In this document: positions 1 through 64,000 of the stretch, piece by piece | How positions within the stretch are numbered: the first letter of the stretch is position 1 | Layout of the letters: the number at the start of each line of letters is the position of its first letter | The notes under the pieces: generated by a model | What the model was told of the DNA's origin: nothing | Database searches by the model: none | The model's input: only the letters and a program-made list of their open reading frames with translations | From: Clostridia bacterium | GTDB taxonomy: Bacteria; Bacillota; Clostridia; TANB77; CAG-465 | NCBI GenBank assembly: GCA_900772475.1 | Contig: CAAHEI010000105.1 | Span: forward strand, 13,393-77,392 | Length of the DNA stretch: 64,000 bases | Reading direction: 5' to 3' | Made by a program: the position numbers and the translations under genes

Positions 1-138
1 TTCAATATGGCATTCGTCAGTTATTGGAAGTGTTGTATAATATCTTAACTTACACATATTGTTTGTGTCCAATTCACACAACACAATCAATTCGTTGTAA
101 TTCGTGTCATCATTTTCTTTTGGTTTAATTTTTGGCAT
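1..138 (-). CDS. hypothetical protein (5' part; continues past the left window edge)
   Basis: ATG at 138..136 with AAAGGA about 10 nt upstream overlaps the stop of ORF 125..349. The frame stays open to position 1 (MPKIKPKENDDTNYNELIVLCELD...). Confidence 0.5.
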   Translation of the reverse strand, partial: MPKIKPKENDDTNYNELIVLCELDTNNMCKLRYYTTLPITDECHIE

Positions 139-349
139 TTTCTTTTAGTCCTTTTATTATTTTTTTTAGTTTTTTATTTTCGTTATGAAGTTCTTGTAAT
201 TGTTCACACATATCATTATATTCTTCATAAATTTTTCCAATTATTATTTCAAAAGTTTGGCTTTGTTGTTTCGTCAAAGATTCCAAAAACTCATTTTCCA
301 ACTTTTCTTCCCGTTCTTCTTTTGTTGGGAAGTTTATTATATTATCCAT
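125..349 (-). CDS. hypothetical coiled-coil protein
   Basis: ORF track. AAAGGAG lies 7 nt upstream of the ATG. Part of the compact leftward array. Confidence 0.65.
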   Translation of the reverse strand: MDNIINFPTKEEREEKLENEFLESLTKQQSQTFEIIIGKIYEEYNDMCEQLQELHNENKKLKKIIKGLKENAKN

Positions 350-362
350 ACTGCTGCTCCTT

Positions 363-740
363 TTAAATTCGTCTTTTATTTTTCTTTTGTGTTTTTCTTG
401 TCGATGTTTTTTTTATATTTCCCTTAAAATTTTTGCCAAAAAACGCCATTACAAATTTTTCACTAGGCGGTATATCATTTCGGGATGGTGCTTTGACTGT
501 CACTAAAACATAGCCATTGTCTGCTTTTTCAATAACTAAACATTCACCAGTATTGATTGCAATATTTATAGCTTTGTCACAATTTATCCATGCAAGATAT
601 GGATGTCTTATATGTTTTTTGATTACTTCTATATCTTCGGTATTGAGCCTTTCTTTCATTCGTTCTTTTGCGTGGTCTGTTAAAATTAAATGGTCGGTAA
701 TTTCTTTTAATTGCATTTGCGTCAAAATAAAGTTTTGCAT
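363..740 (-). CDS. hypothetical protein (DUF4258-like HAKERMKER motif, tentative)
   Basis: ORF track. GGTGGTGA RBS. The motif DHAKERMKERLNTEDIEVI resembles small DUF4258-type domains. Basic C-terminal tail. Confidence 0.6.
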   Translation of the reverse strand: MQNFILTQMQLKEITDHLILTDHAKERMKERLNTEDIEVIKKHIRHPYLAWINCDKAINIAINTGECLVIEKADNGYVLVTVKAPSRNDIPPSEKFVMAFFGKNFKGNIKKTSTRKTQKKNKRRI

Positions 741-756
741 TTTATCACCACCATGA

Positions 757-1104
757 TTATAAATTCCAAACGATTTTGTCGTAGGTGTTTGAATAATCGG
801 TTTCGTATTTGCCTTTAAACTCCAAATAAGAATCGAATTCTGTTATAGTTTGCAAAACTGCCTTTACTGCTGAGTAAACACTAACATTACTCTCACACTC
901 CATATAGAAGTCATAAATTATTTCAATCAATTCTTCTTGTTGCTCAGTTGTTAAATTAAAATTAAACTCTAAATAATCATTGTCTAAAAGTCCGTCAAGT
1001 TCGTTTGCGATTTCCATTTCGGTAAAAATTTCATAATCTCTTTTGTTAAATTCTTTTTCAAGTTCTTTTGCTAATTCGTTTCTTTTTGCTAAATATTTAT
1101 TCAT
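757..1104 (-). CDS. hypothetical acidic protein
   Basis: ORF track. AAAGGAG RBS upstream. Co-directional packing. Confidence 0.65.
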   Translation of the reverse strand: MNKYLAKRNELAKELEKEFNKRDYEIFTEMEIANELDGLLDNDYLEFNFNLTTEQQEELIEIIYDFYMECESNVSVYSAVKAVLQTITEFDSYLEFKGKYETDYSNTYDKIVWNL

Positions 1105-1120
1105 TTTTATTTTTTCTCCT

Positions 1121-1381
1121 TTATTTTATAGTCGTTATAAATTTTATGTTTGAAAAGTATTTTTGATAATTGTTTACAAAATCTTCTGTAAGACATAATT
1201 TTCTTAATTCTTTGTATTTGTTTTTGTCAATAAGTACATTGTCATCAACTATCATTAAAATACATTCATTCATTTTGTCCATAGTCATTGATATGCTTTT
1301 TTTATAAAGTTTTAATTGTTTATTCTCTATTGCTGATATTCTGCTGTTATATTGTGTTGGTGTTATAATAATTTCTTTCAT
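1121..1381 (-). CDS. hypothetical protein
   Basis: ORF track. Fits the compact co-directional gene array. Confidence 0.6.
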   Translation of the reverse strand: MKEIIITPTQYNSRISAIENKQLKLYKKSISMTMDKMNECILMIVDDNVLIDKNKYKELRKLCLTEDFVNNYQKYFSNIKFITTIK

Positions 1382-1394
1382 TTTGTTTTATCCT

Positions 1395-1691
1395 TTATTT
1401 CCAATATGCTTTTATTCTATTCATTGTTTGTTTTTCAAATGCACCTAAACATCTATTGTTTGCAAATGTTTCGCACCAAATATAGTTTATTAATTCATCA
1501 ATTACAGCCCCCACTGAATTAAGCCGTGTGCCAATTTCTTGACCTTCCACAACCAGTCTTTCCTTTTCGTCATTCAAAATATAATCATAGTCTGTTATAC
1601 CGAATACTTCACAGATAGGTTTAATTGCTTCCAAAATTGTTTCTCTTTTGGTTTTGTCTTTTGTTTCGTGTATTAAATAAAAATTTTTCAT
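1395..1691 (-). CDS. hypothetical protein
   Basis: ORF track. Fits the compact co-directional gene array. Confidence 0.6.
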   Translation of the reverse strand: MKNFYLIHETKDKTKRETILEAIKPICEVFGITDYDYILNDEKERLVVEGQEIGTRLNSVGAVIDELINYIWCETFANNRCLGAFEKQTMNRIKAYWK

Positions 1692-1718
1692 AATCTAACT
1701 CCTGCTATTTATTATTTT

Positions 1719-1991
1719 TTAATGTGTATGTAATTTATAAATTTTGTTTTGGTTTTTATCTATTATTGTTATGGTTCCTATGCCTTTTGCTATTTCATAG
1801 TGATAACCACCACAATATGATTTTTCGCTATAACTTCCACAATTAAATTCTTTTGTTGTGAAAATGTCGTGTTCCAAGTCTAAACAATAATTCACAATAT
1901 CTTGCTTTTTATATTCATTAAATTTGCTTGAAGTCCATTTTAAAATTTTGTTTAAATTAGTTTGTGTAAGTTTTAATGTTACGATTTCCAT
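1719..1991 (-). CDS. hypothetical protein
   Basis: ORF track. Fits the compact co-directional gene array. Confidence 0.6.
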   Translation of the reverse strand: MEIVTLKLTQTNLNKILKWTSSKFNEYKKQDIVNYCLDLEHDIFTTKEFNCGSYSEKSYCGGYHYEIAKGIGTITIIDKNQNKIYKLHTH

Positions 1992-1995
1992 ATTT

Positions 1996-2295
1996 TTATT
2001 CCTTTTCTCTCTCTAAACTTTTTAACATATTTGTATATAATTCCACTTTGCCAAAAATTTTTTGTTCTTCTTGTGTTTTAAAATATTTTTTATTTATTTC
2101 AATAAGCACATTTAGTCTGTCTTTAATTTGTTCTAGTGTTAAACAACTTTGATTGACAGGGAAGTAATAAAAATTATAAAAATCTCGCCATAGCCCAAAA
2201 GAATAATGTTTTGTTTCGCAATTTTTAACGATACAATATTCTCCGTTATCAAATAAAACTTCGAATTTTTCATTTTTTCTATTTACAATTTTCAT
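1996..2295 (-). CDS. hypothetical protein
   Basis: ORF track. Fits the compact co-directional gene array. Confidence 0.6.
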   Translation of the reverse strand: MKIVNRKNEKFEVLFDNGEYCIVKNCETKHYSFGLWRDFYNFYYFPVNQSCLTLEQIKDRLNVLIEINKKYFKTQEEQKIFGKVELYTNMLKSLEREKE

Positions 2296-2308
2296 AATTT
2301 TTCTCCTT

Positions 2309-2731
2309 TTATATATTTAAGAAGAAGTACCACTTGCCAATTTTATTTATGCAATATTCTTCCATAAGGTCTTTTTCATTTTTTGTTTTAATATCATTTT
2401 CAAGTTTTTCAAAATCTTCATCTGTTTCGCAAGTTGTTTCAAAAGTACTGCATATTGTATTTTCTAAACTTTCACTACAATCATAACTATCAACCAACAA
2501 CTTGTTTTCTATAAAATCTTCTATATCAGTTGCTTTTAAATAATCTGCAAGTATGTTATAGTATTCTTGCTCTGTTATACTTTCAGTGCTAATATAGTCC
2601 AAGTAGTTGCCTAACTCATCATAAATTTTACTTCTGTTTTCTTCTTCGTTTGTTTCGCTTTGATATGGTTCTACATAAATTGTTCCCCAACCCAAGTTTA
2701 ATTTTTTTAATTGTCTATTTGTTTGTTTCAT
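2309..2731 (-). CDS. hypothetical acidic protein, paralogous C-terminus to 2737..3270
   Basis: ORF track. The C-terminal EEYCINKIGKWYF matches KEFCENYGIFKIGNMYF of the neighbouring ORF. Confidence 0.6.
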   Translation of the reverse strand: MKQTNRQLKKLNLGWGTIYVEPYQSETNEEENRSKIYDELGNYLDYISTESITEQEYYNILADYLKATDIEDFIENKLLVDSYDCSESLENTICSTFETTCETDEDFEKLENDIKTKNEKDLMEEYCINKIGKWYFFLNI

Positions 2732-2736
2732 AATCT

Positions 2737-3270
2737 TTAACTCCTAAAATACATATTTCCAATTTTAAAAATTCCGTAATTTTCGCAAAATTCTTTTTCA
2801 CTCATTGTTTCTAAATCTTTTTTAATTTCTTTTATTTCTTGCTCTACTGCGTCAACACCATTCCCAAATATTATATCTTCAAAATATGTTTTCATAAGTC
2901 TGTGATAATCTTCTTCATAGTCATAACTTGTAAAAATTCTGTCCATATACTCGTATTTGTCTAGTTGTTGTAATTGATTGATTATTTCTGTTTTTGTTTG
3001 GTTCTTTATGTTAATATCAAAACTTTCCATAACTTGTCTAAAATCGTCAAGAATCTCAATCATATAGTTGCCATTGACAAGTGTTACATAATTGCCGTCA
3101 GCAAGTTGTACTTGTATTTCATCAGTATAGGTGGTGTCTTTTTTGTGTGTTATACTCTCAATAAGTGCCACCAAACTATCTTCCATTTTATACCAATTTT
3201 CGTCTTTTAATTTTGTTAATTGTTCGTTGTGTTCCATAAAATCGGTAACTTGTTCTCTAATTGTTTTCAT
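2737..3270 (-). CDS. hypothetical protein, paralogous C-terminus to 2309..2731
   Basis: ORF track. Shares a C-terminal motif with the adjacent ORF. Confidence 0.6.
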   Translation of the reverse strand: MKTIREQVTDFMEHNEQLTKLKDENWYKMEDSLVALIESITHKKDTTYTDEIQVQLADGNYVTLVNGNYMIEILDDFRQVMESFDINIKNQTKTEIINQLQQLDKYEYMDRIFTSYDYEEDYHRLMKTYFEDIIFGNGVDAVEQEIKEIKKDLETMSEKEFCENYGIFKIGNMYFRS

Positions 3271-3344
3271 TGCCTTTTCTCCTTAATCTTTTTATTATTC
3301 GTTTTATATCTTTTGAATCTAATTTTGGTTTAATACTCACTTGT

Positions 3345-3689
3345 TCATTCTCCCTTTTTGTTTATTTCTTCTTGCATTTCTTTCAGTCTATATTCTACAA
3401 ATTCTGTAAAATATTTCTCGTTGCTGTTATTAAATTCTGTTATAAGATTATTTGCCAAATCTAAAAATTCTGTATCGTAAGCCATATTACAAGTAAAATC
3501 TATTTGCTTGTCTTTTTCTAAAATAGTTGCAATATTTCCAATGATAAGCCCTTTTTCTAAAAATTCTTGTTTTAATTCTCTTTGTTCGTTGATGTCGTGA
3601 TACATTCTTAACATCACTAAATAAAGGTCTGTTGTGTCATATTGTTTTTGTAAAATTTCTATTAAATCTAAATCTGTGTTTTTGGACAT
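3345..3689 (-). CDS. hypothetical protein
   Basis: ORF track. Co-directional array. Confidence 0.6.
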   Translation of the reverse strand: MSKNTDLDLIEILQKQYDTTDLYLVMLRMYHDINEQRELKQEFLEKGLIIGNIATILEKDKQIDFTCNMAYDTEFLDLANNLITEFNNSNEKYFTEFVEYRLKEMQEEINKKGE

Positions 3690-3694
3690 ATTTT

Positions 3695-4147
3695 TTATTC
3701 TCCTTTTGCATAATTTATAATATCTTTTGTTAATTGTTTATATGCACTTTCCAAGTCTTCCAATGTGTCATAGCCCCAATATTCAATTTCTTTACCAATG
3801 CTATCAAATAATTGTATAGACCAACCAAAAGTATCATCATCATTTTTATCTTTCGTTACAACGACTTTGCAATTATCTATTGTAAATATTTTTTTATCGT
3901 TAGAGTTCATGTTTTCAAGCGAATAAAATTGCCAATCATTGTAAAAGTTGTATGTTGATTTTTCTTTATAAATTTTTATCAATTCTGTTAAACATTCCAT
4001 ATCGTCTTGTGGAAGTCTGTTATACATTTCTTGTGTGAAGTTTTTAATCGTGTCCAATTCTTTTATTTTGTTGTTTGTGGTGTTGTAAAATACAATTTCT
4101 TGTTTTTTGTTATCGTAACACCAGTTTGTTATATCTTTATAGTCCAT
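3695..4147 (-). CDS. hypothetical protein
   Basis: ORF track. Co-directional array. Confidence 0.6.
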   Translation of the reverse strand: MDYKDITNWCYDNKKQEIVFYNTTNNKIKELDTIKNFTQEMYNRLPQDDMECLTELIKIYKEKSTYNFYNDWQFYSLENMNSNDKKIFTIDNCKVVVTKDKNDDDTFGWSIQLFDSIGKEIEYWGYDTLEDLESAYKQLTKDIINYAKGE

Positions 4148-4150
4148 TGT

Positions 4151-4462
4151 TTAATTCTCTTTTCCGTAGTTTAAAATATAATCTCTATAGCTCTTTTTAC
4201 TTGTATATTCCTTATTGTAAGAACTGTTGTATATTTTACAACCTAAGTCATAAAACTTGTCTAAAATATTGCACATTTCGTTTTTTAGATTGTTGTCACT
4301 TTTTGCATTTTTACTTGCAGAAAATACACTCATACTTTTTTCATATAGTTTGTTGTAAAGTACATTAAGTTGTTCTATTTCTTTTTTATTTTTCTCTTGA
4401 AAATCTTTGCAAAATATTCGTTCCTTTATTACTCCAAATTTTAAGCCAATATAATTTTCCAT
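4151..4462 (-). CDS. hypothetical protein
   Basis: ORF track. Co-directional array. Confidence 0.6.
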   Translation of the reverse strand: MENYIGLKFGVIKERIFCKDFQEKNKKEIEQLNVLYNKLYEKSMSVFSASKNAKSDNNLKNEMCNILDKFYDLGCKIYNSSYNKEYTSKKSYRDYILNYGKEN

Positions 4463-4476
4463 TTTATAAAATCTCC

Positions 4477-4692
4477 TTATTTCTTATATGTTTTAATTTT
4501 ATCTCTTTTTGTAATACAAAATTTGATATAGTCTAAATATTCATTATCCAGTGTTTCAAGCCACATTTCTAGGTCTGAATAAAAATTACTTTCTGTAAAT
4601 GTTATTTCTACGCTGTCGATTTCTCCATTTTTATATTTTGTTGTTTTAACTTCGTTCAATTTCCCATTTGACCTTATAATTAATTTTTTCAT
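4477..4692 (-). CDS. hypothetical protein
   Basis: ORF track. Co-directional array. Confidence 0.55.
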   Translation of the reverse strand: MKKLIIRSNGKLNEVKTTKYKNGEIDSVEITFTESNFYSDLEMWLETLDNEYLDYIKFCITKRDKIKTYKK

Positions 4693-4693
4693 T

Positions 4694-5041
4694 TTATAAA
4701 ATCTCCTTTTCTTTAAAAATTTCTAGTCTTGTTTGTTTTGAATTTTTAAATTCGTTATATATAATCAAATGTTTATTTGGTGCTGTTATATATTTTATAA
4801 CTTCCAAAATAACTCCATTACCCTTTTGGTGTGAGAAAATTTTCATCAATTCTTTGAGTGTTGGTGCTTGCAGTATCTCGTCAAGAAAATATTTTTTCTC
4901 ATATCCTTTGTTTTGTTGGTTGCTAATTTGCTCGTAAATAATTTTTAGTGCTGTTATAACATCTTGCTCATCACTTGCAATTTTTAAAATGCATTTCAGT
5001 CGTTTTATTTCTTGTTTTATATGTTTATTAAAAATAATCAT
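4694..5041 (-). CDS. hypothetical protein
   Basis: ORF track. Its start overlaps the stop of the upstream ORF 5038..5259 by 4 nt, suggesting coupled translation. Confidence 0.6.
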   Translation of the reverse strand: MIIFNKHIKQEIKRLKCILKIASDEQDVITALKIIYEQISNQQNKGYEKKYFLDEILQAPTLKELMKIFSHQKGNGVILEVIKYITAPNKHLIIYNEFKNSKQTRLEIFKEKEIL

Positions 5042-5259
5042 TGTTCTAGCCCTTTTTCCGTTAATCTTTTTTCAATTCTTTTTGCCAATTTGTTTTCTCT
5101 TTCAAGTACCAGCAGCCTTTTTCTTTCTTTTTCTTCTTGTTCATTGATTGCAAAAATTTGTTTGTTAACTTCGTTCAATTCATAGTAGTTAAAATTTTTC
5201 TTTGCCAGTTTTTGCCTTTTGTAAAGTCCATTCAATACTTTTTTAGTTTGTCTATCCAT
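5038..5259 (-). CDS. hypothetical basic coiled-coil protein
   Basis: ORF track. AAAGGAG RBS. A 150-nt non-coding spacer lies upstream. Confidence 0.6.
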   Translation of the reverse strand: MDRQTKKVLNGLYKRQKLAKKNFNYYELNEVNKQIFAINEQEEKERKRLLVLERENKLAKRIEKRLTEKGLEQ

Positions 5260-5410
5260 AATTTACTCCTTTTTAACTTTTTGACTTGATTTTAAGCCGT
5301 TTAAGGCTTGTTTTATGTGTGGCTTGATAATTTATACTTTTTTGTGCTTTTCATTTAAAATTGACCCGTTTCTGTGCTTTATTTGTGGTGGTTTGTGTAA
5401 TTGTTTCGCT

Positions 5411-5605
5411 TTACTTGTATAAAAATTTGTTTACTTGTGGTGTTATATCTGTACCATTTCTTAAAATTTTTAAACTACTAATATTCCTATTTGCGTCAAT
5501 CAATTTACTCATATAATTGTACATAGCACTCAATTTTGAATATTCAAACTCGCTTGTTTGTTCTCCCTTGTTAATATATTTAATCTCATAACTGTAATTT
5601 TTCAT
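5411..5605 (-). CDS. hypothetical protein
   Basis: ORF track. Co-directional array. Confidence 0.55.
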   Translation of the reverse strand: MKNYSYEIKYINKGEQTSEFEYSKLSAMYNYMSKLIDANRNISSLKILRNGTDITPQVNKFLYK

Positions 5606-5622
5606 TGCTTTAATTCTCCTTT

Positions 5623-5847
5623 TTACATTTCAAATTCAATAATAATTTTATAGATTGCAATTTGGTTTTTATAATAATAGTCTTTTAATGCTTCAAATTC
5701 TTTTTGCATTTCTTCAAAACTAAAATAACATTGTGCATTATATATGCTTTTAGAATATAAAACTCTGTTATTTTCTTTATCAAAAAAATTTATATACTTG
5801 ATTTCATTATCAGCTTTTTTTAATTCAATTACTTTAATATAATACAT
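5623..5847 (-). CDS. hypothetical protein
   Basis: ORF track. AAGGGAGAG lies 9 nt upstream of the ATG. Confidence 0.6.
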   Translation of the reverse strand: MYYIKVIELKKADNEIKYINFFDKENNRVLYSKSIYNAQCYFSFEEMQKEFEALKDYYYKNQIAIYKIIIEFEM

Positions 5848-5898
5848 TTTTTCATTCTCTCCCTTTATCTTGTTCTTTTTTCATTGCTGTTACTCCTT

Positions 5899-6171
5899 TT
5901 ATATCTCAAATGGCAATATATCAAAGTAAAATGCAACTTTGCCATTTTCAAAAATTTCATTATCATAGTAAATTGTGTTTACTAACATATTTAGTTTTTT
6001 TGCATAATCATATTGATTTTGTGGGCAAAGTTTTTTCATTGCTGTTATATAATCTTTTGCGAATTGTTCCACTTGCTCTTGTGCTTGCTCTTCGCTGTTA
6101 AATAACTTGTTAGTTGGTTGGTTAATCGTTCCAAATTTTAACTCGTTTATGATGATTGCGTATTTTATCAT
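5899..6171 (-). CDS. hypothetical protein
   Basis: ORF track. Co-directional array. Confidence 0.6.
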   Translation of the reverse strand: MIKYAIIINELKFGTINQPTNKLFNSEEQAQEQVEQFAKDYITAMKKLCPQNQYDYAKKLNMLVNTIYYDNEIFENGKVAFYFDILPFEI

Positions 6172-6205
6172 TTTTTATTACTCCTTAAATTTATTTTTTG
6201 TTATG

Positions 6206-6382
6206 TTATAGTTTTATAAGTTCTTCAAGTGTTATACCTTTTAATCTTTTTCTTGCTATCTCAATAGCATTTTTTCGGTGTCCTGCATTGTTTATTAAAT
6301 TATCAGCCCAACTTTCTGCTTGCTTTTTTGTTACTTTACGCCAGCCACTAAAAAATGATTTTATAAAAATTTCTTTTTCCAT
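6206..6382 (-). CDS. hypothetical 58-aa protein (below the ORF-track cutoff)
   Basis: Hand translation: MEKEIFIKSFFSGWRKVTKKQAESWADNLINNAGHRKNAIEIARKRLKGITLEELIKL. AAAGGAG lies 8 nt upstream. It fills a gap in the array, so the + strand track ORF 6198..6461 is probably spurious. Confidence 0.6.
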   Translation of the reverse strand: MEKEIFIKSFFSGWRKVTKKQAESWADNLINNAGHRKNAIEIARKRLKGITLEELIKL

Positions 6383-6401
6383 TTTTTATTACTCCTTTAA
6401 T

Positions 6402-6566
6402 TTATTTGATTATTTCAAATTCGCCTGTGATTGCGTCAACTTTGCGAAGTTGTGGTTTTAAGTTTTGTATTTTATTATAATATTTTAATGCTTTTGATTC
6501 TGTTGTTAAAATCTTTGTATTTTTGCAATCGTCTTCTATAAAGACTACATAATAAATTGTTTTCAT
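6402..6566 (-). CDS. hypothetical 54-aa protein (below the ORF-track cutoff)
   Basis: Hand translation: MKTIYYVVFIEDDCKNTKILTTESKALKYYNKIQNLKPQLRKVDAITGEFEIIK. AAGGAG RBS upstream. Confidence 0.55.
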   Translation of the reverse strand: MKTIYYVVFIEDDCKNTKILTTESKALKYYNKIQNLKPQLRKVDAITGEFEIIK

Positions 6567-6651
6567 TGTGTTATACTCCTTAATTTAAAAATTTTATTGC
6601 ATTTCAGCGGGTCGGCTGTTATGCTTTCCCGCCGTCTTGCGTTTGTTTGTG

Positions 6652-7422
6652 TTATCTGTTAGCCCAGTATCCGTATGTTGTTATGTGGTTTTTGTATTTA
6701 TTCCAATACTTTTGAAGTCTTGTTGTGTATTCGTCTTTTTGTTGTTTATATAATGTTAAAATGTCTTGTTTTTCGTCTGCTGTTAATTCTCTTGTGATTT
6801 TTTCGCAAAATTGATTTTCTTTAAATTCCCAGTCATTCATAACATTAACATAAACATTTTTAAGATTGCCATTGATAGCAAAATAAAATTTATTGTATTC
6901 ATGTTCTGCTTTTTCTTTCAAGTGGTCATATTTGTTGCAATTAAATTTGTTATGCCATTCAAAATTTTCAAAATTGATTTCGGGTGCGTCGTATTCGTCG
7001 TCATAGTATAATGTTTTTGTTATTGATAATTTGCTTGCTTTTTCAATTTCAAAAATAAAGCCGTCAGTTGTTTTGTAATAGTTATATTGTTTTAAGATAA
7101 AATCTTGCATTTTTGGATCTTGCCATTCACTTTTTGCAAAATTGATTTTTTCTTCTTCTGTTAGTGGTGTTAAACTCTTTAAAATGTTTTCTTGTTTTTC
7201 GTGTGGTTTTACTTCGCTTGCTGTTATAGATTCGCCGTCTGTTAATGTTTCAATAAATTTTTTAACTTCTTCGGTTGCTTTGTTGTACCAGCATTTTTTT
7301 GCGGTGTGCCATCTAAAATTTTTATTTTTTAATTCTGTTATAATGTTTTGGTTTGGTTTTTGGTTGAAGTAGATTTCAACCCCGTTAAATTGTTTGTTAT
7401 TAATTATTTGTATGTTTTCCAT
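6652..7422 (-). CDS. hypothetical protein (256 aa)
   Basis: ORF track. Largest ORF of the left arm. I cannot name the family of the N-terminal GVEIYF..KP...LK...FRW....K.WY motif with confidence. Confidence 0.7.
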   Translation of the reverse strand: MENIQIINNKQFNGVEIYFNQKPNQNIITELKNKNFRWHTAKKCWYNKATEEVKKFIETLTDGESITASEVKPHEKQENILKSLTPLTEEEKINFAKSEWQDPKMQDFILKQYNYYKTTDGFIFEIEKASKLSITKTLYYDDEYDAPEINFENFEWHNKFNCNKYDHLKEKAEHEYNKFYFAINGNLKNVYVNVMNDWEFKENQFCEKITRELTADEKQDILTLYKQQKDEYTTRLQKYWNKYKNHITTYGYWANR

Positions 7423-7446
7423 TGCTTAAACTCCTTTTATATAATT

Positions 7447-7608
7447 TTATTTAATAATTTCATTAAAAATTATTGTTTTGTTTTTTTCGTTAATTTCAAT
7501 ATTTGCAAGTCCCAACTCGATTTTTTGTTTGTTCAAATTGTATAAAAAATTTATACATAGATTTTTTAAAATGTTGTCATTATGATAATTATAAATGGTT
7601 TTGTTCAT
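7447..7608 (-). CDS. hypothetical 53-aa protein (below the ORF-track cutoff)
   Basis: Hand translation: MNKTIYNYHNDNILKNLCINFLYNLNKQKIELGLANIEINEKNKTIIFNEIIK. AAAAGGAAG RBS upstream. Confidence 0.5.
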   Translation of the reverse strand: MNKTIYNYHNDNILKNLCINFLYNLNKQKIELGLANIEINEKNKTIIFNEIIK

Positions 7609-7675
7609 TTCTTTCTTCCTTTTATCTTTTTAATTTTTTTTTGGTGCAACTTTTGGCGGTTGCTGTTATGTGTTT

Positions 7676-7822
7676 TTATTCGTAATTTTTTGATAGTCCA
7701 GCAGTAAAAAAGTAAATATCATTTAATAATATGTTTTTAAAGCCTGTTTCGAGTGTTGATTGCTTTATTTTGTTATAAAATTGTATTGCTTCGAATAAGT
7801 CCATATTTTGAAAAATTTTCAT
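7676..7822 (-). CDS. hypothetical 48-aa protein (below the ORF-track cutoff)
   Basis: Hand translation: MKIFQNMDLFEAIQFYNKIKQSTLETGFKNILLNDIYFFTAGLSKNYE. A perfect AAGGAGG RBS lies upstream. Confidence 0.55.
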   Translation of the reverse strand: MKIFQNMDLFEAIQFYNKIKQSTLETGFKNILLNDIYFFTAGLSKNYE

Positions 7823-7883
7823 TGCTTTTGCCTCCTTTTGTTAAATTTTGCGTGGGTTTTTTCTTGCGTGCTGTTATATAGTT

Positions 7884-8135
7884 TTAAAGTATTATAAATG
7901 CTAGTTCGTCAAACATTTTGGGGATCTTGCGTTCTTTTTCTTTGTAGTATTTTTTTAACTCTTCTTCTCTTTGATTGATAAATTTTAAAGCCGTTTCGTT
8001 GTCTTTGTATTCTTCTCTTCTCTCTTGCAAGTTTTTGAAGTCGTCCAGCTTTTGCTGTTCTAGTTTTTCAAGTGTTATATCTTCCAACTCCTTTATTTTT
8101 GCAAAATTTTTTTCGTACTCTTCTGCGTTTGTCAT
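7884..8135 (-). CDS. hypothetical coiled-coil protein
   Basis: ORF track. AAAGGAG RBS upstream. Confidence 0.6.
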   Translation of the reverse strand: MTNAEEYEKNFAKIKELEDITLEKLEQQKLDDFKNLQERREEYKDNETALKFINQREEELKKYYKEKERKIPKMFDELAFIIL

Positions 8136-8243
8136 TTTTTTAAACTCCTTTAAAATAAAATTTTTATACCGCCGTGGCGGTTGGTGGTAAGTTGTTTTTT
8201 TTGAGTGCTTGCCAAACTCTAAAAATTTAGTTTTTTATATGTT

Positions 8244-8396
8244 TTAATCTAATTCCTTTGAATAATTTTTCAACGCTGTTATAAGATTCCAGCCGTTGCA
8301 GTTTTGCAACTTTTGGAAGAGTTGCAGATCTCCCAAAGTGCAAAGCTCTATTTTTTTAGTTAATTTTTTAAATTCATTTAATTCGTTTATGTTCAT
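8244..8396 (-). CDS. hypothetical 50-aa protein (below the ORF-track cutoff)
   Basis: Hand translation: MNINELNEFKKLTKKIELCTLGDLQLFQKLQNCNGWNLITALKNYSKELD. AAAGGAAC upstream. A decayed copy of its 5' end sits at 9583-9610. Confidence 0.5.
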   Translation of the reverse strand: MNINELNEFKKLTKKIELCTLGDLQLFQKLQNCNGWNLITALKNYSKELD

Positions 8397-8429
8397 TTTT
8401 TTATGTTCCTTTTTTTATTTGTTATTATT

Positions 8430-8771
8430 TTAGTTATTGCAGTAAATACATTTTTTTGTGTTCCAGTCAAAGATTGATATTTGTTTTAGTTCCTTGCCAA
8501 GTTTTAAAGCCTTAGAAAGTGAATCAATTTTAATTGATATATCAATGTAAGCTTTTCCTTCTTCTATCCAGATTCCACAAAATTCGTTTTGTTTGATTGT
8601 GTTTAGTATGTTGTTGATTGCGTCCAGTACTTCGTTTGTGTTGTTTATGTTTAATGTGTAGCAGTCTTTCTTGCTGACTTGATAGCCTTTTTTGAATTCT
8701 ACAGATTCGCCGTTTTTATTTAGTGTTGCTCCGTTGTTTTTTATTATGTTTTTTAATGTTTGTAACTTCAT
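8430..8771 (-). CDS. hypothetical protein, first gene of the leftward arm
   Basis: ORF track. AAGGGAG RBS. Lies directly downstream of the sigma70-like promoter at 8804-8832. Confidence 0.65.
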   Translation of the reverse strand: MKLQTLKNIIKNNGATLNKNGESVEFKKGYQVSKKDCYTLNINNTNEVLDAINNILNTIKQNEFCGIWIEEGKAYIDISIKIDSLSKALKLGKELKQISIFDWNTKKCIYCNN

Positions 8772-8803
8772 GTTTTTAACTCCCTTTTTTTTAATACATA
8801 GAT

Positions 8804-8832
8804 ATTTTACACTATTAAAATAACAATGTCAA
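8804..8832 (-). promoter_or_regulatory. sigma70-like promoter for the leftward arm (TTGACA-17-TAAAAT)
   Basis: The minus strand reads TTGACA (8832..8827), an exact 17-nt spacer, then TAAAAT (8809..8804), about 30 nt upstream of the RBS/ATG of ORF 8430..8771. Confidence 0.6.
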
Positions 8833-8924
8833 TAAAAAATTGAAAAAATTTTTATTTTTTTAAAATTTTTTTTATGCAAGAAGTTCAACACTTGCAACAG
8901 TCCAGAACTCCGCCATAATATCAA

Positions 8925-8959
8925 TTTTAAAGCCGTTTTAAGCCCGTTTCAGCCGTTTT
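8925..8959. repeat. three iterons AGCC(C)GTTT at 10-bp phasing
   Basis: TTTTAAAGCCGTTTT-AAGCCCGTTTC-AGCCGTTTTT. The 14-mer TTTTAAAGCCGTTT recurs exactly at 7983-7996 and 12366-12379. Confidence 0.6.
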
Positions 8960-9131
8960 TATATATTGTATAATAAATATATTAGAATAGTAAAAAAGTT
9001 TAAAATATTGTTGTTTTTATGCCTTTACTGATGCTTTGAAGTTTTTTATATATTTTTATTATAGTATAAAATTTTTTAATTTTTTTTTATAAAATAGTTC
9101 ACTTATTTATTTTTTGCGTTTGTTTTGGTTC

Positions 9132-9164
9132 GTTCCAGAAGTTCCAGAAGTTCCAGCCGTTGCC
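9132..9164. repeat. tandem 9-bp repeat GTTCCAGAA x2 + GTTCCAGCC + GTTGCC
   Basis: Read directly from the sequence. The 13-mer TTCCAGCCGTTGC (9151-9163) is also present at 8286-8298. Confidence 0.8.
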
Positions 9165-9169
9165 TGCTT

Positions 9170-9480
9170 TTTTGTTCTTTTATATTATATTATTAAAAAT
9201 ATATATTTTAAAAATTTTTTATATATTATATTATTATGCTTTGCGTTCTGTTTTTATGCTTGTTTTGCGTGTTTTTTTGTTCGTGCTTTTGTTTTATTAT
9301 GTATGTATTATATTTTATATATTATTTTTTTGTTTATATTTTAGTTTTGTTTTTATATTGTTTTTATATTATTATAGTTTTTTTGTTTTGCTTTTTTCTT
9401 TTTTATTATTGTTGTTGTATATCTTTTTTTTTGTTTTTGTTTTATTATTATATATTTTTTATTGTTTGAAAGATTTTAAA
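9170..9480. repeat. T-rich, C-depleted low-complexity tract (non-coding)
   Basis: My hand count for 9181-9480 is about 10 C, about 30 G, and T far exceeding A. There are many TTTTG/TTTTAT words. The track ORFs here translate to F/L/Y/C/V strings only. Confidence 0.7.
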
Positions 9481-9562
9481 TAAAAAACACTTTTTTTAAA
9501 ATTCGCTTGTTACTATTAAAAGCAAAGACATCAAAACGGCAGGCGACTGCATTATATCCGGC

Positions 9563-9660
9563 AAGTGGTCAAAATTTTAAAATTTTAGTTAATTTTTTAA
9601 ATTCGTTTACTTATTTTTTTTGAAGTGGTCAAAATATGCAAAATTCGTTACTATATTATG
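9563..9660. repeat. imperfect tandem duplication of about 60 bp (AAGTGGTCAAAAT ... AAATTCGTT(T)A)
   Basis: AAGTGGTCAAAAT occurs at 9563-9575 and 9623-9635, each followed by AAATTCGTT. Confidence 0.6.
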
Positions 9661-9819
9661 TAATATATACACGAATGTATCAGCGGGGGTATGTTTTAAG
9701 CAATGAAGCACAAAAAACCGCCAGCCCCTAGTAGCACTTCCATCCATGCCTAGCAATTGAAAATTTTTTATTTTTGAACGTAATTCGATAGGCCAATAAT
9801 AGTTTTTTTTCAAGAGTAG

Positions 9820-10100
9820 ATTTGGGGGTTTTGTTTTAGCGATAGCGAGAAAGTTTTAAAAATTGCAGAGATTAAGTTTTAAAAATTTTTTTTATGGCGA
9901 AGTGAAAGTAAGAAATTTTAAAATTTTTTTGAAAGATTGTGAGGGGGTAGTGGGAGGCGGTGGAAAAATTTTTTAGCGAAAAAGTTTTATGTGGCATGGA
10001 AGGTATCAAATTGCTGAGGTCGTGGAAATGATGGAGGGGTGTTGGCGAAAATAAAATGGGTGGAGATGTTGAGCGGGGTGGAGGGGGCCGTGGGAAATAG
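9820..10100 (+). other. G-run / A-T-tract mosaic, strongly G>C skewed, non-coding
   Basis: G3-G5 runs (GAGGGGGTAGTGGGAGGCGGTGG at 9941-9963; GGGTGGAGATGTTGAGCGGGGTGGAGGGGGCCGTGGG at 10058-10094) alternate with AAGTTTTAAAAATT-type tracts. There are very few C on the + strand. Confidence 0.6.
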
Positions 10101-10110
10101 TTCAAATTAT

Positions 10111-10139
10111 TTGACAAAAAGTCAAATTTGTGGTATAGT
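10111..10139 (+). promoter_or_regulatory. sigma70-like promoter (TTGACA-17-TATAGT, TTTGTGG upstream of -10)
   Basis: TTGACA at 10111-10116, a 17-nt spacer ending TTTGTGG, then TATAGT at 10134-10139. The architecture matches the promoter at 13443. Confidence 0.65.
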
Positions 10140-10148
10140 AGAGGCAAG

Positions 10149-10832
10149 ATGGAAAAAGTTGAAAAGTTTGAGAACACGAAAAAGTTTTGTAAGCACTGGT
10201 GGAGAGTTTATAGTCCAAGAAGGATTGAATACTGCGACTATGAGCAAGAATGTGCGGTGGTGTTTTTTGAGAAACTTGTCTCATATTCAATGAGGGAAGC
10301 AATAGCAATTTGGAACAAAAGATATAAATATGTTTTATTGCAGATGATATATAAGAATAAGTCAAATATGGCAATTAATATTAATATTGAAAATGTTGGA
10401 TGCTCGGATAATTATTTCCTTATTGATGATATTGGACTCACAACAAAAGAAGCTTTTATTTGCAAAGGTTTGATTGACGATGAAACATATAGAGATCTGG
10501 ATGCAAACAGACAAGATATACTTGGACTTCGCAAGAAAGTTGGGGATTATTTTGAAATAGATTATAAGCATAGGGGTAATGCGAAGAAAAATATTTCAGA
10601 GATAGGGCTAGCGAATTTGAGAAGTGGGATTAAAAAAATTGCACATTTTGGTCGTGAAAAGTCTATACAAGCGAGACAAAGGAAAATGAATATGATTGAC
10701 AATGGTATAGTTGTAAAAACTTTTTTAAGTCTTAAAGAAGCAGCATCTTTTATAGGCAAGACTCCTGGTGGAATAAGAAGTGCGATTAGGCATAATTGTA
10801 AATGTGGGGGGTATAATTGGCAGTATGCATAA
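10149..10832 (+). CDS. NUMOD1/NUMOD3-like DNA-binding protein (homing-endonuclease-type DNA-binding module, no recognisable nuclease domain)
   Basis: The C-terminus VVKTFLSLKEAASFIGKTPGGIRSAIRHNCKCGGYNWQYA is the classic NUMOD1 pattern. An upstream basic NUMOD3-like stretch is present. I saw no GIY-YIG, HNH or LAGLIDADG motif. The start at ATG 10149 is only about 10 nt after the -10 box, so the mRNA may be nearly leaderless and the start is uncertain. Confidence 0.5.
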   Translation: MEKVEKFENTKKFCKHWWRVYSPRRIEYCDYEQECAVVFFEKLVSYSMREAIAIWNKRYKYVLLQMIYKNKSNMAININIENVGCSDNYFLIDDIGLTTKEAFICKGLIDDETYRDLDANRQDILGLRKKVGDYFEIDYKHRGNAKKNISEIGLANLRSGIKKIAHFGREKSIQARQRKMNMIDNGIVVKTFLSLKEAASFIGKTPGGIRSAIRHNCKCGGYNWQYA

Positions 10833-11751
10833 TGAAGATTATGAAAATGTTTTAGACGGCGACATTTTGAATGTTTTACTCAAGGATAGAACGACTGGCA
10901 AAAATATAATTTGGGCAACGGACAATTATGGATTTAGTCCAGGTGAAGAAATAAAAATTGAAAACTTGCCTTTGATAAAACCTAGATTGGAGAAAAGCAA
11001 GGAAGAACAGCAGAAAAGGACAAAGGGTAAAGCTGAAGTATTTACTCCATCGTGGATATGCAATGATATGAATAATAACTTGACAGAAGAGTGGTTTGGT
11101 AGAAAAAATGTTTTTAATGTATCTACCGGACGGGGATGGAAAACAAACAACGAGAAAATTTCTTTTCCTTGTGTAGAGGGTAAAAATTGGCTAGACTATG
11201 TTCGCTCCACAGTGCTTGAAATAACTTGTGGGGAAGGGCCATTTCTTGTAAGCAGATATGATACAGTCACCGGGGAATACATAGACCCTTTTGATAGAAT
11301 CGGTTTGTTAGATAGAAAAATCCGAGTGGTGAATGAAAATATTGATTTTGGTAGTGATGGTTGGTTCGAGATAATTCTTGAAGCATATAAGGCTACCTAT
11401 GGTTATGAATTTCAAGGCGATAATTTATTCCTTGCGAGAAAAAATTTATTGCTAACTTTTATAGACAATTATCAATTAAGAATAAACAAATATGTAGACA
11501 AAGAAAAACTTTTACAAGTTGCAGAAATAATTTCGTGGAATTTGTGGCAAATGGACGGGTTAAAATATGTGATACCTAATAGTTGTAAAACCACAAATCA
11601 AGGACAAATATCTCTTTTTACTAGTGATTCTGAGAAAGAATGTCCTGGATGTAAAGAAAATAATATTTTAAAACATACTGGAATCTATTGTAAAATAAAA
11701 GATTGGAAAACAAATTCTGTTGGAAGATTTGTAGATATTGTGAAAAAATAA
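10825..11751 (+). CDS. gamma-class (Eco57I/TaqI-type) methyltransferase-like protein lacking a visible NPPY motif
   Basis: AEVFTPSWICNDM looks like motif X (FTP), VLEITCGEGPFLV like motif I, and YGYEFQGDNLFLARKNL like motif II/III. I found no (N/D/S)PP(Y/F). ATG 10825 overlaps the upstream stop (ATGCATAA). Confidence 0.4.
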   Translation: MHNEDYENVLDGDILNVLLKDRTTGKNIIWATDNYGFSPGEEIKIENLPLIKPRLEKSKEEQQKRTKGKAEVFTPSWICNDMNNNLTEEWFGRKNVFNVSTGRGWKTNNEKISFPCVEGKNWLDYVRSTVLEITCGEGPFLVSRYDTVTGEYIDPFDRIGLLDRKIRVVNENIDFGSDGWFEIILEAYKATYGYEFQGDNLFLARKNLLLTFIDNYQLRINKYVDKEKLLQVAEIISWNLWQMDGLKYVIPNSCKTTNQGQISLFTSDSEKECPGCKENNILKHTGIYCKIKDWKTNSVGRFVDIVKK

Positions 11752-11771
11752 ATAAATTTTAAAAAAAATAG

Positions 11772-11800
11772 TTGACAAAATAAAAAATATGTGATATTGT
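11772..11800 (+). promoter_or_regulatory. sigma70-like promoter (TTGACA-17-TATTGT) driving the ncRNA
   Basis: TTGACA at 11772-11777, a 17-nt spacer ending ATGTGA, then TATTGT at 11795-11800. It shares ...ATGTGATATT with the promoter at 12404. Confidence 0.55.
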
Positions 11801-11806
11801 ATAATC

Positions 11807-12270
11807 GGTTTTTAACAAACTAAAGACTCTGGTCTATTTGGAAGACGACAAACAGGCTAGTTCAACTGAATAGACTAGAGGATTGTAAAATTCACAAAGA
11901 AAAGTGGCGTCTTACACTGAGTATTTGTGAATTTTATTTTACAATTTACAGCTCATAGCTAGAGAGCTTCAACAAAAAATAGCGGGTGAACTTGGGTGCC
12001 TATTCCTCAGTTTACTGCAGAGTGGTAACTAATCGCCATGACATGCCACAATAAATAAAGAAGGCGGGGTAGGGTTCATTCGGATGAGGGGCCTTTCACA
12101 ATACCAATGGACCGAATCGTTGGTGTGAAAGTGTGTTTGAAACAACACATCTGCAACAGGCATTGCAAAAAAAAAGACAGAAACTTCAACAAGTGGATTG
12201 TATGTTTAAGTAGCAATAAAGCAGAGTTTTCTCTTCTTTGCAAGGGGATACTCTACCTATTGCTATTTTT
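11807..12270 (+). ncRNA. large structured non-coding RNA (about 460 nt), class unknown (ROOL/GOLLD-type candidate)
   Basis: It has its own promoter and no RBS-preceded ORF, and it is visibly more G+C-rich than its flanks. Stems seen: 12 bp (11827-11838/11869-11880), 13+3 bp (11883-11898/11924-11944), 11950-11968, 12094-12130, 12131-12150. A three-tier terminal hairpin (12211-12265) is followed by TTTTT. A tRNA lies about 550 nt downstream. Confidence 0.6.
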
Positions 12271-12328
12271 AACATTGCTTAACAAATGGATTGTGTATTT
12301 AATATATATTATATAAAAGGAGAAAAAT

Positions 12329-12394
12329 ATGTTGCATTTCTTAATATGCTCAATATTATTGGCAATTTTAAAGCCGTTTTTGTTTAAAAGATAA
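12329..12394 (+). CDS. 21-aa hydrophobic peptide MLHFLICSILLAILKPFLFKR
   Basis: AAAGGAG lies 7 nt upstream of ATG 12329. The peptide has a single predicted TM-like stretch with a basic C-terminus. It is below the ORF-track cutoff. Confidence 0.4.
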   Translation: MLHFLICSILLAILKPFLFKR

Positions 12395-12403
12395 TAAAAA
12401 TAT

Positions 12404-12432
12404 TTGACAAAAATGGCAAAATGTGATATTAA
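12404..12432 (+). promoter_or_regulatory. sigma70-like promoter (TTGACA-17-TATTAA)
   Basis: TTGACA at 12404-12409, a 17-nt spacer ending ATGTGA, then TATTAA at 12427-12432, about 30 nt upstream of ATG 12463. Confidence 0.55.
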
Positions 12433-12462
12433 AATTGTAGAATATGGTGTGAGGATAAATAG

Positions 12463-12813
12463 ATGAGCACGCTTTATAAGGGGAGATATTTAATAGCGAT
12501 TTATGATAAGGATGATTATTTGGTTGATGTATCAGGCAATCCATCAACATTGAAATGTTTTAAAAATTCAGCCGTCGCTAGGTCCATAATTTCTAAAGTG
12601 TTTAATGGCGAAAGGAAAAATGAAAGCATACATTTTATTGATGTATTTGAAAAACATGATGATATTTTTTCCGATGAGGATAAGGTTTTTTTAGAATTTG
12701 TTGAAATGGAAAAGACATCAAAAAATACGATTGCGAGTTTTTGCAGAGAAAATAATATTAGTGAGCGCACATTTTATAGAAAAAATAGTATTCAAAAAGG
12801 AATGGAGTTGTAA
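12463..12813 (+). CDS. small HTH-like DNA-binding protein
   Basis: ORF track. GAGGA RBS. The C-terminal TIASFCRENNISERTFYRK looks like a helix-turn-helix. Confidence 0.6.
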   Translation: MSTLYKGRYLIAIYDKDDYLVDVSGNPSTLKCFKNSAVARSIISKVFNGERKNESIHFIDVFEKHDDIFSDEDKVFLEFVEMEKTSKNTIASFCRENNISERTFYRKNSIQKGMEL

Positions 12814-12816
12814 TCG

Positions 12817-12903
12817 GTGGGCATGGCGGAATCGGCAGACGCACAGGACTTAAAATCCTGAGAGAAAAATCTCGTGAGGGTTCAAATCCCTCTGCCCGCA
12901 CCA
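12817..12903 (+). tRNA. tRNA-Leu (anticodon UAA), CCA encoded
   Basis: Hand-folded cloverleaf. Acceptor GTGGGCA/TGCCCGC (one G-U pair), 3-bp D stem, anticodon stem CAGGA/TCCTG with loop CTTAAAA, 15-nt variable arm (class II), T arm GAGGG-TTCAAAT-CCCTC, then A-CCA. Confidence 0.9.
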
Positions 12904-12924
12904 AAAATAAGGGGATAGAAATAA

Positions 12925-13194
12925 ATGGGTTTTGTAGATGATAAAAAGCTAGAAAGAAAAAGAATAATCAAAGATAAAATAGCGGGGATTTTTAATCGTT
13001 CTCACATAATAGAGAATGATATTATTGTTGCTCAAAAACATATAATGCAAAAATATGGATTAAGTGCTATTGATGCACTCACTATGCTTTCAAATTTGGT
13101 TATTGACAAAAAAATAGATGTTGAACTGGATGAGTTTGAGTACAAGCATTCATTTTTAAAAGTGTATAGAATAAAAAATATTAAACAATTGTAA
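12925..13194 (+). CDS. hypothetical protein
   Basis: ORF track. AAGGGGA RBS upstream. Confidence 0.6.
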   Translation: MGFVDDKKLERKRIIKDKIAGIFNRSHIIENDIIVAQKHIMQKYGLSAIDALTMLSNLVIDKKIDVELDEFEYKHSFLKVYRIKNIKQL

Positions 13195-13212
13195 TAAAAT
13201 GGCATAAAAGTG

Positions 13213-13241
13213 TTGACATTTTACAAATTAAATGATACATT
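13213..13241 (+). promoter_or_regulatory. sigma70-like promoter (TTGACA-17-TACATT)
   Basis: TTGACA at 13213-13218, a 17-nt spacer ending AAATGA, then TACATT at 13236-13241. No ORF follows it. Confidence 0.45.
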
Positions 13242-13247
13242 GTTTGT

Positions 13248-13386
13248 GTGAACAGTTGATATATTGTTTGCGACTTCCTCATTGTGAAAGCAATCGACCC
13301 TAAATGTATTTTTTTTAACGGCTTAGTTTGTTAGTATAATTAACATAAGAGCATATTCATTTTTTCTTACAAGGGCTGCCCTTTTT
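13248..13386 (+). ncRNA. candidate small RNA (about 140 nt) between a promoter and a short terminator
   Basis: It is bounded by the promoter at 13213 and the hairpin AAGGG-CTG-CCCTT plus TTTT at 13371-13386. It has no RBS or ORF. Evidence is positional only. Confidence 0.3.
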
Positions 13387-13442
13387 GTATTGCTTTCAAA
13401 TTATTTTAAAGTCTGGTCTTTATGATCGGGCTTTATTTTTGT

Positions 13443-13471
13443 TTGACTTTTCGCACAGTTTGTGGTATAAT
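13443..13471 (+). promoter_or_regulatory. consensus sigma70 promoter (TTGACT-17-TATAAT) for the phage RNA polymerase gene
   Basis: TTGACT at 13443-13448, a 17-nt spacer ending TTTGTGG, then TATAAT at 13466-13471, 37 nt upstream of ATG 13508. Confidence 0.7.
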
Positions 13472-13507
13472 ATAAATATATTTTATAGAAAAGGTGTAGT
13501 TTCCCTG

Positions 13508-23499: not shown

Positions 23500-25417
23500 A
23501 GATAAAACTTTTGCTATAGAAGAACAAAAAAACAGCATTGATTTGCTTTATGATGATGATGATATTTCCATTGCTTCGATAGATTTGTTTCATATAGACA
23601 GTGAAGATGAGTGCAATAGAAACAAATGTAACATTTCTATGGCTACTGCTCAAAAGTCTTTACAAAGTATTATAAATAAACCGATTATTGCTAGGTTTAA
23701 TTCTGTATGCAAAGATTTTGTAACTGATGTAACAGAGCATGCAAGAAACGAAAACGAAGCATTTAATATGAGAGTAGTTGGAACAATTCCAAGTGACAGT
23801 AGGATTAACTTTATCACAAGAGAAAATGGCAAAACTTATTGCAATGCGGAAGCGATTATTTATAAAAAATATGTTCCACAACTTACAGATATTTTGAAGA
23901 AAAACGATGGGAATTTAAAAGTTTCTATAGAAATAAGAGCAAATGGTAAAGATAATGAAGATGGTGTTTTCGTCATCGATGAGTTTGTTTTGCAAGGAGT
24001 AACATTATTATCTCCTAAAGTACCTGAGGGAATTGAAGGCAGTCATTTGGAAGTATTGAAATTTTCAAAGCAAGATGAAGATTTGCTTAATGAGAGATAT
24101 TTACAATTTTCTCAATCTAAAGAGAGTAATCGAAATATTTTCGATGAAATAAAAAACAAAATAAAAAAGGAGGAAATAGAAATCTTGAATAGTTTAGGTG
24201 TAAATGACCTTCGTGAAAAAATCTGGAATGATTTAGATAAATACACTTATCATGATGGAGAATGGGAAGGTAAAAAATATTATGTAGAAGAAATTTATCT
24301 TGATGATAAAGAAATTGTTATTAGAGATAATGAAACTGCAAAATATTACAAGGTTCCATATTCGGTAGATAATGGTGATGTGAAAGTCGATGTAACTTCA
24401 AAAACAGAAGTAGAAAAAGGCTGGCACGAAAGACCATTAGATAACAAAAGATTTTCATTAATTTTTGCAAAAGAAGAATATGGTACTGGCGAAAAAATTA
24501 AAGTAGACAAATCAAAAGAAGCCGTAAGCGATAAGGCTTGGGGTGATGTAGATAAAACTGAGTTGAGACATAAAGTACTACAAGCAAAAAATTATAAAAC
24601 TTTAGTACATGATGTCTATGCTGAAGTTGAGGATGGTTGGGAAGATGCTCCTAGTGAGAAACTTAAATACCCAATTATGCTTATCGAAGGTGATACTGCA
24701 GTTTATGCAAGATATGGTCTTGCCTCTGCTCTTGGTTATGCTAAGAAAGAGAATAATACTTCGGTTGTTAATAAGGTTGAAAAACTTTATAAAACAATAA
24801 ATATTGAAGAAAAGGAGGAAAAGATGGACGGCGAAAAAGAACTTCAGAATAAAATCGACAAAGATAATCCTGAAATAGAAAAAATCAAAGATGATGCTGA
24901 TGCGATTGAAGATGACAAAAAAGAAAAACTTCGCAAAAAAGATGAAGTTAAAAATGCCGTAGTTGATGCTCCAGAAAATGATAAGTTGAAAGACGACATC
25001 GATTCGGACAAAGACTATTGGAAAAAGAAATATTCAGAACTTGAAGAAAGTTTTAAGAATATGGAAACCGAGTTTTCAGCTTGCAAAGAAGAACTTCAAA
25101 CCTATAAAGCGAAAGAAGATAAAGAATCTATGAAAGCATACTTACATTCTTATAGAAAATGCTTTAATGAAGAAGATTTGAAAGTTATGGCTAGCAAGAT
25201 TGAAAATGCTCAAAGATGTGAGTTCGAAAAAGAAGTCGATGACAAAGTTAAAGAGTTTGTTAGAAAGATGTCAGAATGTGATGATCACGATGATGACACT
25301 GAGGAAAAAGAGTTTAAAAATTCTTTTGGATTTATGGCAAACACAAATAGTTTAAATATGGTTTCAAATGAAACTGAAGATGAATTAGAAAAAATTACAA
25401 AAAAATATAAAAATTAA
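23492..25417 (+). CDS. putative prohead protease / scaffold fusion protein
   Basis: The N-terminal region (SLQSIINKPIIARFN...H...VGTIP...AEAII) loosely resembles the HK97-type prohead protease core. The C-terminal roughly 200 aa are a K/E/D-rich coiled coil typical of scaffolds. It sits between the portal and the capsid genes. Confidence 0.4.
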   Translation: MSKDKTFAIEEQKNSIDLLYDDDDISIASIDLFHIDSEDECNRNKCNISMATAQKSLQSIINKPIIARFNSVCKDFVTDVTEHARNENEAFNMRVVGTIPSDSRINFITRENGKTYCNAEAIIYKKYVPQLTDILKKNDGNLKVSIEIRANGKDNEDGVFVIDEFVLQGVTLLSPKVPEGIEGSHLEVLKFSKQDEDLLNERYLQFSQSKESNRNIFDEIKNKIKKEEIEILNSLGVNDLREKIWNDLDKYTYHDGEWEGKKYYVEEIYLDDKEIVIRDNETAKYYKVPYSVDNGDVKVDVTSKTEVEKGWHERPLDNKRFSLIFAKEEYGTGEKIKVDKSKEAVSDKAWGDVDKTELRHKVLQAKNYKTLVHDVYAEVEDGWEDAPSEKLKYPIMLIEGDTAVYARYGLASALGYAKKENNTSVVNKVEKLYKTINIEEKEEKMDGEKELQNKIDKDNPEIEKIKDDADAIEDDKKEKLRKKDEVKNAVVDAPENDKLKDDIDSDKDYWKKKYSELEESFKNMETEFSACKEELQTYKAKEDKESMKAYLHSYRKCFNEEDLKVMASKIENAQRCEFEKEVDDKVKEFVRKMSECDDHDDDTEEKEFKNSFGFMANTNSLNMVSNETEDELEKITKKYKN

Positions 25418-25431
25418 AAAGGAGAAGAAAT

Positions 25432-25989
25432 ATGGCAAAAAATTATATTTCACAAGTTATTACACCAAAAGTTGCTTCTGAACATATTACAAAAGTAACT
25501 GTGCCAACTGGTGGCTTAATACCAGGACAAGTTGTTATTGCCGAAACACTTGACAATACAATAGCATACAATCACGAAGTTTACACTGCAACACAACCAG
25601 CAACTGCAAAATTGGGTAGCAATATGGTTGCAATCATTGTAAATGATGGATTTGAAACTTTAGCAGATGGTCGTAGACCAGCAGGTCAACCAAATTATTA
25701 TGGTTACACATTCAAAGTTGGCGAAACTGCAACTGCTATCTTCCTTGATAGACACTTAGTATTTACAATCGGTAAAGATTGCTTAGATACTGCAACTGCA
25801 AGCAATGCTGCCGTAGGTAAATTCCTATACCCAGTAGATGGTTCTAACAATTTAACAGTTGGTGATTCTATCCCAGCAGGTACTGCTATGGGCCTTAAAA
25901 TTATAGCAACAAAAGATATTCCAGTGGGCGGAAACATAGACGCAAGCAATACAGGTTTTGCTACAGCATATGTTTGCGTTGCACAATAA
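25432..25989 (+). CDS. capsid decoration / auxiliary head protein (paralogue of 17618..18415)
   Basis: 185 aa, immediately upstream of the major capsid gene, with a strong RBS. Its paralogy to 17618..18415 was read directly from the translations. Confidence 0.5.
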   Translation: MAKNYISQVITPKVASEHITKVTVPTGGLIPGQVVIAETLDNTIAYNHEVYTATQPATAKLGSNMVAIIVNDGFETLADGRRPAGQPNYYGYTFKVGETATAIFLDRHLVFTIGKDCLDTATASNAAVGKFLYPVDGSNNLTVGDSIPAGTAMGLKIIATKDIPVGGNIDASNTGFATAYVCVAQ

Positions 25990-26007
25990 TAGGAGGAGTT
26001 TGATATT

Positions 26008-27135
26008 ATGGCAAAAAAAATAATGAAAGAATTTTTATTCGCAGAAAATGATATGAACGATGTTGAAACAATCGTTAAAAATTTTGCCGAAGTTGGTGCA
26101 GCCGCAACATATAGAGATTTCGGTTCACACGGCATTATTGAAGAAGTAAAATTAGATAATTACAAAGAAAGAGAACAAAAAGTTAAAGAAGCAACTGTTG
26201 CTTTTGCTGCTGCTAGAGCAGGTATTCGTTGCCCTAAAACTGCAACTGAAGTTGCTTATGCTTTAGACAATACAACTTTTAGAGATATTTTAAATACTAT
26301 TATGGTTAGAACACTTGGAACTATGATGGTAACTTATGAATCACCACAACTTAATGCTCTTGTAGAAGTACAACCAGTTGAAGTTGGAAATTCATTCACT
26401 TATGAAATTGATACAAAAGCATTACCTGTTGCACAAAGAGCAACTTATGGCTCAAATGTAACAATGGTTCCATCTTATGCTATTGGTTCTAAAACTTTAA
26501 AACCAGTACCATATTCAATTGGTATTTCACTTGACTATATTAGAATAATCGCTAATGGTTATGATTGGGGTAAAGCAATTGCTAGAGTTTATGCTGGTAT
26601 GTTGTTTGCACAATATAATGAAGTTGTTGGCGTATTATTTAATATGAATGCATTAAATGGTACTCCATTCTACAATGCTACTTTCTCTGCTGCTACTTAT
26701 GTACAACTTGCAGAAGATGTTAAAATGTTGAATGGTGGAGCAGGTGTAACTGCTTATGGTACTCTTGTTGCTTGGCAAACAATTTCTGCTCTTGCTACAC
26801 AAGGTGGTTTCACAACTAAAGATGAATATATTAAAAATGCATTCTTACAAAAAATTTATGGTGTAGATTCTATGGTACTAGACCAATTCACTAACTATGC
26901 TGCTCCATTTACAACTGCAAATGCTGCAAGTTTAAGAGCAATTCCTAATAACTTAATCGTATTGCTTTCTTCAACTGACAAACCAGTTAAACTTGCTCGT
27001 GAAAACTATATTAGAGTAATTGAAACACCAGCAAACGATAATACTTTGAATAGAAATGAATACTCATTCTTCCAAGCATTTGATGCTGATATTGCAACTG
27101 CATCACAATATGGTTTACAAAATACTCAAGCGTAA
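26008..27135 (+). CDS. major capsid protein
   Basis: 375 aa with a GGAGGAG RBS, positioned after the scaffold and decoration genes and followed by the strongest terminator in the window. Confidence 0.7.
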   Translation: MAKKIMKEFLFAENDMNDVETIVKNFAEVGAAATYRDFGSHGIIEEVKLDNYKEREQKVKEATVAFAAARAGIRCPKTATEVAYALDNTTFRDILNTIMVRTLGTMMVTYESPQLNALVEVQPVEVGNSFTYEIDTKALPVAQRATYGSNVTMVPSYAIGSKTLKPVPYSIGISLDYIRIIANGYDWGKAIARVYAGMLFAQYNEVVGVLFNMNALNGTPFYNATFSAATYVQLAEDVKMLNGGAGVTAYGTLVAWQTISALATQGGFTTKDEYIKNAFLQKIYGVDSMVLDQFTNYAAPFTTANAASLRAIPNNLIVLLSSTDKPVKLARENYIRVIETPANDNTLNRNEYSFFQAFDADIATASQYGLQNTQA

Positions 27136-27178
27136 TTGCTTATAGGCCACAAATTAAGTGGTAAATTTCATTAAATTT

Positions 27179-27217
27179 GGGCATAGACTTTAAATGTGGT
27201 TTATGCCCATTTTTTTG
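27179..27217 (+). terminator. rho-independent terminator after the capsid gene
   Basis: GGGCATAGAC ... GTTTATGCCC is a stem of about 10 bp followed by ATTTTTTT. Confidence 0.75.
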
Positions 27218-27269
27218 AAACAACATTTTATAGAAAAAATTTTTATTATTGAAAGGAGAAAATTCCATT

Positions 27270-28022
27270 ATGGCAACACAAATTAAAAAAAATAATGTAG
27301 AAAAAACTGCTGATGTAAAAAATGAGGAAAAAGTAGAAAAAGTAGTTACTGAAACTAATTTGGCTACTGAAAATGAAATAAAACAACTTCGTGAAGAAAA
27401 CGAACAAAAAACAAATGCAATAAACGATTTATCAAAACAAATCGCAACAATGCAAGAGTTAGTTAATAAGTTAATGGCAAGCCAACTTGATAATCCAAAG
27501 AAAGAAGAAGTTGATAAAGGTGATGTTCTTATAGGGTGTCGTTTTATCAATGGTGCTGCTATGGCAACAAATGATAATAGATTGGTTTGTAAATTCGATT
27601 GTGATGAAGAAAAATATGTTCCAGTCGAAGATTTTAAAAGGTATCTTAATGAGGCAAATAGAAATTTGAGAAATCTTTTTGAGATTGATGGTTTCTATTT
27701 TGTTGACCCTAAAGATTATGATAAATTTAAGATTAGAAAAAGACTAGATTTATCACACGAAAAAATTAAAGAAATTGTTTTCACAAAATCATTGACAGAT
27801 ATGATTGATAAAGTTAATTTATTGACAAACAATAAAAATGATTTTAATGCTTTGCATTTATTCCAATACGAAATTTGTAAAATGCTTGTGGACCCAAGTA
27901 GCCCACTTGCTGGTTGGAATTATGAGAACAGGATACATCTCGAAGATTACATCGGTATTAAATTTGATGAATTATTGGCACGACTTAGTGCGAGAAGTTT
28001 GGCTGCAAAAAACAGAAAATAA
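27270..28022 (+). CDS. hypothetical head-associated protein (N-terminal coiled coil)
   Basis: ORF track, with the start moved to ATG 27270 (AAAGGAG 9 nt upstream). Confidence 0.6.
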   Translation: MATQIKKNNVEKTADVKNEEKVEKVVTETNLATENEIKQLREENEQKTNAINDLSKQIATMQELVNKLMASQLDNPKKEEVDKGDVLIGCRFINGAAMATNDNRLVCKFDCDEEKYVPVEDFKRYLNEANRNLRNLFEIDGFYFVDPKDYDKFKIRKRLDLSHEKIKEIVFTKSLTDMIDKVNLLTNNKNDFNALHLFQYEICKMLVDPSSPLAGWNYENRIHLEDYIGIKFDELLARLSARSLAAKNRK

Positions 28023-28037
28023 TAAAAGGAGACCCCT

Positions 28038-28484
28038 ATGGCAACTACATTTAGTGATATTATAGATATTGCTTTGATAACGATACAAGATTACAAACTA
28101 AACAACTTGTATCAAACAAATCCAGCAGATTTTCAGACTATAACAAATGCCTTTTTGCTACGTGGGCTTCCACAATTTACAAATTGTAAAACACCTTTAA
28201 CTTATGATATGACTACTCAATCTTTCACTAATACATTAACACCTTTGGAAATAAGTATTTTGGCTGATTTATGGGTATATGAATGGTTTGAATGGCACGT
28301 TCAAAATGTAACTCAATTTGAGAACAAAATGACACCGTCAGATTTTAAACATTACTCAGAAGCAGAAAACTTAAAACAAAAGTCGGAATATTTGGATAGA
28401 TTAAGAGAAAAGCATAGCCAGAAGATGGTTGATTATGGCTTGCTTAATGTTGATTGGGCAACTTGGGGAAATGGAAATTTTTAA
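28038..28484 (+). CDS. putative head-tail connector/adaptor protein
   Basis: Positional call only. AAAGGAG RBS. Confidence 0.45.
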   Translation: MATTFSDIIDIALITIQDYKLNNLYQTNPADFQTITNAFLLRGLPQFTNCKTPLTYDMTTQSFTNTLTPLEISILADLWVYEWFEWHVQNVTQFENKMTPSDFKHYSEAENLKQKSEYLDRLREKHSQKMVDYGLLNVDWATWGNGNF

Positions 28485-28491
28485 ACATAGG

Positions 28492-28796
28492 ACCTTTAGA
28501 AAATATCTAAAAACATAGAAAAATATATGATAAAGTAGATGCTTGGCCTTTATTACATAGATTTTCTAACAGGTTTCAAGCCTTAGTGATTGTCAATATT
28601 GAAAAATATTTGGCTGATATGAACTGCATTGAGAGAAAAAGTTAAAGACATACCTTTAGATGTTATCTCCAGTCTGAAGCTCTATGAACTCCAACCAAGA
28701 AACATATCTAACATCTTGATATGATAACAGGGAAAAGTAAGAACTCCTCTTGATTTGGGCAAGGAGAAAATACTCCGTAAAAGGAAGGTGACAGAG
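28492..28796 (+). ncRNA. putative omega-RNA (HEARO-type) of IscB
   Basis: A 300-nt ORF-free leader sits directly 5' of iscB on the same strand, where IscB omega-RNAs lie. Stems seen include AGATGTTA (28660s) with TAACATCT (28710s), 8 bp, and CTCCT/AGGAG and GGAG/CTCC around the RBS. The boundaries are not determined. Confidence 0.45.
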
Positions 28797-30062
28797 ATGT
28801 TGCAAAAACAAGAATATGCGTTAGTATTGGATAGTGATGGGAATAAACTTGCTCCAACTAAAGTACAGAAGGCTTGGTTCTTAATAAGAAAGAAACGAGC
28901 AAAACTAATTCAAAGGTATCCTATGGTTATTCAATTAACCAAAAAAGTGAATATGATAAAAGATGGCACAACTCTAGAATGTGGAATTGATGATGGTTCT
29001 AAATATGTTGGCATTGCATTAGTGCAAAAGTGTAAAACTAAAAACAAAGTTTTCTTCAAAGGGACTATTGAATTAAGACAAGATGTTAAAAAGAAAATGG
29101 ATATCCGTAGAGAATATCGTAGATATAGAAGGAGTCATAAACATTATAGACCAGCAAGATTTAATAATCGTGTTTCTATGATAAAGAAAGGACTGCCCCC
29201 ACCAAGTATTAAACAAAAGAAAGACTCAATAATTAGAGTTGTAAATAGTTTAAACAAATTTGTCAATATTGATAATATCCATTTAGAAGATGTAAAAATT
29301 AATATTAGAGAAATGGTTGAAGGCAAGAAACTTTATGGTGATGAATATAATATTCCAAATAAAGAAAATGCCAATCTAAGAATAGCGACTTTGATTAGAG
29401 ATAATTATACTTGTCAAGAGTGTAGCAAAAAAACAAATTTGGAAGTTCACCATATAATTCCTAGAAGTAAAAATGGTTCTAATAGTATTTATAATACAAT
29501 AACATTATGTGCGGATTGTCATCAAAAGACAGAAGGTAAAGAATTTTTATTCGCTGGTAAATATTTAAGGCAAATAGGAAGTGATTTTCTTAAAGGTCTT
29601 AATTATGCACAACACGTAATGCAAGGCAAGAAGTATTTAAGGGCTAGATTGAGAGAAATTGTAAACTTGGACACAACCGATGGTTTAACAACTTCAGAAA
29701 GAAGGGAAATGTGGGGTATAGACAAATCTCATAGTAATGATGCAGTTTGCATCACAGGATTAAAACCTAATGACATAGAAATTACTGAATATACTATAAT
29801 TCCACAAAGAAGAAAGAGTAAAGCTAAAAGTAAAGGGTTAAATGGGTTTAAACATCGTGATATAGTTACATATCATCACACAAATAACATAGATTATATT
29901 GGTAACATCACCGCAATTTATACTGATGGAACAAATACATTGAATGTAAAAACCAAAGAAAAACATTTTAAAAGAGTTTCTTACAAAAGATGTAAATTAT
30001 TTTATAGGTTTGATAAAATTTGGTGGTTACAAGATAAATTTATACAATTTTATATAATTTAG
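28797..30062 (+). CDS. iscB: IscB RNA-guided nuclease (PLMP - RuvC-I - Arg-rich bridge helix - RuvC-II - HNH - RuvC-III - C-terminal TAM-interaction-like domain)
   Basis: N-terminal ALVLDSDGNKLAPT...YPMVIQL (PLMP-like). CGIDDGSKYVGIAL (RuvC-I Asp). REYRRYRRSHKHYRPARFNNR (bridge helix). IHLEDVKINI (RuvC-II Glu). CQECSKKTNLEVHHIIPRSKNGSNSIYNTITLCADCHQKT (HNH). KSHSNDAVCI (RuvC-III His/Asp). GFKHRDIV... C-terminal domain. The start is taken at ATG 28797 (AGGAAGGTG RBS). Confidence 0.85.
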   Translation: MLQKQEYALVLDSDGNKLAPTKVQKAWFLIRKKRAKLIQRYPMVIQLTKKVNMIKDGTTLECGIDDGSKYVGIALVQKCKTKNKVFFKGTIELRQDVKKKMDIRREYRRYRRSHKHYRPARFNNRVSMIKKGLPPPSIKQKKDSIIRVVNSLNKFVNIDNIHLEDVKINIREMVEGKKLYGDEYNIPNKENANLRIATLIRDNYTCQECSKKTNLEVHHIIPRSKNGSNSIYNTITLCADCHQKTEGKEFLFAGKYLRQIGSDFLKGLNYAQHVMQGKKYLRARLREIVNLDTTDGLTTSERREMWGIDKSHSNDAVCITGLKPNDIEITEYTIIPQRRKSKAKSKGLNGFKHRDIVTYHHTNNIDYIGNITAIYTDGTNTLNVKTKEKHFKRVSYKRCKLFYRFDKIWWLQDKFIQFYII

Positions 30063-30076
30063 ATAGGGGGGATATT

Positions 30077-31180
30077 ATGGCATTAGAATACTATAAGGCA
30101 TATTTAAACTCTATGGCCCAAGACCCAGTAACTTATTGGCGAGAATTAAGGCAAGAAGCAACTAATGATGTTTGGTTAGATACTTCAACTGTAGAAACAG
30201 TTCAAGGCCAAACAAGTTTAGGTGCTATATCTTATGGACCAGAAAGTGTACAAGTCAACTCTGTGATAGACCCTAAGACAGGGAAACCATTTGGTGATGA
30301 TTATAGAAAAATAATTTATAAAAATTTATTTGATAATAAATTGCCACCAAGTATTATTCCGGCATCTCAATTTTTAGTTAATTCTGTTGGCGGTATTGAA
30401 TTGTATAGATTTGAAACTATTGATGGAAAAGATTTCTTAGTTAGAAATAGCAACAGATTTATGGGTAAATACTATAAATTTGATGGCATAACTTGGCTTA
30501 CAATAAATACAAATACTATCATTGGTTCTAGTGCTAGTGCAATTTTGCAGAGATGTAACAATTGGCTTAAGTGGTATGACAAAAATAATGTTTTACATCA
30601 ATGGGAATGCGTGTTTGAAAGAAGTTTATCTTCTACTCGATTTGATTATGGTAGCGAAGGTGTCGCAGAAGTTGGCTCTGATACTCTTATTAGAGTTCAA
30701 CGAAATGCCGAAACCGAATTAATACCTTTCAACCAAAGATTTATTTTTGATGGGCATGCTTTTCAAGTTAAACAAATAAATAATCACATAAGTGATACTT
30801 ATATGGAATTGTACCTATTTGAAACTCAAATTCAGTCTAATGATGATTTGGTAAATAATATTGCAAATAGTGATGGAGAAATAAAACCCACAACAAATGA
30901 AACATTAATAACACCGGATGTAAACAAAATTTTACAAGGCGAAACTCAAAAGTTTTCGGTATATAATTATATTAATGGAGTTCCTAGTCCTTCGACTTAT
31001 AAAGTTGATGTGTTAGGGGGCTCTGCTAATGTAAATTATACATTAACAATAATTGACGGAAATAATTTCTCTATAACAAATATTTTGCAAAGCAATTCAC
31101 CATTAACGATTGTATGTACAAATACTCAAGATTCTAGCGATATTGTATCTATAAATATTGTATTAGGGGGATTGTGGTAA
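30077..31180 (+). CDS. structural protein with C-terminal Ig-like domain
   Basis: ORF track. GGGGGGA RBS. The C-terminal roughly 90 aa look like a beta-rich Ig-like domain (ETQKFSVYNY...YTLTIIDGNNFSITN). Confidence 0.6.
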   Translation: MALEYYKAYLNSMAQDPVTYWRELRQEATNDVWLDTSTVETVQGQTSLGAISYGPESVQVNSVIDPKTGKPFGDDYRKIIYKNLFDNKLPPSIIPASQFLVNSVGGIELYRFETIDGKDFLVRNSNRFMGKYYKFDGITWLTINTNTIIGSSASAILQRCNNWLKWYDKNNVLHQWECVFERSLSSTRFDYGSEGVAEVGSDTLIRVQRNAETELIPFNQRFIFDGHAFQVKQINNHISDTYMELYLFETQIQSNDDLVNNIANSDGEIKPTTNETLITPDVNKILQGETQKFSVYNYINGVPSPSTYKVDVLGGSANVNYTLTIIDGNNFSITNILQSNSPLTIVCTNTQDSSDIVSINIVLGGLW

Positions 31181-31764
31181 TGGAAATTTGCGAGAATGAA
31201 TATAATAAATTTCAACAAGTAGATGTTGCCACAAAAACTATAGTAGATTATTTATTATTAAATAATGAAGATTTGTGGAAACTTTTGTATTATATAAAAC
31301 CAAACGAATTGCCTTTGTCTAGCCCAAATTTGACTAGAGCACAAAAGGCAGCAATGATTTGTACAGACCCATATGCGACAAATGAAAATGTTGATAAAAA
31401 CATTCTATTTCAAACTGTAACTGACGAAGCATTTAGCACTGCTATTCCTCAAATAAGAATAGAAATTGGTGACATTGTTCCATTGGATAGGGTTCGTGCT
31501 TATATGTATATAGATTTTCAAATAGTTGTTCCAAATAAACAAGACATTTTTACGGCTCCATATAATAGTGTTGCTCGTAGAAGTGATGCATTATTTAGGG
31601 AACTTGCAAAAACACTTAATGGGATTGATATACCTAATAGTGGATTTTATTCCAAAATGTTTTTAGATCGGTCTAGTAATGCTGGAAGAAAAACTGGTGC
31701 ATATAGGCAACAAATGAATCAAAACTTTACTGGCCGTTGGGTAACATTTTCAGTTCTTTTGTAA
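31180..31764 (+). CDS. hypothetical structural protein
   Basis: ORF track. ATG 31180 overlaps the upstream stop (TAATG). Confidence 0.6.
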   Translation: MEICENEYNKFQQVDVATKTIVDYLLLNNEDLWKLLYYIKPNELPLSSPNLTRAQKAAMICTDPYATNENVDKNILFQTVTDEAFSTAIPQIRIEIGDIVPLDRVRAYMYIDFQIVVPNKQDIFTAPYNSVARRSDALFRELAKTLNGIDIPNSGFYSKMFLDRSSNAGRKTGAYRQQMNQNFTGRWVTFSVLL

Positions 31765-31776
31765 TAGAGGTATACA

Positions 31777-32604
31777 ATGGACCTTAATAATTATGATAAA
31801 ATTGTAGAATTATACCATGCTATGAACGATAATAAAGAACTTTTAAAAGTTTTCTATGCTAATGATTATCCAGTGCCTTATAAAACTTTAACATTGTATC
31901 CTGTCCAAGTAGATTTGTATTATTATTTTCATTTATTAGTTCAATGCTTATTATTGCCACATAAAACGAGTGGTGATATAAAGGCAATTTCTTTGCCATA
32001 TTTAAAATATTTATTTTATTTGGCAACAGATAAAGAGCAACCTGAAGCAATTGCGTCTCTTGGAGAACTTCTTTTAATTGTTTTGAGAAAGCCAAAAACT
32101 TATAAAGATGAAAATGGGAATGAAAAATTTTCTATTTCATTTGAGTTGGATAAAGGAATTATTGATATTGAGGGTAAGAAATTTGATAGCAAAGATTTTG
32201 ATATTATAAAAAAAATAATATTAGAACAAAATGCAATTGAAGCACCCGATGAGACAATTCCACCAGAGTTGCTTAAAGCATATAAAGAACTTGAGGAATA
32301 CAAATTAAAACAAAGCAAAGTTAAAATGTGTTCATTTGAGGACCAAATAAATGTCATAGTCGCTCGTTCTTCTTATCGTAGAGACGAAGTTATGAAAATG
32401 ACAATTCGTTCGTTTTCAAGGCTTTTAGATCGTGTCGATAAAATAATGTCTTATGAAATAAATTCTTTATTGAAACCATATATGGATAAAAAGGACCAAG
32501 AAAATGTTGGTCACTATATGGCTGATACTGAAAAGTCATTAAAAGAAAGATGTGATGAAGCATTTATTGATATGGATTCATTGCATAAAAAAGTTGAAGG
32601 TTAA
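31777..32604 (+). CDS. hypothetical structural protein
   Basis: ORF track. Part of the structural operon. Confidence 0.6.
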   Translation: MDLNNYDKIVELYHAMNDNKELLKVFYANDYPVPYKTLTLYPVQVDLYYYFHLLVQCLLLPHKTSGDIKAISLPYLKYLFYLATDKEQPEAIASLGELLLIVLRKPKTYKDENGNEKFSISFELDKGIIDIEGKKFDSKDFDIIKKIILEQNAIEAPDETIPPELLKAYKELEEYKLKQSKVKMCSFEDQINVIVARSSYRRDEVMKMTIRSFSRLLDRVDKIMSYEINSLLKPYMDKKDQENVGHYMADTEKSLKERCDEAFIDMDSLHKKVEG

Positions 32605-32685
32605 AAAAGATATGTAAATTCGGGTTTTGTAGTTCCCTTACAAAAATTACAAACAAAAAATTAAAATTTTAAAGGAGAAAAGAAA

Positions 32686-33738
32686 ATGCGTAAAAGATTT
32701 TTAGTCTCTGTTGGTGAAGCAGTTGCTATGCAAGGTAACAATGTAATTTTTACTGCTAAAACACTTCTAGATTCTGGCATTACGGTTGAAACATCTAACC
32801 AAGAGATCAGAGGTGGGGTGGGTAACCAATTGCAAGCAGTTTATTACCATACTGGAACACTAAATGTAACATTAACTGATACTCAATTCAGACTTCCTTA
32901 TATTGCTTTAAATACTGGCTCTAAAATTGTAGCTGGTGGTAACATTTGGGCAAATGAAACAGTAACCCTTGTTGGTTCTACTGGTACTTTAAATGGAACC
33001 CCTGTATCTATTGATGGTCAACCACTATCAGTTTGGGTAGAAGATGGCGATGCCTATGCTACATTGCCAGTAACCTTAACTGGTAATAAATATACATTCT
33101 CAATTGCAAATACATCTATTCCTCAAAATAGTACAATTTGCGTAATGTATATGAATACTCAAAATTCAGCACAATCAATAACAATCCCAGCAAATATTGT
33201 TCCTGACAGAATTAGACTTTATATTACTGCAAACTTATATGGGGATGTAAGTGGAAGTGGATTCGTAGGAAAAGTACAAATTGAAATCCCAGTATGTCAA
33301 TTGGCAGGTTCTCAAGAAATTACTATGACTGCCGATGGATATAGTAATACCCCATTAACTGGTATGGCTCTTGCTTATAGTGATGGTTCTATTGGATGTT
33401 CTGCAGGTGCATATTATGCAAAAATCACGGAATATCTTGATGGTTCAGCATGGTATGATGGTGTTAGTGGACTTTCAATTGAAGGCGGCGATTTTAGTCT
33501 CAAAAATGGCGAAAGTTCTACATTAAGAGTGTGGGCTGTAAAAGGTAACACATCTTTCTTATGCGATAATGCAAAATTAACATTCACAAGTGGAACTGAA
33601 GGAACCGCAACTATTGGTGCCAATACCGGTATTGTAACAACTGTAGCTGCAGGAACTACATTATTAAAGGCGGTAATTACTGATAAAAATGAAATTGAAG
33701 CATCTTGTACTTTAACCGTGACAAATGATGGTGAATAA
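32686..33738 (+). CDS. major tail protein with C-terminal Big_2-like Ig domain
   Basis: AAAGGAG RBS. The C-terminus LTFTSGTEGTATIGANTGIVTTVAAGTTLLKAVITDKNEIEASCTLTV fits the Big_2 pattern. It lies upstream of the tape-measure region. Confidence 0.55.
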   Translation: MRKRFLVSVGEAVAMQGNNVIFTAKTLLDSGITVETSNQEIRGGVGNQLQAVYYHTGTLNVTLTDTQFRLPYIALNTGSKIVAGGNIWANETVTLVGSTGTLNGTPVSIDGQPLSVWVEDGDAYATLPVTLTGNKYTFSIANTSIPQNSTICVMYMNTQNSAQSITIPANIVPDRIRLYITANLYGDVSGSGFVGKVQIEIPVCQLAGSQEITMTADGYSNTPLTGMALAYSDGSIGCSAGAYYAKITEYLDGSAWYDGVSGLSIEGGDFSLKNGESSTLRVWAVKGNTSFLCDNAKLTFTSGTEGTATIGANTGIVTTVAAGTTLLKAVITDKNEIEASCTLTVTNDGE

Positions 33739-33820
33739 GCACACTGATGAGTTTGCGAAATTCAAACGAAACAAGGGAGAAATTTCTCTCTTGTCTGTGC
33801 AAAAAAAGGATTATAGAAAA

Positions 33821-33997
33821 ATGAACGATTATAAATGTGTTTATGCAAAATTTGTAGCTCAAGGATTATATCAAAAAATAATTTGCACAAAGAATAACGA
33901 TATATGCCCTTGTGTGAGATATTGTCCAACAAAAAAAACAATAGAACATAGTGATATGGCAAAATATTGTTTGCAAAATCCAAATAGAAAACAATGA
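33821..33997 (+). CDS. hypothetical Cys-rich 58-aa protein
   Basis: An internal ATG of track ORF 33725..33997, preceded by AAAGGATTATAGAAAA. The protein has five Cys. The longer N-terminal extension overlapping the tail gene seems unlikely. Confidence 0.35.
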   Translation: MNDYKCVYAKFVAQGLYQKIICTKNNDICPCVRYCPTKKTIEHSDMAKYCLQNPNRKQ

Positions 33998-34030
33998 ATA
34001 TAAAAACTAAAAATAATAAGGAGAAAAAAT

Positions 34031-34339
34031 ATGCTAAGATCTATAAAAATAACTACTGCGACTTCCGATGAAGATATACTTTTAAACACTGATATTCAAA
34101 AAAGAATTTGCGAAAGACTTGGAAAAACTACCGATGATTATTTAAAAATGTTGAGTGGTGATGGAATAAAAATGGATTTAACAATTTCTTTTTCTGCAAC
34201 AAATAAAATTTCAATAAATAATGGGTTGTTTGATGACTTATTTGAAGATTCTATCTACACTCTTGGACTGAAAACTCCAATAAAAAGTGTAAAAATTAAA
34301 ACTCCAGCAACATTTTTCGTATTGATTGATGTGGATTAG
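34031..34339 (+). CDS. hypothetical protein
   Basis: ORF track. AAGGAG RBS. Confidence 0.6.
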   Translation: MLRSIKITTATSDEDILLNTDIQKRICERLGKTTDDYLKMLSGDGIKMDLTISFSATNKISINNGLFDDLFEDSIYTLGLKTPIKSVKIKTPATFFVLIDVD

Positions 34340-36079
34340 GTGGTGCAAATGAGAGATAATTTAACCAATGGCAAAATAATTGCTTTTATAACTGCTCAAT
34401 GCAGAAAAATTGTAAGACAACAATCTTCAGGTATTTTGGATATAAAATGGGATAGTGCTACTCATTCTTTGGTATTTACTCTAACAAATGGTAAAACTAT
34501 TTCTGTTTCTATTGCTGCAAGTGCAAATGGTATTTCATATTCAAATGCCATTTCTAAACTTGATGCTAATGATGTTCAAAGTGCGATAGATGAAGTTTTG
34601 ACAAAATTAAAAAAAGAAATTAGTGATTTAGGTAAAAAGACTGCACATTTAGATGAGCAAAACAAATTTACCGAATTAAATAGTTTTGATGCTGAAACTA
34701 CATTTAATAATGCAATTACAGTAAATGGGGCTGATGTTGGAATAGATAATGGTGTTGTTTTAATTACAGATAATACAAATGGGAAAGACATCGTAACTAA
34801 ATATTCTGCTGATGAAATAGTAATTAGTGCAAACGGGGATAAAAACCCAAAAACATTAACATTGCCATTGGAAGATGGAACACTGGTTACAAGTGTGAAA
34901 TTTGATATGAAACACTCAAAATTTACAAATAGAGATAATGGCAACGGAAAAGAGGATACTTGGTTGTCTACAGATACGGATACAACTCAATCTATATCAA
35001 ATGAAAATGGAGTAACAAATACTTCAGTCTCTGTGCAGAAGAACTTCATAGAACTTACATCGTTGGAGCTTTCGGACCAAACAGTGCAAAGCAATATCAC
35101 TTTGACTTCTGATGGTATAGCATTGAAATCTAGCAAAAACCATACTAGTGAAGGAAAAGAAATTAAATTAGAAATAACTTCCGATGGTGCACAAATAAAT
35201 AGTAAAAGTATTGCGACATCTGATGATTTGAGCAAAAAAATAGATCGTATAACTACAACTGGTGGTTATACAAGGGTTTATGGAATAAATAAAGATGGTT
35301 CTGCGACTATTGTAACTATTGATGATGAGCTTGATAACTCTAAAATAAATTTAGTTGATAATAAAACCATAAAAAATGCACTAGATAAAAAGCAGGATAA
35401 ACTAACTGCAGGTAGCAGAATAGTAATTGATAATAACAACACTATAAAATCGGTAACTAATTATATTGACCTAACGGGCGAAGATGGCTCTCTTGATGAT
35501 GCACAAATGGTAATGCTTCAAGGTGATGATATGGTCGTATTAAGACGCTCTGGAGTTTTGTATAGACTAAACAGTAAGCCTATAAATGGAAGTGGTGATT
35601 ATGTTTTTTATAGTGACTATTATAGCACTGGTGAAATACCAGGCTTAACTCCATACATGATAATTTTAAAACAAGATAAAACATGGAAATGGCAATCATT
35701 AGATAAAAACTCTCAAGGTGCAGTTATGTATGTTGCACAACAATTAAGTCAAGAACAAAAAGACCAAGCGTGTAAAAATATTGGAGTAAATCAAGCATTT
35801 GAAGATTCCGATGGGGTTACAATCATTAGAAATGGTAACATTGTAATGCAAAGCAAAACTTTTACAATGCAAGGAAATAGTGAAAAAGCATTTTCATTCC
35901 CTGTAAGCTATGATGCTGATAAAAAACCAATGTGTTGGTGCAATAGTTCGGCTGATGGAATGAGTTCAAATAATAGTTCTGCAGTAATATCTTGTGATAG
36001 CAACTCAATGGTAGTTAGAATTTGTGGTGTAGAATCGACTGTGACATTTTTTGCTCAAGGTTGGGTTACTAAAAAATAA
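34340..36079 (+). CDS. fibre-like structural protein (579 aa)
   Basis: ORF track, with a possible alternative start at ATG 34349. The composition is Ser/Thr/Asn/Gly-rich and beta-type. Confidence 0.6.
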   Translation: MVQMRDNLTNGKIIAFITAQCRKIVRQQSSGILDIKWDSATHSLVFTLTNGKTISVSIAASANGISYSNAISKLDANDVQSAIDEVLTKLKKEISDLGKKTAHLDEQNKFTELNSFDAETTFNNAITVNGADVGIDNGVVLITDNTNGKDIVTKYSADEIVISANGDKNPKTLTLPLEDGTLVTSVKFDMKHSKFTNRDNGNGKEDTWLSTDTDTTQSISNENGVTNTSVSVQKNFIELTSLELSDQTVQSNITLTSDGIALKSSKNHTSEGKEIKLEITSDGAQINSKSIATSDDLSKKIDRITTTGGYTRVYGINKDGSATIVTIDDELDNSKINLVDNKTIKNALDKKQDKLTAGSRIVIDNNNTIKSVTNYIDLTGEDGSLDDAQMVMLQGDDMVVLRRSGVLYRLNSKPINGSGDYVFYSDYYSTGEIPGLTPYMIILKQDKTWKWQSLDKNSQGAVMYVAQQLSQEQKDQACKNIGVNQAFEDSDGVTIIRNGNIVMQSKTFTMQGNSEKAFSFPVSYDADKKPMCWCNSSADGMSSNNSSAVISCDSNSMVVRICGVESTVTFFAQGWVTKK

Positions 36080-36107
36080 TATTATAGAAAAAGTGAGATT
36101 TTAGAAT

Positions 36108-36734
36108 ATGAAAAGTTTTAATTTAGAAGAACAAAAATTTAAAGTGATAAAATTTGGTAAATATAAATTGGAGATTAGACCATATATTTTAACCAACGAG
36201 AAAATTATTATTAGCGATATTTGTTGTCAACAATTTAAAAATGATAATGAAAATAAAAAGAAAGGTAGTTTCCATTTGGCTAAACTTGTTTACAATATTG
36301 TAGTAGGTGCTCTATGCGTTAAAAATGTAACAATTGAAGGTGTAGATATAAAATATAAAAAAGATAAAGTAGACAAGATTTCTCTTGATTTGAAAGATAA
36401 AACAATAGAAAATTTTGAAAAATCTGGATTGGTTTCACTTTTCCCTAGTAATATTTTGGGGTATAACGAAACATGGGAAGATATTGTTCGTGATATTGAA
36501 TTTAGTGGTAATAATATTTCTGAAATTATGGATAAATTTGTTGAAGCTGTTCCTAGTGGTGAAAAACAAGAAGAAATTGTGAAAGAAATAAAAACTCTTG
36601 TTGATAACTTTAATAAGAAAAATCCTGAGATTTCCAAAGAAGTTGCAATGAAACAATTTAGAGAAATTGCAAAAGACGATTTAATTGAAAATAAAAATAA
36701 AGAAAAACAAGAAAAATTAAATAAGAAAAAATAA
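36108..36734 (+). CDS. hypothetical protein (possible tail assembly chaperone by position)
   Basis: ORF track. It lies upstream of the tape measure. I found no overlapping -1 frame extension. Confidence 0.5.
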   Translation: MKSFNLEEQKFKVIKFGKYKLEIRPYILTNEKIIISDICCQQFKNDNENKKKGSFHLAKLVYNIVVGALCVKNVTIEGVDIKYKKDKVDKISLDLKDKTIENFEKSGLVSLFPSNILGYNETWEDIVRDIEFSGNNISEIMDKFVEAVPSGEKQEEIVKEIKTLVDNFNKKNPEISKEVAMKQFREIAKDDLIENKNKEKQEKLNKKK

Positions 36735-36743
36735 GGTGGTTTT

Positions 36744-37244
36744 ATGGCTACTTATTTTATAAGAAATACAGAGCAACTAAATAAATTGGTAATTCAAAAA
36801 ATTTCTCGTGGACTTTTAGCATATGTTTCTAAAAAAGTGGTAAAAATAATGCAGGATAATTTAAGTTATTCTGAGATATCTACTAGTACATTGCAAAAGA
36901 CTGTAGGATATAAAATAAATTCTGCGGGAGATGAAAGTGATATTGCAATAGATTATGAATTTGCTCAAACATTTGCTTCTCCGCCAGAATTTGACGGTAA
37001 TGGTAGGCTTATAGTTTGGGGCCATTTAACTAATACTTTTGGTTCCAATGCATTTGACCAAACATGGAATGGCGAATTAATTTCTTTTAGACTTGCTGAA
37101 TGGTTAGAAAGTGGTGGTAGTGGAACTATAGGTAATCAACCAATTGTTGCATCTCATTGGTTTACAAAAACAAAACAAGAAGTCGAAATGAATTTGCAAT
37201 CTTGGGCAAGAGAATATTTAAGACAAAATGGTTTTATCAAATAG
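36744..37244 (+). CDS. hypothetical protein upstream of the tape measure
   Basis: ORF track. GGTGG RBS. Confidence 0.6.
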   Translation: MATYFIRNTEQLNKLVIQKISRGLLAYVSKKVVKIMQDNLSYSEISTSTLQKTVGYKINSAGDESDIAIDYEFAQTFASPPEFDGNGRLIVWGHLTNTFGSNAFDQTWNGELISFRLAEWLESGGSGTIGNQPIVASHWFTKTKQEVEMNLQSWAREYLRQNGFIK

Positions 37245-37262
37245 AAATTTTAGGGGGATACA

Positions 37263-39911
37263 ATGGCTGATTTAAGTATTAAGTTAAAAACTGAAGCGGA
37301 TGCTCAATCATTCGCAAAATCGGTAAATGATTTATCAAAAAAAGTCCCTCCCGTAAAGATAAAAATTTCATCATCTGTGGGTGATGGTATTGGCTCGTTA
37401 GAAAAAAAACTTGGTCCATTGTCTTCTCGAATAGCGGATACCTATGAAAGATTGGCATCATTAAGAACCGAGGGTTCTTTAACTGAAAAATCTTTTTTTG
37501 ACTTATCTGCTCAAGTAGATAATGTTAGAGAAAGTTTAGAAAAGGGAAATATATCGTTTGCAAAAGGTTCGTCTATCTTAGATAAAATAACAGATTCTGC
37601 CAATGGTACAAAAACTGGATTTTTTAATTTGTCTCAAGGACTAATTGATGCTGCATCGAAATTTACTACATGGTATTTATTGGCTGGAGTTATTACTGGC
37701 ATAATAAATGCGCTAAAACAAATGGTAGCAGAAGTTATTTCTTTAGATGCTGCAATGGTTGAATTAAATAAAGTATTCGATGCTAGTAATATAGAACTCA
37801 ATAGAGTAAAAGATAGAGCATTTGAATTAGCCGATGGACTAGGCACTACTGGTAAGGCAGTAATTGAGGCGACAACTGAATTTAAACGAATGGGTTATAC
37901 CATTAACGAATCTTTAGATTTAGCTAAAGTTGCAACAACAATGACAAATGTTGCGGAAGGGATAACGGACACTGGTGAGGCAGCGAATATATTAACTTCA
38001 ATCCTAAAAGGTACTGGCGTTTCATCGGAATATGCCATGTCATTATTGGATAGGCTCAATGAAGTTTCAAATAATAATGCAATAAGTTTTGATGCTTTAG
38101 CAAATATGTTGCAGTCAACTGCTTCTACAATGAATATTCTTGGGAATAACACCGACGAAACAATTGGTATGTTGACGGGTGCCTATGCAGTTATTCAAGA
38201 TGAGCGTGTTGGAAAAGCGCTTACGACTATCGGTCTAAGAATTTCGGGATTAAATGAAGATTTAGAAACTGAAGCAGGGCTTGCAAATGATGTATCTAAA
38301 TCGTTGCAAAAATATGCAGGAATAAATGTTTTTGATGAACAAACAGGCCAAATAAAAAGCACATACGAGATAATGAAAGAACTATCTACAGTATGGGATG
38401 ACTTAAATAAAAATGAACAGGCGGTGTTATTGAATAAACTTGCTGGTAAAAATAGGGCAGACGTTGCGGCTGCGCTATTGGCAAACTGGGAAAATGTCGA
38501 TGAGGCAATTGAAGACGCTGCCAATAGTTTGGGGTCTGCAACAAAGGAGAACGAGAAACACTTAAATAGTATTAAAGGAAAACTTGAAGCTATAAAAAAT
38601 CTCTTTCAGGAAACTGCAAAAGAAATGATACCCCAAGAAGTTATTAAATCCACATTGGATTTGGTAAAGGCATTGATGGAAGTTGTGAAACCTATTGGAA
38701 CTGCAGTGGGTCTAATGATAAAGGCCAGCGGTATTTCACAGCAATTTAAGTCGCTTGCAAATGCACTTTCTCTTATTGGCAAGTATTTGCAAGGAATTTA
38801 TAAATTTTGGCAGCCAGTTATAGATGTAATATATACTCTTCAGGAAAGCATATTTACTATAACAAATTCAATTAGCGACGAGTTATTTGAAGGATTAGAA
38901 TTGTTAGCAAAAAAAATCATGGAATGGTTTGGTCCAGTTATCAATATATTTAATAAAGTAACAGGATGGATATCAAATACTACTTCTAAGGCTGTAGAGC
39001 GGATAAAAGGCTGGTTCGGAGAAGTTGATAAAGATGCCAAAGACCTTGCGGAAACTTTTAATAAGTCTGAAAAGGATGTAAATGATTATGACAAGGCATT
39101 ATTCAATTTAAAAAAAACTTTGGGTGAACTAAGGGTTGAAAACGAAGAGACTTTAGAAAATTTAAAAAAACAAAATAAAGAAATTGAAAATCAAAAAGAA
39201 CTTAATGATAAATTGTTAGCAGTTGAAAAAGCCAGACAAGAATTAGCAGATGCTAAAAATAAAAGAGTTCGTGTATTTCGTGCTGGTATTGGCTTTACTT
39301 ATGAATCTGATACATCTGAAGTGCAGGCTGCACAAGAAAATTTGCAATCTGCTATTGATGAATTAAGCGAGTTTAAATATGATTTGATACTTTCAAGGGC
39401 AGAAGAATTTGTTGAAAAATTTGCTGAGATATTATCTGGTGATGATATGACTGAAGGTTGGCAAGAATTGTTTGATAATTTTGCTGATTTGATGGGCACA
39501 GAATTTGAATATTTTATAACAAATGCTAAGGAATCGATAAAAGAATTTAATAAAACGGTGAAAGAAAACTCAGTACTTAAAGACCCAAAAGGGACAATTT
39601 CATTAAACACAGATGAGCATAATGCAAGTGGAGATATCAATTTTAAAGGTGGACCCACTTGGGTTGGTGAACACGGCCCGGAAATTGTAAATCTGCCACA
39701 GGGTAGTGAAATATTGAGCCATAATAAATCAATTAGGCTAACAAGTTTAGTAAACAATCCAAACAAATTTCTTACAGGATCCAGTAAAAATATAACATTA
39801 CAGTTTAACGGGCCTTTAGAGTTTCCTAATGTAACATCCGCAGAGGATGCAAGTGGGTTTATAGATGCTGTAGTATCTGTAGGAAATTCAAGAGTTCCAA
39901 AATATTCTTAA
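37263..39911 (+). CDS. tail tape measure protein
   Basis: 882 aa and alpha-helical or coiled-coil rich. The core is TP901-type (AMVELNKVFD...LGTTGKAVIEATTEFKRMGYT...NVAEGITDTGEAANILTS). The C-terminal GGPTWVGEHGPEIVNLPQGSEI motif is typical of tape measure proteins. Confidence 0.85.
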   Translation: MADLSIKLKTEADAQSFAKSVNDLSKKVPPVKIKISSSVGDGIGSLEKKLGPLSSRIADTYERLASLRTEGSLTEKSFFDLSAQVDNVRESLEKGNISFAKGSSILDKITDSANGTKTGFFNLSQGLIDAASKFTTWYLLAGVITGIINALKQMVAEVISLDAAMVELNKVFDASNIELNRVKDRAFELADGLGTTGKAVIEATTEFKRMGYTINESLDLAKVATTMTNVAEGITDTGEAANILTSILKGTGVSSEYAMSLLDRLNEVSNNNAISFDALANMLQSTASTMNILGNNTDETIGMLTGAYAVIQDERVGKALTTIGLRISGLNEDLETEAGLANDVSKSLQKYAGINVFDEQTGQIKSTYEIMKELSTVWDDLNKNEQAVLLNKLAGKNRADVAAALLANWENVDEAIEDAANSLGSATKENEKHLNSIKGKLEAIKNLFQETAKEMIPQEVIKSTLDLVKALMEVVKPIGTAVGLMIKASGISQQFKSLANALSLIGKYLQGIYKFWQPVIDVIYTLQESIFTITNSISDELFEGLELLAKKIMEWFGPVINIFNKVTGWISNTTSKAVERIKGWFGEVDKDAKDLAETFNKSEKDVNDYDKALFNLKKTLGELRVENEETLENLKKQNKEIENQKELNDKLLAVEKARQELADAKNKRVRVFRAGIGFTYESDTSEVQAAQENLQSAIDELSEFKYDLILSRAEEFVEKFAEILSGDDMTEGWQELFDNFADLMGTEFEYFITNAKESIKEFNKTVKENSVLKDPKGTISLNTDEHNASGDINFKGGPTWVGEHGPEIVNLPQGSEILSHNKSIRLTSLVNNPNKFLTGSSKNITLQFNGPLEFPNVTSAEDASGFIDAVVSVGNSRVPKYS

Positions 39912-40023
39912 AAACAAAGCAGGTGAAATGCCTGCTATATGTCAGCAATAAGGCTAAACCTTTAAGATGACACATATTTGCATTTTTATGCACAAAATTT
40001 AATAAATATACAAAGGTGGTATT

Positions 40024-40317
40024 ATGGCAAGTTTAGATAGAGCATCTGGAATAAAAGTGGCAGAAGCTATAGAAAAAAGAATAAAACTTATTTCTAAAGA
40101 CTTGTATAATAATGCCCCATATACCATAATAAAAAATGGTATAGTTACAGCAATAAATGGTAAAAGATATACAGTGAGGATAAATAATGCGATATATACA
40201 AATATTTTTGCTATCAAGGGAATTGAATCAATTAGCACGGGAGATGTGGCGATTTGCATCATTCCCAATAATCAATATAGTAATATGTTTATATTGGGTG
40301 TTTTGGACATTGAGTAG
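40024..40317 (+). CDS. hypothetical protein
   Basis: ORF track. AAAGGTGG RBS. Confidence 0.55.
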   Translation: MASLDRASGIKVAEAIEKRIKLISKDLYNNAPYTIIKNGIVTAINGKRYTVRINNAIYTNIFAIKGIESISTGDVAICIIPNNQYSNMFILGVLDIE

Positions 40318-40434
40318 ACGTCATAATTGGGCCAAATTTGGCAGAAATTAACTACATCGATAATTTATACTAGGAAACTAAAAACTCTTGTCTACGGGCC
40401 TAAAAACGATTTAAAATTGATAATGGAGGAATAA

Positions 40435-41706
40435 ATGGCATTAACAAAACCTTTTATAAACACAATTTCAGCATTTGATGCTCAAAATGGCATTACAATT
40501 AACATAAATGTCTTGGGTGGTGATGCAATTACTGCATATAGTTTTAATATAATGAAATCAGATGGTACGCTACTATTTGCTCCATCTCAAAAAATAAATG
40601 TAAACAATGACATTGCAGACGGAACCATTAGGATATTTCCAATTACTATAAATAAAAATATGGGAATTGAAAATAATCAAAGTTATATGATTAAACCCAT
40701 AACTTATAATGATGAAAACCCAGATGGAGTGGTGGGACAGGCAACTAGTTTTACTTGTTATGTAACACCGTCGGTAAGTATTTATTATTATGATATAAAA
40801 AATGGGCAAGCAGGCTACTTTCCATTCGTAGACAATAGTGTTGTTGGAACCTCAACTCCTAATATAAAAATACAATTTAATCCAAATGATTTGAATAGTG
40901 TTGCAGAACCAAATGTCGCAAATGTCTATGTGTATGGGGTTAATGGTAGTGCAAGAAATTTAATTTATTCTTCGGAAGATATATATAATTTCACATACGA
41001 TATAAATACTAATTTATATGAGATTTCGACCGATTTAGCAGATTTTACTATAAATATAAATGAAGATGGGAGCCCATCTACAGATAGACTATATAATAGT
41101 TTTGAAGTTGAGTGGGCGTTACGAACCATAGAAAACTTTCAGCCAACATTGCAAGGTTTAATAACTGGAATAAATTGCTATTATCCAATTCTATATAATT
41201 CACCTTATTTGGTTATAAATAATTTATGTGAAGAAGGAAAAATAGAAATAAATAGCAGTTTGACAAGTTATGAAGGTACAAGTAATCCATATCCTCCAGT
41301 TTATATTGATGATAAAGAGGCTGATTTAACACAGAATGGTTCATGGGTTCAATGGTCTAAATATTTTGTTTTAAAGCAACCTTATACATTTAGATTGTGG
41401 GGTAGGAATTTTAACATAGGACAAATCGCAGATTTATCTTATTCATCCGATAGCAGTAGGCATATTATATTAAAATATAATCAAGAAGATATTTATGATG
41501 AAACAACTCAGACTATGACAAATTATACATTCATTTCGTTGGCTAGTGGACAAAGTAAAACAATAAATAATATTGAATATTTTTATCCTTATTATATTGA
41601 AAGTGAAAGAATTCTAACCAACACAATAACTGCAACAACAAAACTTTTTATAAATGTACAAGAACAAGGTGAATTGTTCGATATTTCTTTTAAAATTTTA
41701 AATTAA
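40435..41706 (+). CDS. putative distal tail / baseplate protein
   Basis: Positional call: it is the first large ORF after the tape measure. GGAGGA RBS. Confidence 0.4.
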   Translation: MALTKPFINTISAFDAQNGITININVLGGDAITAYSFNIMKSDGTLLFAPSQKINVNNDIADGTIRIFPITINKNMGIENNQSYMIKPITYNDENPDGVVGQATSFTCYVTPSVSIYYYDIKNGQAGYFPFVDNSVVGTSTPNIKIQFNPNDLNSVAEPNVANVYVYGVNGSARNLIYSSEDIYNFTYDINTNLYEISTDLADFTININEDGSPSTDRLYNSFEVEWALRTIENFQPTLQGLITGINCYYPILYNSPYLVINNLCEEGKIEINSSLTSYEGTSNPYPPVYIDDKEADLTQNGSWVQWSKYFVLKQPYTFRLWGRNFNIGQIADLSYSSDSSRHIILKYNQEDIYDETTQTMTNYTFISLASGQSKTINNIEYFYPYYIESERILTNTITATTKLFINVQEQGELFDISFKILN

Positions 41707-41721
41707 GGATGGTAAAAAATT

Positions 41722-42249
41722 ATGGCGTTCCCAGACACGATTGATGCTTTTTTACAAGCACAAGACCCCCAGAATTCTCAAGATATACAAAATATAAACA
41801 CTTATCAATCTTTATTAAATGGCTCAAGCGAAAACCCAATTGGCGATGCCCATAATTATTTGATGGGTTTGTCAAATGGTATTCAAATGAGTTTAAATGC
41901 TGGCAGGTATAATCAAGTAATAGATGCCATCGAAGCGATTGAAAGTTTTTATTTAGGTCTTAACGGCGTAAAAGAATATATTCAAAATAATGCAAGTGCT
42001 TTTACTAATTATAAGCAATGGGGTAATTCTATAACTTATTCAATAGGTAATTTTGTTGGTCATAAGGGTTCTTGGTATAGTTGCATCCAACAAAATACAA
42101 ATATAGAACCAGGGGTTACTTCAAATTGGCAAAATTATTGGACTTTAATTTTACAACCCCAAACGGCAATAAAATATCCAATACAGGCAGAACAGCCAAC
42201 TGGGCAAGTGGCTGGAGATTTATGGTTCCAAATAGTAAGTAGGTGGTGA
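41722..42249 (+). CDS. tail protein with CBM5/12-like carbohydrate-binding repeat
   Basis: YKQWGNSITYSIGNFVGHKGSWYSCIQQNTNIEPGVTSNWQNYW fits the W..Y..G..V...G..Y......P......W pattern. Its C-terminus GDLWFQIV is shared with 46229..46894. Confidence 0.5.
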   Translation: MAFPDTIDAFLQAQDPQNSQDIQNINTYQSLLNGSSENPIGDAHNYLMGLSNGIQMSLNAGRYNQVIDAIEAIESFYLGLNGVKEYIQNNASAFTNYKQWGNSITYSIGNFVGHKGSWYSCIQQNTNIEPGVTSNWQNYWTLILQPQTAIKYPIQAEQPTGQVAGDLWFQIVSRW

Positions 42250-42252
42250 AAA

Positions 42253-43179
42253 ATGTTTTTTCTATATGATACATTAAAAGACCAAAATTTAATGAATTTT
42301 ACTGCGAATTCAACTTTAGTAGATACGATAAAGATTGCTAATGGCATTTTTGACCATCTAAATTTATTAGAGCAAATAACAAATTCAACTACAATACCAA
42401 CTGAATGGACAGACCAAACTCTTTTAAATGTAACTTTTAATAATAGTATAAATGGTGGACAAATAAGTGAATTTATTGGGAATATTAGCAGATTAGATAT
42501 TCAAAGGAAAGAATTCGGGACCAATGAGTGGATAACTATTCAAAGTTTATATAAGGATAACATCGGGCACATTAGCACTGAATTTACAATGTATGATACA
42601 TATGAAAAAAATAATACATTATACACCTATCAAATTGTCCCAGTAGATGCTCAAGGGAATCAAGGAACAGCAATACAACAAGATGTTTTAAGTGTTTTTA
42701 ATGATGCTTATATTGCTGATGCTAATAATATCTATAAGATTACTTATGAATATAATCTTGGTTCAATACAAAAAAATCAAACCAATGCGATTTATACTCC
42801 ATATGGGGCAAAATATCCAACAATAGTATATAATTCAATAAATCGTTATGATAGTGGCTCTATTACCGCAATTTTGCTCGCACCTACAAGCCAAAACGAA
42901 ACTATGGCATATTTAGATAGAAATGCACAAGTAAAACTTGTAGAAGAATTTAATACATGGTTAGCAAATGGCAAAGCAAAAATTTTAAAAGATTTTAATG
43001 GAAATCTAAAAGTTATTACGATAATAAATCCTGTTTCCAATAATTATTATAAAGAATTGGGGAATGGACTTGCTAGCACTTCATTCAATTTTGTAGAAGT
43101 TGGAGATTTTTCGCAACAATATTTAGACAAACTTGGAATGACTAATAAATTTAATATAATGACAAAAACAAATCAATAA
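42253..43179 (+). CDS. hypothetical baseplate/tail protein
   Basis: ORF track. Part of the tail operon. Confidence 0.6.
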   Translation: MFFLYDTLKDQNLMNFTANSTLVDTIKIANGIFDHLNLLEQITNSTTIPTEWTDQTLLNVTFNNSINGGQISEFIGNISRLDIQRKEFGTNEWITIQSLYKDNIGHISTEFTMYDTYEKNNTLYTYQIVPVDAQGNQGTAIQQDVLSVFNDAYIADANNIYKITYEYNLGSIQKNQTNAIYTPYGAKYPTIVYNSINRYDSGSITAILLAPTSQNETMAYLDRNAQVKLVEEFNTWLANGKAKILKDFNGNLKVITIINPVSNNYYKELGNGLASTSFNFVEVGDFSQQYLDKLGMTNKFNIMTKTNQ

Positions 43180-43200
43180 AATAATTAAGGGGGGATGTTT

Positions 43201-45528
43201 ATGTATTTAACTCAAGAGCAGATTGATGTATTAAAACAAACTCTCCGAAATAAAAGATTAAAAATAGAGTTGCTTGATTCTAATATGCGAACGATTGATA
43301 GCATCGAGGGACATGCAATAGGTGGTTCCATCACCGCCAATGCAAATAATGATATTCGAAGAACTGGGAATGTGCAAATGTCTATTCCTATTTCCCCACA
43401 AGCAACAACACTTTTAGACCAACTGGATGGTTTTACTATTGAAATAGGTGGCAAAATTTGGCTGGATAAATATATAAAAATAAAAGTTGGAATAGAAAAT
43501 ATTTTATCTTCAACGAATGAAATAGTTTGGTATCCTTTAGGAGTGTTTTTAATAAATAAACCATCAAGGACCTTTTCAGCGACTGAATATAGTCTTTCTT
43601 TCGAATGTATTGATTTAATGTCAAAACTAACTGGACAAAGACAAGGACAATTGACTGGCACAACAACTGTAATTGAAAAGGGACATTATGAAACAATAAA
43701 TGGAAAAAAGGTTTATGTGAAAACAAAACTTGCTGATGCTTTGATTTCAACAATAACTGAATTGGGCGGCTTCTCTAAATATTCTATTTATCCTATACCA
43801 GGTGTATATAAATATTTACCATATGATATAAAAGTTGGTGTTGGTTCAACCGTCTATGACATATTGAAGCAATTAATGCAAATAATATCAACTTGGCAAA
43901 TGTATTTCGATTTGGATGGAACATTTATTGTAGAACCTATTCCTAGTGGTGAAAATGCAATTATTTATGATATTGATGACCAACAATATATTAGTAATAC
44001 TTCAAGTGCTGATTTTGAAAATGTAAAAAATCAAATAGTTGTTTATGGTAGAGTAAATAATTTAAGTTATTATACAGAGAATGCTGAATCGAGTGCAAAA
44101 TCAACAGTAAGTTTAAATTCAGGAATTTCTAATGTACAAATAAATATGGAAGTTTTTGAAACAAAAATAACATCAAAGGGCTCTTATAATTTTTTATATA
44201 CAAATAATAATTGGACATTTAATAGTGAAAATATATCCATAGGGGATTATGGAATAACTTATAATGGGACGCCAAATGAAAATGCTCAAATCACAGTTGC
44301 TTATGAACCAGAACAAAATAATAATGTAGTTTATGATGGTAATACTTTGATTCTTAATTATACAACATTAAACGACCAAACTTTTACAATTTCCGGAGTA
44401 ACTTTTGGGTTTATGAGTTTATCTAAACCAAACTCTCAACCATTTACAAAAGTACAACTTAAAGTTGGTGGAGAAATGATTTTAACTTCCGATTTGGTTA
44501 AATTTGAAAATACAACTAATTCTTTTGGTGTAGATTATAATACGACTCAAATCGAAGCAAATACTATATTACCAAATGATATTTATTTTGTAAGAATATA
44601 TGATGGAACTTTAACTAGCGAAAAATATGTAGATATTACTCAACCTATAACTTTTGAATTTATGGGTAAGCAAGCAGTTGCCTATAATTTAGTAAACGAT
44701 AATAAAGAGAGTCCATTTTATATAAATAATAATATTGATGCGACAAATTATTATGGTGGCGAAGCAAAAACCCCTACGAATGCAAATTGGGGTGAGGGCT
44801 TCGAAATCACTTTAAACAATGAAGAAACGATAACTAACCTAAATGTGGGCGATATTATTACTTTCATTGCTAATGCTCCTAATATTTATGCTCAAGGACA
44901 AAATTTTTCTTATGTAAATATTAATCAAGCAAACGGTACAAGTTTGGCGACAAATATTCCATTAGTACAAAATACTTGGGATACAAGTATAAGTCCAGCA
45001 AGTAGACCATATTTGCAAGAGAACAAAATCGCAAATGATTATACTATTTGGAAATTAAGATATGAAATAATAAATAATGTTCCAAGTTTAACCTTAGTAG
45101 GTAGAAATGAAAATGCAATCGTTAAAGTTTGTACTGGTGGAGAATATGATAATATCTATGCCGACCAACTCGCATATGAAAGATGTCTTTGGGAAATGTT
45201 TCAACATTCAAACTTGAATGATAATCTTTCTTTAGGCATAGTCCCAAATTATCTTGTTGATGTAAATTGTAAAATTGCATTTGACGATAATGATGCATTG
45301 CCTATTGGAATTTATGACACTCAACCTTACAATGTAAGAATTTCGCAAGAAAATCCAATAGTTTATCAACAATTCGTGACATCGCTGGGAAATGATTTTT
45401 ATGTAAAAACGGAAAATGTTGGATATTTTTTAACAAAACAATTAACTTATCCTTTAGGGATAAATTCTACACCACAAACAATTTCGGCTATCAGGATTTA
45501 TGATAGTGGTAATCTTGTTGGTGAATAA
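43201..45528 (+). CDS. large baseplate / tail-associated protein (about 775 aa)
   Basis: ORF track. The start is taken at the second ATG, 6 nt after AAGGGGGG. The call rests on position and size. Confidence 0.55.
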   Translation: MYLTQEQIDVLKQTLRNKRLKIELLDSNMRTIDSIEGHAIGGSITANANNDIRRTGNVQMSIPISPQATTLLDQLDGFTIEIGGKIWLDKYIKIKVGIENILSSTNEIVWYPLGVFLINKPSRTFSATEYSLSFECIDLMSKLTGQRQGQLTGTTTVIEKGHYETINGKKVYVKTKLADALISTITELGGFSKYSIYPIPGVYKYLPYDIKVGVGSTVYDILKQLMQIISTWQMYFDLDGTFIVEPIPSGENAIIYDIDDQQYISNTSSADFENVKNQIVVYGRVNNLSYYTENAESSAKSTVSLNSGISNVQINMEVFETKITSKGSYNFLYTNNNWTFNSENISIGDYGITYNGTPNENAQITVAYEPEQNNNVVYDGNTLILNYTTLNDQTFTISGVTFGFMSLSKPNSQPFTKVQLKVGGEMILTSDLVKFENTTNSFGVDYNTTQIEANTILPNDIYFVRIYDGTLTSEKYVDITQPITFEFMGKQAVAYNLVNDNKESPFYINNNIDATNYYGGEAKTPTNANWGEGFEITLNNEETITNLNVGDIITFIANAPNIYAQGQNFSYVNINQANGTSLATNIPLVQNTWDTSISPASRPYLQENKIANDYTIWKLRYEIINNVPSLTLVGRNENAIVKVCTGGEYDNIYADQLAYERCLWEMFQHSNLNDNLSLGIVPNYLVDVNCKIAFDDNDALPIGIYDTQPYNVRISQENPIVYQQFVTSLGNDFYVKTENVGYFLTKQLTYPLGINSTPQTISAIRIYDSGNLVGE

Positions 45529-45554
45529 AATTTTATAAAAAAGGAAATAATATT

Positions 45555-46034
45555 ATGGCAGATATAATTGTGCAGCCAAAAGTCTTAGATAGTGATGGTG
45601 TGACTTATGATAATTTATATTTTCATCCTTATATTCAAGTGGGAAGTTTTCATGTTTCTCCAAAATCTTCTACTGGTTTTTATGAAATAACTATAGAAAA
45701 TGAAAATTATTTTAGAGACGGAGATGTAGTTTCTCTACAATGGACAAGCAGCTTTTCAAGGCCAGTAGAAACAACATTCATGTATACTTCGCAAACAGAA
45801 GGGCTTCCCTTATATACAATTCCAGTTTCTTGTCCGACGTATAGTGCTGAGTTTACAAAGATTGATATACTCATACCAGAAATATTTGCTATAACATCCG
45901 ATACGAAGAAGATAAGGGTTGCTTTAAAAGATGTTATGGGGATTCTTGGTTCAGACAATAAAATTGAATGGACTGTATATGATCCCACACAAACTATAAC
46001 TTTTTCCTTAAACAAGATAAAGATATATAGATAA
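45555..46034 (+). CDS. hypothetical tail protein
   Basis: ORF track. AAAGGAA RBS. Confidence 0.6.
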   Translation: MADIIVQPKVLDSDGVTYDNLYFHPYIQVGSFHVSPKSSTGFYEITIENENYFRDGDVVSLQWTSSFSRPVETTFMYTSQTEGLPLYTIPVSCPTYSAEFTKIDILIPEIFAITSDTKKIRVALKDVMGILGSDNKIEWTVYDPTQTITFSLNKIKIYR

Positions 46035-46228
46035 GTAATCAAAAAAAACATTGATTTATTATTGAAATAAAAAGGAATGGTTAGAAGGATATAACCCAAA
46101 TCTATAAGAGAATTTATCACTAATTCATTGTCAAATGACAATAGATTAAATAATTTCATAGATAGTAAAAAATCAAGCACTTTAGTGTTTGGTAGTTCAT
46201 AAAAATGCGATTAAATTGAGGTGTATGT

Positions 46229-46894
46229 ATGTATGATAGGCGCAAGATGCAAGATTTAACATATTCTGAATATAAAAGCGGGATATTGGAACAATATAAG
46301 ACATTGTGGGCAAATGGCAATTTTGCTGGTATCAATGAATTATTGCAAATAAATCAGTTAAAATATAAAATTTTTGATGCGTTTAATTGGAATAGGTTGA
46401 TAAATTTAGTAAATGACCAAACAAATGCAGATTTATGGGATAACTCAAAAGAATATAAAACATATGATATTGTGTCTTATGATAATTATACTTGGGTGTC
46501 TAAACAAGACGGTAACCAAAATCACATACCGCAATATGGAAGTTATTGGCAGCAAATCGAGTCTATTGAAAATACACAAACTGCTACTTATGATAGTTTG
46601 GTGGGAAAATGGCAAAAAGATTATGGTGATTTAAAGAATATTGTAGACAATTTTGAGTATATTGGAGTTTGGGAAACTGGTCAAGAATATAAGTTGGGCA
46701 ATTTGGTAAATACAGACTCTTATAATTCATATTTTTGTTTGCAAAATCATACGAGTTCGTCTGAGAATGAGCCACCAAATACTACATATTGGATTGAGTC
46801 AGAAACAATGCTAGACCCAGTAGGTATTCAAGTTTCAGCAACCCCACCAACAAATCTAACGGTTGGTGATATATATTTTCAAATAGTAGGTTAG
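46229..46894 (+). CDS. tail protein with two CBM5/12-like repeats
   Basis: WDNSKEYKTYDIVSYDNYTWVSKQDGNQNHIPQYGSYW and WETGQEYKLGNLVNTDSYNSYFCLQNH...PPNTTYW. Its C-terminus GDIYFQIVG is paralogous to that of 41722..42249. Confidence 0.5.
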   Translation: MYDRRKMQDLTYSEYKSGILEQYKTLWANGNFAGINELLQINQLKYKIFDAFNWNRLINLVNDQTNADLWDNSKEYKTYDIVSYDNYTWVSKQDGNQNHIPQYGSYWQQIESIENTQTATYDSLVGKWQKDYGDLKNIVDNFEYIGVWETGQEYKLGNLVNTDSYNSYFCLQNHTSSSENEPPNTTYWIESETMLDPVGIQVSATPPTNLTVGDIYFQIVG

Positions 46895-46928
46895 AAAAAA
46901 AATAAAAATTTTAAAGGAGATACTTCAA

Positions 46929-48833
46929 ATGGCAGGTAGACCAGAATATAAATCAAAATGGACGGGTCAAGAAATTGATAATGCTGTTGGAATGTTGATT
47001 GAAAATGGGGTAAAACCTCTTACGACTGGAGATATTGTACAAACGACTGGAAATAGTCCTACAAAAGTCATGAGTCAAGTAGCCGTTACAAATGCATTAG
47101 AAAATGTGGACCCTAGCGAAAAAATAAATGAAGCGATAGAAGAACATAATTCTAGTGAGCAGGCCCATCCATACATTCAAGACTTAATAAGTAATAAACC
47201 AAATGCATTGAATGATAGAAGCGACTCACAGAAAGACACATATTCGGCTAACTATATAAACAACTCTTTTGCTCCGATAACTTTTGTGTCAAATCTTTAT
47301 GCATCAAAGGTTAGTGACAATACTGCAGATTTGGTTGATAAGGCACCGGTTTTAAGTGCATCCAATACTTTGGTTTCTACTGCTACAACAAATACTGATT
47401 ATAATTGGTCGTCTCCAGATTTCACATTTACTCGTGATTTAGAAGTTTCGACAACCTTAACAGCACAAAATTCGTTTGCACTTAATTTAACATTTCAAAC
47501 AAGTAGAAATGCAACCATATCGTGGGGGGCGAAAATTAAAGTTTCGCAAGATAATGGACAAAGTTGGACATACATCTCGGATAATCAAGCCTATGGAGCG
47601 ATTTTCTATGAAACTGGAATAGGTAACACGGCAATATTTAATGTGTTTACTAACACAATTCAAGGTACAGTTATTTATCCTATAGGTACTTTATTAGCAA
47701 TAGAAATATATAAAAAACAAACCAGTGCAACGGCTTTAACAACGACTGTTTATTGTGGAGTAGAAGTTGATAATGCAGGGATTTATACTTATGCCCAATT
47801 CAATTTTACCAATGTAAATATTGGCACAGACCAATTGGAAGATGGTTCGGTAACAAAACAAAAACTGGAACAAAGTGTACAAGACACAATCAATAATGTT
47901 GCAAATAAGGTTGACAAACAAAGCATATTCGCTATTACGAAAAACACTATGTCTGTGAATAATGAAAATGGCGAATTTAGCATTCAAGGTAATTCTGTTC
48001 CATATAAAAGTTCAGTAAGAACGACTTTTAGTGGGGAACAAGTGAAAATTTCTAGTGCGGTGAACGATGGGTCATTGTCTTCCAATGTAACAATTTCTCC
48101 CACAAGCGTTGATGTCAAAGTCAATTCCAAAGATATTGAACAACTTAAGGAATCTCATGTAAAAATAAATGAAAAAGGAATTTATTATAATGATAAAAAC
48201 ATTTCTAATATTCCAATACAATCAATAAATGAAACAGAATTGGGCAGACAAATCAATCTCGCCACAGACCTTGAAGTTGGAAAGTTATATTTATTGAGTG
48301 GGTTAGACCCTACTGTAATTAGGGGAACATATAAAAATAAAAACGTTTACTTTTATAGTGGTAAACCCTATTTCCCTAACTATTATACTTATCAAGTATT
48401 AAAGCAATTGGATAATCAACTTATATTTGAAAATTGCAACTTAACTCCAGTGGTTGGTGGTGCAGGATACAACTTAAATGCATCTTATTATCAGTATGCT
48501 AGAGTGACAATAGACACAACTACTGGGTTAATTACAAATATTGAACCAGTTATAATGTTGAAAGGAGTTAATGGTGGGAATCTTTCGGCTAATTGTGTAG
48601 GTATATATGCTCCAACAACATCAGGTACACAAGGACAAATACTGCAAAGCAATGGAAGTGACTCAGCACCCACTTGGATTGATAAAGTTGATGAAGTAAA
48701 AGTTGATGGCAAAACTATCAACAAAAATGCCTCAAATGAATTGCAAGCAATAGCAGTAATAGATACAACTGATGGTGAAATTATAACTTCAAATCAATTA
48801 AGAAAAGCAATAACAATCCGGAGGTATCTTTGA
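46929..48833 (+). CDS. tail fibre protein (634 aa; zero-frame product ending at TGA 48831-48833)
   Basis: AAAGGAG RBS. Ser/Thr/Asn-rich beta-type composition. It ends in the prfB-like cassette CGG AGG TAT CTT TGA. Confidence 0.65.
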   Translation: MAGRPEYKSKWTGQEIDNAVGMLIENGVKPLTTGDIVQTTGNSPTKVMSQVAVTNALENVDPSEKINEAIEEHNSSEQAHPYIQDLISNKPNALNDRSDSQKDTYSANYINNSFAPITFVSNLYASKVSDNTADLVDKAPVLSASNTLVSTATTNTDYNWSSPDFTFTRDLEVSTTLTAQNSFALNLTFQTSRNATISWGAKIKVSQDNGQSWTYISDNQAYGAIFYETGIGNTAIFNVFTNTIQGTVIYPIGTLLAIEIYKKQTSATALTTTVYCGVEVDNAGIYTYAQFNFTNVNIGTDQLEDGSVTKQKLEQSVQDTINNVANKVDKQSIFAITKNTMSVNNENGEFSIQGNSVPYKSSVRTTFSGEQVKISSAVNDGSLSSNVTISPTSVDVKVNSKDIEQLKESHVKINEKGIYYNDKNISNIPIQSINETELGRQINLATDLEVGKLYLLSGLDPTVIRGTYKNKNVYFYSGKPYFPNYYTYQVLKQLDNQLIFENCNLTPVVGGAGYNLNASYYQYARVTIDTTTGLITNIEPVIMLKGVNGGNLSANCVGIYAPTTSGTQGQILQSNGSDSAPTWIDKVDEVKVDGKTINKNASNELQAIAVIDTTDGEIITSNQLRKAITIRRYL

Positions 48834-48834
48834 A
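48820..48834 (+). promoter_or_regulatory. candidate +1 programmed ribosomal frameshift site (GGAGG-TAT-CTT-TGA-A)
   Basis: An SD-like GGAGG, the 3-nt spacer TAT, a slippery CTT, then a TGA stop. This is the same architecture as the bacterial prfB (RF2) site AGGGGG-UAU-CUU-UGA. The +1 frame is open from 48814 into the LRR ORF. Confidence 0.55.
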
Positions 48835-50169
48835 GCAGGTGTTTATAATCACGAAACGCATGAACTCATAGCAACTTGGGCAGATTTAGTGACAGATGAT
48901 GTAAATGACACTACAAAACCATTTTATCAAAGTATAAGTGGTGGGTTAATAACTATAATGCCAATGGATGGCTACACTGATACAACTTATGATGGCTGCG
49001 ACTTGTATTTAGATGATTATGTGCAAAGTCTTTATTATGCATCGGGTGGCATAACTTTTAAATTTCCATTTAATGTTGCAAATGTTATTTTGTCAAATGG
49101 GCTTAAACATAATGCCCCAGTCCTTGATTTTAATGATACAGAGCAAATTACGACAACTTACAATAATGCCCAATACATTGGTAGCGATTCAAATCCATAT
49201 TTGATGCTATATAAAATACCAGATAATGTAACTTCATTGGAAATAAATGAGAAGACAAAAATTATAAATCAATTCTATACAGATGGTTTTACTGGCGCTC
49301 AATTAAGTTCAATCACTATACCAAATTCAATTCAAGATATACCTTCACAACTTACAATGATGCCGCTTTTGAAAAATGAAACTAATTTACACGGAAATGC
49401 TTACTATGCAGGAAATTCGGAAAATCCATACATTGTGCTTATGGAAGCAAAAGATACAACTATAACTGAATGTGAAATAAATCCAAATACAAAATTTATC
49501 GGAGTATATGCATTTGATGGATGCACTTCACTAACAAATATAAATTTGCCTAATTCTGTAACTAATATAGAAGAAATTGCATTTAGAAAGTGTGGGTTAA
49601 CCTCCATAAATATACCAAATAGTGTAGTAAAAATTGATGTACAAGCATTTGGACAAACTCAATTAACAACAGTTACATTACCAAATAGTATAGAATTTTT
49701 AGGACGTGGAGTATTTAATATATGCAAAAGTTTAACAACTGTAAATATACCTGAAAAAATAACATTTATTCCAGATAATTTTTGTTATTTTTGTAATTCT
49801 TTGACAAATGTTACTACTCATGATAATATAGAAATAATAGGAAGAACTGCATTTTATAAGGCAATATTTACAAGTTTTGATTTTGGTAAAAAACTCAAGT
49901 GCATTAAAAGAAGTGCTTTCTCAAATTGTGCGAACTTGAATAATGTGGTTTTGCCAAATACAATTAAAAGAATTGAAACGTCTGCTTTCGCTAGTTGTGC
50001 TTCATTGACAAAATTGACTATTCTTGCAACAACGCCACCAAATCTTGTAAATATAAATGCTTTTCCAACAAATCTTGCAACAATTTATGTACCAAAAGGT
50101 AGTTTGGATTCGTACAAAACAGCGACAAACTGGGCTTCATTCGCAGATAAATTTGTTGAGTTGAGTTAA
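48832..50169 (+). CDS. BspA-type leucine-rich-repeat (LRR_5) receptor-binding domain ORF, probably expressed as a +1 frameshift extension of the fibre
   Basis: LRR_5 repeats (IPNSVTNIEEIAFRKCGLTSINIPNSVVKIDVQAFGQTQLTTVTLPNSIEFLGRGVFNICKSLTTVNIP...). The frame is open upstream to 48814 and has no ATG or TTG before the SD-less GTG 48889 chosen by the ORF track. Confidence 0.6.
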   Translation, partial: EAGVYNHETHELIATWADLVTDDVNDTTKPFYQSISGGLITIMPMDGYTDTTYDGCDLYLDDYVQSLYYASGGITFKFPFNVANVILSNGLKHNAPVLDFNDTEQITTTYNNAQYIGSDSNPYLMLYKIPDNVTSLEINEKTKIINQFYTDGFTGAQLSSITIPNSIQDIPSQLTMMPLLKNETNLHGNAYYAGNSENPYIVLMEAKDTTITECEINPNTKFIGVYAFDGCTSLTNINLPNSVTNIEEIAFRKCGLTSINIPNSVVKIDVQAFGQTQLTTVTLPNSIEFLGRGVFNICKSLTTVNIPEKITFIPDNFCYFCNSLTNVTTHDNIEIIGRTAFYKAIFTSFDFGKKLKCIKRSAFSNCANLNNVVLPNTIKRIETSAFASCASLTKLTILATTPPNLVNINAFPTNLATIYVPKGSLDSYKTATNWASFADKFVELS

Positions 50170-50179
50170 AGGGGGAAAT

Positions 50180-51268
50180 ATGGGAATAATACTTAGAAAT
50201 AATAAAACTATAACACCATCAATAGTTATTGAAAAAATTGAAAAATCAGACGAATGGAAGCCAGATGCTGATATGGTTTGGGCTAAAAGTGTTTGTGAAA
50301 ATGATGTGCAAGAAGGATTTCAATGTAAAGTCTTGCAAATGATAAATAATTATTATACTTATACCGATATTGTTGTACCAAATAATGGTGCAGTAAAAAC
50401 AAGTGATGGTGGATACTATACAGAAAATGTAACTCACACTTGGGATGACACAAATGCCAAGCAAAGTGAGACAGGAGATTATAAACTTAGATGGTTGATT
50501 TATTACGATAATGATAATGTTAGTGCAGTTACAAATATATTAGATAATGCTATGTATACTTGTCTGAGTAATAAAAAATTTGATAATCTTACTTTTAGAA
50601 GTAAACAATGTTTGCAATATTTCGATTTAATAAATAATGCAAAATTTTTAGGCAGTAGCATAGGCGCTTGTTTTAGTGGTTGCTTTTTGCTTCAATCTAT
50701 ACCATTATTTGATATAAGTGGTATAACGGATATGAGTAGTATGTTTTTTAACTGTTATTCATTACAATCTATACCACCATTTGATATAAGCAGTATAACG
50801 GATATTAGCAATGCCTTTAATGGTTGTGCTGTACTAAAATCTATTCCATTATTAGATAATGGTAACCTTATCAATCTTGGCAATACTTTTAATGGTTGTA
50901 GTACACTCCAGTTTATACCGTTTTCTGATACTAATAAGACAACTCGTTTGGCTAATGCATTTGCTGGTTGTTTTGAAATTAAAGCACTTAATCTAAATTT
51001 GATAAATATAACATCTGGTTGGATGCAGGGTCAAATAATGAATAGATGTATAAATCTTGAATTCCTAACTCTCACAAATGTTAAAGCCAATATAAACATC
51101 TCATACTCAACTAAATACAGTAGAGAAACATTGCTTGGCATAATAAACAACTTAGTTGACTTAACTGGACAAACTGCACAAATACTTGCTATGGGTGCCA
51201 TAAACTTGGCAAAATTGACCGACGAAGATAAGCAAATAGCTGTCAACAAAAACTGGTCGTTAAACTAA
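50180..51268 (+). CDS. DUF285/BspA-family LRR surface-repeat protein (second receptor-binding candidate)
   Basis: It carries repeats of the form F.GC..LQSIP.FDIS.ITD....F.GC. AAGGGGGA RBS. Confidence 0.65.
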   Translation: MGIILRNNKTITPSIVIEKIEKSDEWKPDADMVWAKSVCENDVQEGFQCKVLQMINNYYTYTDIVVPNNGAVKTSDGGYYTENVTHTWDDTNAKQSETGDYKLRWLIYYDNDNVSAVTNILDNAMYTCLSNKKFDNLTFRSKQCLQYFDLINNAKFLGSSIGACFSGCFLLQSIPLFDISGITDMSSMFFNCYSLQSIPPFDISSITDISNAFNGCAVLKSIPLLDNGNLINLGNTFNGCSTLQFIPFSDTNKTTRLANAFAGCFEIKALNLNLINITSGWMQGQIMNRCINLEFLTLTNVKANINISYSTKYSRETLLGIINNLVDLTGQTAQILAMGAINLAKLTDEDKQIAVNKNWSLN

Positions 51269-51283
51269 AAGGAGGAAGGGTAA

Positions 51284-51511
51284 ATGAAAATTGAAAATAT
51301 AAACGGAATGATAAAAATAACTGCTGAAGAAAATAAATGTCTAATTCGTAAAGGTGAAGAACAGAAATTAGAAGACAATAACACTCAAATTGTTTATCTT
51401 GCAAAAAGTCTTAGCCCAGATGATTACGAAGAAAAAGATTTGATGGAAAACCCTTTGAAGGATGACTTTATGATGGAAGAAAAGAGGGAGGATTTAACAT
51501 GGCAGATATAA
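51284..51511 (+). CDS. hypothetical protein
   Basis: ORF track. AGGAGGAAGGG RBS. Confidence 0.6.
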   Translation: MKIENINGMIKITAEENKCLIRKGEEQKLEDNNTQIVYLAKSLSPDDYEEKDLMENPLKDDFMMEEKREDLTWQI

Positions 51512-52044
51512 ATACAGTCCTTTATGGTGGTAAGGATGAGCTTACAATGGCTCAGTACGAAGCACTTGAAACAGTTGCAGAAAATACTGATTTTGACTTG
51601 ACTGACTATCCGCATGATGGAATAACTAATATACAAATGACATTTGCTCTTACATGCCAAAGACTTTTCCCTGTAGGCACCACAATGACTTGTATTGATG
51701 ATGGTTCTTATTTAAAGGGGCATATTTATCAAATTCAAGTTGATGCTGGAGTAAAAAGTTGGAGCGATATTACCATTGATAAATATCCACTTATTATACC
51801 AAACACTAGCGTGACATCATGGACGGCAGATACTACTTATTCAGATTTTGGATATAAGTCTGAGATTTCTATAACTGGTTTATCTGCAAATGATGTTTGT
51901 GAGATTATATTTAATCAAGCGGATGCATCAAGTGGAAATTATGCACAAGTAAATTCCACCAGTGCAGGTATTTTAACAATTTATTCGAAAGTTGATACTT
52001 CAATTACAATTCCGACAATAATTGTCTTCAAGGGCGGTGACTAA
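51499..52044 (+). CDS. hypothetical tail/fibre-associated protein
   Basis: ORF track. GAGGGAGGA RBS. Confidence 0.6.
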   Translation: MADINTVLYGGKDELTMAQYEALETVAENTDFDLTDYPHDGITNIQMTFALTCQRLFPVGTTMTCIDDGSYLKGHIYQIQVDAGVKSWSDITIDKYPLIIPNTSVTSWTADTTYSDFGYKSEISITGLSANDVCEIIFNQADASSGNYAQVNSTSAGILTIYSKVDTSITIPTIIVFKGGD

Positions 52045-52046
52045 TT

Positions 52047-64000: not shown

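Follow-up and report, generated by a model that had tools for sequence, protein, structure and literature searches.

Introduction

We asked what is made from positions 11772 to 12270 of a 64,000-nucleotide stretch of DNA from a Clostridia bacterium (the window). A first-pass annotation, made from the letters alone, had described this region as a promoter followed by about 460 nt with no ORF preceded by a ribosome binding site, and had offered two identities for it: a member of the ROOL/GOLLD class, or an undescribed large phage RNA. Large RNAs whose intricate tertiary fold is conserved are seldom found in bacteria and phages. Ribozymes, riboswitches, OLE and the cages of ROOL and GOLLD are examples, and each has opened new biology.

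Genomic context and predicted transcript limits

The window is DNA of a phage of gut-type Firmicutes. It encodes a terminase, a portal and a tape-measure protein, together with a YonO-type RNA polymerase (13505-15256 and 15266-16339; PF05183, E=4.4e-11, 42.6 bits against a cut-off of 23.8) whose tblastn matches fall in SPbeta-group Bacillus phages, Clostridium phage c-st and Enterocloster phages. A tRNA-Leu(UAA) gene at 12817-12903 lies 547 nt downstream of the RNA, where the first-pass annotation had placed it at about 550 nt; it was the sole ARAGORN detection in the window, with no tmRNA, and also the only match in the window to reach an Rfam gathering score, outside the RNA region. Neighbours of the RNA include an orphan methylase-like gene, a Macro-domain gene and, in the related phages described below, a Lar-like zinc-ribbon gene. 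The equivalent gene-free slot of relatives holds tRNA arrays or three other promoter-to-terminator non-coding units. The RNA belongs to an early island of tRNA, ncRNA and anti-defence genes in this phage with a YonO-type RNA polymerase.

The transcript would be driven from the following element.

11772 to 11800, + strand: early promoter of sigma-70 type (-35 box, spacer, extended -10), kept in lineages B, C and D

Its parts are TTGACA at 11772-11777, a 17-nt spacer, TG at 11792-93 and TATTGT at 11795-11800 (10 of 12 matches, with the extended -10). Homologues carry TTGACA-17-TGnTATTAT in L027 and L051 and TTGACA-17-TGGTAATGT in L192, and the same promoter type recurs in the window at 10111, 13213 and 13443, ahead of other early units. 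Transcription would start near 11807 and stop in the U5 tract at 12266-12270 that follows a three-tier hairpin (12208-12268), giving a predicted RNA of ~464 nt (~11807-12270) that contains no conserved ORF. G+C is 0.42 over 11900-12199, against 0.22-0.30 in the flanks. Two direct repeat copies of 22 nt, 86% identical and spaced by 93 nt, occupy 12188-12209 and 12281-12302, and a read-through transcript would include the second. The promoter, the ORF-poor length, the raised G+C, the terminal hairpin with its T tract and the repeat had all been pointed out in the first-pass annotation, and each held up here.

Homologues and coding potential

The family is known from four lineages, one of which is a short form. 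Lineage A comprises the window copy and L026 (98.4% identical). Lineage B (L027, L028, L029 and L040) is 75.6% identical over ~560 nt. Lineage C is L051, a partial homologue in a short 300-nt form (nhmmer E=1e-11; 40.5 bits and E=8e-7 against the covariance model). Lineage D is L192 (117 bits, E=2e-25), which is more diverged than B and has the RNA module at a different place in the genome. Between A and B the similarity runs from the -35 box to ~15 nt past the second repeat copy, and the flanks are unrelated. These comparisons establish the locus as an independent gene for a predicted non-coding RNA with an apparent host-type early promoter of its own, and establish that RNA, as read from its homologues, as a self-contained module kept in four lineages of Firmicutes phages with YonO-type RNA polymerases.

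Beyond these lineages, BLAST of the RNA region and of the surrounding 20 kb against GenBank phages gave no match. Exact-pattern scans with the conserved blocks returned 0 true matches among the 2.9 million contigs of IMG/VR and a single chance match, in coding sequence, in GTDB genomes. In JGI metagenomes the one true match, L040, is identical to lineage B, and the ten others were GC-rich chance matches. A loose three-block pattern produced 120 chance loci (L054-L173) and no real homologue. Homologues were absent from Rfam 15, GenBank phages, the IMG/VR contigs and 185,000 reference genomes. A search with model R1 of polymerase relatives at 45-77% identity found no RNA; since near relatives with the same polymerase lack it, the RNA is dispensable.

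The region might instead encode a small protein, for which two ORFs are present: a 69-aa ORF on the + strand (12107-12316), whose translation the first-pass annotation had named as evidence against an RNA, and a 44-aa ORF on the minus strand (12029-12163), which has a 41-aa counterpart in lineage B. The + strand ORF is not conserved and is destroyed in lineage B by 3-nt and 4-nt gaps (7 gap columns). Substitutions fall 12/5/9 by codon position in the + strand ORF and 8/6/11 in the minus-strand ORF, with no third-position excess in either. Neither ORF has a Shine-Dalgarno sequence, as against the strong ones on the genes of the phage, and the changes in the region preserve base pairs. On this evidence a small protein is an extremely improbable product of the locus.

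Covariance models of Rfam 15 were scanned at E<=10 against 11600-12500 of the window, 2900-3460 of L027 and 680-1060 of L051. ROOL (RF03087) and GOLLD (RF01998) gave no match at gathering score or at E<=10 in these three diverged copies, and no Rfam 15 model matched for HEARO/IscB omega RNA, raiA, OLE, group I/II introns, RNase P, tmRNA, 6S, T-box or any other family. The seven listed sub-threshold matches in the window region scored 14-22 bits, where the gathering scores are 41-195, and were unrelated; the best of them (E=0.94) was to a CRISPR repeat model and lay on the opposite strand, and lineage B had none. The scan that the first-pass annotation had proposed (ROOL, GOLLD, HEARO, raiA and introns) therefore identified no family. 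A divergent ROOL or GOLLD member would share the genomic setting, a phage tRNA island with tRNA-Leu downstream, and large size and covarying kissing loops are found in those classes too (PMC12286853). Against this stand the failed model searches, the absence of common sequence blocks and a length of ~464 nt, where many GOLLD members exceed 800 nt (PMC12286853). We regard membership in either class as next to negligible in probability. Of the two identities first offered, ROOL/GOLLD found no backing in the window or in its two diverged homologues, and an undescribed large phage RNA is supported by what is seen, a promoter-to-terminator, non-coding, strongly covarying gene in a tRNA/ncRNA island.

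Covariation and long-range contacts

The pairing was evaluated in alignment A10, a plain MAFFT alignment that was not fitted to structure. It holds 108 proposed pairs with 97.4% of cells paired, and 30 pairs were changed on both sides, compared with 3-6 in slid controls. In alignment A8, 35 pairs were 100% paired, with 15 double changes compared with 0-2 in controls. The first-pass annotation had made its reading depend on homologues with covarying pairs, and these were found. Many of the changes pass through G-U, which fits a + strand RNA and not DNA hairpins. The window RNA has a minimum free energy of -134.6 kcal/mol (z = -4.8; 0 of 100 dinucleotide shuffles equalled it), its reverse strand folds more weakly (z = -3.6), and the z-scores in lineages B and D are -6.75 and -6.43. 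The predicted elements up to the 3' domain are as follows.

11807 to 11812, + strand: P0 5' strand, GGUUUU, pairs with 12088-12093
11827 to 11880, + strand: P1 hairpin, 11827-11841/11866-11880, 15 bp with a big apical loop
11842 to 11847, + strand: L1 hexamer AAGACG, kissing partner of CGUCUU (L2, 11908-11913)
11882 to 11945, + strand: P2 long hairpin with outer, inner and apical stems and loop L2
11950 to 11968, + strand: P3 hairpin AGCUC/GAGCU, 9-nt loop AUAGCUAGA with the palindrome UAGCUA inside
11982 to 12018, + strand: P4 hairpin, 8-nt loop L4 at 11997-12004
11997 to 12004 and 12155 to 12162, + strand: L4/L9 helix, 8 bp, between L4 (UGCCUAUU) and L9 (AACAGGCA)
12022 to 12049, + strand: P5, tentative, GUGGU 12022-26 / GCCAC 12045-49 with an 18-nt loop
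12063 to 12087, + strand: G-rich core GGCGGGGUAGGGU, then the P11 5' strand at 12073-12080 (GGUUCAUU)
12088 to 12093, + strand: P0 3' strand, GGGGCC, pairs with 11807-11812
12094 to 12167, + strand: 3' domain of P7, P8 and P9, pairing kept in the alignment

P0 closes the 5' domain with six pairs (95.8% of cells paired), among which a G-C becomes A-U in B and a U.G becomes C-G; a U-A in L026 arises from one single change. Because P0 crosses P11, described below, it forms a pseudoknot. P1 is present in the MFE folds of all four lineages. Its core UAUUUGG/CUGAAUA is conserved, and its lower stem has a different sequence in each lineage with pairing kept in each. P2 is built from an outer stem (11882-85/11942-45) and an inner stem (11886-11898/11924-11936), separated by a 5-nt U-rich bulge (11937-41), and an apical stem (11903-06/11915-18) below loop L2; both sides have changed in 5 of the 13 inner pairs and 3 of the 4 apical pairs. 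The internal loop GAAA/GAGUA of P2 looks loop-E-like, as a sequence pattern only. The P3 stem covaries (AU/GC; GCGG/CCGC in L051) around a loop that does not vary among A, B and D and has the sequence AUAGCCAA in C. The P4 stem has changed on both sides in 7 of its 13 pairs.

In the 3' domain, P7 (12094-99/12125-30 and 12103-09/12118-24), P8 (12131-37/12144-50) and P9 (12152-54/12165-67, carrying loop L9) are 91-100% paired, with both-side changes in four pairs of P7 and two of P8. Lineage C, the short form, lacks the whole domain. Covariation is no test of P5, P10 or the upper part of P7, all of which are invariant; for P5, which is invariant in A and B, it speaks neither for nor against, and in L051 the GUGG/CCAC of P5 closes a short loop. 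Much of this layout had been glimpsed at first pass. The 12-bp stem drawn there at 11827-11838/11869-11880 has the outer limits of P1, here 15 bp, the '13+3' stem is the inner 13 bp of P2 plus its outer stem across the U-rich bulge, and the hairpins at 11950-11968, 12094-12130 and 12131-12150 are P3, P7 and P8. Among the RNAalifold proposals we rejected a helix of 11825-35 with the G core, which is broken in B and competes with P1, a 5' hairpin (11807-13/11824-30), also broken in B, and P5 drawn as GUGGU/AUCGC, in place of which GUGG/CCAC is preferred on the evidence of L051.

The L1 hexamer is formed by the six nucleotides directly 3' of UAUU(U/C)GG, and in every lineage its exact reverse complement, by Watson-Crick pairing, lies in the apical loop of P2 (AAGACG/CGUCUU, GUAACG/CGUUAC, CUGAAC/GUUCAG and CCACAA/UUGUGG). 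Covariation demonstrates that these tips of P1 and P2 are complementary partners in what would be a 6-bp kiss, intra- or intermolecular. UGGCGU in the P2 loop, considered as a conserved motif, belongs to this covarying kiss instead. In the L4/L9 helix, 5 of 8 pairs have changed on both sides and 96.9% of cells are paired (UGCCUGUU/AACGGGCA in L026, UGUCUAUC/GAUAGACA in B, UGCUCACU/AGUGGGCA in D). Lineages A, B and D share the invariant GG(C/U)GGGGUAGGGU in the G-rich core, and the strand beside this core pairs with the first repeat copy as P11.

12188 to 12209, + strand: repeat copy 1, of which 12192-12199 (AGUGGAUU) is the P11 3' strand

P11 has 8 pairs, 2 of them changed on both sides, with 90.6% of cells paired; P11 duplexes formed across lineages fail. 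Two further contacts were discarded. One, which would join the P10 loop to GCGGGG of the core, could form with wobble pairs in A and B, but on a manual reading of L192 lineage D does not preserve it; the other, between the 5' end and repeat copy 1, was rejected because its bases lie upstream of the predicted start. The covariation demonstrates a pseudoknotted pairing scheme by which the RNA would fold into a compact particle.

The 3' end and the neighbouring genes

Two elements complete the module.

12208 to 12270, + strand: P10 three-tier hairpin and U5, 96-100% paired with one-sided changes only
12281 to 12302, + strand: repeat copy 2, downstream of P10, with the core as in copy 1 in every lineage

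In A and B, P10 would serve as the terminator. The hairpin is more conserved in sequence than termination requires, and D keeps it without a U-tract. GGAUUGU is the repeat core in A and B; in D both copies have GCGAUAAUUU. Copy 2 is able to pair with the core strand in the same way as copy 1, and both copies track that strand.

Such an arrangement could belong to a very large cis-acting leader of the riboswitch or attenuator type, in which the core decides termination at P10 and the repeat copies are alternative partners that control read-through. The U-tract at P10 in A and B, the complementarity of both copies to the same core strand across lineages, the conservation that continues past the terminator through copy 2, and a short ORF with a strong Shine-Dalgarno at 12329-12394, after the RNA in A, all favour a leader, and so does D, in which a hairpin without a U-tract makes read-through likely. 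The downstream content, however, is not conserved. In lineage A a 21-aa ORF comes first, followed by a gene under its own promoter; in B and D AT-rich spacers are followed by promoters; in A and B the downstream genes have promoters of their own; and in C the next gene is ~650 nt off on the opposite strand. Copy 2 is transcribed after the termination decision and therefore cannot influence it, and the Rfam models detected no known aptamer. We consider a leader unlikely.

A replication-origin transcript, that is a structured primer or R-loop RNA in the style of ColE1 RNA II or of T4 and T7, would account for a strong promoter followed by a structured G-rich RNA, for the extremely AT-rich tract of ~110-250 nt directly after the gene in B, C and D, and for the complementarity of repeat copy 1 in the RNA to the template strand at copy 2. 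In the window copy, though, the AT-rich stretch after the gene is only ~20 nt, with the U-tract terminator in between, and the switch in strand composition and gene orientation, with a very T-rich tract, lies at 6-10 kb, 2.3 kb upstream. Covariation, moreover, keeps an RNA tertiary fold beyond any need of priming, and an origin transcript is in our judgement quite unlikely.

In lineages B, C and D, three of the four, the RNA is immediately preceded by a small gene for a Lar-like zinc-ribbon protein of 71-78 aa. Two of the three upstream proteins score 19.3 and 18.5 bits with PF14354 (Lar), below the cut-off of 28.6 (E ~1e-3), and the third has no match. In lineage A the gene is neither beside the RNA nor anywhere within the 64 kb, so a protein partner is not obligatory. 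That the zinc-ribbon and RNA genes move as a unit, to a different position in D, and that the complex pseudoknotted core has invariant junction nucleotides could hint at a ribozyme or a mobile-element RNA (guide or bridge RNA, self-splicing or self-cleaving). This too is very unlikely: no intron or ribozyme model matched, the RNA interrupts no gene, its immediate surroundings and the ORFs scanned include no transposase, recombinase, RT, IscB, TnpB or Cas gene, and the repeats flank P10 alone and not the whole module. The 323-aa methylase-like orphan gene upstream in the window was tried as a partner and rejected, since its IMG/VR homologues (L001-L021) have no similar RNA; a 1100-1450-aa ORF follows them instead. 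An antisense-target scan of the window gave AT-rich matches at chance level only.

Discussion

We favour, with a probability of roughly 0.6, a folded RNA particle that acts in trans and represents a new family, encoded by a stand-alone phage gene. In this model the 5' domain closed by P0 would carry P1 to P5, and the 3' domain would be tied to P4 through the 8-bp L4/L9 helix, within one molecule or between two. P11, made by repeat copy 1 and the strand beside the invariant G-rich core, would close the 3' domain, with P10 following, and repeat copy 2 could be the alternative partner of the same core strand in read-through transcripts. The folded RNA would act in trans, by itself or together with a protein; the best candidate for the latter is the zinc-ribbon protein encoded upstream in three lineages. 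Its role would fall early in infection, within the host-takeover, anti-defence and tRNA island. A more specific proposal, possible though doubtful, is that L1/L2, L4/L9 and the palindromic P3 loop bridge molecules to give an RNA-only multimer, or that the RNA forms an anti-defence RNP with the Lar-like protein. If the multimer proposal is true, the RNA would stand beside ROOL and GOLLD as a third class, unrelated to either, of phage 'nanocage' or ring RNA.

Evidence for the fold is clean even from few sequences, since two loop-loop helices have changed fully between lineages with complementarity kept. Experimental handles are at hand in the natural minimal 300-nt form of lineage C and in the candidate zinc-ribbon partner. 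RNAs of this sort escape standard catalogues, and the tRNA islands of YonO-polymerase phages may be general early 'RNA gene' islands.

The RNA compares with known systems as follows. ROOL, at ~580 nt, assembles into an RNA-only homo-oligomeric cage. By analogy, ROOL and GOLLD would be RNAs of the same kind as the window RNA, without relation to it. ROOL is an intricate stand-alone ncRNA of phages and prophages of Firmicutes, often near tRNA islands and with covarying kissing loops (PMC12286853). The window RNA shares with it the phage setting, with tRNA-Leu nearby and tRNA arrays in relatives, a setting not specific to ROOL, and a fold rich in kissing loops. It differs in being shorter, in its helix layout, in the lack of model similarity and in its very narrow distribution, with none among the IMG/VR contigs. 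GOLLD is built from two domains, one of them less conserved; its covarying loop-loop contacts proved intermolecular, and expression is reported to rise during lysis (PMC12286853). The window RNA is likewise phage-borne and tRNA-adjacent, with covarying loop-loop contacts, and here too one domain can be dispensed with, P7-P9, which lineage C lacks; unlike GOLLD, it is about half the size, matches no GOLLD model and has an early host-type promoter.

The phi29-family pRNA (RF00044), ~120-174 nt long and from protein-primed podoviruses, resembles the window RNA as a structured phage RNA with its own early promoter and with covarying loop-loop complementarity as the main trait of its architecture. 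It differs in that its model does not match, and the window phage encodes a terminase, a portal and a tape-measure protein. ColE1 RNA II and the T4/T7 origin transcripts are similarly promoter-driven and structured over hundreds of nucleotides, with AT-rich DNA beside them as in B, C and D; the window RNA departs from them in its hairpin end with U-tract in A and B, in having no antisense partner gene, and in a window copy without the AT-rich tract, where a likely origin-like region lies elsewhere. Finally, the window RNA is two to three times larger than the lysine and cobalamin riboswitches and has neither a conserved downstream gene nor a match to their models, yet it is like them in its closing helix, its multi-way junction, the 6-bp kiss between two neighbouring long hairpins, the loop-E-like internal loop and the downstream hairpin of regulatory type.

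A structured RNA gene in a phage genome

The window is a phage genome of ~30% G+C, with the following protein genes.

Protein genes of the phage
19281-21026, large terminase
21042-22730, portal
37263-39911, tape-measure protein
13505-15256 and 15266-16339, split single-subunit RNA polymerase of the YonO type (PF05183, E=4.4e-11, Pfam)

Because the tblastn matches of the polymerase are to SPbeta-group Bacillus phages, Clostridium phage c-st and Enterocloster phages, the host is very probably a low-G+C Firmicute. Genes lie on the minus strand left of ~7.4 kb and on the plus strand from 10.1 kb on. The 2.7-kb gap between these divergent arms holds a T-rich low-complexity tract (9100-9480, G+C 11-15%) and then a G-rich purine tract (9800-10100), and GC and AT skew flip there; it could serve as an origin or for early control.

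Every feature listed for 11772-12270 by the first-pass annotation, which had proposed a non-coding RNA there, was found again in the sequence. G+C reaches 0.42 there; the flanks have 0.22-0.30.

Elements of the RNA gene (plus strand) and its surroundings
11772-11777, TTGACA promoter box, followed by a 17-nt spacer and TG
11795-11800, TATTGT promoter box
11827-11841/11866-11880, helix P1
11882-11945, hairpin P2
11950-11968, hairpin P3
12094-12130, hairpin P7
12131-12150, hairpin P8
12208-12268, three-tier hairpin P10, followed by U5
12188-12209 and 12281-12302, 22-nt direct repeat (copies 1 and 2; 86% identical, spacing 93)
12817-12903, tRNA-Leu(UAA), downstream

The promoter type, TTGACA-17-TGnTA...T, is shared with other early units in the window. 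The fold energy of the plus strand is -134.6 kcal/mol, and the z-score is -4.8 for that strand and -3.6 for the minus strand. At gathering score, tRNA was the sole Rfam 15 match in the whole window. With permissive filters (E<=10), 11600-12500 returned seven unrelated matches of 14-22 bits, against gathering scores of 41-195, and no ROOL, GOLLD, HEARO, raiA, OLE, intron, RNase P, 6S or T-box at E<=10. Two diverged homologues likewise matched no Rfam 15 family, and ARAGORN found no tmRNA.

Homologues in four lineages

GenBank phages contained no similar sequence. Homologues were found via neighbouring proteins, on contigs of polymerase relatives graded from 98% to 45% identity.

Copies of the RNA and their scores with R1, a covariance model of P2-P4
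Lineage A, window: 182.6 bits
Lineage A' (L026): 98.4% identical to the window over 557 nt
Lineage B (L027, L028, L029 and, from a pattern scan, L040): mutually identical, 75.6% identical to the window over ~565 nt; 165.3 bits
Lineage C (L051): ~300-nt form with promoter and P1-P3 in common, then diverging (nhmmer E=1e-11); 40.5 bits, E=8e-7
Lineage D (L192): found via the upstream methylase-like gene, whose homologue there is 65% identical; 117.1 bits, E=2e-25

Polymerase relatives at 45-77% identity gave no further R1 scorer, and exact-pattern scans of 2.9 million IMG/VR contigs, JGI metagenomes and GTDB genomes gave no further true copy; the family is real but rare. The spacer that separates the polymerase halves has a weak R1 match (17 bits, E 0.02-0.16) at L036 4234-4320 and also in L037 and L038; it is probably chance.

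The earlier claim that the RNA is non-coding, against which translation of a 69-aa ORF had been named as one refutation, held up. This ORF has no counterpart in B (7 gap columns), and its substitutions at codon positions 1/2/3 number 12/5/9. A minus-strand 44-aa ORF was also rejected as coding (substitutions 8/6/11, a 2-nt gap, no Shine-Dalgarno sequence); it survives in B only because the region is conserved. A DNA element was rejected as well: many of the helix changes pass via G-U, as when C-G becomes U-G or A-U becomes G-U, a route that works only in RNA read from the plus strand.

Covariation of the secondary structure

Homologues with covarying pairs, which had been suggested as a check on the RNA, are indeed present. 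In alignment A8 (P2-P4, fitted to R1; four sequences, all four lineages), 35 pairs had 100% of cells paired and 15 were changed on both sides, against 0-2 in slid controls. Alignment A10, an unfitted plain MAFFT alignment of A, A', B and D, had 97.4% of cells paired over 108 pairs and 30 two-sided changes against 3-6 in slid controls, counts that, like those of A8, come from four lineages and are indicative rather than a formal test. The covariation score observed in A10 was reached by 0 of 500 column shuffles. The signal is spread across P0, P2, P3, P4, P7, P8, P11 and the helix between the apical loops of P4 and P9 (L4/L9). P1 was left out of the column counts because MAFFT shifts it; it appears in every lineage's MFE fold, with a different lower-stem sequence each time. 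P5, upper P7 and P10 are almost invariant, so covariation speaks neither for nor against them. A genuine structured RNA gene is a well-supported reading of these comparisons.

Long-range contacts

The L1 hexamer, in the apical loop of P1, is made up of the six nucleotides directly 3' of the conserved P1 strand UAUU(U/C)GG. In every lineage the exact Watson-Crick reverse complement of this hexamer occupies the same position in L2, the apical loop of P2. Since the chance of finding a given hexamer's complement in an 8-nt loop is ~7e-4 (an estimate, not a computed test) and the match recurs at the matched position, such complementarity is very unlikely to have arisen by chance.

Loop sequences by lineage
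A: L1/L2 AAGACG / CGUCUU; L4/L9 UGCCUAUU / AACAGGCA (one A.C mismatch)
A': L4/L9 UGCCUGUU / AACGGGCA
B: L1/L2 GUAACG / CGUUAC; L4/L9 UGUCUAUC / GAUAGACA
D: L1/L2 CUGAAC / GUUCAG; L4/L9 UGCUCACU / AGUGGGCA
C: L1/L2 CCACAA / UUGUGG

All 8 nt of L4 pair with L9; two-sided changes are seen in 5 of the 8 pairs, and 96.9% of cells are paired. The window and L026 differ at few positions, two of which sit in exactly these loops, with pairing kept. Lineage C lacks P7-P9, and its GCCUAU is paired inside its own hairpin, GAUAGG-UAAG-CCUAUC. The first six nucleotides of the predicted transcript (11807-11812) pair with 12088-12093 to form P0, in which G-C changes to A-U and U.G to C-G or U-A. P11 joins 12073-12080, 3' of the invariant GG(C/U)GGGGUAGG, to repeat copy 1 (12192-12199); in D both strands are changed with pairing kept, and cross-lineage strand combinations do not pair. 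P0 crosses P11, so the fold is pseudoknotted.

The two repeat copies change together across lineages: A and B share the core GGAUUGU, both B copies having a T-to-G change, and both D copies have GCGAUAAUUU. Copy 1 is the partner of the core strand; copy 2 is able to form nearly the same duplex. The simplest account would be that both copies are kept complementary to the core strand. Copy 2 would count in read-through RNA alone, and such RNA is likely in D, whose P10 hairpin lacks a U-tract.

Two further resemblances were observed within the RNA. The P7 apical loop (12110-12117, GACCGAAU; GACUGAAU in B) resembles the P1 3' strand (11863-11869) and would match AUUUGG, the invariant 5' strand of P1, no less well than the true partner; this may reflect an alternative conformation or coincidence. 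In L027, 3094-3116 and 3171-3193 (window 11966-11988 and 12045-12070) contain similar blocks, GCC-UUAACAAAAAA-CAGCGGGG and GCC-ACAAUAAAAAA-CGACGGCGG; these may represent a repeated module of A-rich linker plus GCGGG, or the trace of an internal duplication.

A self-contained module and its neighbours

Similarity among A, A' and B runs from the -35 box to ~15 nt past repeat copy 2, and both flanks are unrelated. The module lies upstream of three genes in D and downstream of the same three in A and B; in D, a promoter and tRNA-Gln occupy the slot behind the methylase-like gene. Judged by these alignments, the RNA gene is a self-contained module. A leader role was rejected: the downstream neighbour differs in every lineage and is on the opposite strand in C. 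The AT-rich tracts 3' of the RNA gene in B, C and D would point to a replication-origin primer; against this, the window copy has no such tract and carries a terminator, and the composition switch is located at 6-10 kb. The tract directly 3' of the RNA gene in L051 is T-rich, similar to that in the window's divergent gap.

In relatives without the RNA, the gene-free stretch upstream of the polymerase carries other RNA genes, so this slot is an early RNA-gene island. ARAGORN found five tRNAs there in L052, four in L053 and one in L034, with extra Rfam tRNA matches in L052 and L034. In L035, whose polymerase is 69% identical, the equivalent slot (4105-5001) has a row of three non-coding units of ~100-270 nt, each with the TTGACA-17-TGnTAT promoter type and a terminator-like end, with fold z-scores to about -4.9 and sequence unrelated to the RNA under study. 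L052 also has a DUF3800-XI RNA match within its tRNA array (1184-1242) and, in its structural-gene region, a group I intron (8448-8679, 62 bits) adjoining a LAGLIDADG-like ORF.

The RNA is surrounded by protein genes of the kinds usual in early or anti-defence cargo. Upstream, 10780-11751 (+) encodes an orphan 323-aa methylase-like protein with thousands of homologues, named 'restriction endonuclease subunit M' or 'putative RNA methylase' in the sources; an 1100-1450-aa ORF follows this gene in IMG/VR relatives and is missing there in the window. The methylase-like gene and the RNA promoter are separated in L026 by an inserted Macro-domain gene (2801-3238), which marks a hot-spot for accessory genes, probably anti-defence ones. 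Directly upstream of the RNA promoter, L027 (2646-2882), L051 (439-660) and L192 (3355-3570) encode a zinc-ribbon protein of 71-78 aa whose resemblance to the Lar restriction-alleviation family is under the Pfam cut-off. In B, C and D, three of the four lineages, its gene ends within a few nt of that promoter. In D the two genes occur together at a different genome position. Lineage A has no such gene beside the RNA and no homologue in the 64-kb window, and this protein is the best candidate RNA partner, not an obligatory one. The C-terminus of the 323-aa protein carries a CxxC...GIYC motif reminiscent of it.

Directly after repeat copy 2 is a hydrophobic 21-aa ORF, 12329-12394 (+), MLHFLICSILLAILKPFLFKR; its ribosome-binding site, AAAGGAG (12316-12322), is strong. 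It is present in L026, absent from B, C and D, and resembles the ORF of a small membrane peptide or type-I toxin. Next comes a second early promoter (12405-12435, TTGACA...TGTGATATTAAAAT), and behind it a 116-aa protein with weak RinA/HTH-like similarity (12463-12813), then tRNA-Leu and an 89-aa protein, the last lying just upstream of the polymerase and conserved in all relatives examined.

Comparison with ROOL and GOLLD

The genomic context suggests that the RNA may act in trans. Between the two possibilities offered by the first-pass annotation, an undescribed large phage RNA agrees with the lack of any Rfam 15 match, and the same search speaks against membership of the ROOL/GOLLD class, since neither the window copy nor the two diverged homologues matched a covariance model. 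The RNA thus fails the sequence and structure model test, the sole one available, and it differs from ROOL and GOLLD in size and layout. It nevertheless resembles them in being large, ornate, phage-borne, tRNA-adjoining and without known function, and in having covarying kissing loops, which in ROOL and GOLLD are bridges between molecules (PMC12286853). We file it as a new family of the same kind as ROOL and GOLLD.

Follow-up and report, generated by a model that had tools for sequence, protein, structure and literature searches.

The window (the whole 64,000-nt stretch of DNA analysed here) carries an element of non-coding leader and IscB gene between two virion-module genes of a phage (Table 1). 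The insertion is co-directional with these two late structural genes, lies in the 15-nt spacer between them and falls inside the Shine–Dalgarno sequence of the downstream one. A preliminary description, made from the letters of the window, had proposed a TnpA-less IscB element in a virion-structural operon; the IscB protein, its RNA, the insertion and the absence of a transposase were all upheld.

Table 1. Features of the IscB locus (window positions; residue numbers refer to the IscB protein).
Feature	Position	Strand	Basis or remark
Upstream virion-module gene, 148 aa, PHROG 3853	28038..28484	+	Final codons and stop codon fall within the presumed guide template
Tract 97–100% identical to filled phages L212, L213 and L214	28100..33650
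Presumed guide template, about 16–17 nt, ...AATTTTTAAACATAGG	28475..28491	+	Presumed from its position directly 5′ of the scaffold
Left ATAGG	28487..28491		Junction ambiguous over these five bases
Omega-RNA scaffold	28490..28790	+	Rfam HEARO match, RNAalifold, pair counts
Outer helix P1 of the scaffold	28490–28504 with 28561–28575
Inserted element, 1576 nt (or any rotation over ATAGG)	28492..30067	+	Starts ACCTTTAG, ends ...TTTAGATAGG
Inner hairpin of the scaffold	28524–28535 with 28548–28559
Core of the scaffold	28580–28760		Closed by GCC/GGC, 28580–82 with 28758–60
IscB ORF, 421 aa	28797..30062	+	Start position of homologs, domain profiles, catalytic alignment
"PLMP-like" motif KLAPT	residues 17–21
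RuvC-I GIDDGSKYVG, catalytic D65	28983..29012, residues 63–72	+
Arginine-rich bridge helix RREYRRYRRSHKHYRPARFNNR, RFNNR motif at its end	29106..29171, residues 104–125	+
RuvC-II HLEDV, catalytic E164	29280..29294, residues 162–166	+
HNH domain CQEC...HHIIP...NTITLCADCH	29412..29522, residues 206–242	+	Pfam HNH and alignment
RuvC-III SHSNDA, H312 and D315	29727..29744, residues 311–316	+
Right ATAGG, last bases of the element	30063..30067		5′ half of the downstream gene's Shine–Dalgarno sequence
GGGGATATT, remaining Shine–Dalgarno sequence and spacer of the downstream gene	30068..30076	+	Candidate TAM side
Downstream virion-module gene, 367 aa, YomX_C family	30077..31180	+

ORF 28797..30062 was confirmed to encode an intact IscB in which all RuvC and HNH catalytic residues are kept, and the motifs were found in the order that had been described. 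Pfam RRXRR (PF14239) matched residues 9–185 (5e-46), the N-terminal PLMP/RRXRR region, with the motif itself reading KLAP versus PLMP. Pfam HNH matched residues 206–245 (4.4e-12), and CQEC, HH218–219, N233 and CADCH were all present. The split RuvC residues D65, E164, H312 and D315 align with GIDPG, LE and H..DA of OgeuIscB (7xht) and HfmIscB and are not substituted. The closest solved relative, of the same sub-family, was HfmIscB (PDB 9k2z; ~55% identity, 3e-125, residues 6–412), whose deposited chain is longer at the N-terminus by about 130 residues and reads EVAHI versus EVHHI in the window protein. OgeuIscB matched with an E-value of about 1e-15 to 2e-15 and about 25–30% identity. An exact-sequence look-up of the window IscB returned no record; 1,728 related clusters were found, the nearest of which, P0110, is slightly different. 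A TTG at 28755 provides an in-frame alternative start; all homologs begin at the ATG position instead. The usual stop codon was lost and the ORF reads 10 codons past it; this C-terminal extension is a stable feature, since it is common to an 89%-identical copy found in an unrelated phage (L215). The dN/dS value between these two copies was 0.08 (dS 0.60); thus, the nuclease is under purifying selection.

The 305 nt upstream of IscB are a conserved structured RNA on the same strand, whose 3′ tail extends into the ribosome-binding site of IscB. In agreement with the described 300-nt ORF-free leader, positions 28485..28796 contained no plus-strand ORF of at least 40 aa except the TTG extension of IscB. 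Covariation was analyzed over 21 homologous loci with RNAalifold and pair counts. The core had 36 consensus pairs, 27 of them with compensatory changes; paired cells amounted to 96.4% versus 80.5% in shuffles (0 of 500 shuffles as high), and to 29–36% when the pairing was slid out of register. The 5′ domain had 26 pairs (20 compensatory). The window RNA forms all 36 core pairs and 23 of the 26 pairs of the 5′ domain, that is, 59 of 62. The leader is 96% identical between the window and the L215 copy, at a dS of 0.60 in the IscB ORF; although non-coding, it has changed far less than the synonymous sites.

The covariance-model search suggested in the preliminary description gave a HEARO (RF02033) match in the right place (28572..28773, E 0.018), but its 24.8 bits are far below the gathering score of 83, and therefore the RNA evidence rests on the comparative analysis and not on Rfam. 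At gathering threshold, a tRNA was the sole Rfam match in the whole window. Directly upstream of IscB and in its orientation, HEARO matches of 23.8–35.4 bits were located both in the window and at four of six viral homolog loci; Meers et al. (PMC10055086) accepted matches of at least 15 bits at this position. The window RNA resembles HEARO in where it lies and which strand it occupies with respect to the nuclease gene, in the closing GCC/GGC helix and in the conserved hairpin ACC..GAUG..CAGUC..GCUCU. In place of the model's first stem it has a longer two-hairpin 5′ domain. Covariation, the 59 formed pairs and the weak HEARO match place an omega-RNA upstream of the gene on its own strand, as expected of an IscB locus and as had been proposed; we treat it as a divergent omega RNA, outside HEARO by the Rfam cut-off.

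A megablast search of positions 26000–32600 against the phage collection gave no matches, and related phages were therefore located by protein searches. In nine contigs of related phages, the flanking genes are 14–21 nt apart and the element is absent, the homolog of gene 28038..28484 directly adjoining the downstream gene. These contigs are up to 97% identical to the window, L168 being 97% identical on both sides; in blastn, L168 positions 3–367 corresponded to 28127–28491 and positions 363–1799 to 30063–31500. Relative to these nine contigs, 28492..30067 is a true insertion. The insertion junction lies at the ATAGG noted earlier at both borders. Precise removal had been expected to restore a 20-nt intergenic spacer; empty alleles do exist, but the true empty site in related phages is TAAACATAGGGGGATATTATG, with five G instead of six and a spacer of 15 nt. 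The junction in the window is not perfectly clean, having one extra G.

The filled set comprised the window and five contigs carrying P0110. Three of these, from other samples (L212, L213, L214), were inspected and confirmed as filled, with the element at the same site and 99.8% identical. Such variation among related phages, with a gene present or missing between one pair of conserved neighbours, is the pattern of a free-standing phage homing endonuclease gene. Identity to L212–L214 drops to 58–76% left of about 28100–28160, ~350 nt left of the element, and declines past about 33650. The high-identity tract between these limits resembles a co-conversion tract, which is suggestive; the mosaic boundary beside the element could also be ordinary phage mosaicism.

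The same element ends as in the window copy were found at the different site in L215. A repeat search at the ends revealed neither terminal inverted repeats nor long direct repeats. The 5′ end is a long helix, which is also omega P1; the 3′ end of the window copy has no convincing hairpin, and some homologs do have one. A promoter/terminator scan around the element gave 25 signals versus 21.4 expected, which is not above chance; the same scan placed no terminator between the upstream gene and IscB. Neither a Y1 (HUH) TnpA (PF01797) of the IS200/IS605 type nor a serine recombinase/resolvase of the IS607 type was matched among the 35 window ORFs scanned, and no Y1 TnpA lies between the flanking genes, which agrees with the earlier claim that TnpA is absent.

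Copies were also found at other sites, in unrelated phages, which the preliminary description had not foreseen. Apart from L215, relatives occupy three further sites in Staphylococcus phages, with filled and empty pairs; 7 of 57 Silviavirus records were filled. The Silviavirus copy has the orphaned original 5′ end of the gene it splits on its left and a recoded duplicate on its right. Nearly all copies are located inside the ribosome-binding site of a downstream gene, and where the flanks could be read, the ORFs on either side of the element are mostly co-oriented. The exact junction is ambiguous within ATAGG in the window, AAGG in Golestan and AGGA in JDF86, which has three extra nt; a TAM/TEM pair, a crossover core or microhomology could account for these bases. 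Of the five junction sets that were verified or aligned, four (those of the window, L215, Golestan and JDF86) have GG as the last bases of the left flank, and the left junction of Silviavirus has a single G there. The last bases of the element are GG in all five sets, as they are at about 15 other loci. This corresponds to the rule reported for IS607, that is, integration at GG by an element terminating in GG (PMC13565253).

The IscB lineage of the window element was found only in phage and metagenomic contigs, its relatives occurring in strictly lytic Herelleviridae and viral contigs. No close relatives were found in cellular genomes by a pattern-based genome scan, which detects close relatives only, and the lineage may be called phage-restricted within the reach of that scan. 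The copies at unrelated sites (L215, JDF86, Silviavirus) are not accounted for by homing alone; some transposition step without a visible transposase is needed. Selection of new sites by similarity to the old guide was considered and found unsupported: the left flanks of the window and L215 copies scored 11 against each other, rank 7 of 87 gene-junction flanks in the window.

IscB systems take their guide from the flank immediately 5′ of the element and outside it (PMC10055086). Because the first scaffold helix, P1, starts at 28490–28494, which is the insertion boundary, a guide would have to be read from the last bases of gene 28038..28484, as the preliminary description had supposed; 28475..28491 is its presumed source. 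Two of the nine empty contigs, L168 and L171, match this presumed guide exactly at the empty site. Since 30068..30076 lies directly 3′ of the target in the empty allele, it is the candidate TAM side.

Taken together, these data indicate that 28492..30067 is probably a TnpA-less IscB/omega-RNA (OMEGA) element serving as an RNA-guided homing element of phages. A read-through RNA of the late operon would carry the guide in its 5′ part (about 28475–28491) and the omega scaffold in the next ~300 nt, and IscB made from the same transcript would bind this guide–scaffold RNA. In a co-infected cell, the complex would recognise the element-free target ...TTTTTAAACATAGG followed by GGGATATT on the TAM side and cut it with the RuvC and HNH sites. 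The break would be repaired by recombination with the filled genome, so that the element and some flank are copied into the rival (homing), or else the rival would be destroyed. The filled allele would be immune because its target is followed by the scaffold (ACCTTT...) in place of the TAM. The last bases of the element (..ATAGG) would rebuild the ribosome-binding site, and the downstream gene would still be expressed. We infer RNA expression and processing, guide length, TAM, cleavage and repair-mediated copying. The homing behaviour proposed in the preliminary description we likewise infer, with support at the population level: filled and empty alleles, an exact guide match, a 99.8% identical element in backgrounds of 58–76% identity and a dN/dS of 0.08.

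We consider it unlikely that the element is a non-autonomous IS200/IS605-type element riding in a phage, excised and inserted in trans by a Y1 TnpA of the host or of another element, with IscB restoring only the donor site and not acting between phages. Its exact ends are conserved at different sites, the 4–5 nt junction motif could be a TAM/TEM pair, the copies at unrelated sites require a transposition step, and ~98.5% of iscB genes have no nearby tnpA (PMC10055086). Against this, no Y1 transposase was found in the window, and the relatives come from strictly lytic Herelleviridae and viral contigs, with no close one in the pattern-based scan of cellular genomes. ATAGG is identical on both sides and, if it were both TAM and TEM, the filled allele would target itself; moreover, the near identity of the element in divergent phage backgrounds points to phage-to-phage transfer.

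Still less likely is a domesticated weapon, kept mainly to destroy co-infecting element-free relatives, with the phage genome as beneficiary and copying as incidental. The exact match of the guide to rival alleles and the strong purifying selection fit this explanation, for which intron-endonuclease-mediated competition of co-infecting phages is a precedent, as cited in PMC13565253. It involves the same molecular mechanism as homing, and nothing in the sequence tells the two outcomes apart; the many sites in many phage lineages and the end that restores the ribosome-binding site look like adaptations of a mobile element and not of one host phage. That the element was inserted once and is now an inactive, passively carried relic is very improbable: the usual stop codon was lost, with 10 extra codons, and no own promoter was detected, but the reading frame is unbroken and keeps every catalytic residue, dN/dS is low, the leader has changed far less than synonymous sites, none of the 36 core RNA pairs is lost and the C-terminal extension, common to the 89%-identical copy, is stable. 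A protein-only HNH homing endonuclease is ruled out by the RuvC domain and the conserved RNA.

The domain order of the window protein (PLMP/RRXRR, RuvC-I, bridge helix, RuvC-II, HNH, RuvC-III, C-terminal domain) is the same as in OgeuIscB and IscB of G. stearothermophilus ISGst5. As in IS200/IS605 IscB systems, the nuclease gene is immediately preceded by a structured RNA in its own orientation, the guide (here presumed) comes from the outside flank, the upstream gene is co-oriented and tnpA is usually not nearby. Unlike OgeuIscB and ISGst5, the window element has an RNA with an elaborated 5′ domain that scores low against HEARO and a protein of rather low identity to OgeuIscB, belongs to a sub-lineage found as a whole in phage and viral contigs and is inserted inside a Shine–Dalgarno sequence that its end rebuilds; its likely target is a rival phage genome, not a sister chromosome after excision.

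Free-standing phage homing endonuclease genes (T4 SegF/SegB, Mob) and marker-exclusion intron endonucleases resemble the element in presence or absence between conserved genes, in the presumed target (the empty allele of a co-infecting phage), in the sharp identity boundary by the gene and, for the Silviavirus element, in a recoded target copy beside the gene. In contrast to these endonucleases, recognition would use a flank-copied guide RNA and not protein, self and non-self are proposed to be set by presence of the element (TAM displaced) and not by substitutions, and window-type elements have exact ends and occur at unrelated sites. With IS607-family TnpB elements the likeness lies in junction sequences alone: GG at both junctions, an element ending in GG and sites resembling AGGAG (PMC13565253 on IS607 and TnpB TAMs). 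The window element differs from them in that no serine recombinase was seen in the window and the nuclease is IscB; IscB was not found with IS607 transposases (PMC10055086).

Transposon RNA-guided nucleases restore the transposon on the sister chromosome after excision, and restorative homing occurs in Geobacillus elements. A 2026 review (PMC13565253) treats spread into co-infecting phages, "non-restorative homing", as no more than a theoretical possibility. In the literature searched, we found no paper on non-restorative homing for IscB, nor one describing HfmIscB or phage-encoded IscB. The locus and its relatives provide natural filled/empty allele pairs, exact guide–target matches and an identical element in divergent phages, which makes the homing idea directly testable in cultured Staphylococcus phages. 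Filled phages in culture are VL10, Golestan101 and JDF86; VL10, a Silviavirus, has an empty sister phage in Romulus.

More tentatively, and as a possibility that we rate below the reading of this one element, IscB elements may form a large phage-restricted lineage that works among viruses as naturally occurring RNA-guided homing endonucleases and so, in effect, as gene drives. The guide would come from the end of the upstream gene, the target would be the Shine–Dalgarno spacer of element-free relatives, recombination would copy the element in and the ribosome-binding site would be rebuilt by its own end; new sites would be entered without a Y1 transposase, possibly via a GG-core (IS607-like) recombinase or break-induced capture. 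Such entry into new sites would be a kind of mobility for which no description exists in IscB. If homing between co-infecting phages holds for this locus and its relatives, an RNA-programmed class would join the phage homing endonucleases, mosaic boundaries in phage genomes would be explained in part, and one would have to ask how an element that lacks TnpA comes to target new Shine–Dalgarno sites. Compact IscB variants related to HfmIscB would then come with natural guide–target pairs from which the TAM can be read.

The same Staphylococcus phages that carry relatives of the element also have TnpB and a RAGATH-18 RNA.

The genes that flank the IscB element in the window lie almost side by side in related phages. 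Their homologs were 13–16 nt apart in the distant relatives L001 and L002 (IMG/VR), and a search with the downstream protein retrieved nine closer contigs from different samples (L168–L171, L205–L209) in which the two genes were 14–21 nt apart. Contig L168 was 97% identical to the window on either side of the insertion; its empty junction reads ...GGAAATTTTTAAACATAGGGGGATATTATGGC, compared with ...TTTTTAAACATAGG/ACCTTTAG... at the left and ...AATTTAGATAGG/GGGGATATTATGGC at the right junction of the window (slash, element boundary). Thus, the insertion comprises 1576 nt, with the borders listed in the table or any rotation over ATAGG. The nine contigs and the L168 junction confirm the insertion that the preliminary description placed between head–tail genes; the empty site was found in relatives as expected there, except that the predicted sequence contained one G too many. 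The G run at the window junction is one G longer than in L168. The right junction of the Staphylococcus phage JDF86 (L210:3030-3065), compared with empty phiSA_BS1 (L211:795-815), has three bases (AGG) more than a clean insertion. Junctions of these elements are therefore not always scarless. The recorded Pfam families of the neighboring genes (YonB, YomX_C, YomW, YomV, YomU_Tube, and YonD_N), together with the YonO-like polymerase, with which they agree, place the phage among SPbeta-like phages.

Features of the window and their coordinates
Feature	Position	Strand	Remarks
tRNA gene	12817-12900	+	Rfam tRNA, 59 bits; sole family in the window at Rfam gathering score
623-aa ORF	13385-15256	+	Pfam RdRP, 5e-11; like SPbeta-type YonO single-subunit RNA polymerase
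Inserted element	28492-30067	+	omega-RNA leader and IscB ORF
HEARO (RF02033) match	28572-28773	+	permissive Rfam scan, 24.8 bits, E 0.018
IscB ORF	28797-30062	+	421 aa
Neighboring ORFs with BspA-type leucine-rich repeats	48889-51268	+	LRR_5, 8e-46; DUF285
PD-(D/E)XK nuclease gene	56174-56971	-	
GIY-YIG match	56943-57557	-	E 5e-4, below Pfam cut-off

The IscB protein matched Pfam families RRXRR (PF14239; 5e-46, residues 9–185) and HNH (4.4e-12). Its top PDB match was HfmIscB (9k2z; E 3e-125, residues 6–412), followed by TbaIscB and OgeuIscB (7xht/7utn; ~2e-15). In the PDB alignments, RuvC-I Asp (GID65DG), RuvC-II Glu (HLE164D), the HNH residues (HH218-219, N233, CADCH), and RuvC-III (SH312SND315A) were conserved. 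The motif residues, coordinates, and order listed from the sequence alone were correct; the 'PLMP-like' motif has the sequence KLAP. In the sub-lineage of the window and the IscB proteins P0110 and P0111, the usual stop TAA is replaced by CAA (window 30021-30062), adding about 10 codons (..LQDKFIQFYII) through the 3' tail of the element; in the window, the extended ORF ends at a TAG directly 5' of the element's last five bases. In four metagenomic homologs (L091:2489, L092:2489, L099:2483, and L103:2483), ATA stands in place of the ATG start, with the usual ribosome-binding site still 5' of it; this may be a rare codon holding expression low or a knocked-out start.

The HEARO match of the window is weak on its own, scoring below the gathering score of 83. 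Meers et al. (PMC10055086) counted HEARO matches at this location as omega RNAs from 15 bits upward. Weak matches (23.8–35.4 bits) were found directly 5' of the IscB gene in four of six homologous viral contigs, and HEARO is annotated at the equivalent place in one Staphylococcus phage record. For 21 non-redundant loci, the 315 nt 5' of the start codon were aligned. From this alignment, RNAalifold gave 36 core pairs, and compensatory changes occurred in 27 of these; 96.4% of cells were paired versus 80.5% in column shuffles (none of 500 shuffles reached 96.4%) and 29–36% with partners slid. The 5' domain, aligned separately (16 loci), gave 26 pairs, 20 of them compensatory, with 88.8% of cells paired versus 71.7% shuffled and 38–48% slid. 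The window sequence forms all 36 core pairs and 23 of the 26 pairs of the 5' domain, whose outer helix starts at the boundary of the insertion (28490-28494). IscB guides come from outside the element, namely from the flank directly 5' of its scaffold, and need transcription from the upstream gene (PMC10055086). Since the scaffold begins at the boundary, the guide would be read from ~28475-28491; judged from this geometry, the presumed guide must consist of the 3' end of gene 28038..28484 (final codons and stop) followed by ACATAGG. The empty alleles of L168 and L171 match this guide exactly, and those of L169 and L170 with two mismatches.

Contigs L212–L214, which come from three further samples, have a near-identical IscB (P0110) at the insertion site of the window. 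Their element is 99.8% identical to that of the window in nucleotide sequence, and the right side is 97–98% identical for ~3.5 kb, whereas on the left, identity extends only to ~28100-28160 and drops to 58–76% beyond, indicating the same element in otherwise divergent backgrounds with a recombination boundary ~350 nt away. An 89%-identical IscB (P0111), also of 421 aa, lies at another site, between two tail-region genes, in the 86-kb contig L215 of an unrelated phage, which has no nucleotide similarity to the window besides the element. Its element ends are those of the window (left, ...GTGAGG/ACCTTTAGAAAATATC...; right, ...TTTTAAATAGG/AGGAAGAATG). Between the two copies, dN/dS of IscB was 0.08 (dS 0.60) and the non-coding leader was 96% identical, a conservation far above that of synonymous sites; thus, both protein and RNA are under selection.

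Relatives with 46–49% amino acid identity and verified empty sites were found in Staphylococcus Herelleviridae. The elements of the Baoshanvirus phages Golestan101 and JDF86 are 92% identical and occupy two different loci, Golestan101 being verified empty at the JDF86 locus. The annotated 'transposase' of Golestan101 (L083:5652-6761), 1.4 kb downstream of its IscB element, is a TnpB (OrfB_IS605 and Cas12f1-like TNB), so this phage carries two different OMEGA nucleases with no visible TnpA. Among Silviavirus records, 7 of 57 were filled. In the filled alleles (L084:2690-4290, L086; VL10, MRSA28), set against the empty one (L085:780-830), the element interrupts a PDDEXK_15 'resolvase' gene within codons 7-8: 23 nt of the original gene are left orphaned on the left, where a guide would be read, and the 3' tail of the element brings a Shine–Dalgarno sequence, ATG, and a second, recoded version of codons 2-7 (AGT->TCG, AAA->AAG). 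This arrangement looks like target recoding beside a homing endonuclease gene. The element of the window is a phage-adapted form of a known kind, the IscB/omega-RNA elements, and the comparative evidence points to its homing between phages, in line with the TnpA-less, homing-like element envisaged initially. Neither Y1 nor serine transposase was detected among the 35 window ORFs scanned, as the preliminary description had stated for TnpA.

For IS607 elements, GG at both junctions is a stated rule, and TnpB TAMs are AGGAG or GAGGG (PMC13565253); GG at both junctions is shared by most of the IscB elements with a verified or aligned boundary. IscB was not found with serine recombinases (PMC10055086). 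The idea that new sites are chosen by likeness to the old guide was unsupported because the window site ranked only 7th of 87 junction flanks. By eye, in most of ~20 loci, (A)AGG forms the end of the left flank; elements typically start with ACT(T/A)A or ACCTTT and end with ...TTTTA(A/G)AAAGG or ...ATAGG, and the right flank goes on with AGG, AGA, or GGA, with a start codon 6–14 nt further. Thus, the elements lie inside the Shine–Dalgarno sequence of the downstream gene, and the element end restores its 5' half. At five verified or aligned junction sets, the target is followed 3' by GGGATA, GGATAC, AGAAAA, GTGATG, or AGGAAG, and the element starts with ACCTTT, ACTTAC, or TCTTTT. A short purine-rich TAM (~N-G-R) would distinguish empty from filled alleles, a reading confounded by ribosome-binding-site composition. 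In L091, the left flank (..ATATTTAGAAAGG; 2150-2200) resembles the right end of the element (..ATATTTTAGAAAGG; 3736-3800) over 10–13 nt, exceeding the 4–5 nt junction ambiguity of other copies; a remnant of an element end or a longer duplication might account for this.

The protein database contained 1,728 clusters at E ≤1e-50, almost all of them unnamed metagenomic proteins. Prokaryotic genomes, one for each species, were scanned by pattern, a method that reaches close relatives only, and no close cellular relative emerged; the best prokaryotic-genome match, from an archaeal MAG, had 30% identity. Our literature search found no description of phage IscB homing; a 2026 review treats OMEGA-element homing into co-infecting phages as theoretical (PMC13565253), and a Silviavirus genome paper merely names HEARO and RAGATH-18 as non-coding RNAs. 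Elsewhere in the window, the ORF with the weak GIY-YIG match, which overlaps the end of the PD-(D/E)XK nuclease gene, may encode a second homing endonuclease, in this case a protein-guided one. The LRR_5/DUF285 ORFs likely encode host-recognition proteins of the tail module.

Follow-up and report, generated by a model that had tools for sequence, protein, structure and literature searches.

The window, by which we mean the whole 64-kb stretch of DNA analysed, carries a phage tail module in which a 634-codon open reading frame (ORF) ends in TGA within a short cassette resembling the frameshift site of prfB, and a second ORF in the +1 frame continues across this stop to encode an LRR protein. 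The features of this junction are the following.

46929..48833, plus strand: upstream ORF (frame 0), 634 aa, putative fibre-like distal tail protein with the C-terminus ...AITIRRYL before the stop.
48813..48834, plus strand: conserved cassette block ACAATCCGGAGGTATCTTTGAA, left edge of the apparently mobile cassette-plus-LRR module.
48820..48824, plus strand: Shine-Dalgarno (SD)-like candidate stimulator GGAGG, internal, spelled by the Arg-Arg codons CGG AGG.
48825..48827, plus strand: spacer TAT of 3 nt, E-site Tyr codon, the same as the prfB spacer.
48828..48831, plus strand: candidate shift site CTT_T, with proposed P-site tRNA-Leu re-pairing from CUU to UUU.
48830..48871, plus strand: third-frame mini-ORF of 13 codons, from TTG 48830 (5 nt after GGAGG) to TAG 48869-71.
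48831..48833, plus strand: in-frame TGA stop of the fibre-like ORF, with A as the next base at 48834.
48832..50169, plus strand: +1-frame ORF, 445 codons and TAA, proposed C-terminal extension of the fibre.
48832..48888, plus strand: nineteen +1-frame codons EAGVYNHETHELIATWADL before the annotated GTG, with coding constraint in the +1 frame.
48889..48891, plus strand: GTG that ORF finders and gene callers take for the start.
49450..50154, plus strand: LRR_5 (BspA-like) repeats of the +1 ORF, with PDB matches over residues ~207-441.

The upstream ORF lies downstream of the tape-measure gene (37263-39911), at a distance of ~7 kb (six ORFs), and is also distal to the baseplate-like genes; the terminase of this phage is closest to those of Bacillota phages. 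The N-terminal ~420 aa of the 634-aa protein are common to many relatives that carry other C-terminal modules. Some relatives have the same N-terminal part fused in frame to a DUF285 repeat domain, indicating that a fibre with a C-terminal repeat domain is a viable architecture. Searches of Pfam, PHROG and PDB sequences returned no family match for the 634-aa protein. Thus, of the "tail-fibre" label given in an earlier, sequence-only reading of this DNA, the part based on gene position and on relatives with a swappable C-terminal part stood, whereas homology to a described fibre/RBP family or structure was not found, and we refer to the protein as fibre-like. Re-reading the sequence bore out the 3' end given previously for this ORF, ACA ATC CGG AGG TAT CTT TGA.

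A TAA at 48811-13 closes the +1 frame, which is open from 48814 and, as translation confirmed, stays free of stops through the LRR ORF until TAA 50167-69. The N-terminal half of the +1 ORF is nearly invariant, and its C-terminal half is a BspA-type LRR domain that matches Pfam PF13306 LRR_5 (155.2 bits, gathering cut-off 27.7, E = 1e-45) and the solved BspA-like structures 4fs7, 4gt6, 6mlx (TpLRR) and 4cp6 (PcpA). In an AF2 single-sequence model the LRR region formed a beta-rich solenoid with pLDDT of 60-90; the model did not show the 19 leader residues to be part of the fold. The protein is a clear LRR_5 member, like the BspA-type LRR surface proteins TpLRR and PcpA, but unlike them it has no signal peptide, anchor or start codon of its own, and its first ~50 residues have no outside homologues. 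When 1.84 billion cluster representatives were searched exhaustively with HMMER, residues 1-50 were covered by the ORF's own cluster only, other matches being confined to the LRR repeats that begin near residue 50, so the proposal that EAGVYNHETHELIATWADLV resembles an authentic BspA-type N-terminus was not supported. No natural in-frame fibre-LRR fusion turned up among the same 1.84 billion representatives.

Initiation signals for the LRR ORF were sparse. Between 48814 and 48888 the +1 frame contains no ATG, GTG or TTG, in agreement with the absence of ATG and TTG noted before, and its sole near-cognate codons are ATC 48826 and ATA 48868. The 20 nt upstream of GTG 48889 and of ATA 48868 lack an SD-like sequence, as had been claimed for the GTG. 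Elsewhere in this phage, nearly every gene has an ATG start preceded at 5-9 nt by a strong SD, with GGAGG, GGGGG or AAGGAG serving as SDs. Across contigs, gene callers assigned the same LRR ORF four different starts (giving 403, 426, 455 or 459 aa), one of these public calls being an NCBI TPA record. We detected no terminator, promoter above background or RNA structure between the fibre-like and LRR ORFs. GTG 48889 is most likely an internal Val codon.

The cassette itself has the anatomy of an RF2-type shift site. CTT (48828-30) and TGA (48831-33) sit in the frame of the 634-codon ORF, and GGAGG ends 3 nt before CTT; this 3-nt spacing between the SD-like tract and the shift codon is required for +1 stimulation, and among RF2-type shift sites CUU_U is both conserved and the most efficient (PMC5009743). 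All elements of the string GGAGG-TAT-CTT-TGA, which had been proposed to share the parts, order and spacing of prfB, were found where expected. The motif GGAGGNNNCTTTGA has a single occurrence in the 64-kb window and none in 100 dinucleotide-preserving shuffles, and no gene of the window other than the fibre-like ORF ends in CTT_TGA. TGA is the rarest stop in the window (6/63), and frame-0 readthrough would reach a TAA after just 4 further codons. Among Arg codons CGG is the least used (8 of 17,276 codons, compared with 306 for AGA), and the CGG-AGG spelling despite this rarity points to nucleotide-level selection for GGAGG. The base after TGA (48834) is A in all 11 junctions that we compared, rather than the C that gives a poor termination context (UGA C) and that is highly conserved in descriptions of the RF2 frameshift motif (PMC12421855). 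With A at this position termination may compete more strongly, and the efficiency of shifting may be low.

Four genuine prfB genes from four phyla have this same 19-mer, AT(H)CGGAGGTATCTTTGAA, as their frameshift site, and the encoded peptide IRRYL-stop is identical as well. In each of them a ~25-codon ORF ends in IRRYL-stop, and the +1 product that follows, of ~340 aa, contains PCRF and RF-1 domains (E < 1e-43). Since all four have UGA A, UGA C is frequent but not obligatory in prfB-type sites. The phage site thus shares with prfB the SD-like purine tract, the 3-nt UAU spacer, the CUU_U shift site and the in-frame UGA, and the expected mechanism would likewise be P-site slippage in competition with RF2-mediated termination. 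It differs from prfB in its SD (GGAGG rather than the consensus AGGGGG), in the A that replaces the highly conserved C after UGA (PMC12421855), and in its location at the 3' end of a 634-codon structural gene rather than around codon 26. Its product is an LRR_5 protein rather than a PCRF/RF-1 protein, so the site would work like that of prfB without belonging to a prfB gene, and hence no autoregulatory loop is expected; its likely purpose is the production of two isoforms at a set ratio. In RECODE, every case of +1 frameshifting at CUU-stop is prfB (PMC10885494). As a separate observation, we encountered a phage DNA methyltransferase family that is split at AGGGGG-TAT-CTT-TGA.

Eleven contigs from independent assemblies, representing nine haplotypes, carried an identical cassette directly upstream of the LRR ORF; these loci lie in 84-92-kb phage genomes from many independent sequencing runs. 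The cassette was present at all 11 loci that have this LRR ORF, and an arrangement of two conventional genes without it was not found among these relatives. The upstream proteins were of three kinds, of 634, 471 and 450 aa, the last of which has no similarity to the other two. When the window was compared by blastn with the two foreign contexts, L001 and L070, homology began in both at the same base, 48813, where identity to L001 rises from ~35% to ~93%. The +1 ORF is 93-97% identical across contigs (all LRR copies are >90% identical), and the third base of the Ile codon is the sole cassette base that varies over the 11 junctions; at this divergence the invariance of the 16 core cassette bases is not significant in itself. 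No start codon in the +1 frame is conserved among the haplotypes: in type A a stop 6 codons upstream closes this frame, without a start, and types B and C have differing, fortuitous GTG or ATG codons without an SD. Relatives whose fibre precedes a different gene have an ordinary TAA, then an SD, then ATG. From these comparisons, the best explanation is that the cassette and the LRR ORF constitute one portable unit with its left edge at 48813, which recombination would have joined to the ends of no fewer than three different upstream genes, always in the frame of ...TIRRYL-stop.

We compared the haplotypes on either side of the TGA for the reading frame under constraint. Variation in the Ile codon (ATC/ATT/ATA) is silent in the fibre frame and would exchange S, F and Y in the +1 frame. 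Between the TGA and the GTG, the nine haplotypes differ by 7 substitution events, of which 5 fall at third positions of the +1 frame and are all silent, none falls at a second position, and the remaining 2 are conservative in this frame (A/T, L/I). The probability of at least 5 of 7 being silent in the +1 frame is about 0.006, a statistic that rests on 7 events in a shallow sample of LRR copies >90% identical. Over the whole +1 ORF, variation at third, first and second codon positions is 13:4:3. Taken together, these patterns show the reading phase under selection switching from frame 0 to +1 at the cassette. The locus combines what is expected of an RF2-type site: a long +1 ORF, no initiation signal, and a silent-site bias that begins right after the TGA.

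We consider it likely, from this sequence evidence, that an RF2-type +1 programmed ribosomal frameshift site lies at the end of the fibre-like tail gene, as the sequence-only reading had suggested; the conserved cassette, the frame-specific selection, the missing starts and the identity to prfB sites all support it. A ribosome translating the fibre-like ORF would arrive with CUU in the P site and UGA in the A site while the 16S rRNA anti-SD pairs with GGAGG three nucleotides upstream. Slow action of RF2 on UGA would let the peptidyl-tRNA-Leu slip from CUU to UUU; GAA, the commonest codon in this genome, would be read next, and translation would go on for 445 codons. The majority of ribosomes would terminate to give the 634-aa fibre, and a fraction would produce a fibre with a C-terminal BspA-type LRR domain. 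The previously estimated length of about 1079 aa for this fusion agrees with our calculation (634 + 445 = 1079), corresponding to about 118.5 kDa compared with 69.3 kDa for the short form, and its predicted junction peptide is ...ITIRRYLEAGVYNHETHELIATWADLVTDDVNDTTK. One message would in this way yield two receptor-binding forms. We infer the shifting, its efficiency, its dependence on host RF2 and the binding of a host receptor by the LRR domain; the isoform ratio may then track host RF2.

An alternative, which we regard as unlikely, is independent synthesis of a 426-aa LRR protein that starts at GTG 48889, for instance by translational coupling. GGAGG would recruit or retain ribosomes that start at TTG 48830, translate the 13-codon mini-ORF to TAG 48869-71 and reinitiate at the GTG 17 nt downstream, and the resemblance to prfB would be a by-product of an SD and an overlapping TTGA stop/start. 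TTGA is indeed a common stop/start overlap, SDs close to the end of a preceding gene are commonly used for coupling (PMC5009743), and GGAGG-5 nt-TTG has ideal SD-to-start spacing, although this TTG is in the wrong frame for the LRR ORF. Every haplotype also has the mini-ORF with its TAG, always 17 nt from the GTG, and gene callers picked this GTG in type A contigs. However, the GTG has no SD of its own, and nearly all other genes of this phage, including overlapping or adjacent coupled ones, start with ATG. The 19 codons before the GTG carry the silent bias of the +1 frame (P = 0.006), whereas the mini-ORF, though present in all haplotypes, encodes a peptide that changes radically (V/G, F/Y/S, N/K, S/L). 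Coupling would also leave unexplained the TAT-CTT and 3-nt spacing that match real prfB sites over 19 nt, and the unrelated upstream ORFs joined in frame so as to end at this TGA. The TTG of the mini-ORF is inherent to every CTT_TGA prfB site, and the mini-ORF either arises incidentally from the cassette or underlies the coupling.

Initiation at a non-canonical +1-frame start beside the stop, such as AUC 48826 after termination at UGA, would yield a protein beginning M-F-E-A-G-V-Y... and would explain why the +1 frame is constrained from 48832 on. Upstream of the 19 constrained codons this frame offers a single near-cognate start, ATC 48826, which adjoins both the SD and the stop. Nevertheless, the SD ends 1 nt before ATC compared with 5-9 nt in the genes of this phage, and the exact prfB spacing and CTT_TGA would be left unexplained. 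AUC start codons are extremely rare in bacteria, which further counts against this route, and we judge it highly improbable. We give equally little credence to the LRR ORF being an unexpressed, recently transferred, start-less remnant with a chance or hitch-hiking cassette: part of the conservation could reflect recency (all copies are >90% identical) and the databases lack both an in-frame fusion and a homologue of the N-terminal part that starts with ATG, but 445 codons are open in 9/9 haplotypes with variation mostly at third positions (13:4:3), the module is fixed behind three upstream genes in 84-92-kb phage genomes from many independent runs, and the cassette motif is unexpected by chance (0/100 shuffles).

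The frameshift that we favour has counterparts in phages of Gram-positive hosts, where shifty-stop +1 frameshifts extend tail proteins, as in Listeria PSA Tsh and Cps, Bacillus SPP1 gp17.1/gp17.1* and MTP-TpeX of the lactococcal 936-group phage PhiC0139 (PMC4759559, PMC5009743). As in these systems, the shift would take place in the +1 direction at the sense codon that precedes the stop of a tail gene, and the downstream ORF is start-less and encodes an additional adhesion-type domain (here with an LRR fold). Both short and long forms are made by PSA, SPP1 and 936, whose hosts are Bacillota, and two forms are predicted here from sequence. Those sites, however, use CCC (Pro) before the stop (CCC.UAG or CCC.UGA), or a pseudoknot, with no SD stimulator described, whereas the present site uses CTT (Leu) within a full RF2-type cassette. 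They also extend a major tail or capsid protein rather than a distal fibre-like protein, and here, in contrast, the cassette appears to travel with the appended domain as a mobile module. The -1 frameshift of the lambda G/GT tail assembly chaperones is likewise a conserved recoding event of the tail cluster, with two products that share the same N-terminal part and are made at a fixed ratio, but it goes in the opposite direction, occurs on a heptanucleotide slippery site and concerns chaperones encoded upstream of the tape-measure gene rather than a proposed receptor-binding part of the virion.

Thus, +1 shifty-stop extension of tail proteins is already known from PSA, SPP1 and 936, and what is new here is the full RF2-type cassette. 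If ribosomes do shift at this site, a complete RF2-type cassette (SD, 3 nt, CUU_UGA) is used outside prfB. The locus also exposes an annotation problem, in that the same LRR ORF has four public start sites, all probably wrong, and the 1079-aa product is in no database. The sharp left boundary shared by the loci suggests that recoding signals can travel with the domains they express, and such co-movement is relevant to engineering phage host range. It is conceivable, as a more speculative extension, that the cassette and LRR ORF form a self-contained, mobile plug-in recoding module that, once joined to the 3' end of any fibre gene, adds an LRR-tipped second isoform; the short:long ratio would then report host termination capacity (RF2 level or growth state) in the course of infection because the module copies the host's own RF2-sensing site. 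In the same vein, phages' use of RF2-type cassettes may be wider than catalogued. If our interpretation is correct, +1 shifty-stop decoration extends from tail-tube proteins to a distal fibre-like protein, and one gene would provide two receptor-binding forms in proportions that may vary with host RF2 activity.

The fibre-like ORF, which is read in frame 0, ends as the sequence-only reading had stated, in ...ACA ATC CGG AGG TAT CTT TGA, and is followed by an LRR ORF in the +1 frame. The elements at this junction lie on the forward strand at the following window positions:

46929-48833, forward strand: fibre-like ORF, 634 aa
48811-48813, forward strand: TAA that closes the +1 frame upstream
48826, forward strand: near-cognate ATC codon in the +1 frame
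48830-48871, forward strand: mini-ORF of 13 codons in the third frame, TTG 48830 to TAG 48869-71
48832-48888, forward strand: 19 leader codons of the +1 frame
48868, forward strand: near-cognate ATA codon in the +1 frame
48889-50169, forward strand: LRR ORF from its annotated GTG

Consistent with the earlier claims, the +1 frame is open from 48814 with no stop until the LRR ORF ends at 50169, it contains neither ATG nor TTG between 48814 and 48888, and no SD-like sequence lies in the 20 nt upstream of GTG 48889. GTG is likewise absent from this interval, in which ATC 48826 and ATA 48868 are the only near-cognate codons; the 20 nt preceding ATA 48868 also contain no SD-like sequence. The GTG 48889 start is the product of mechanical ORF finding, and it is anomalous in this phage, since almost every gene in the window starts with ATG located 5-9 nt after a strong SD (GGAGG, GGGGG or AAGGAG). 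This gene pattern is compatible with a host of strong SD/anti-SD usage. The neighbouring small LRR_5 and DUF285 genes each have their own SD and ATG.

The window contains the cassette string GGAGGNNNCTTTGA a single time, and 100 dinucleotide-preserving shuffles did not produce it. No other gene in the window terminates in CTT_TGA, and TGA is the rarest stop there (6 of 63). The GGAGG is created by the spelling of Arg-Arg as CGG-AGG, with CGG being the rarest arginine codon in the window (8 of 17,276 codons, compared with 306 for AGA). GAA, the first +1 codon, is the most abundant codon in the window (57 per thousand), which would favour rapid decoding after a slip. We detected no downstream RNA stimulator (fold no better than shuffles, z = +0.85), no terminator or promoter above background between the fibre and LRR ORFs, and no Rfam match at the junction; RF2-type sites work without such elements, so their absence is expected. 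The phage also encodes a tRNA-Leu (anticodon TAA, 12817-12903, + strand) that reads UUA and UUG, the commonest leucine codons in the window; it is not the reader of the CUU shift codon.

We compared the window with ten fetched contigs, giving 11 junctions and 9 haplotypes whose LRR copies are all >90% identical, a sample of little comparative depth. The sequence-only reading had proposed homologous loci as a check on conservation of the cassette, and the cassette proved conserved: all 11 junctions carry ...ACA AT[C/T/A] CGG AGG TAT CTT TGA A... with the LRR ORF in the +1 frame directly afterwards. Since 11 independent assemblies agree on the junction, assembly error was ruled out. The proteins upstream of the cassette fall into three types, all of which end A-[I/C]-T-I-R-R-Y-L*.

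Upstream protein types at the 11 junctions
Type A, 634 aa: window, L002-4, L075
Type B, 471 aa: L001, L072, L074
Type C, 450 aa: L070, L071, L073

Type B matches type A at 80-84% identity over its N-terminal 418 aa, falling to 26-29% over the last ~120-160 aa; type C shows no detectable resemblance to either, and its upstream genomic neighbourhood is unrelated. Nucleotide homology to the window nevertheless starts at the same base, 48813, in both L001 (type B) and L070 (type C), indicating that the cassette is part of the LRR module and belongs to no particular fibre. In two contigs with another gene after the fibre (L064 and L066), the fibre ends in a conventional TAA followed by an SD and then an ATG. 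L070, in other respects a different phage, also shares with the window a second 0.7-kb block of 93% identity (L070 7813-8528, window 35389-36105, inside ORF 34340-36079), which adds to the evidence for mosaic exchange between these phage lineages.

The variation among the nine haplotypes distinguishes the frames. The sole variable cassette site is the third base of the Ile codon (ATC/ATT/ATA), where changes are silent in frame 0 and alternate S/F/Y in the +1 frame. Between the TGA and GTG 48889, five of the seven substitution events fall at +1 third positions and are all silent (GGT/GGG, GTT/GTA/GTC, CTC/CTT, TTA/TTG), two are conservative first-position changes (GCA/ACA, CTT/ATT), and none is at a second position. 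A random single-base change in this stretch has only a 21% chance of being silent in the +1 frame, such that the probability of at least five of seven is 0.006, a value resting on only seven events. The next 546 nt (182 codons, to relative position +603) vary in a third:first:second ratio of 13:4:3. This pattern indicates that translation follows frame 0 as far as the Ile codon and the +1 frame beginning with the codon after the shift site. No +1-frame start codon is conserved among the haplotypes: the type A frame meets a stop six codons upstream, and in types B and C it contains differing SD-less GTG or ATG-ATG codons within non-homologous sequence.

An RF2-type +1 frameshift probably accounts for this junction. 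The leading alternative is translational coupling, in which GGAGG would direct initiation at TTG 48830 and reinitiation at the GTG after the mini-ORF would yield a separate 426-aa LRR protein. The 5-nt distance from GGAGG to TTG 48830 also makes a good initiation site, and the mini-ORF TAG, 17 nt before the GTG, is conserved in all haplotypes. However, coupling accounts for neither the bias towards silent +1-frame sites before the GTG, nor the radical changes that the mini-ORF peptide undergoes, nor the exact prfB spacing, and we consider it unlikely. Reinitiation at AUC 48826 would account for the +1-frame constraint, but the SD is only 1 nt away and AUC start codons are very rare, making this explanation highly improbable. 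Similarly little weight can be given to the LRR ORF being an unexpressed remnant, since across the 9 haplotypes and three contexts it stays intact and varies at third positions. Further candidates were ruled out: stop-codon readthrough or TGA reassignment, because frame 0 meets a TAA four codons on and the long, closely spaced ORFs of the window use TGA as a stop; and transcriptional slippage, because the longest homopolymer run is TTT.

In the prfB motif, an SD-like tract (consensus AGGGGG) sits 3 nt before CTTT, and TGA and then a conserved C come next (PMC12421855). When we scanned 185,579 species genomes for ATHCGGAGGTATCTTTGAA, four of the 11 matches were genuine prfB genes, from a gammaproteobacterium, a Pelagibacteraceae member, a Nitrospirae bacterium and a deltaproteobacterium. 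In every one, a ~25-codon ORF running to ...IRRYL* precedes a +1 product of ~340 aa that contains PCRF and RF-1 domains (E < 1e-43). These four genes, from four phyla (L077, L078, L083 and L085), carry the exact 19-mer ATH CGG AGG TAT CTT TGA A; they differ from the prfB consensus in having GGAGG rather than AGGGGG and A rather than C after UGA, and their +1 product starts with Glu. The A after TGA at genuine prfB sites weakens the cassette's one mismatch to consensus. The phage string is thus a sequence with an existing natural role as an RF2 frameshift site, its A after the stop included.

In the frameshift model, CUU would occupy the P site and UGA the A site while GGAGG, three bases upstream, is bound by the anti-SD; tRNA-Leu slippage onto UUU would then be in competition with termination by RF2. 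After a slip, GAA would be decoded and translation would continue over 445 codons in the +1 frame. The predicted products are the 634-aa (69.3-kDa) fibre and a 1079-aa (118.5-kDa) fibre-LRR fusion, with YLEAGVYNHETHELIATWADLVTDDVNDTTK as the predicted tryptic junction peptide of the fusion. The anatomy of the junction, its conservation, the switch of frame and the missing start codon are demonstrated here; we infer the shift itself, its efficiency and its RF2 dependence, as well as receptor binding by the LRR domain.

The window is a phage genome segment of ~30% GC, and an exact-sequence look-up of its 426-aa LRR gene call listed contigs of up to about 92 kb. The tape-measure gene (37263-39911) lies upstream of the junction, which is part of the tail module, and the nearest annotated relatives of the terminase are Bacillota phages (SPbeta-like, Lactococcus, Enterococcus and Clostridium). 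The label "fibre" is positional, since the protein has no Pfam, PHROG or PDB match. Its relatives have a common N-terminal ~420 aa and swapped C-terminal parts, some with in-frame DUF285 repeat fusions. Among database proteins P0003-P0030, this modularity is strong: conservation reaches 50-84% identity over the N-terminal ~330-420 aa, whereas the C-terminal parts are swapped, with an in-frame DUF285 fusion in P0003-5 and P0008 and many unrelated tails. An internal fibre module, ...GTEEKPINLATDLEVGKLY...IYAPTTSGTxGQILQSNG...PTWID, also occurs in small proteins P0191-P0195. Searching a large protein database with the fibre C-terminal domain gave five weak matches that have the internal fibre module in common; none has the TIRRYL end.

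The LRR ORF encodes an LRR protein of the BspA type (Pfam LRR_5, 155 bits, E = 1e-45) with solved relatives 4fs7, 4gt6, TpLRR 6mlx and PcpA 4cp6. The suggestion that the leader peptide is a typical BspA N-terminus was not borne out by an exhaustive HMMER search. AlphaFold2 (single sequence, no alignment) cannot place the 19 leader residues in the fold, because pLDDT is below 50 at residues 1-207 of the +1 product. Between the window and L001, amino acid changes fall mostly in the C-terminal repeats (about residues 225-445, window 49500-50166) and residues 25-180 are invariant, with 32 silent and 33 replacement codon differences overall; this pattern would suit a conserved N-terminal part that carries a variable binding surface.

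ENA and Logan assemblies contain the phage family; annotated phage records, IMG/VR and JGI metagenomes do not. The locus had no match among annotated phage records by megablast or blastn, and IMG/VR held no relatives by fibre protein, LRR protein or 20-mer. The 15-mer CGGAGGTATCTTTGA gave 59 IMG/VR matches, almost all ordinary in-frame G-G-I-F-D/E coding and none with the fibre/LRR junction, and JGI metagenomes yielded only two distant LRR matches with the LRR protein as query. The N-terminal 206 aa of the LRR protein had no match in a large protein database although the protein itself is in the collection, pointing to a word-index limitation. No natural in-frame fibre-LRR fusion was found in 1.84 billion representatives. 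The 90% cluster of the LRR protein has 11 members with four different gene-caller lengths (403, 426, 455 and 459 aa) and includes an NCBI TPA record, DAT76210.1, whose annotated start is an internal Met (MPMDGY...). None of the public N-termini of this ORF (P0181-P0190, P0031) is that of the product proposed here.

Similar strings occur elsewhere in phages. In unrelated phages (GC 0.45-0.54), a gene for a beta-class DNA methyltransferase is interrupted at AGG GGG TAT CTT TGA (C/G), as seen in IMG/VR contigs L089, L096, L105, L106, L111, L113 (around 11407-11421), L121, L123 and L124. The frame-0 part ends ...RGYL* and in L113 starts MLKTGLYNMDC...DPPYG; the ~160-aa +1 part starts D..DIR.WD(I/V)APD..YF.EL.RVS.NQIIWGGNYF and lacks a Met until about residue 56. 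The fused L113 product matches Pfam N6_N4_Mtase (E = 1e-11). The cassette persists in several diverged members, which suggests that a second family of phage genes has a conserved RF2-type +1 frameshift. Most members have a short frame-0 ORF without the DPPY part, which may reflect a further frame break upstream. In IMGVR_UViG_3300009157_000025 (L024 4669-4683, equivalent to L174 around 4597-4611), a 536-aa ORF of no Pfam family ends ...ADILRRYL* on CGG AGG TAT CTT TGA C, with the canonical C after the stop. A 117-codon +1 ORF comes next, with ATG candidates that have no obvious SD. The 536-aa ORF has no relatives in IMG/VR, and the locus is a possible independent phage example of the cassette.

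In phages of Gram-positive hosts, +1 "shifty-stop" frameshifts are an established way of adding domains to tail proteins, as in Listeria PSA (PMC5009743) and in SPP1 and lactococcal PhiC0139 MTP-TpeX, the last a carbohydrate-binding extension with Western-blot evidence (PMC4759559). Those systems use CCC before the stop and a major tail or capsid protein, whereas the phage here has an RF2-type cassette and a fibre-like protein. According to the PRFect authors, every CUU-stop +1 case in RECODE is prfB (PMC10885494), and we found no report in the literature searched of an RF2-type cassette in a phage gene. Thus, the logic of tail-protein extension is known; what appears to be new is its pairing of a fibre-like protein with a full RF2-type cassette, apparently packaged with its cargo domain as a mobile module.
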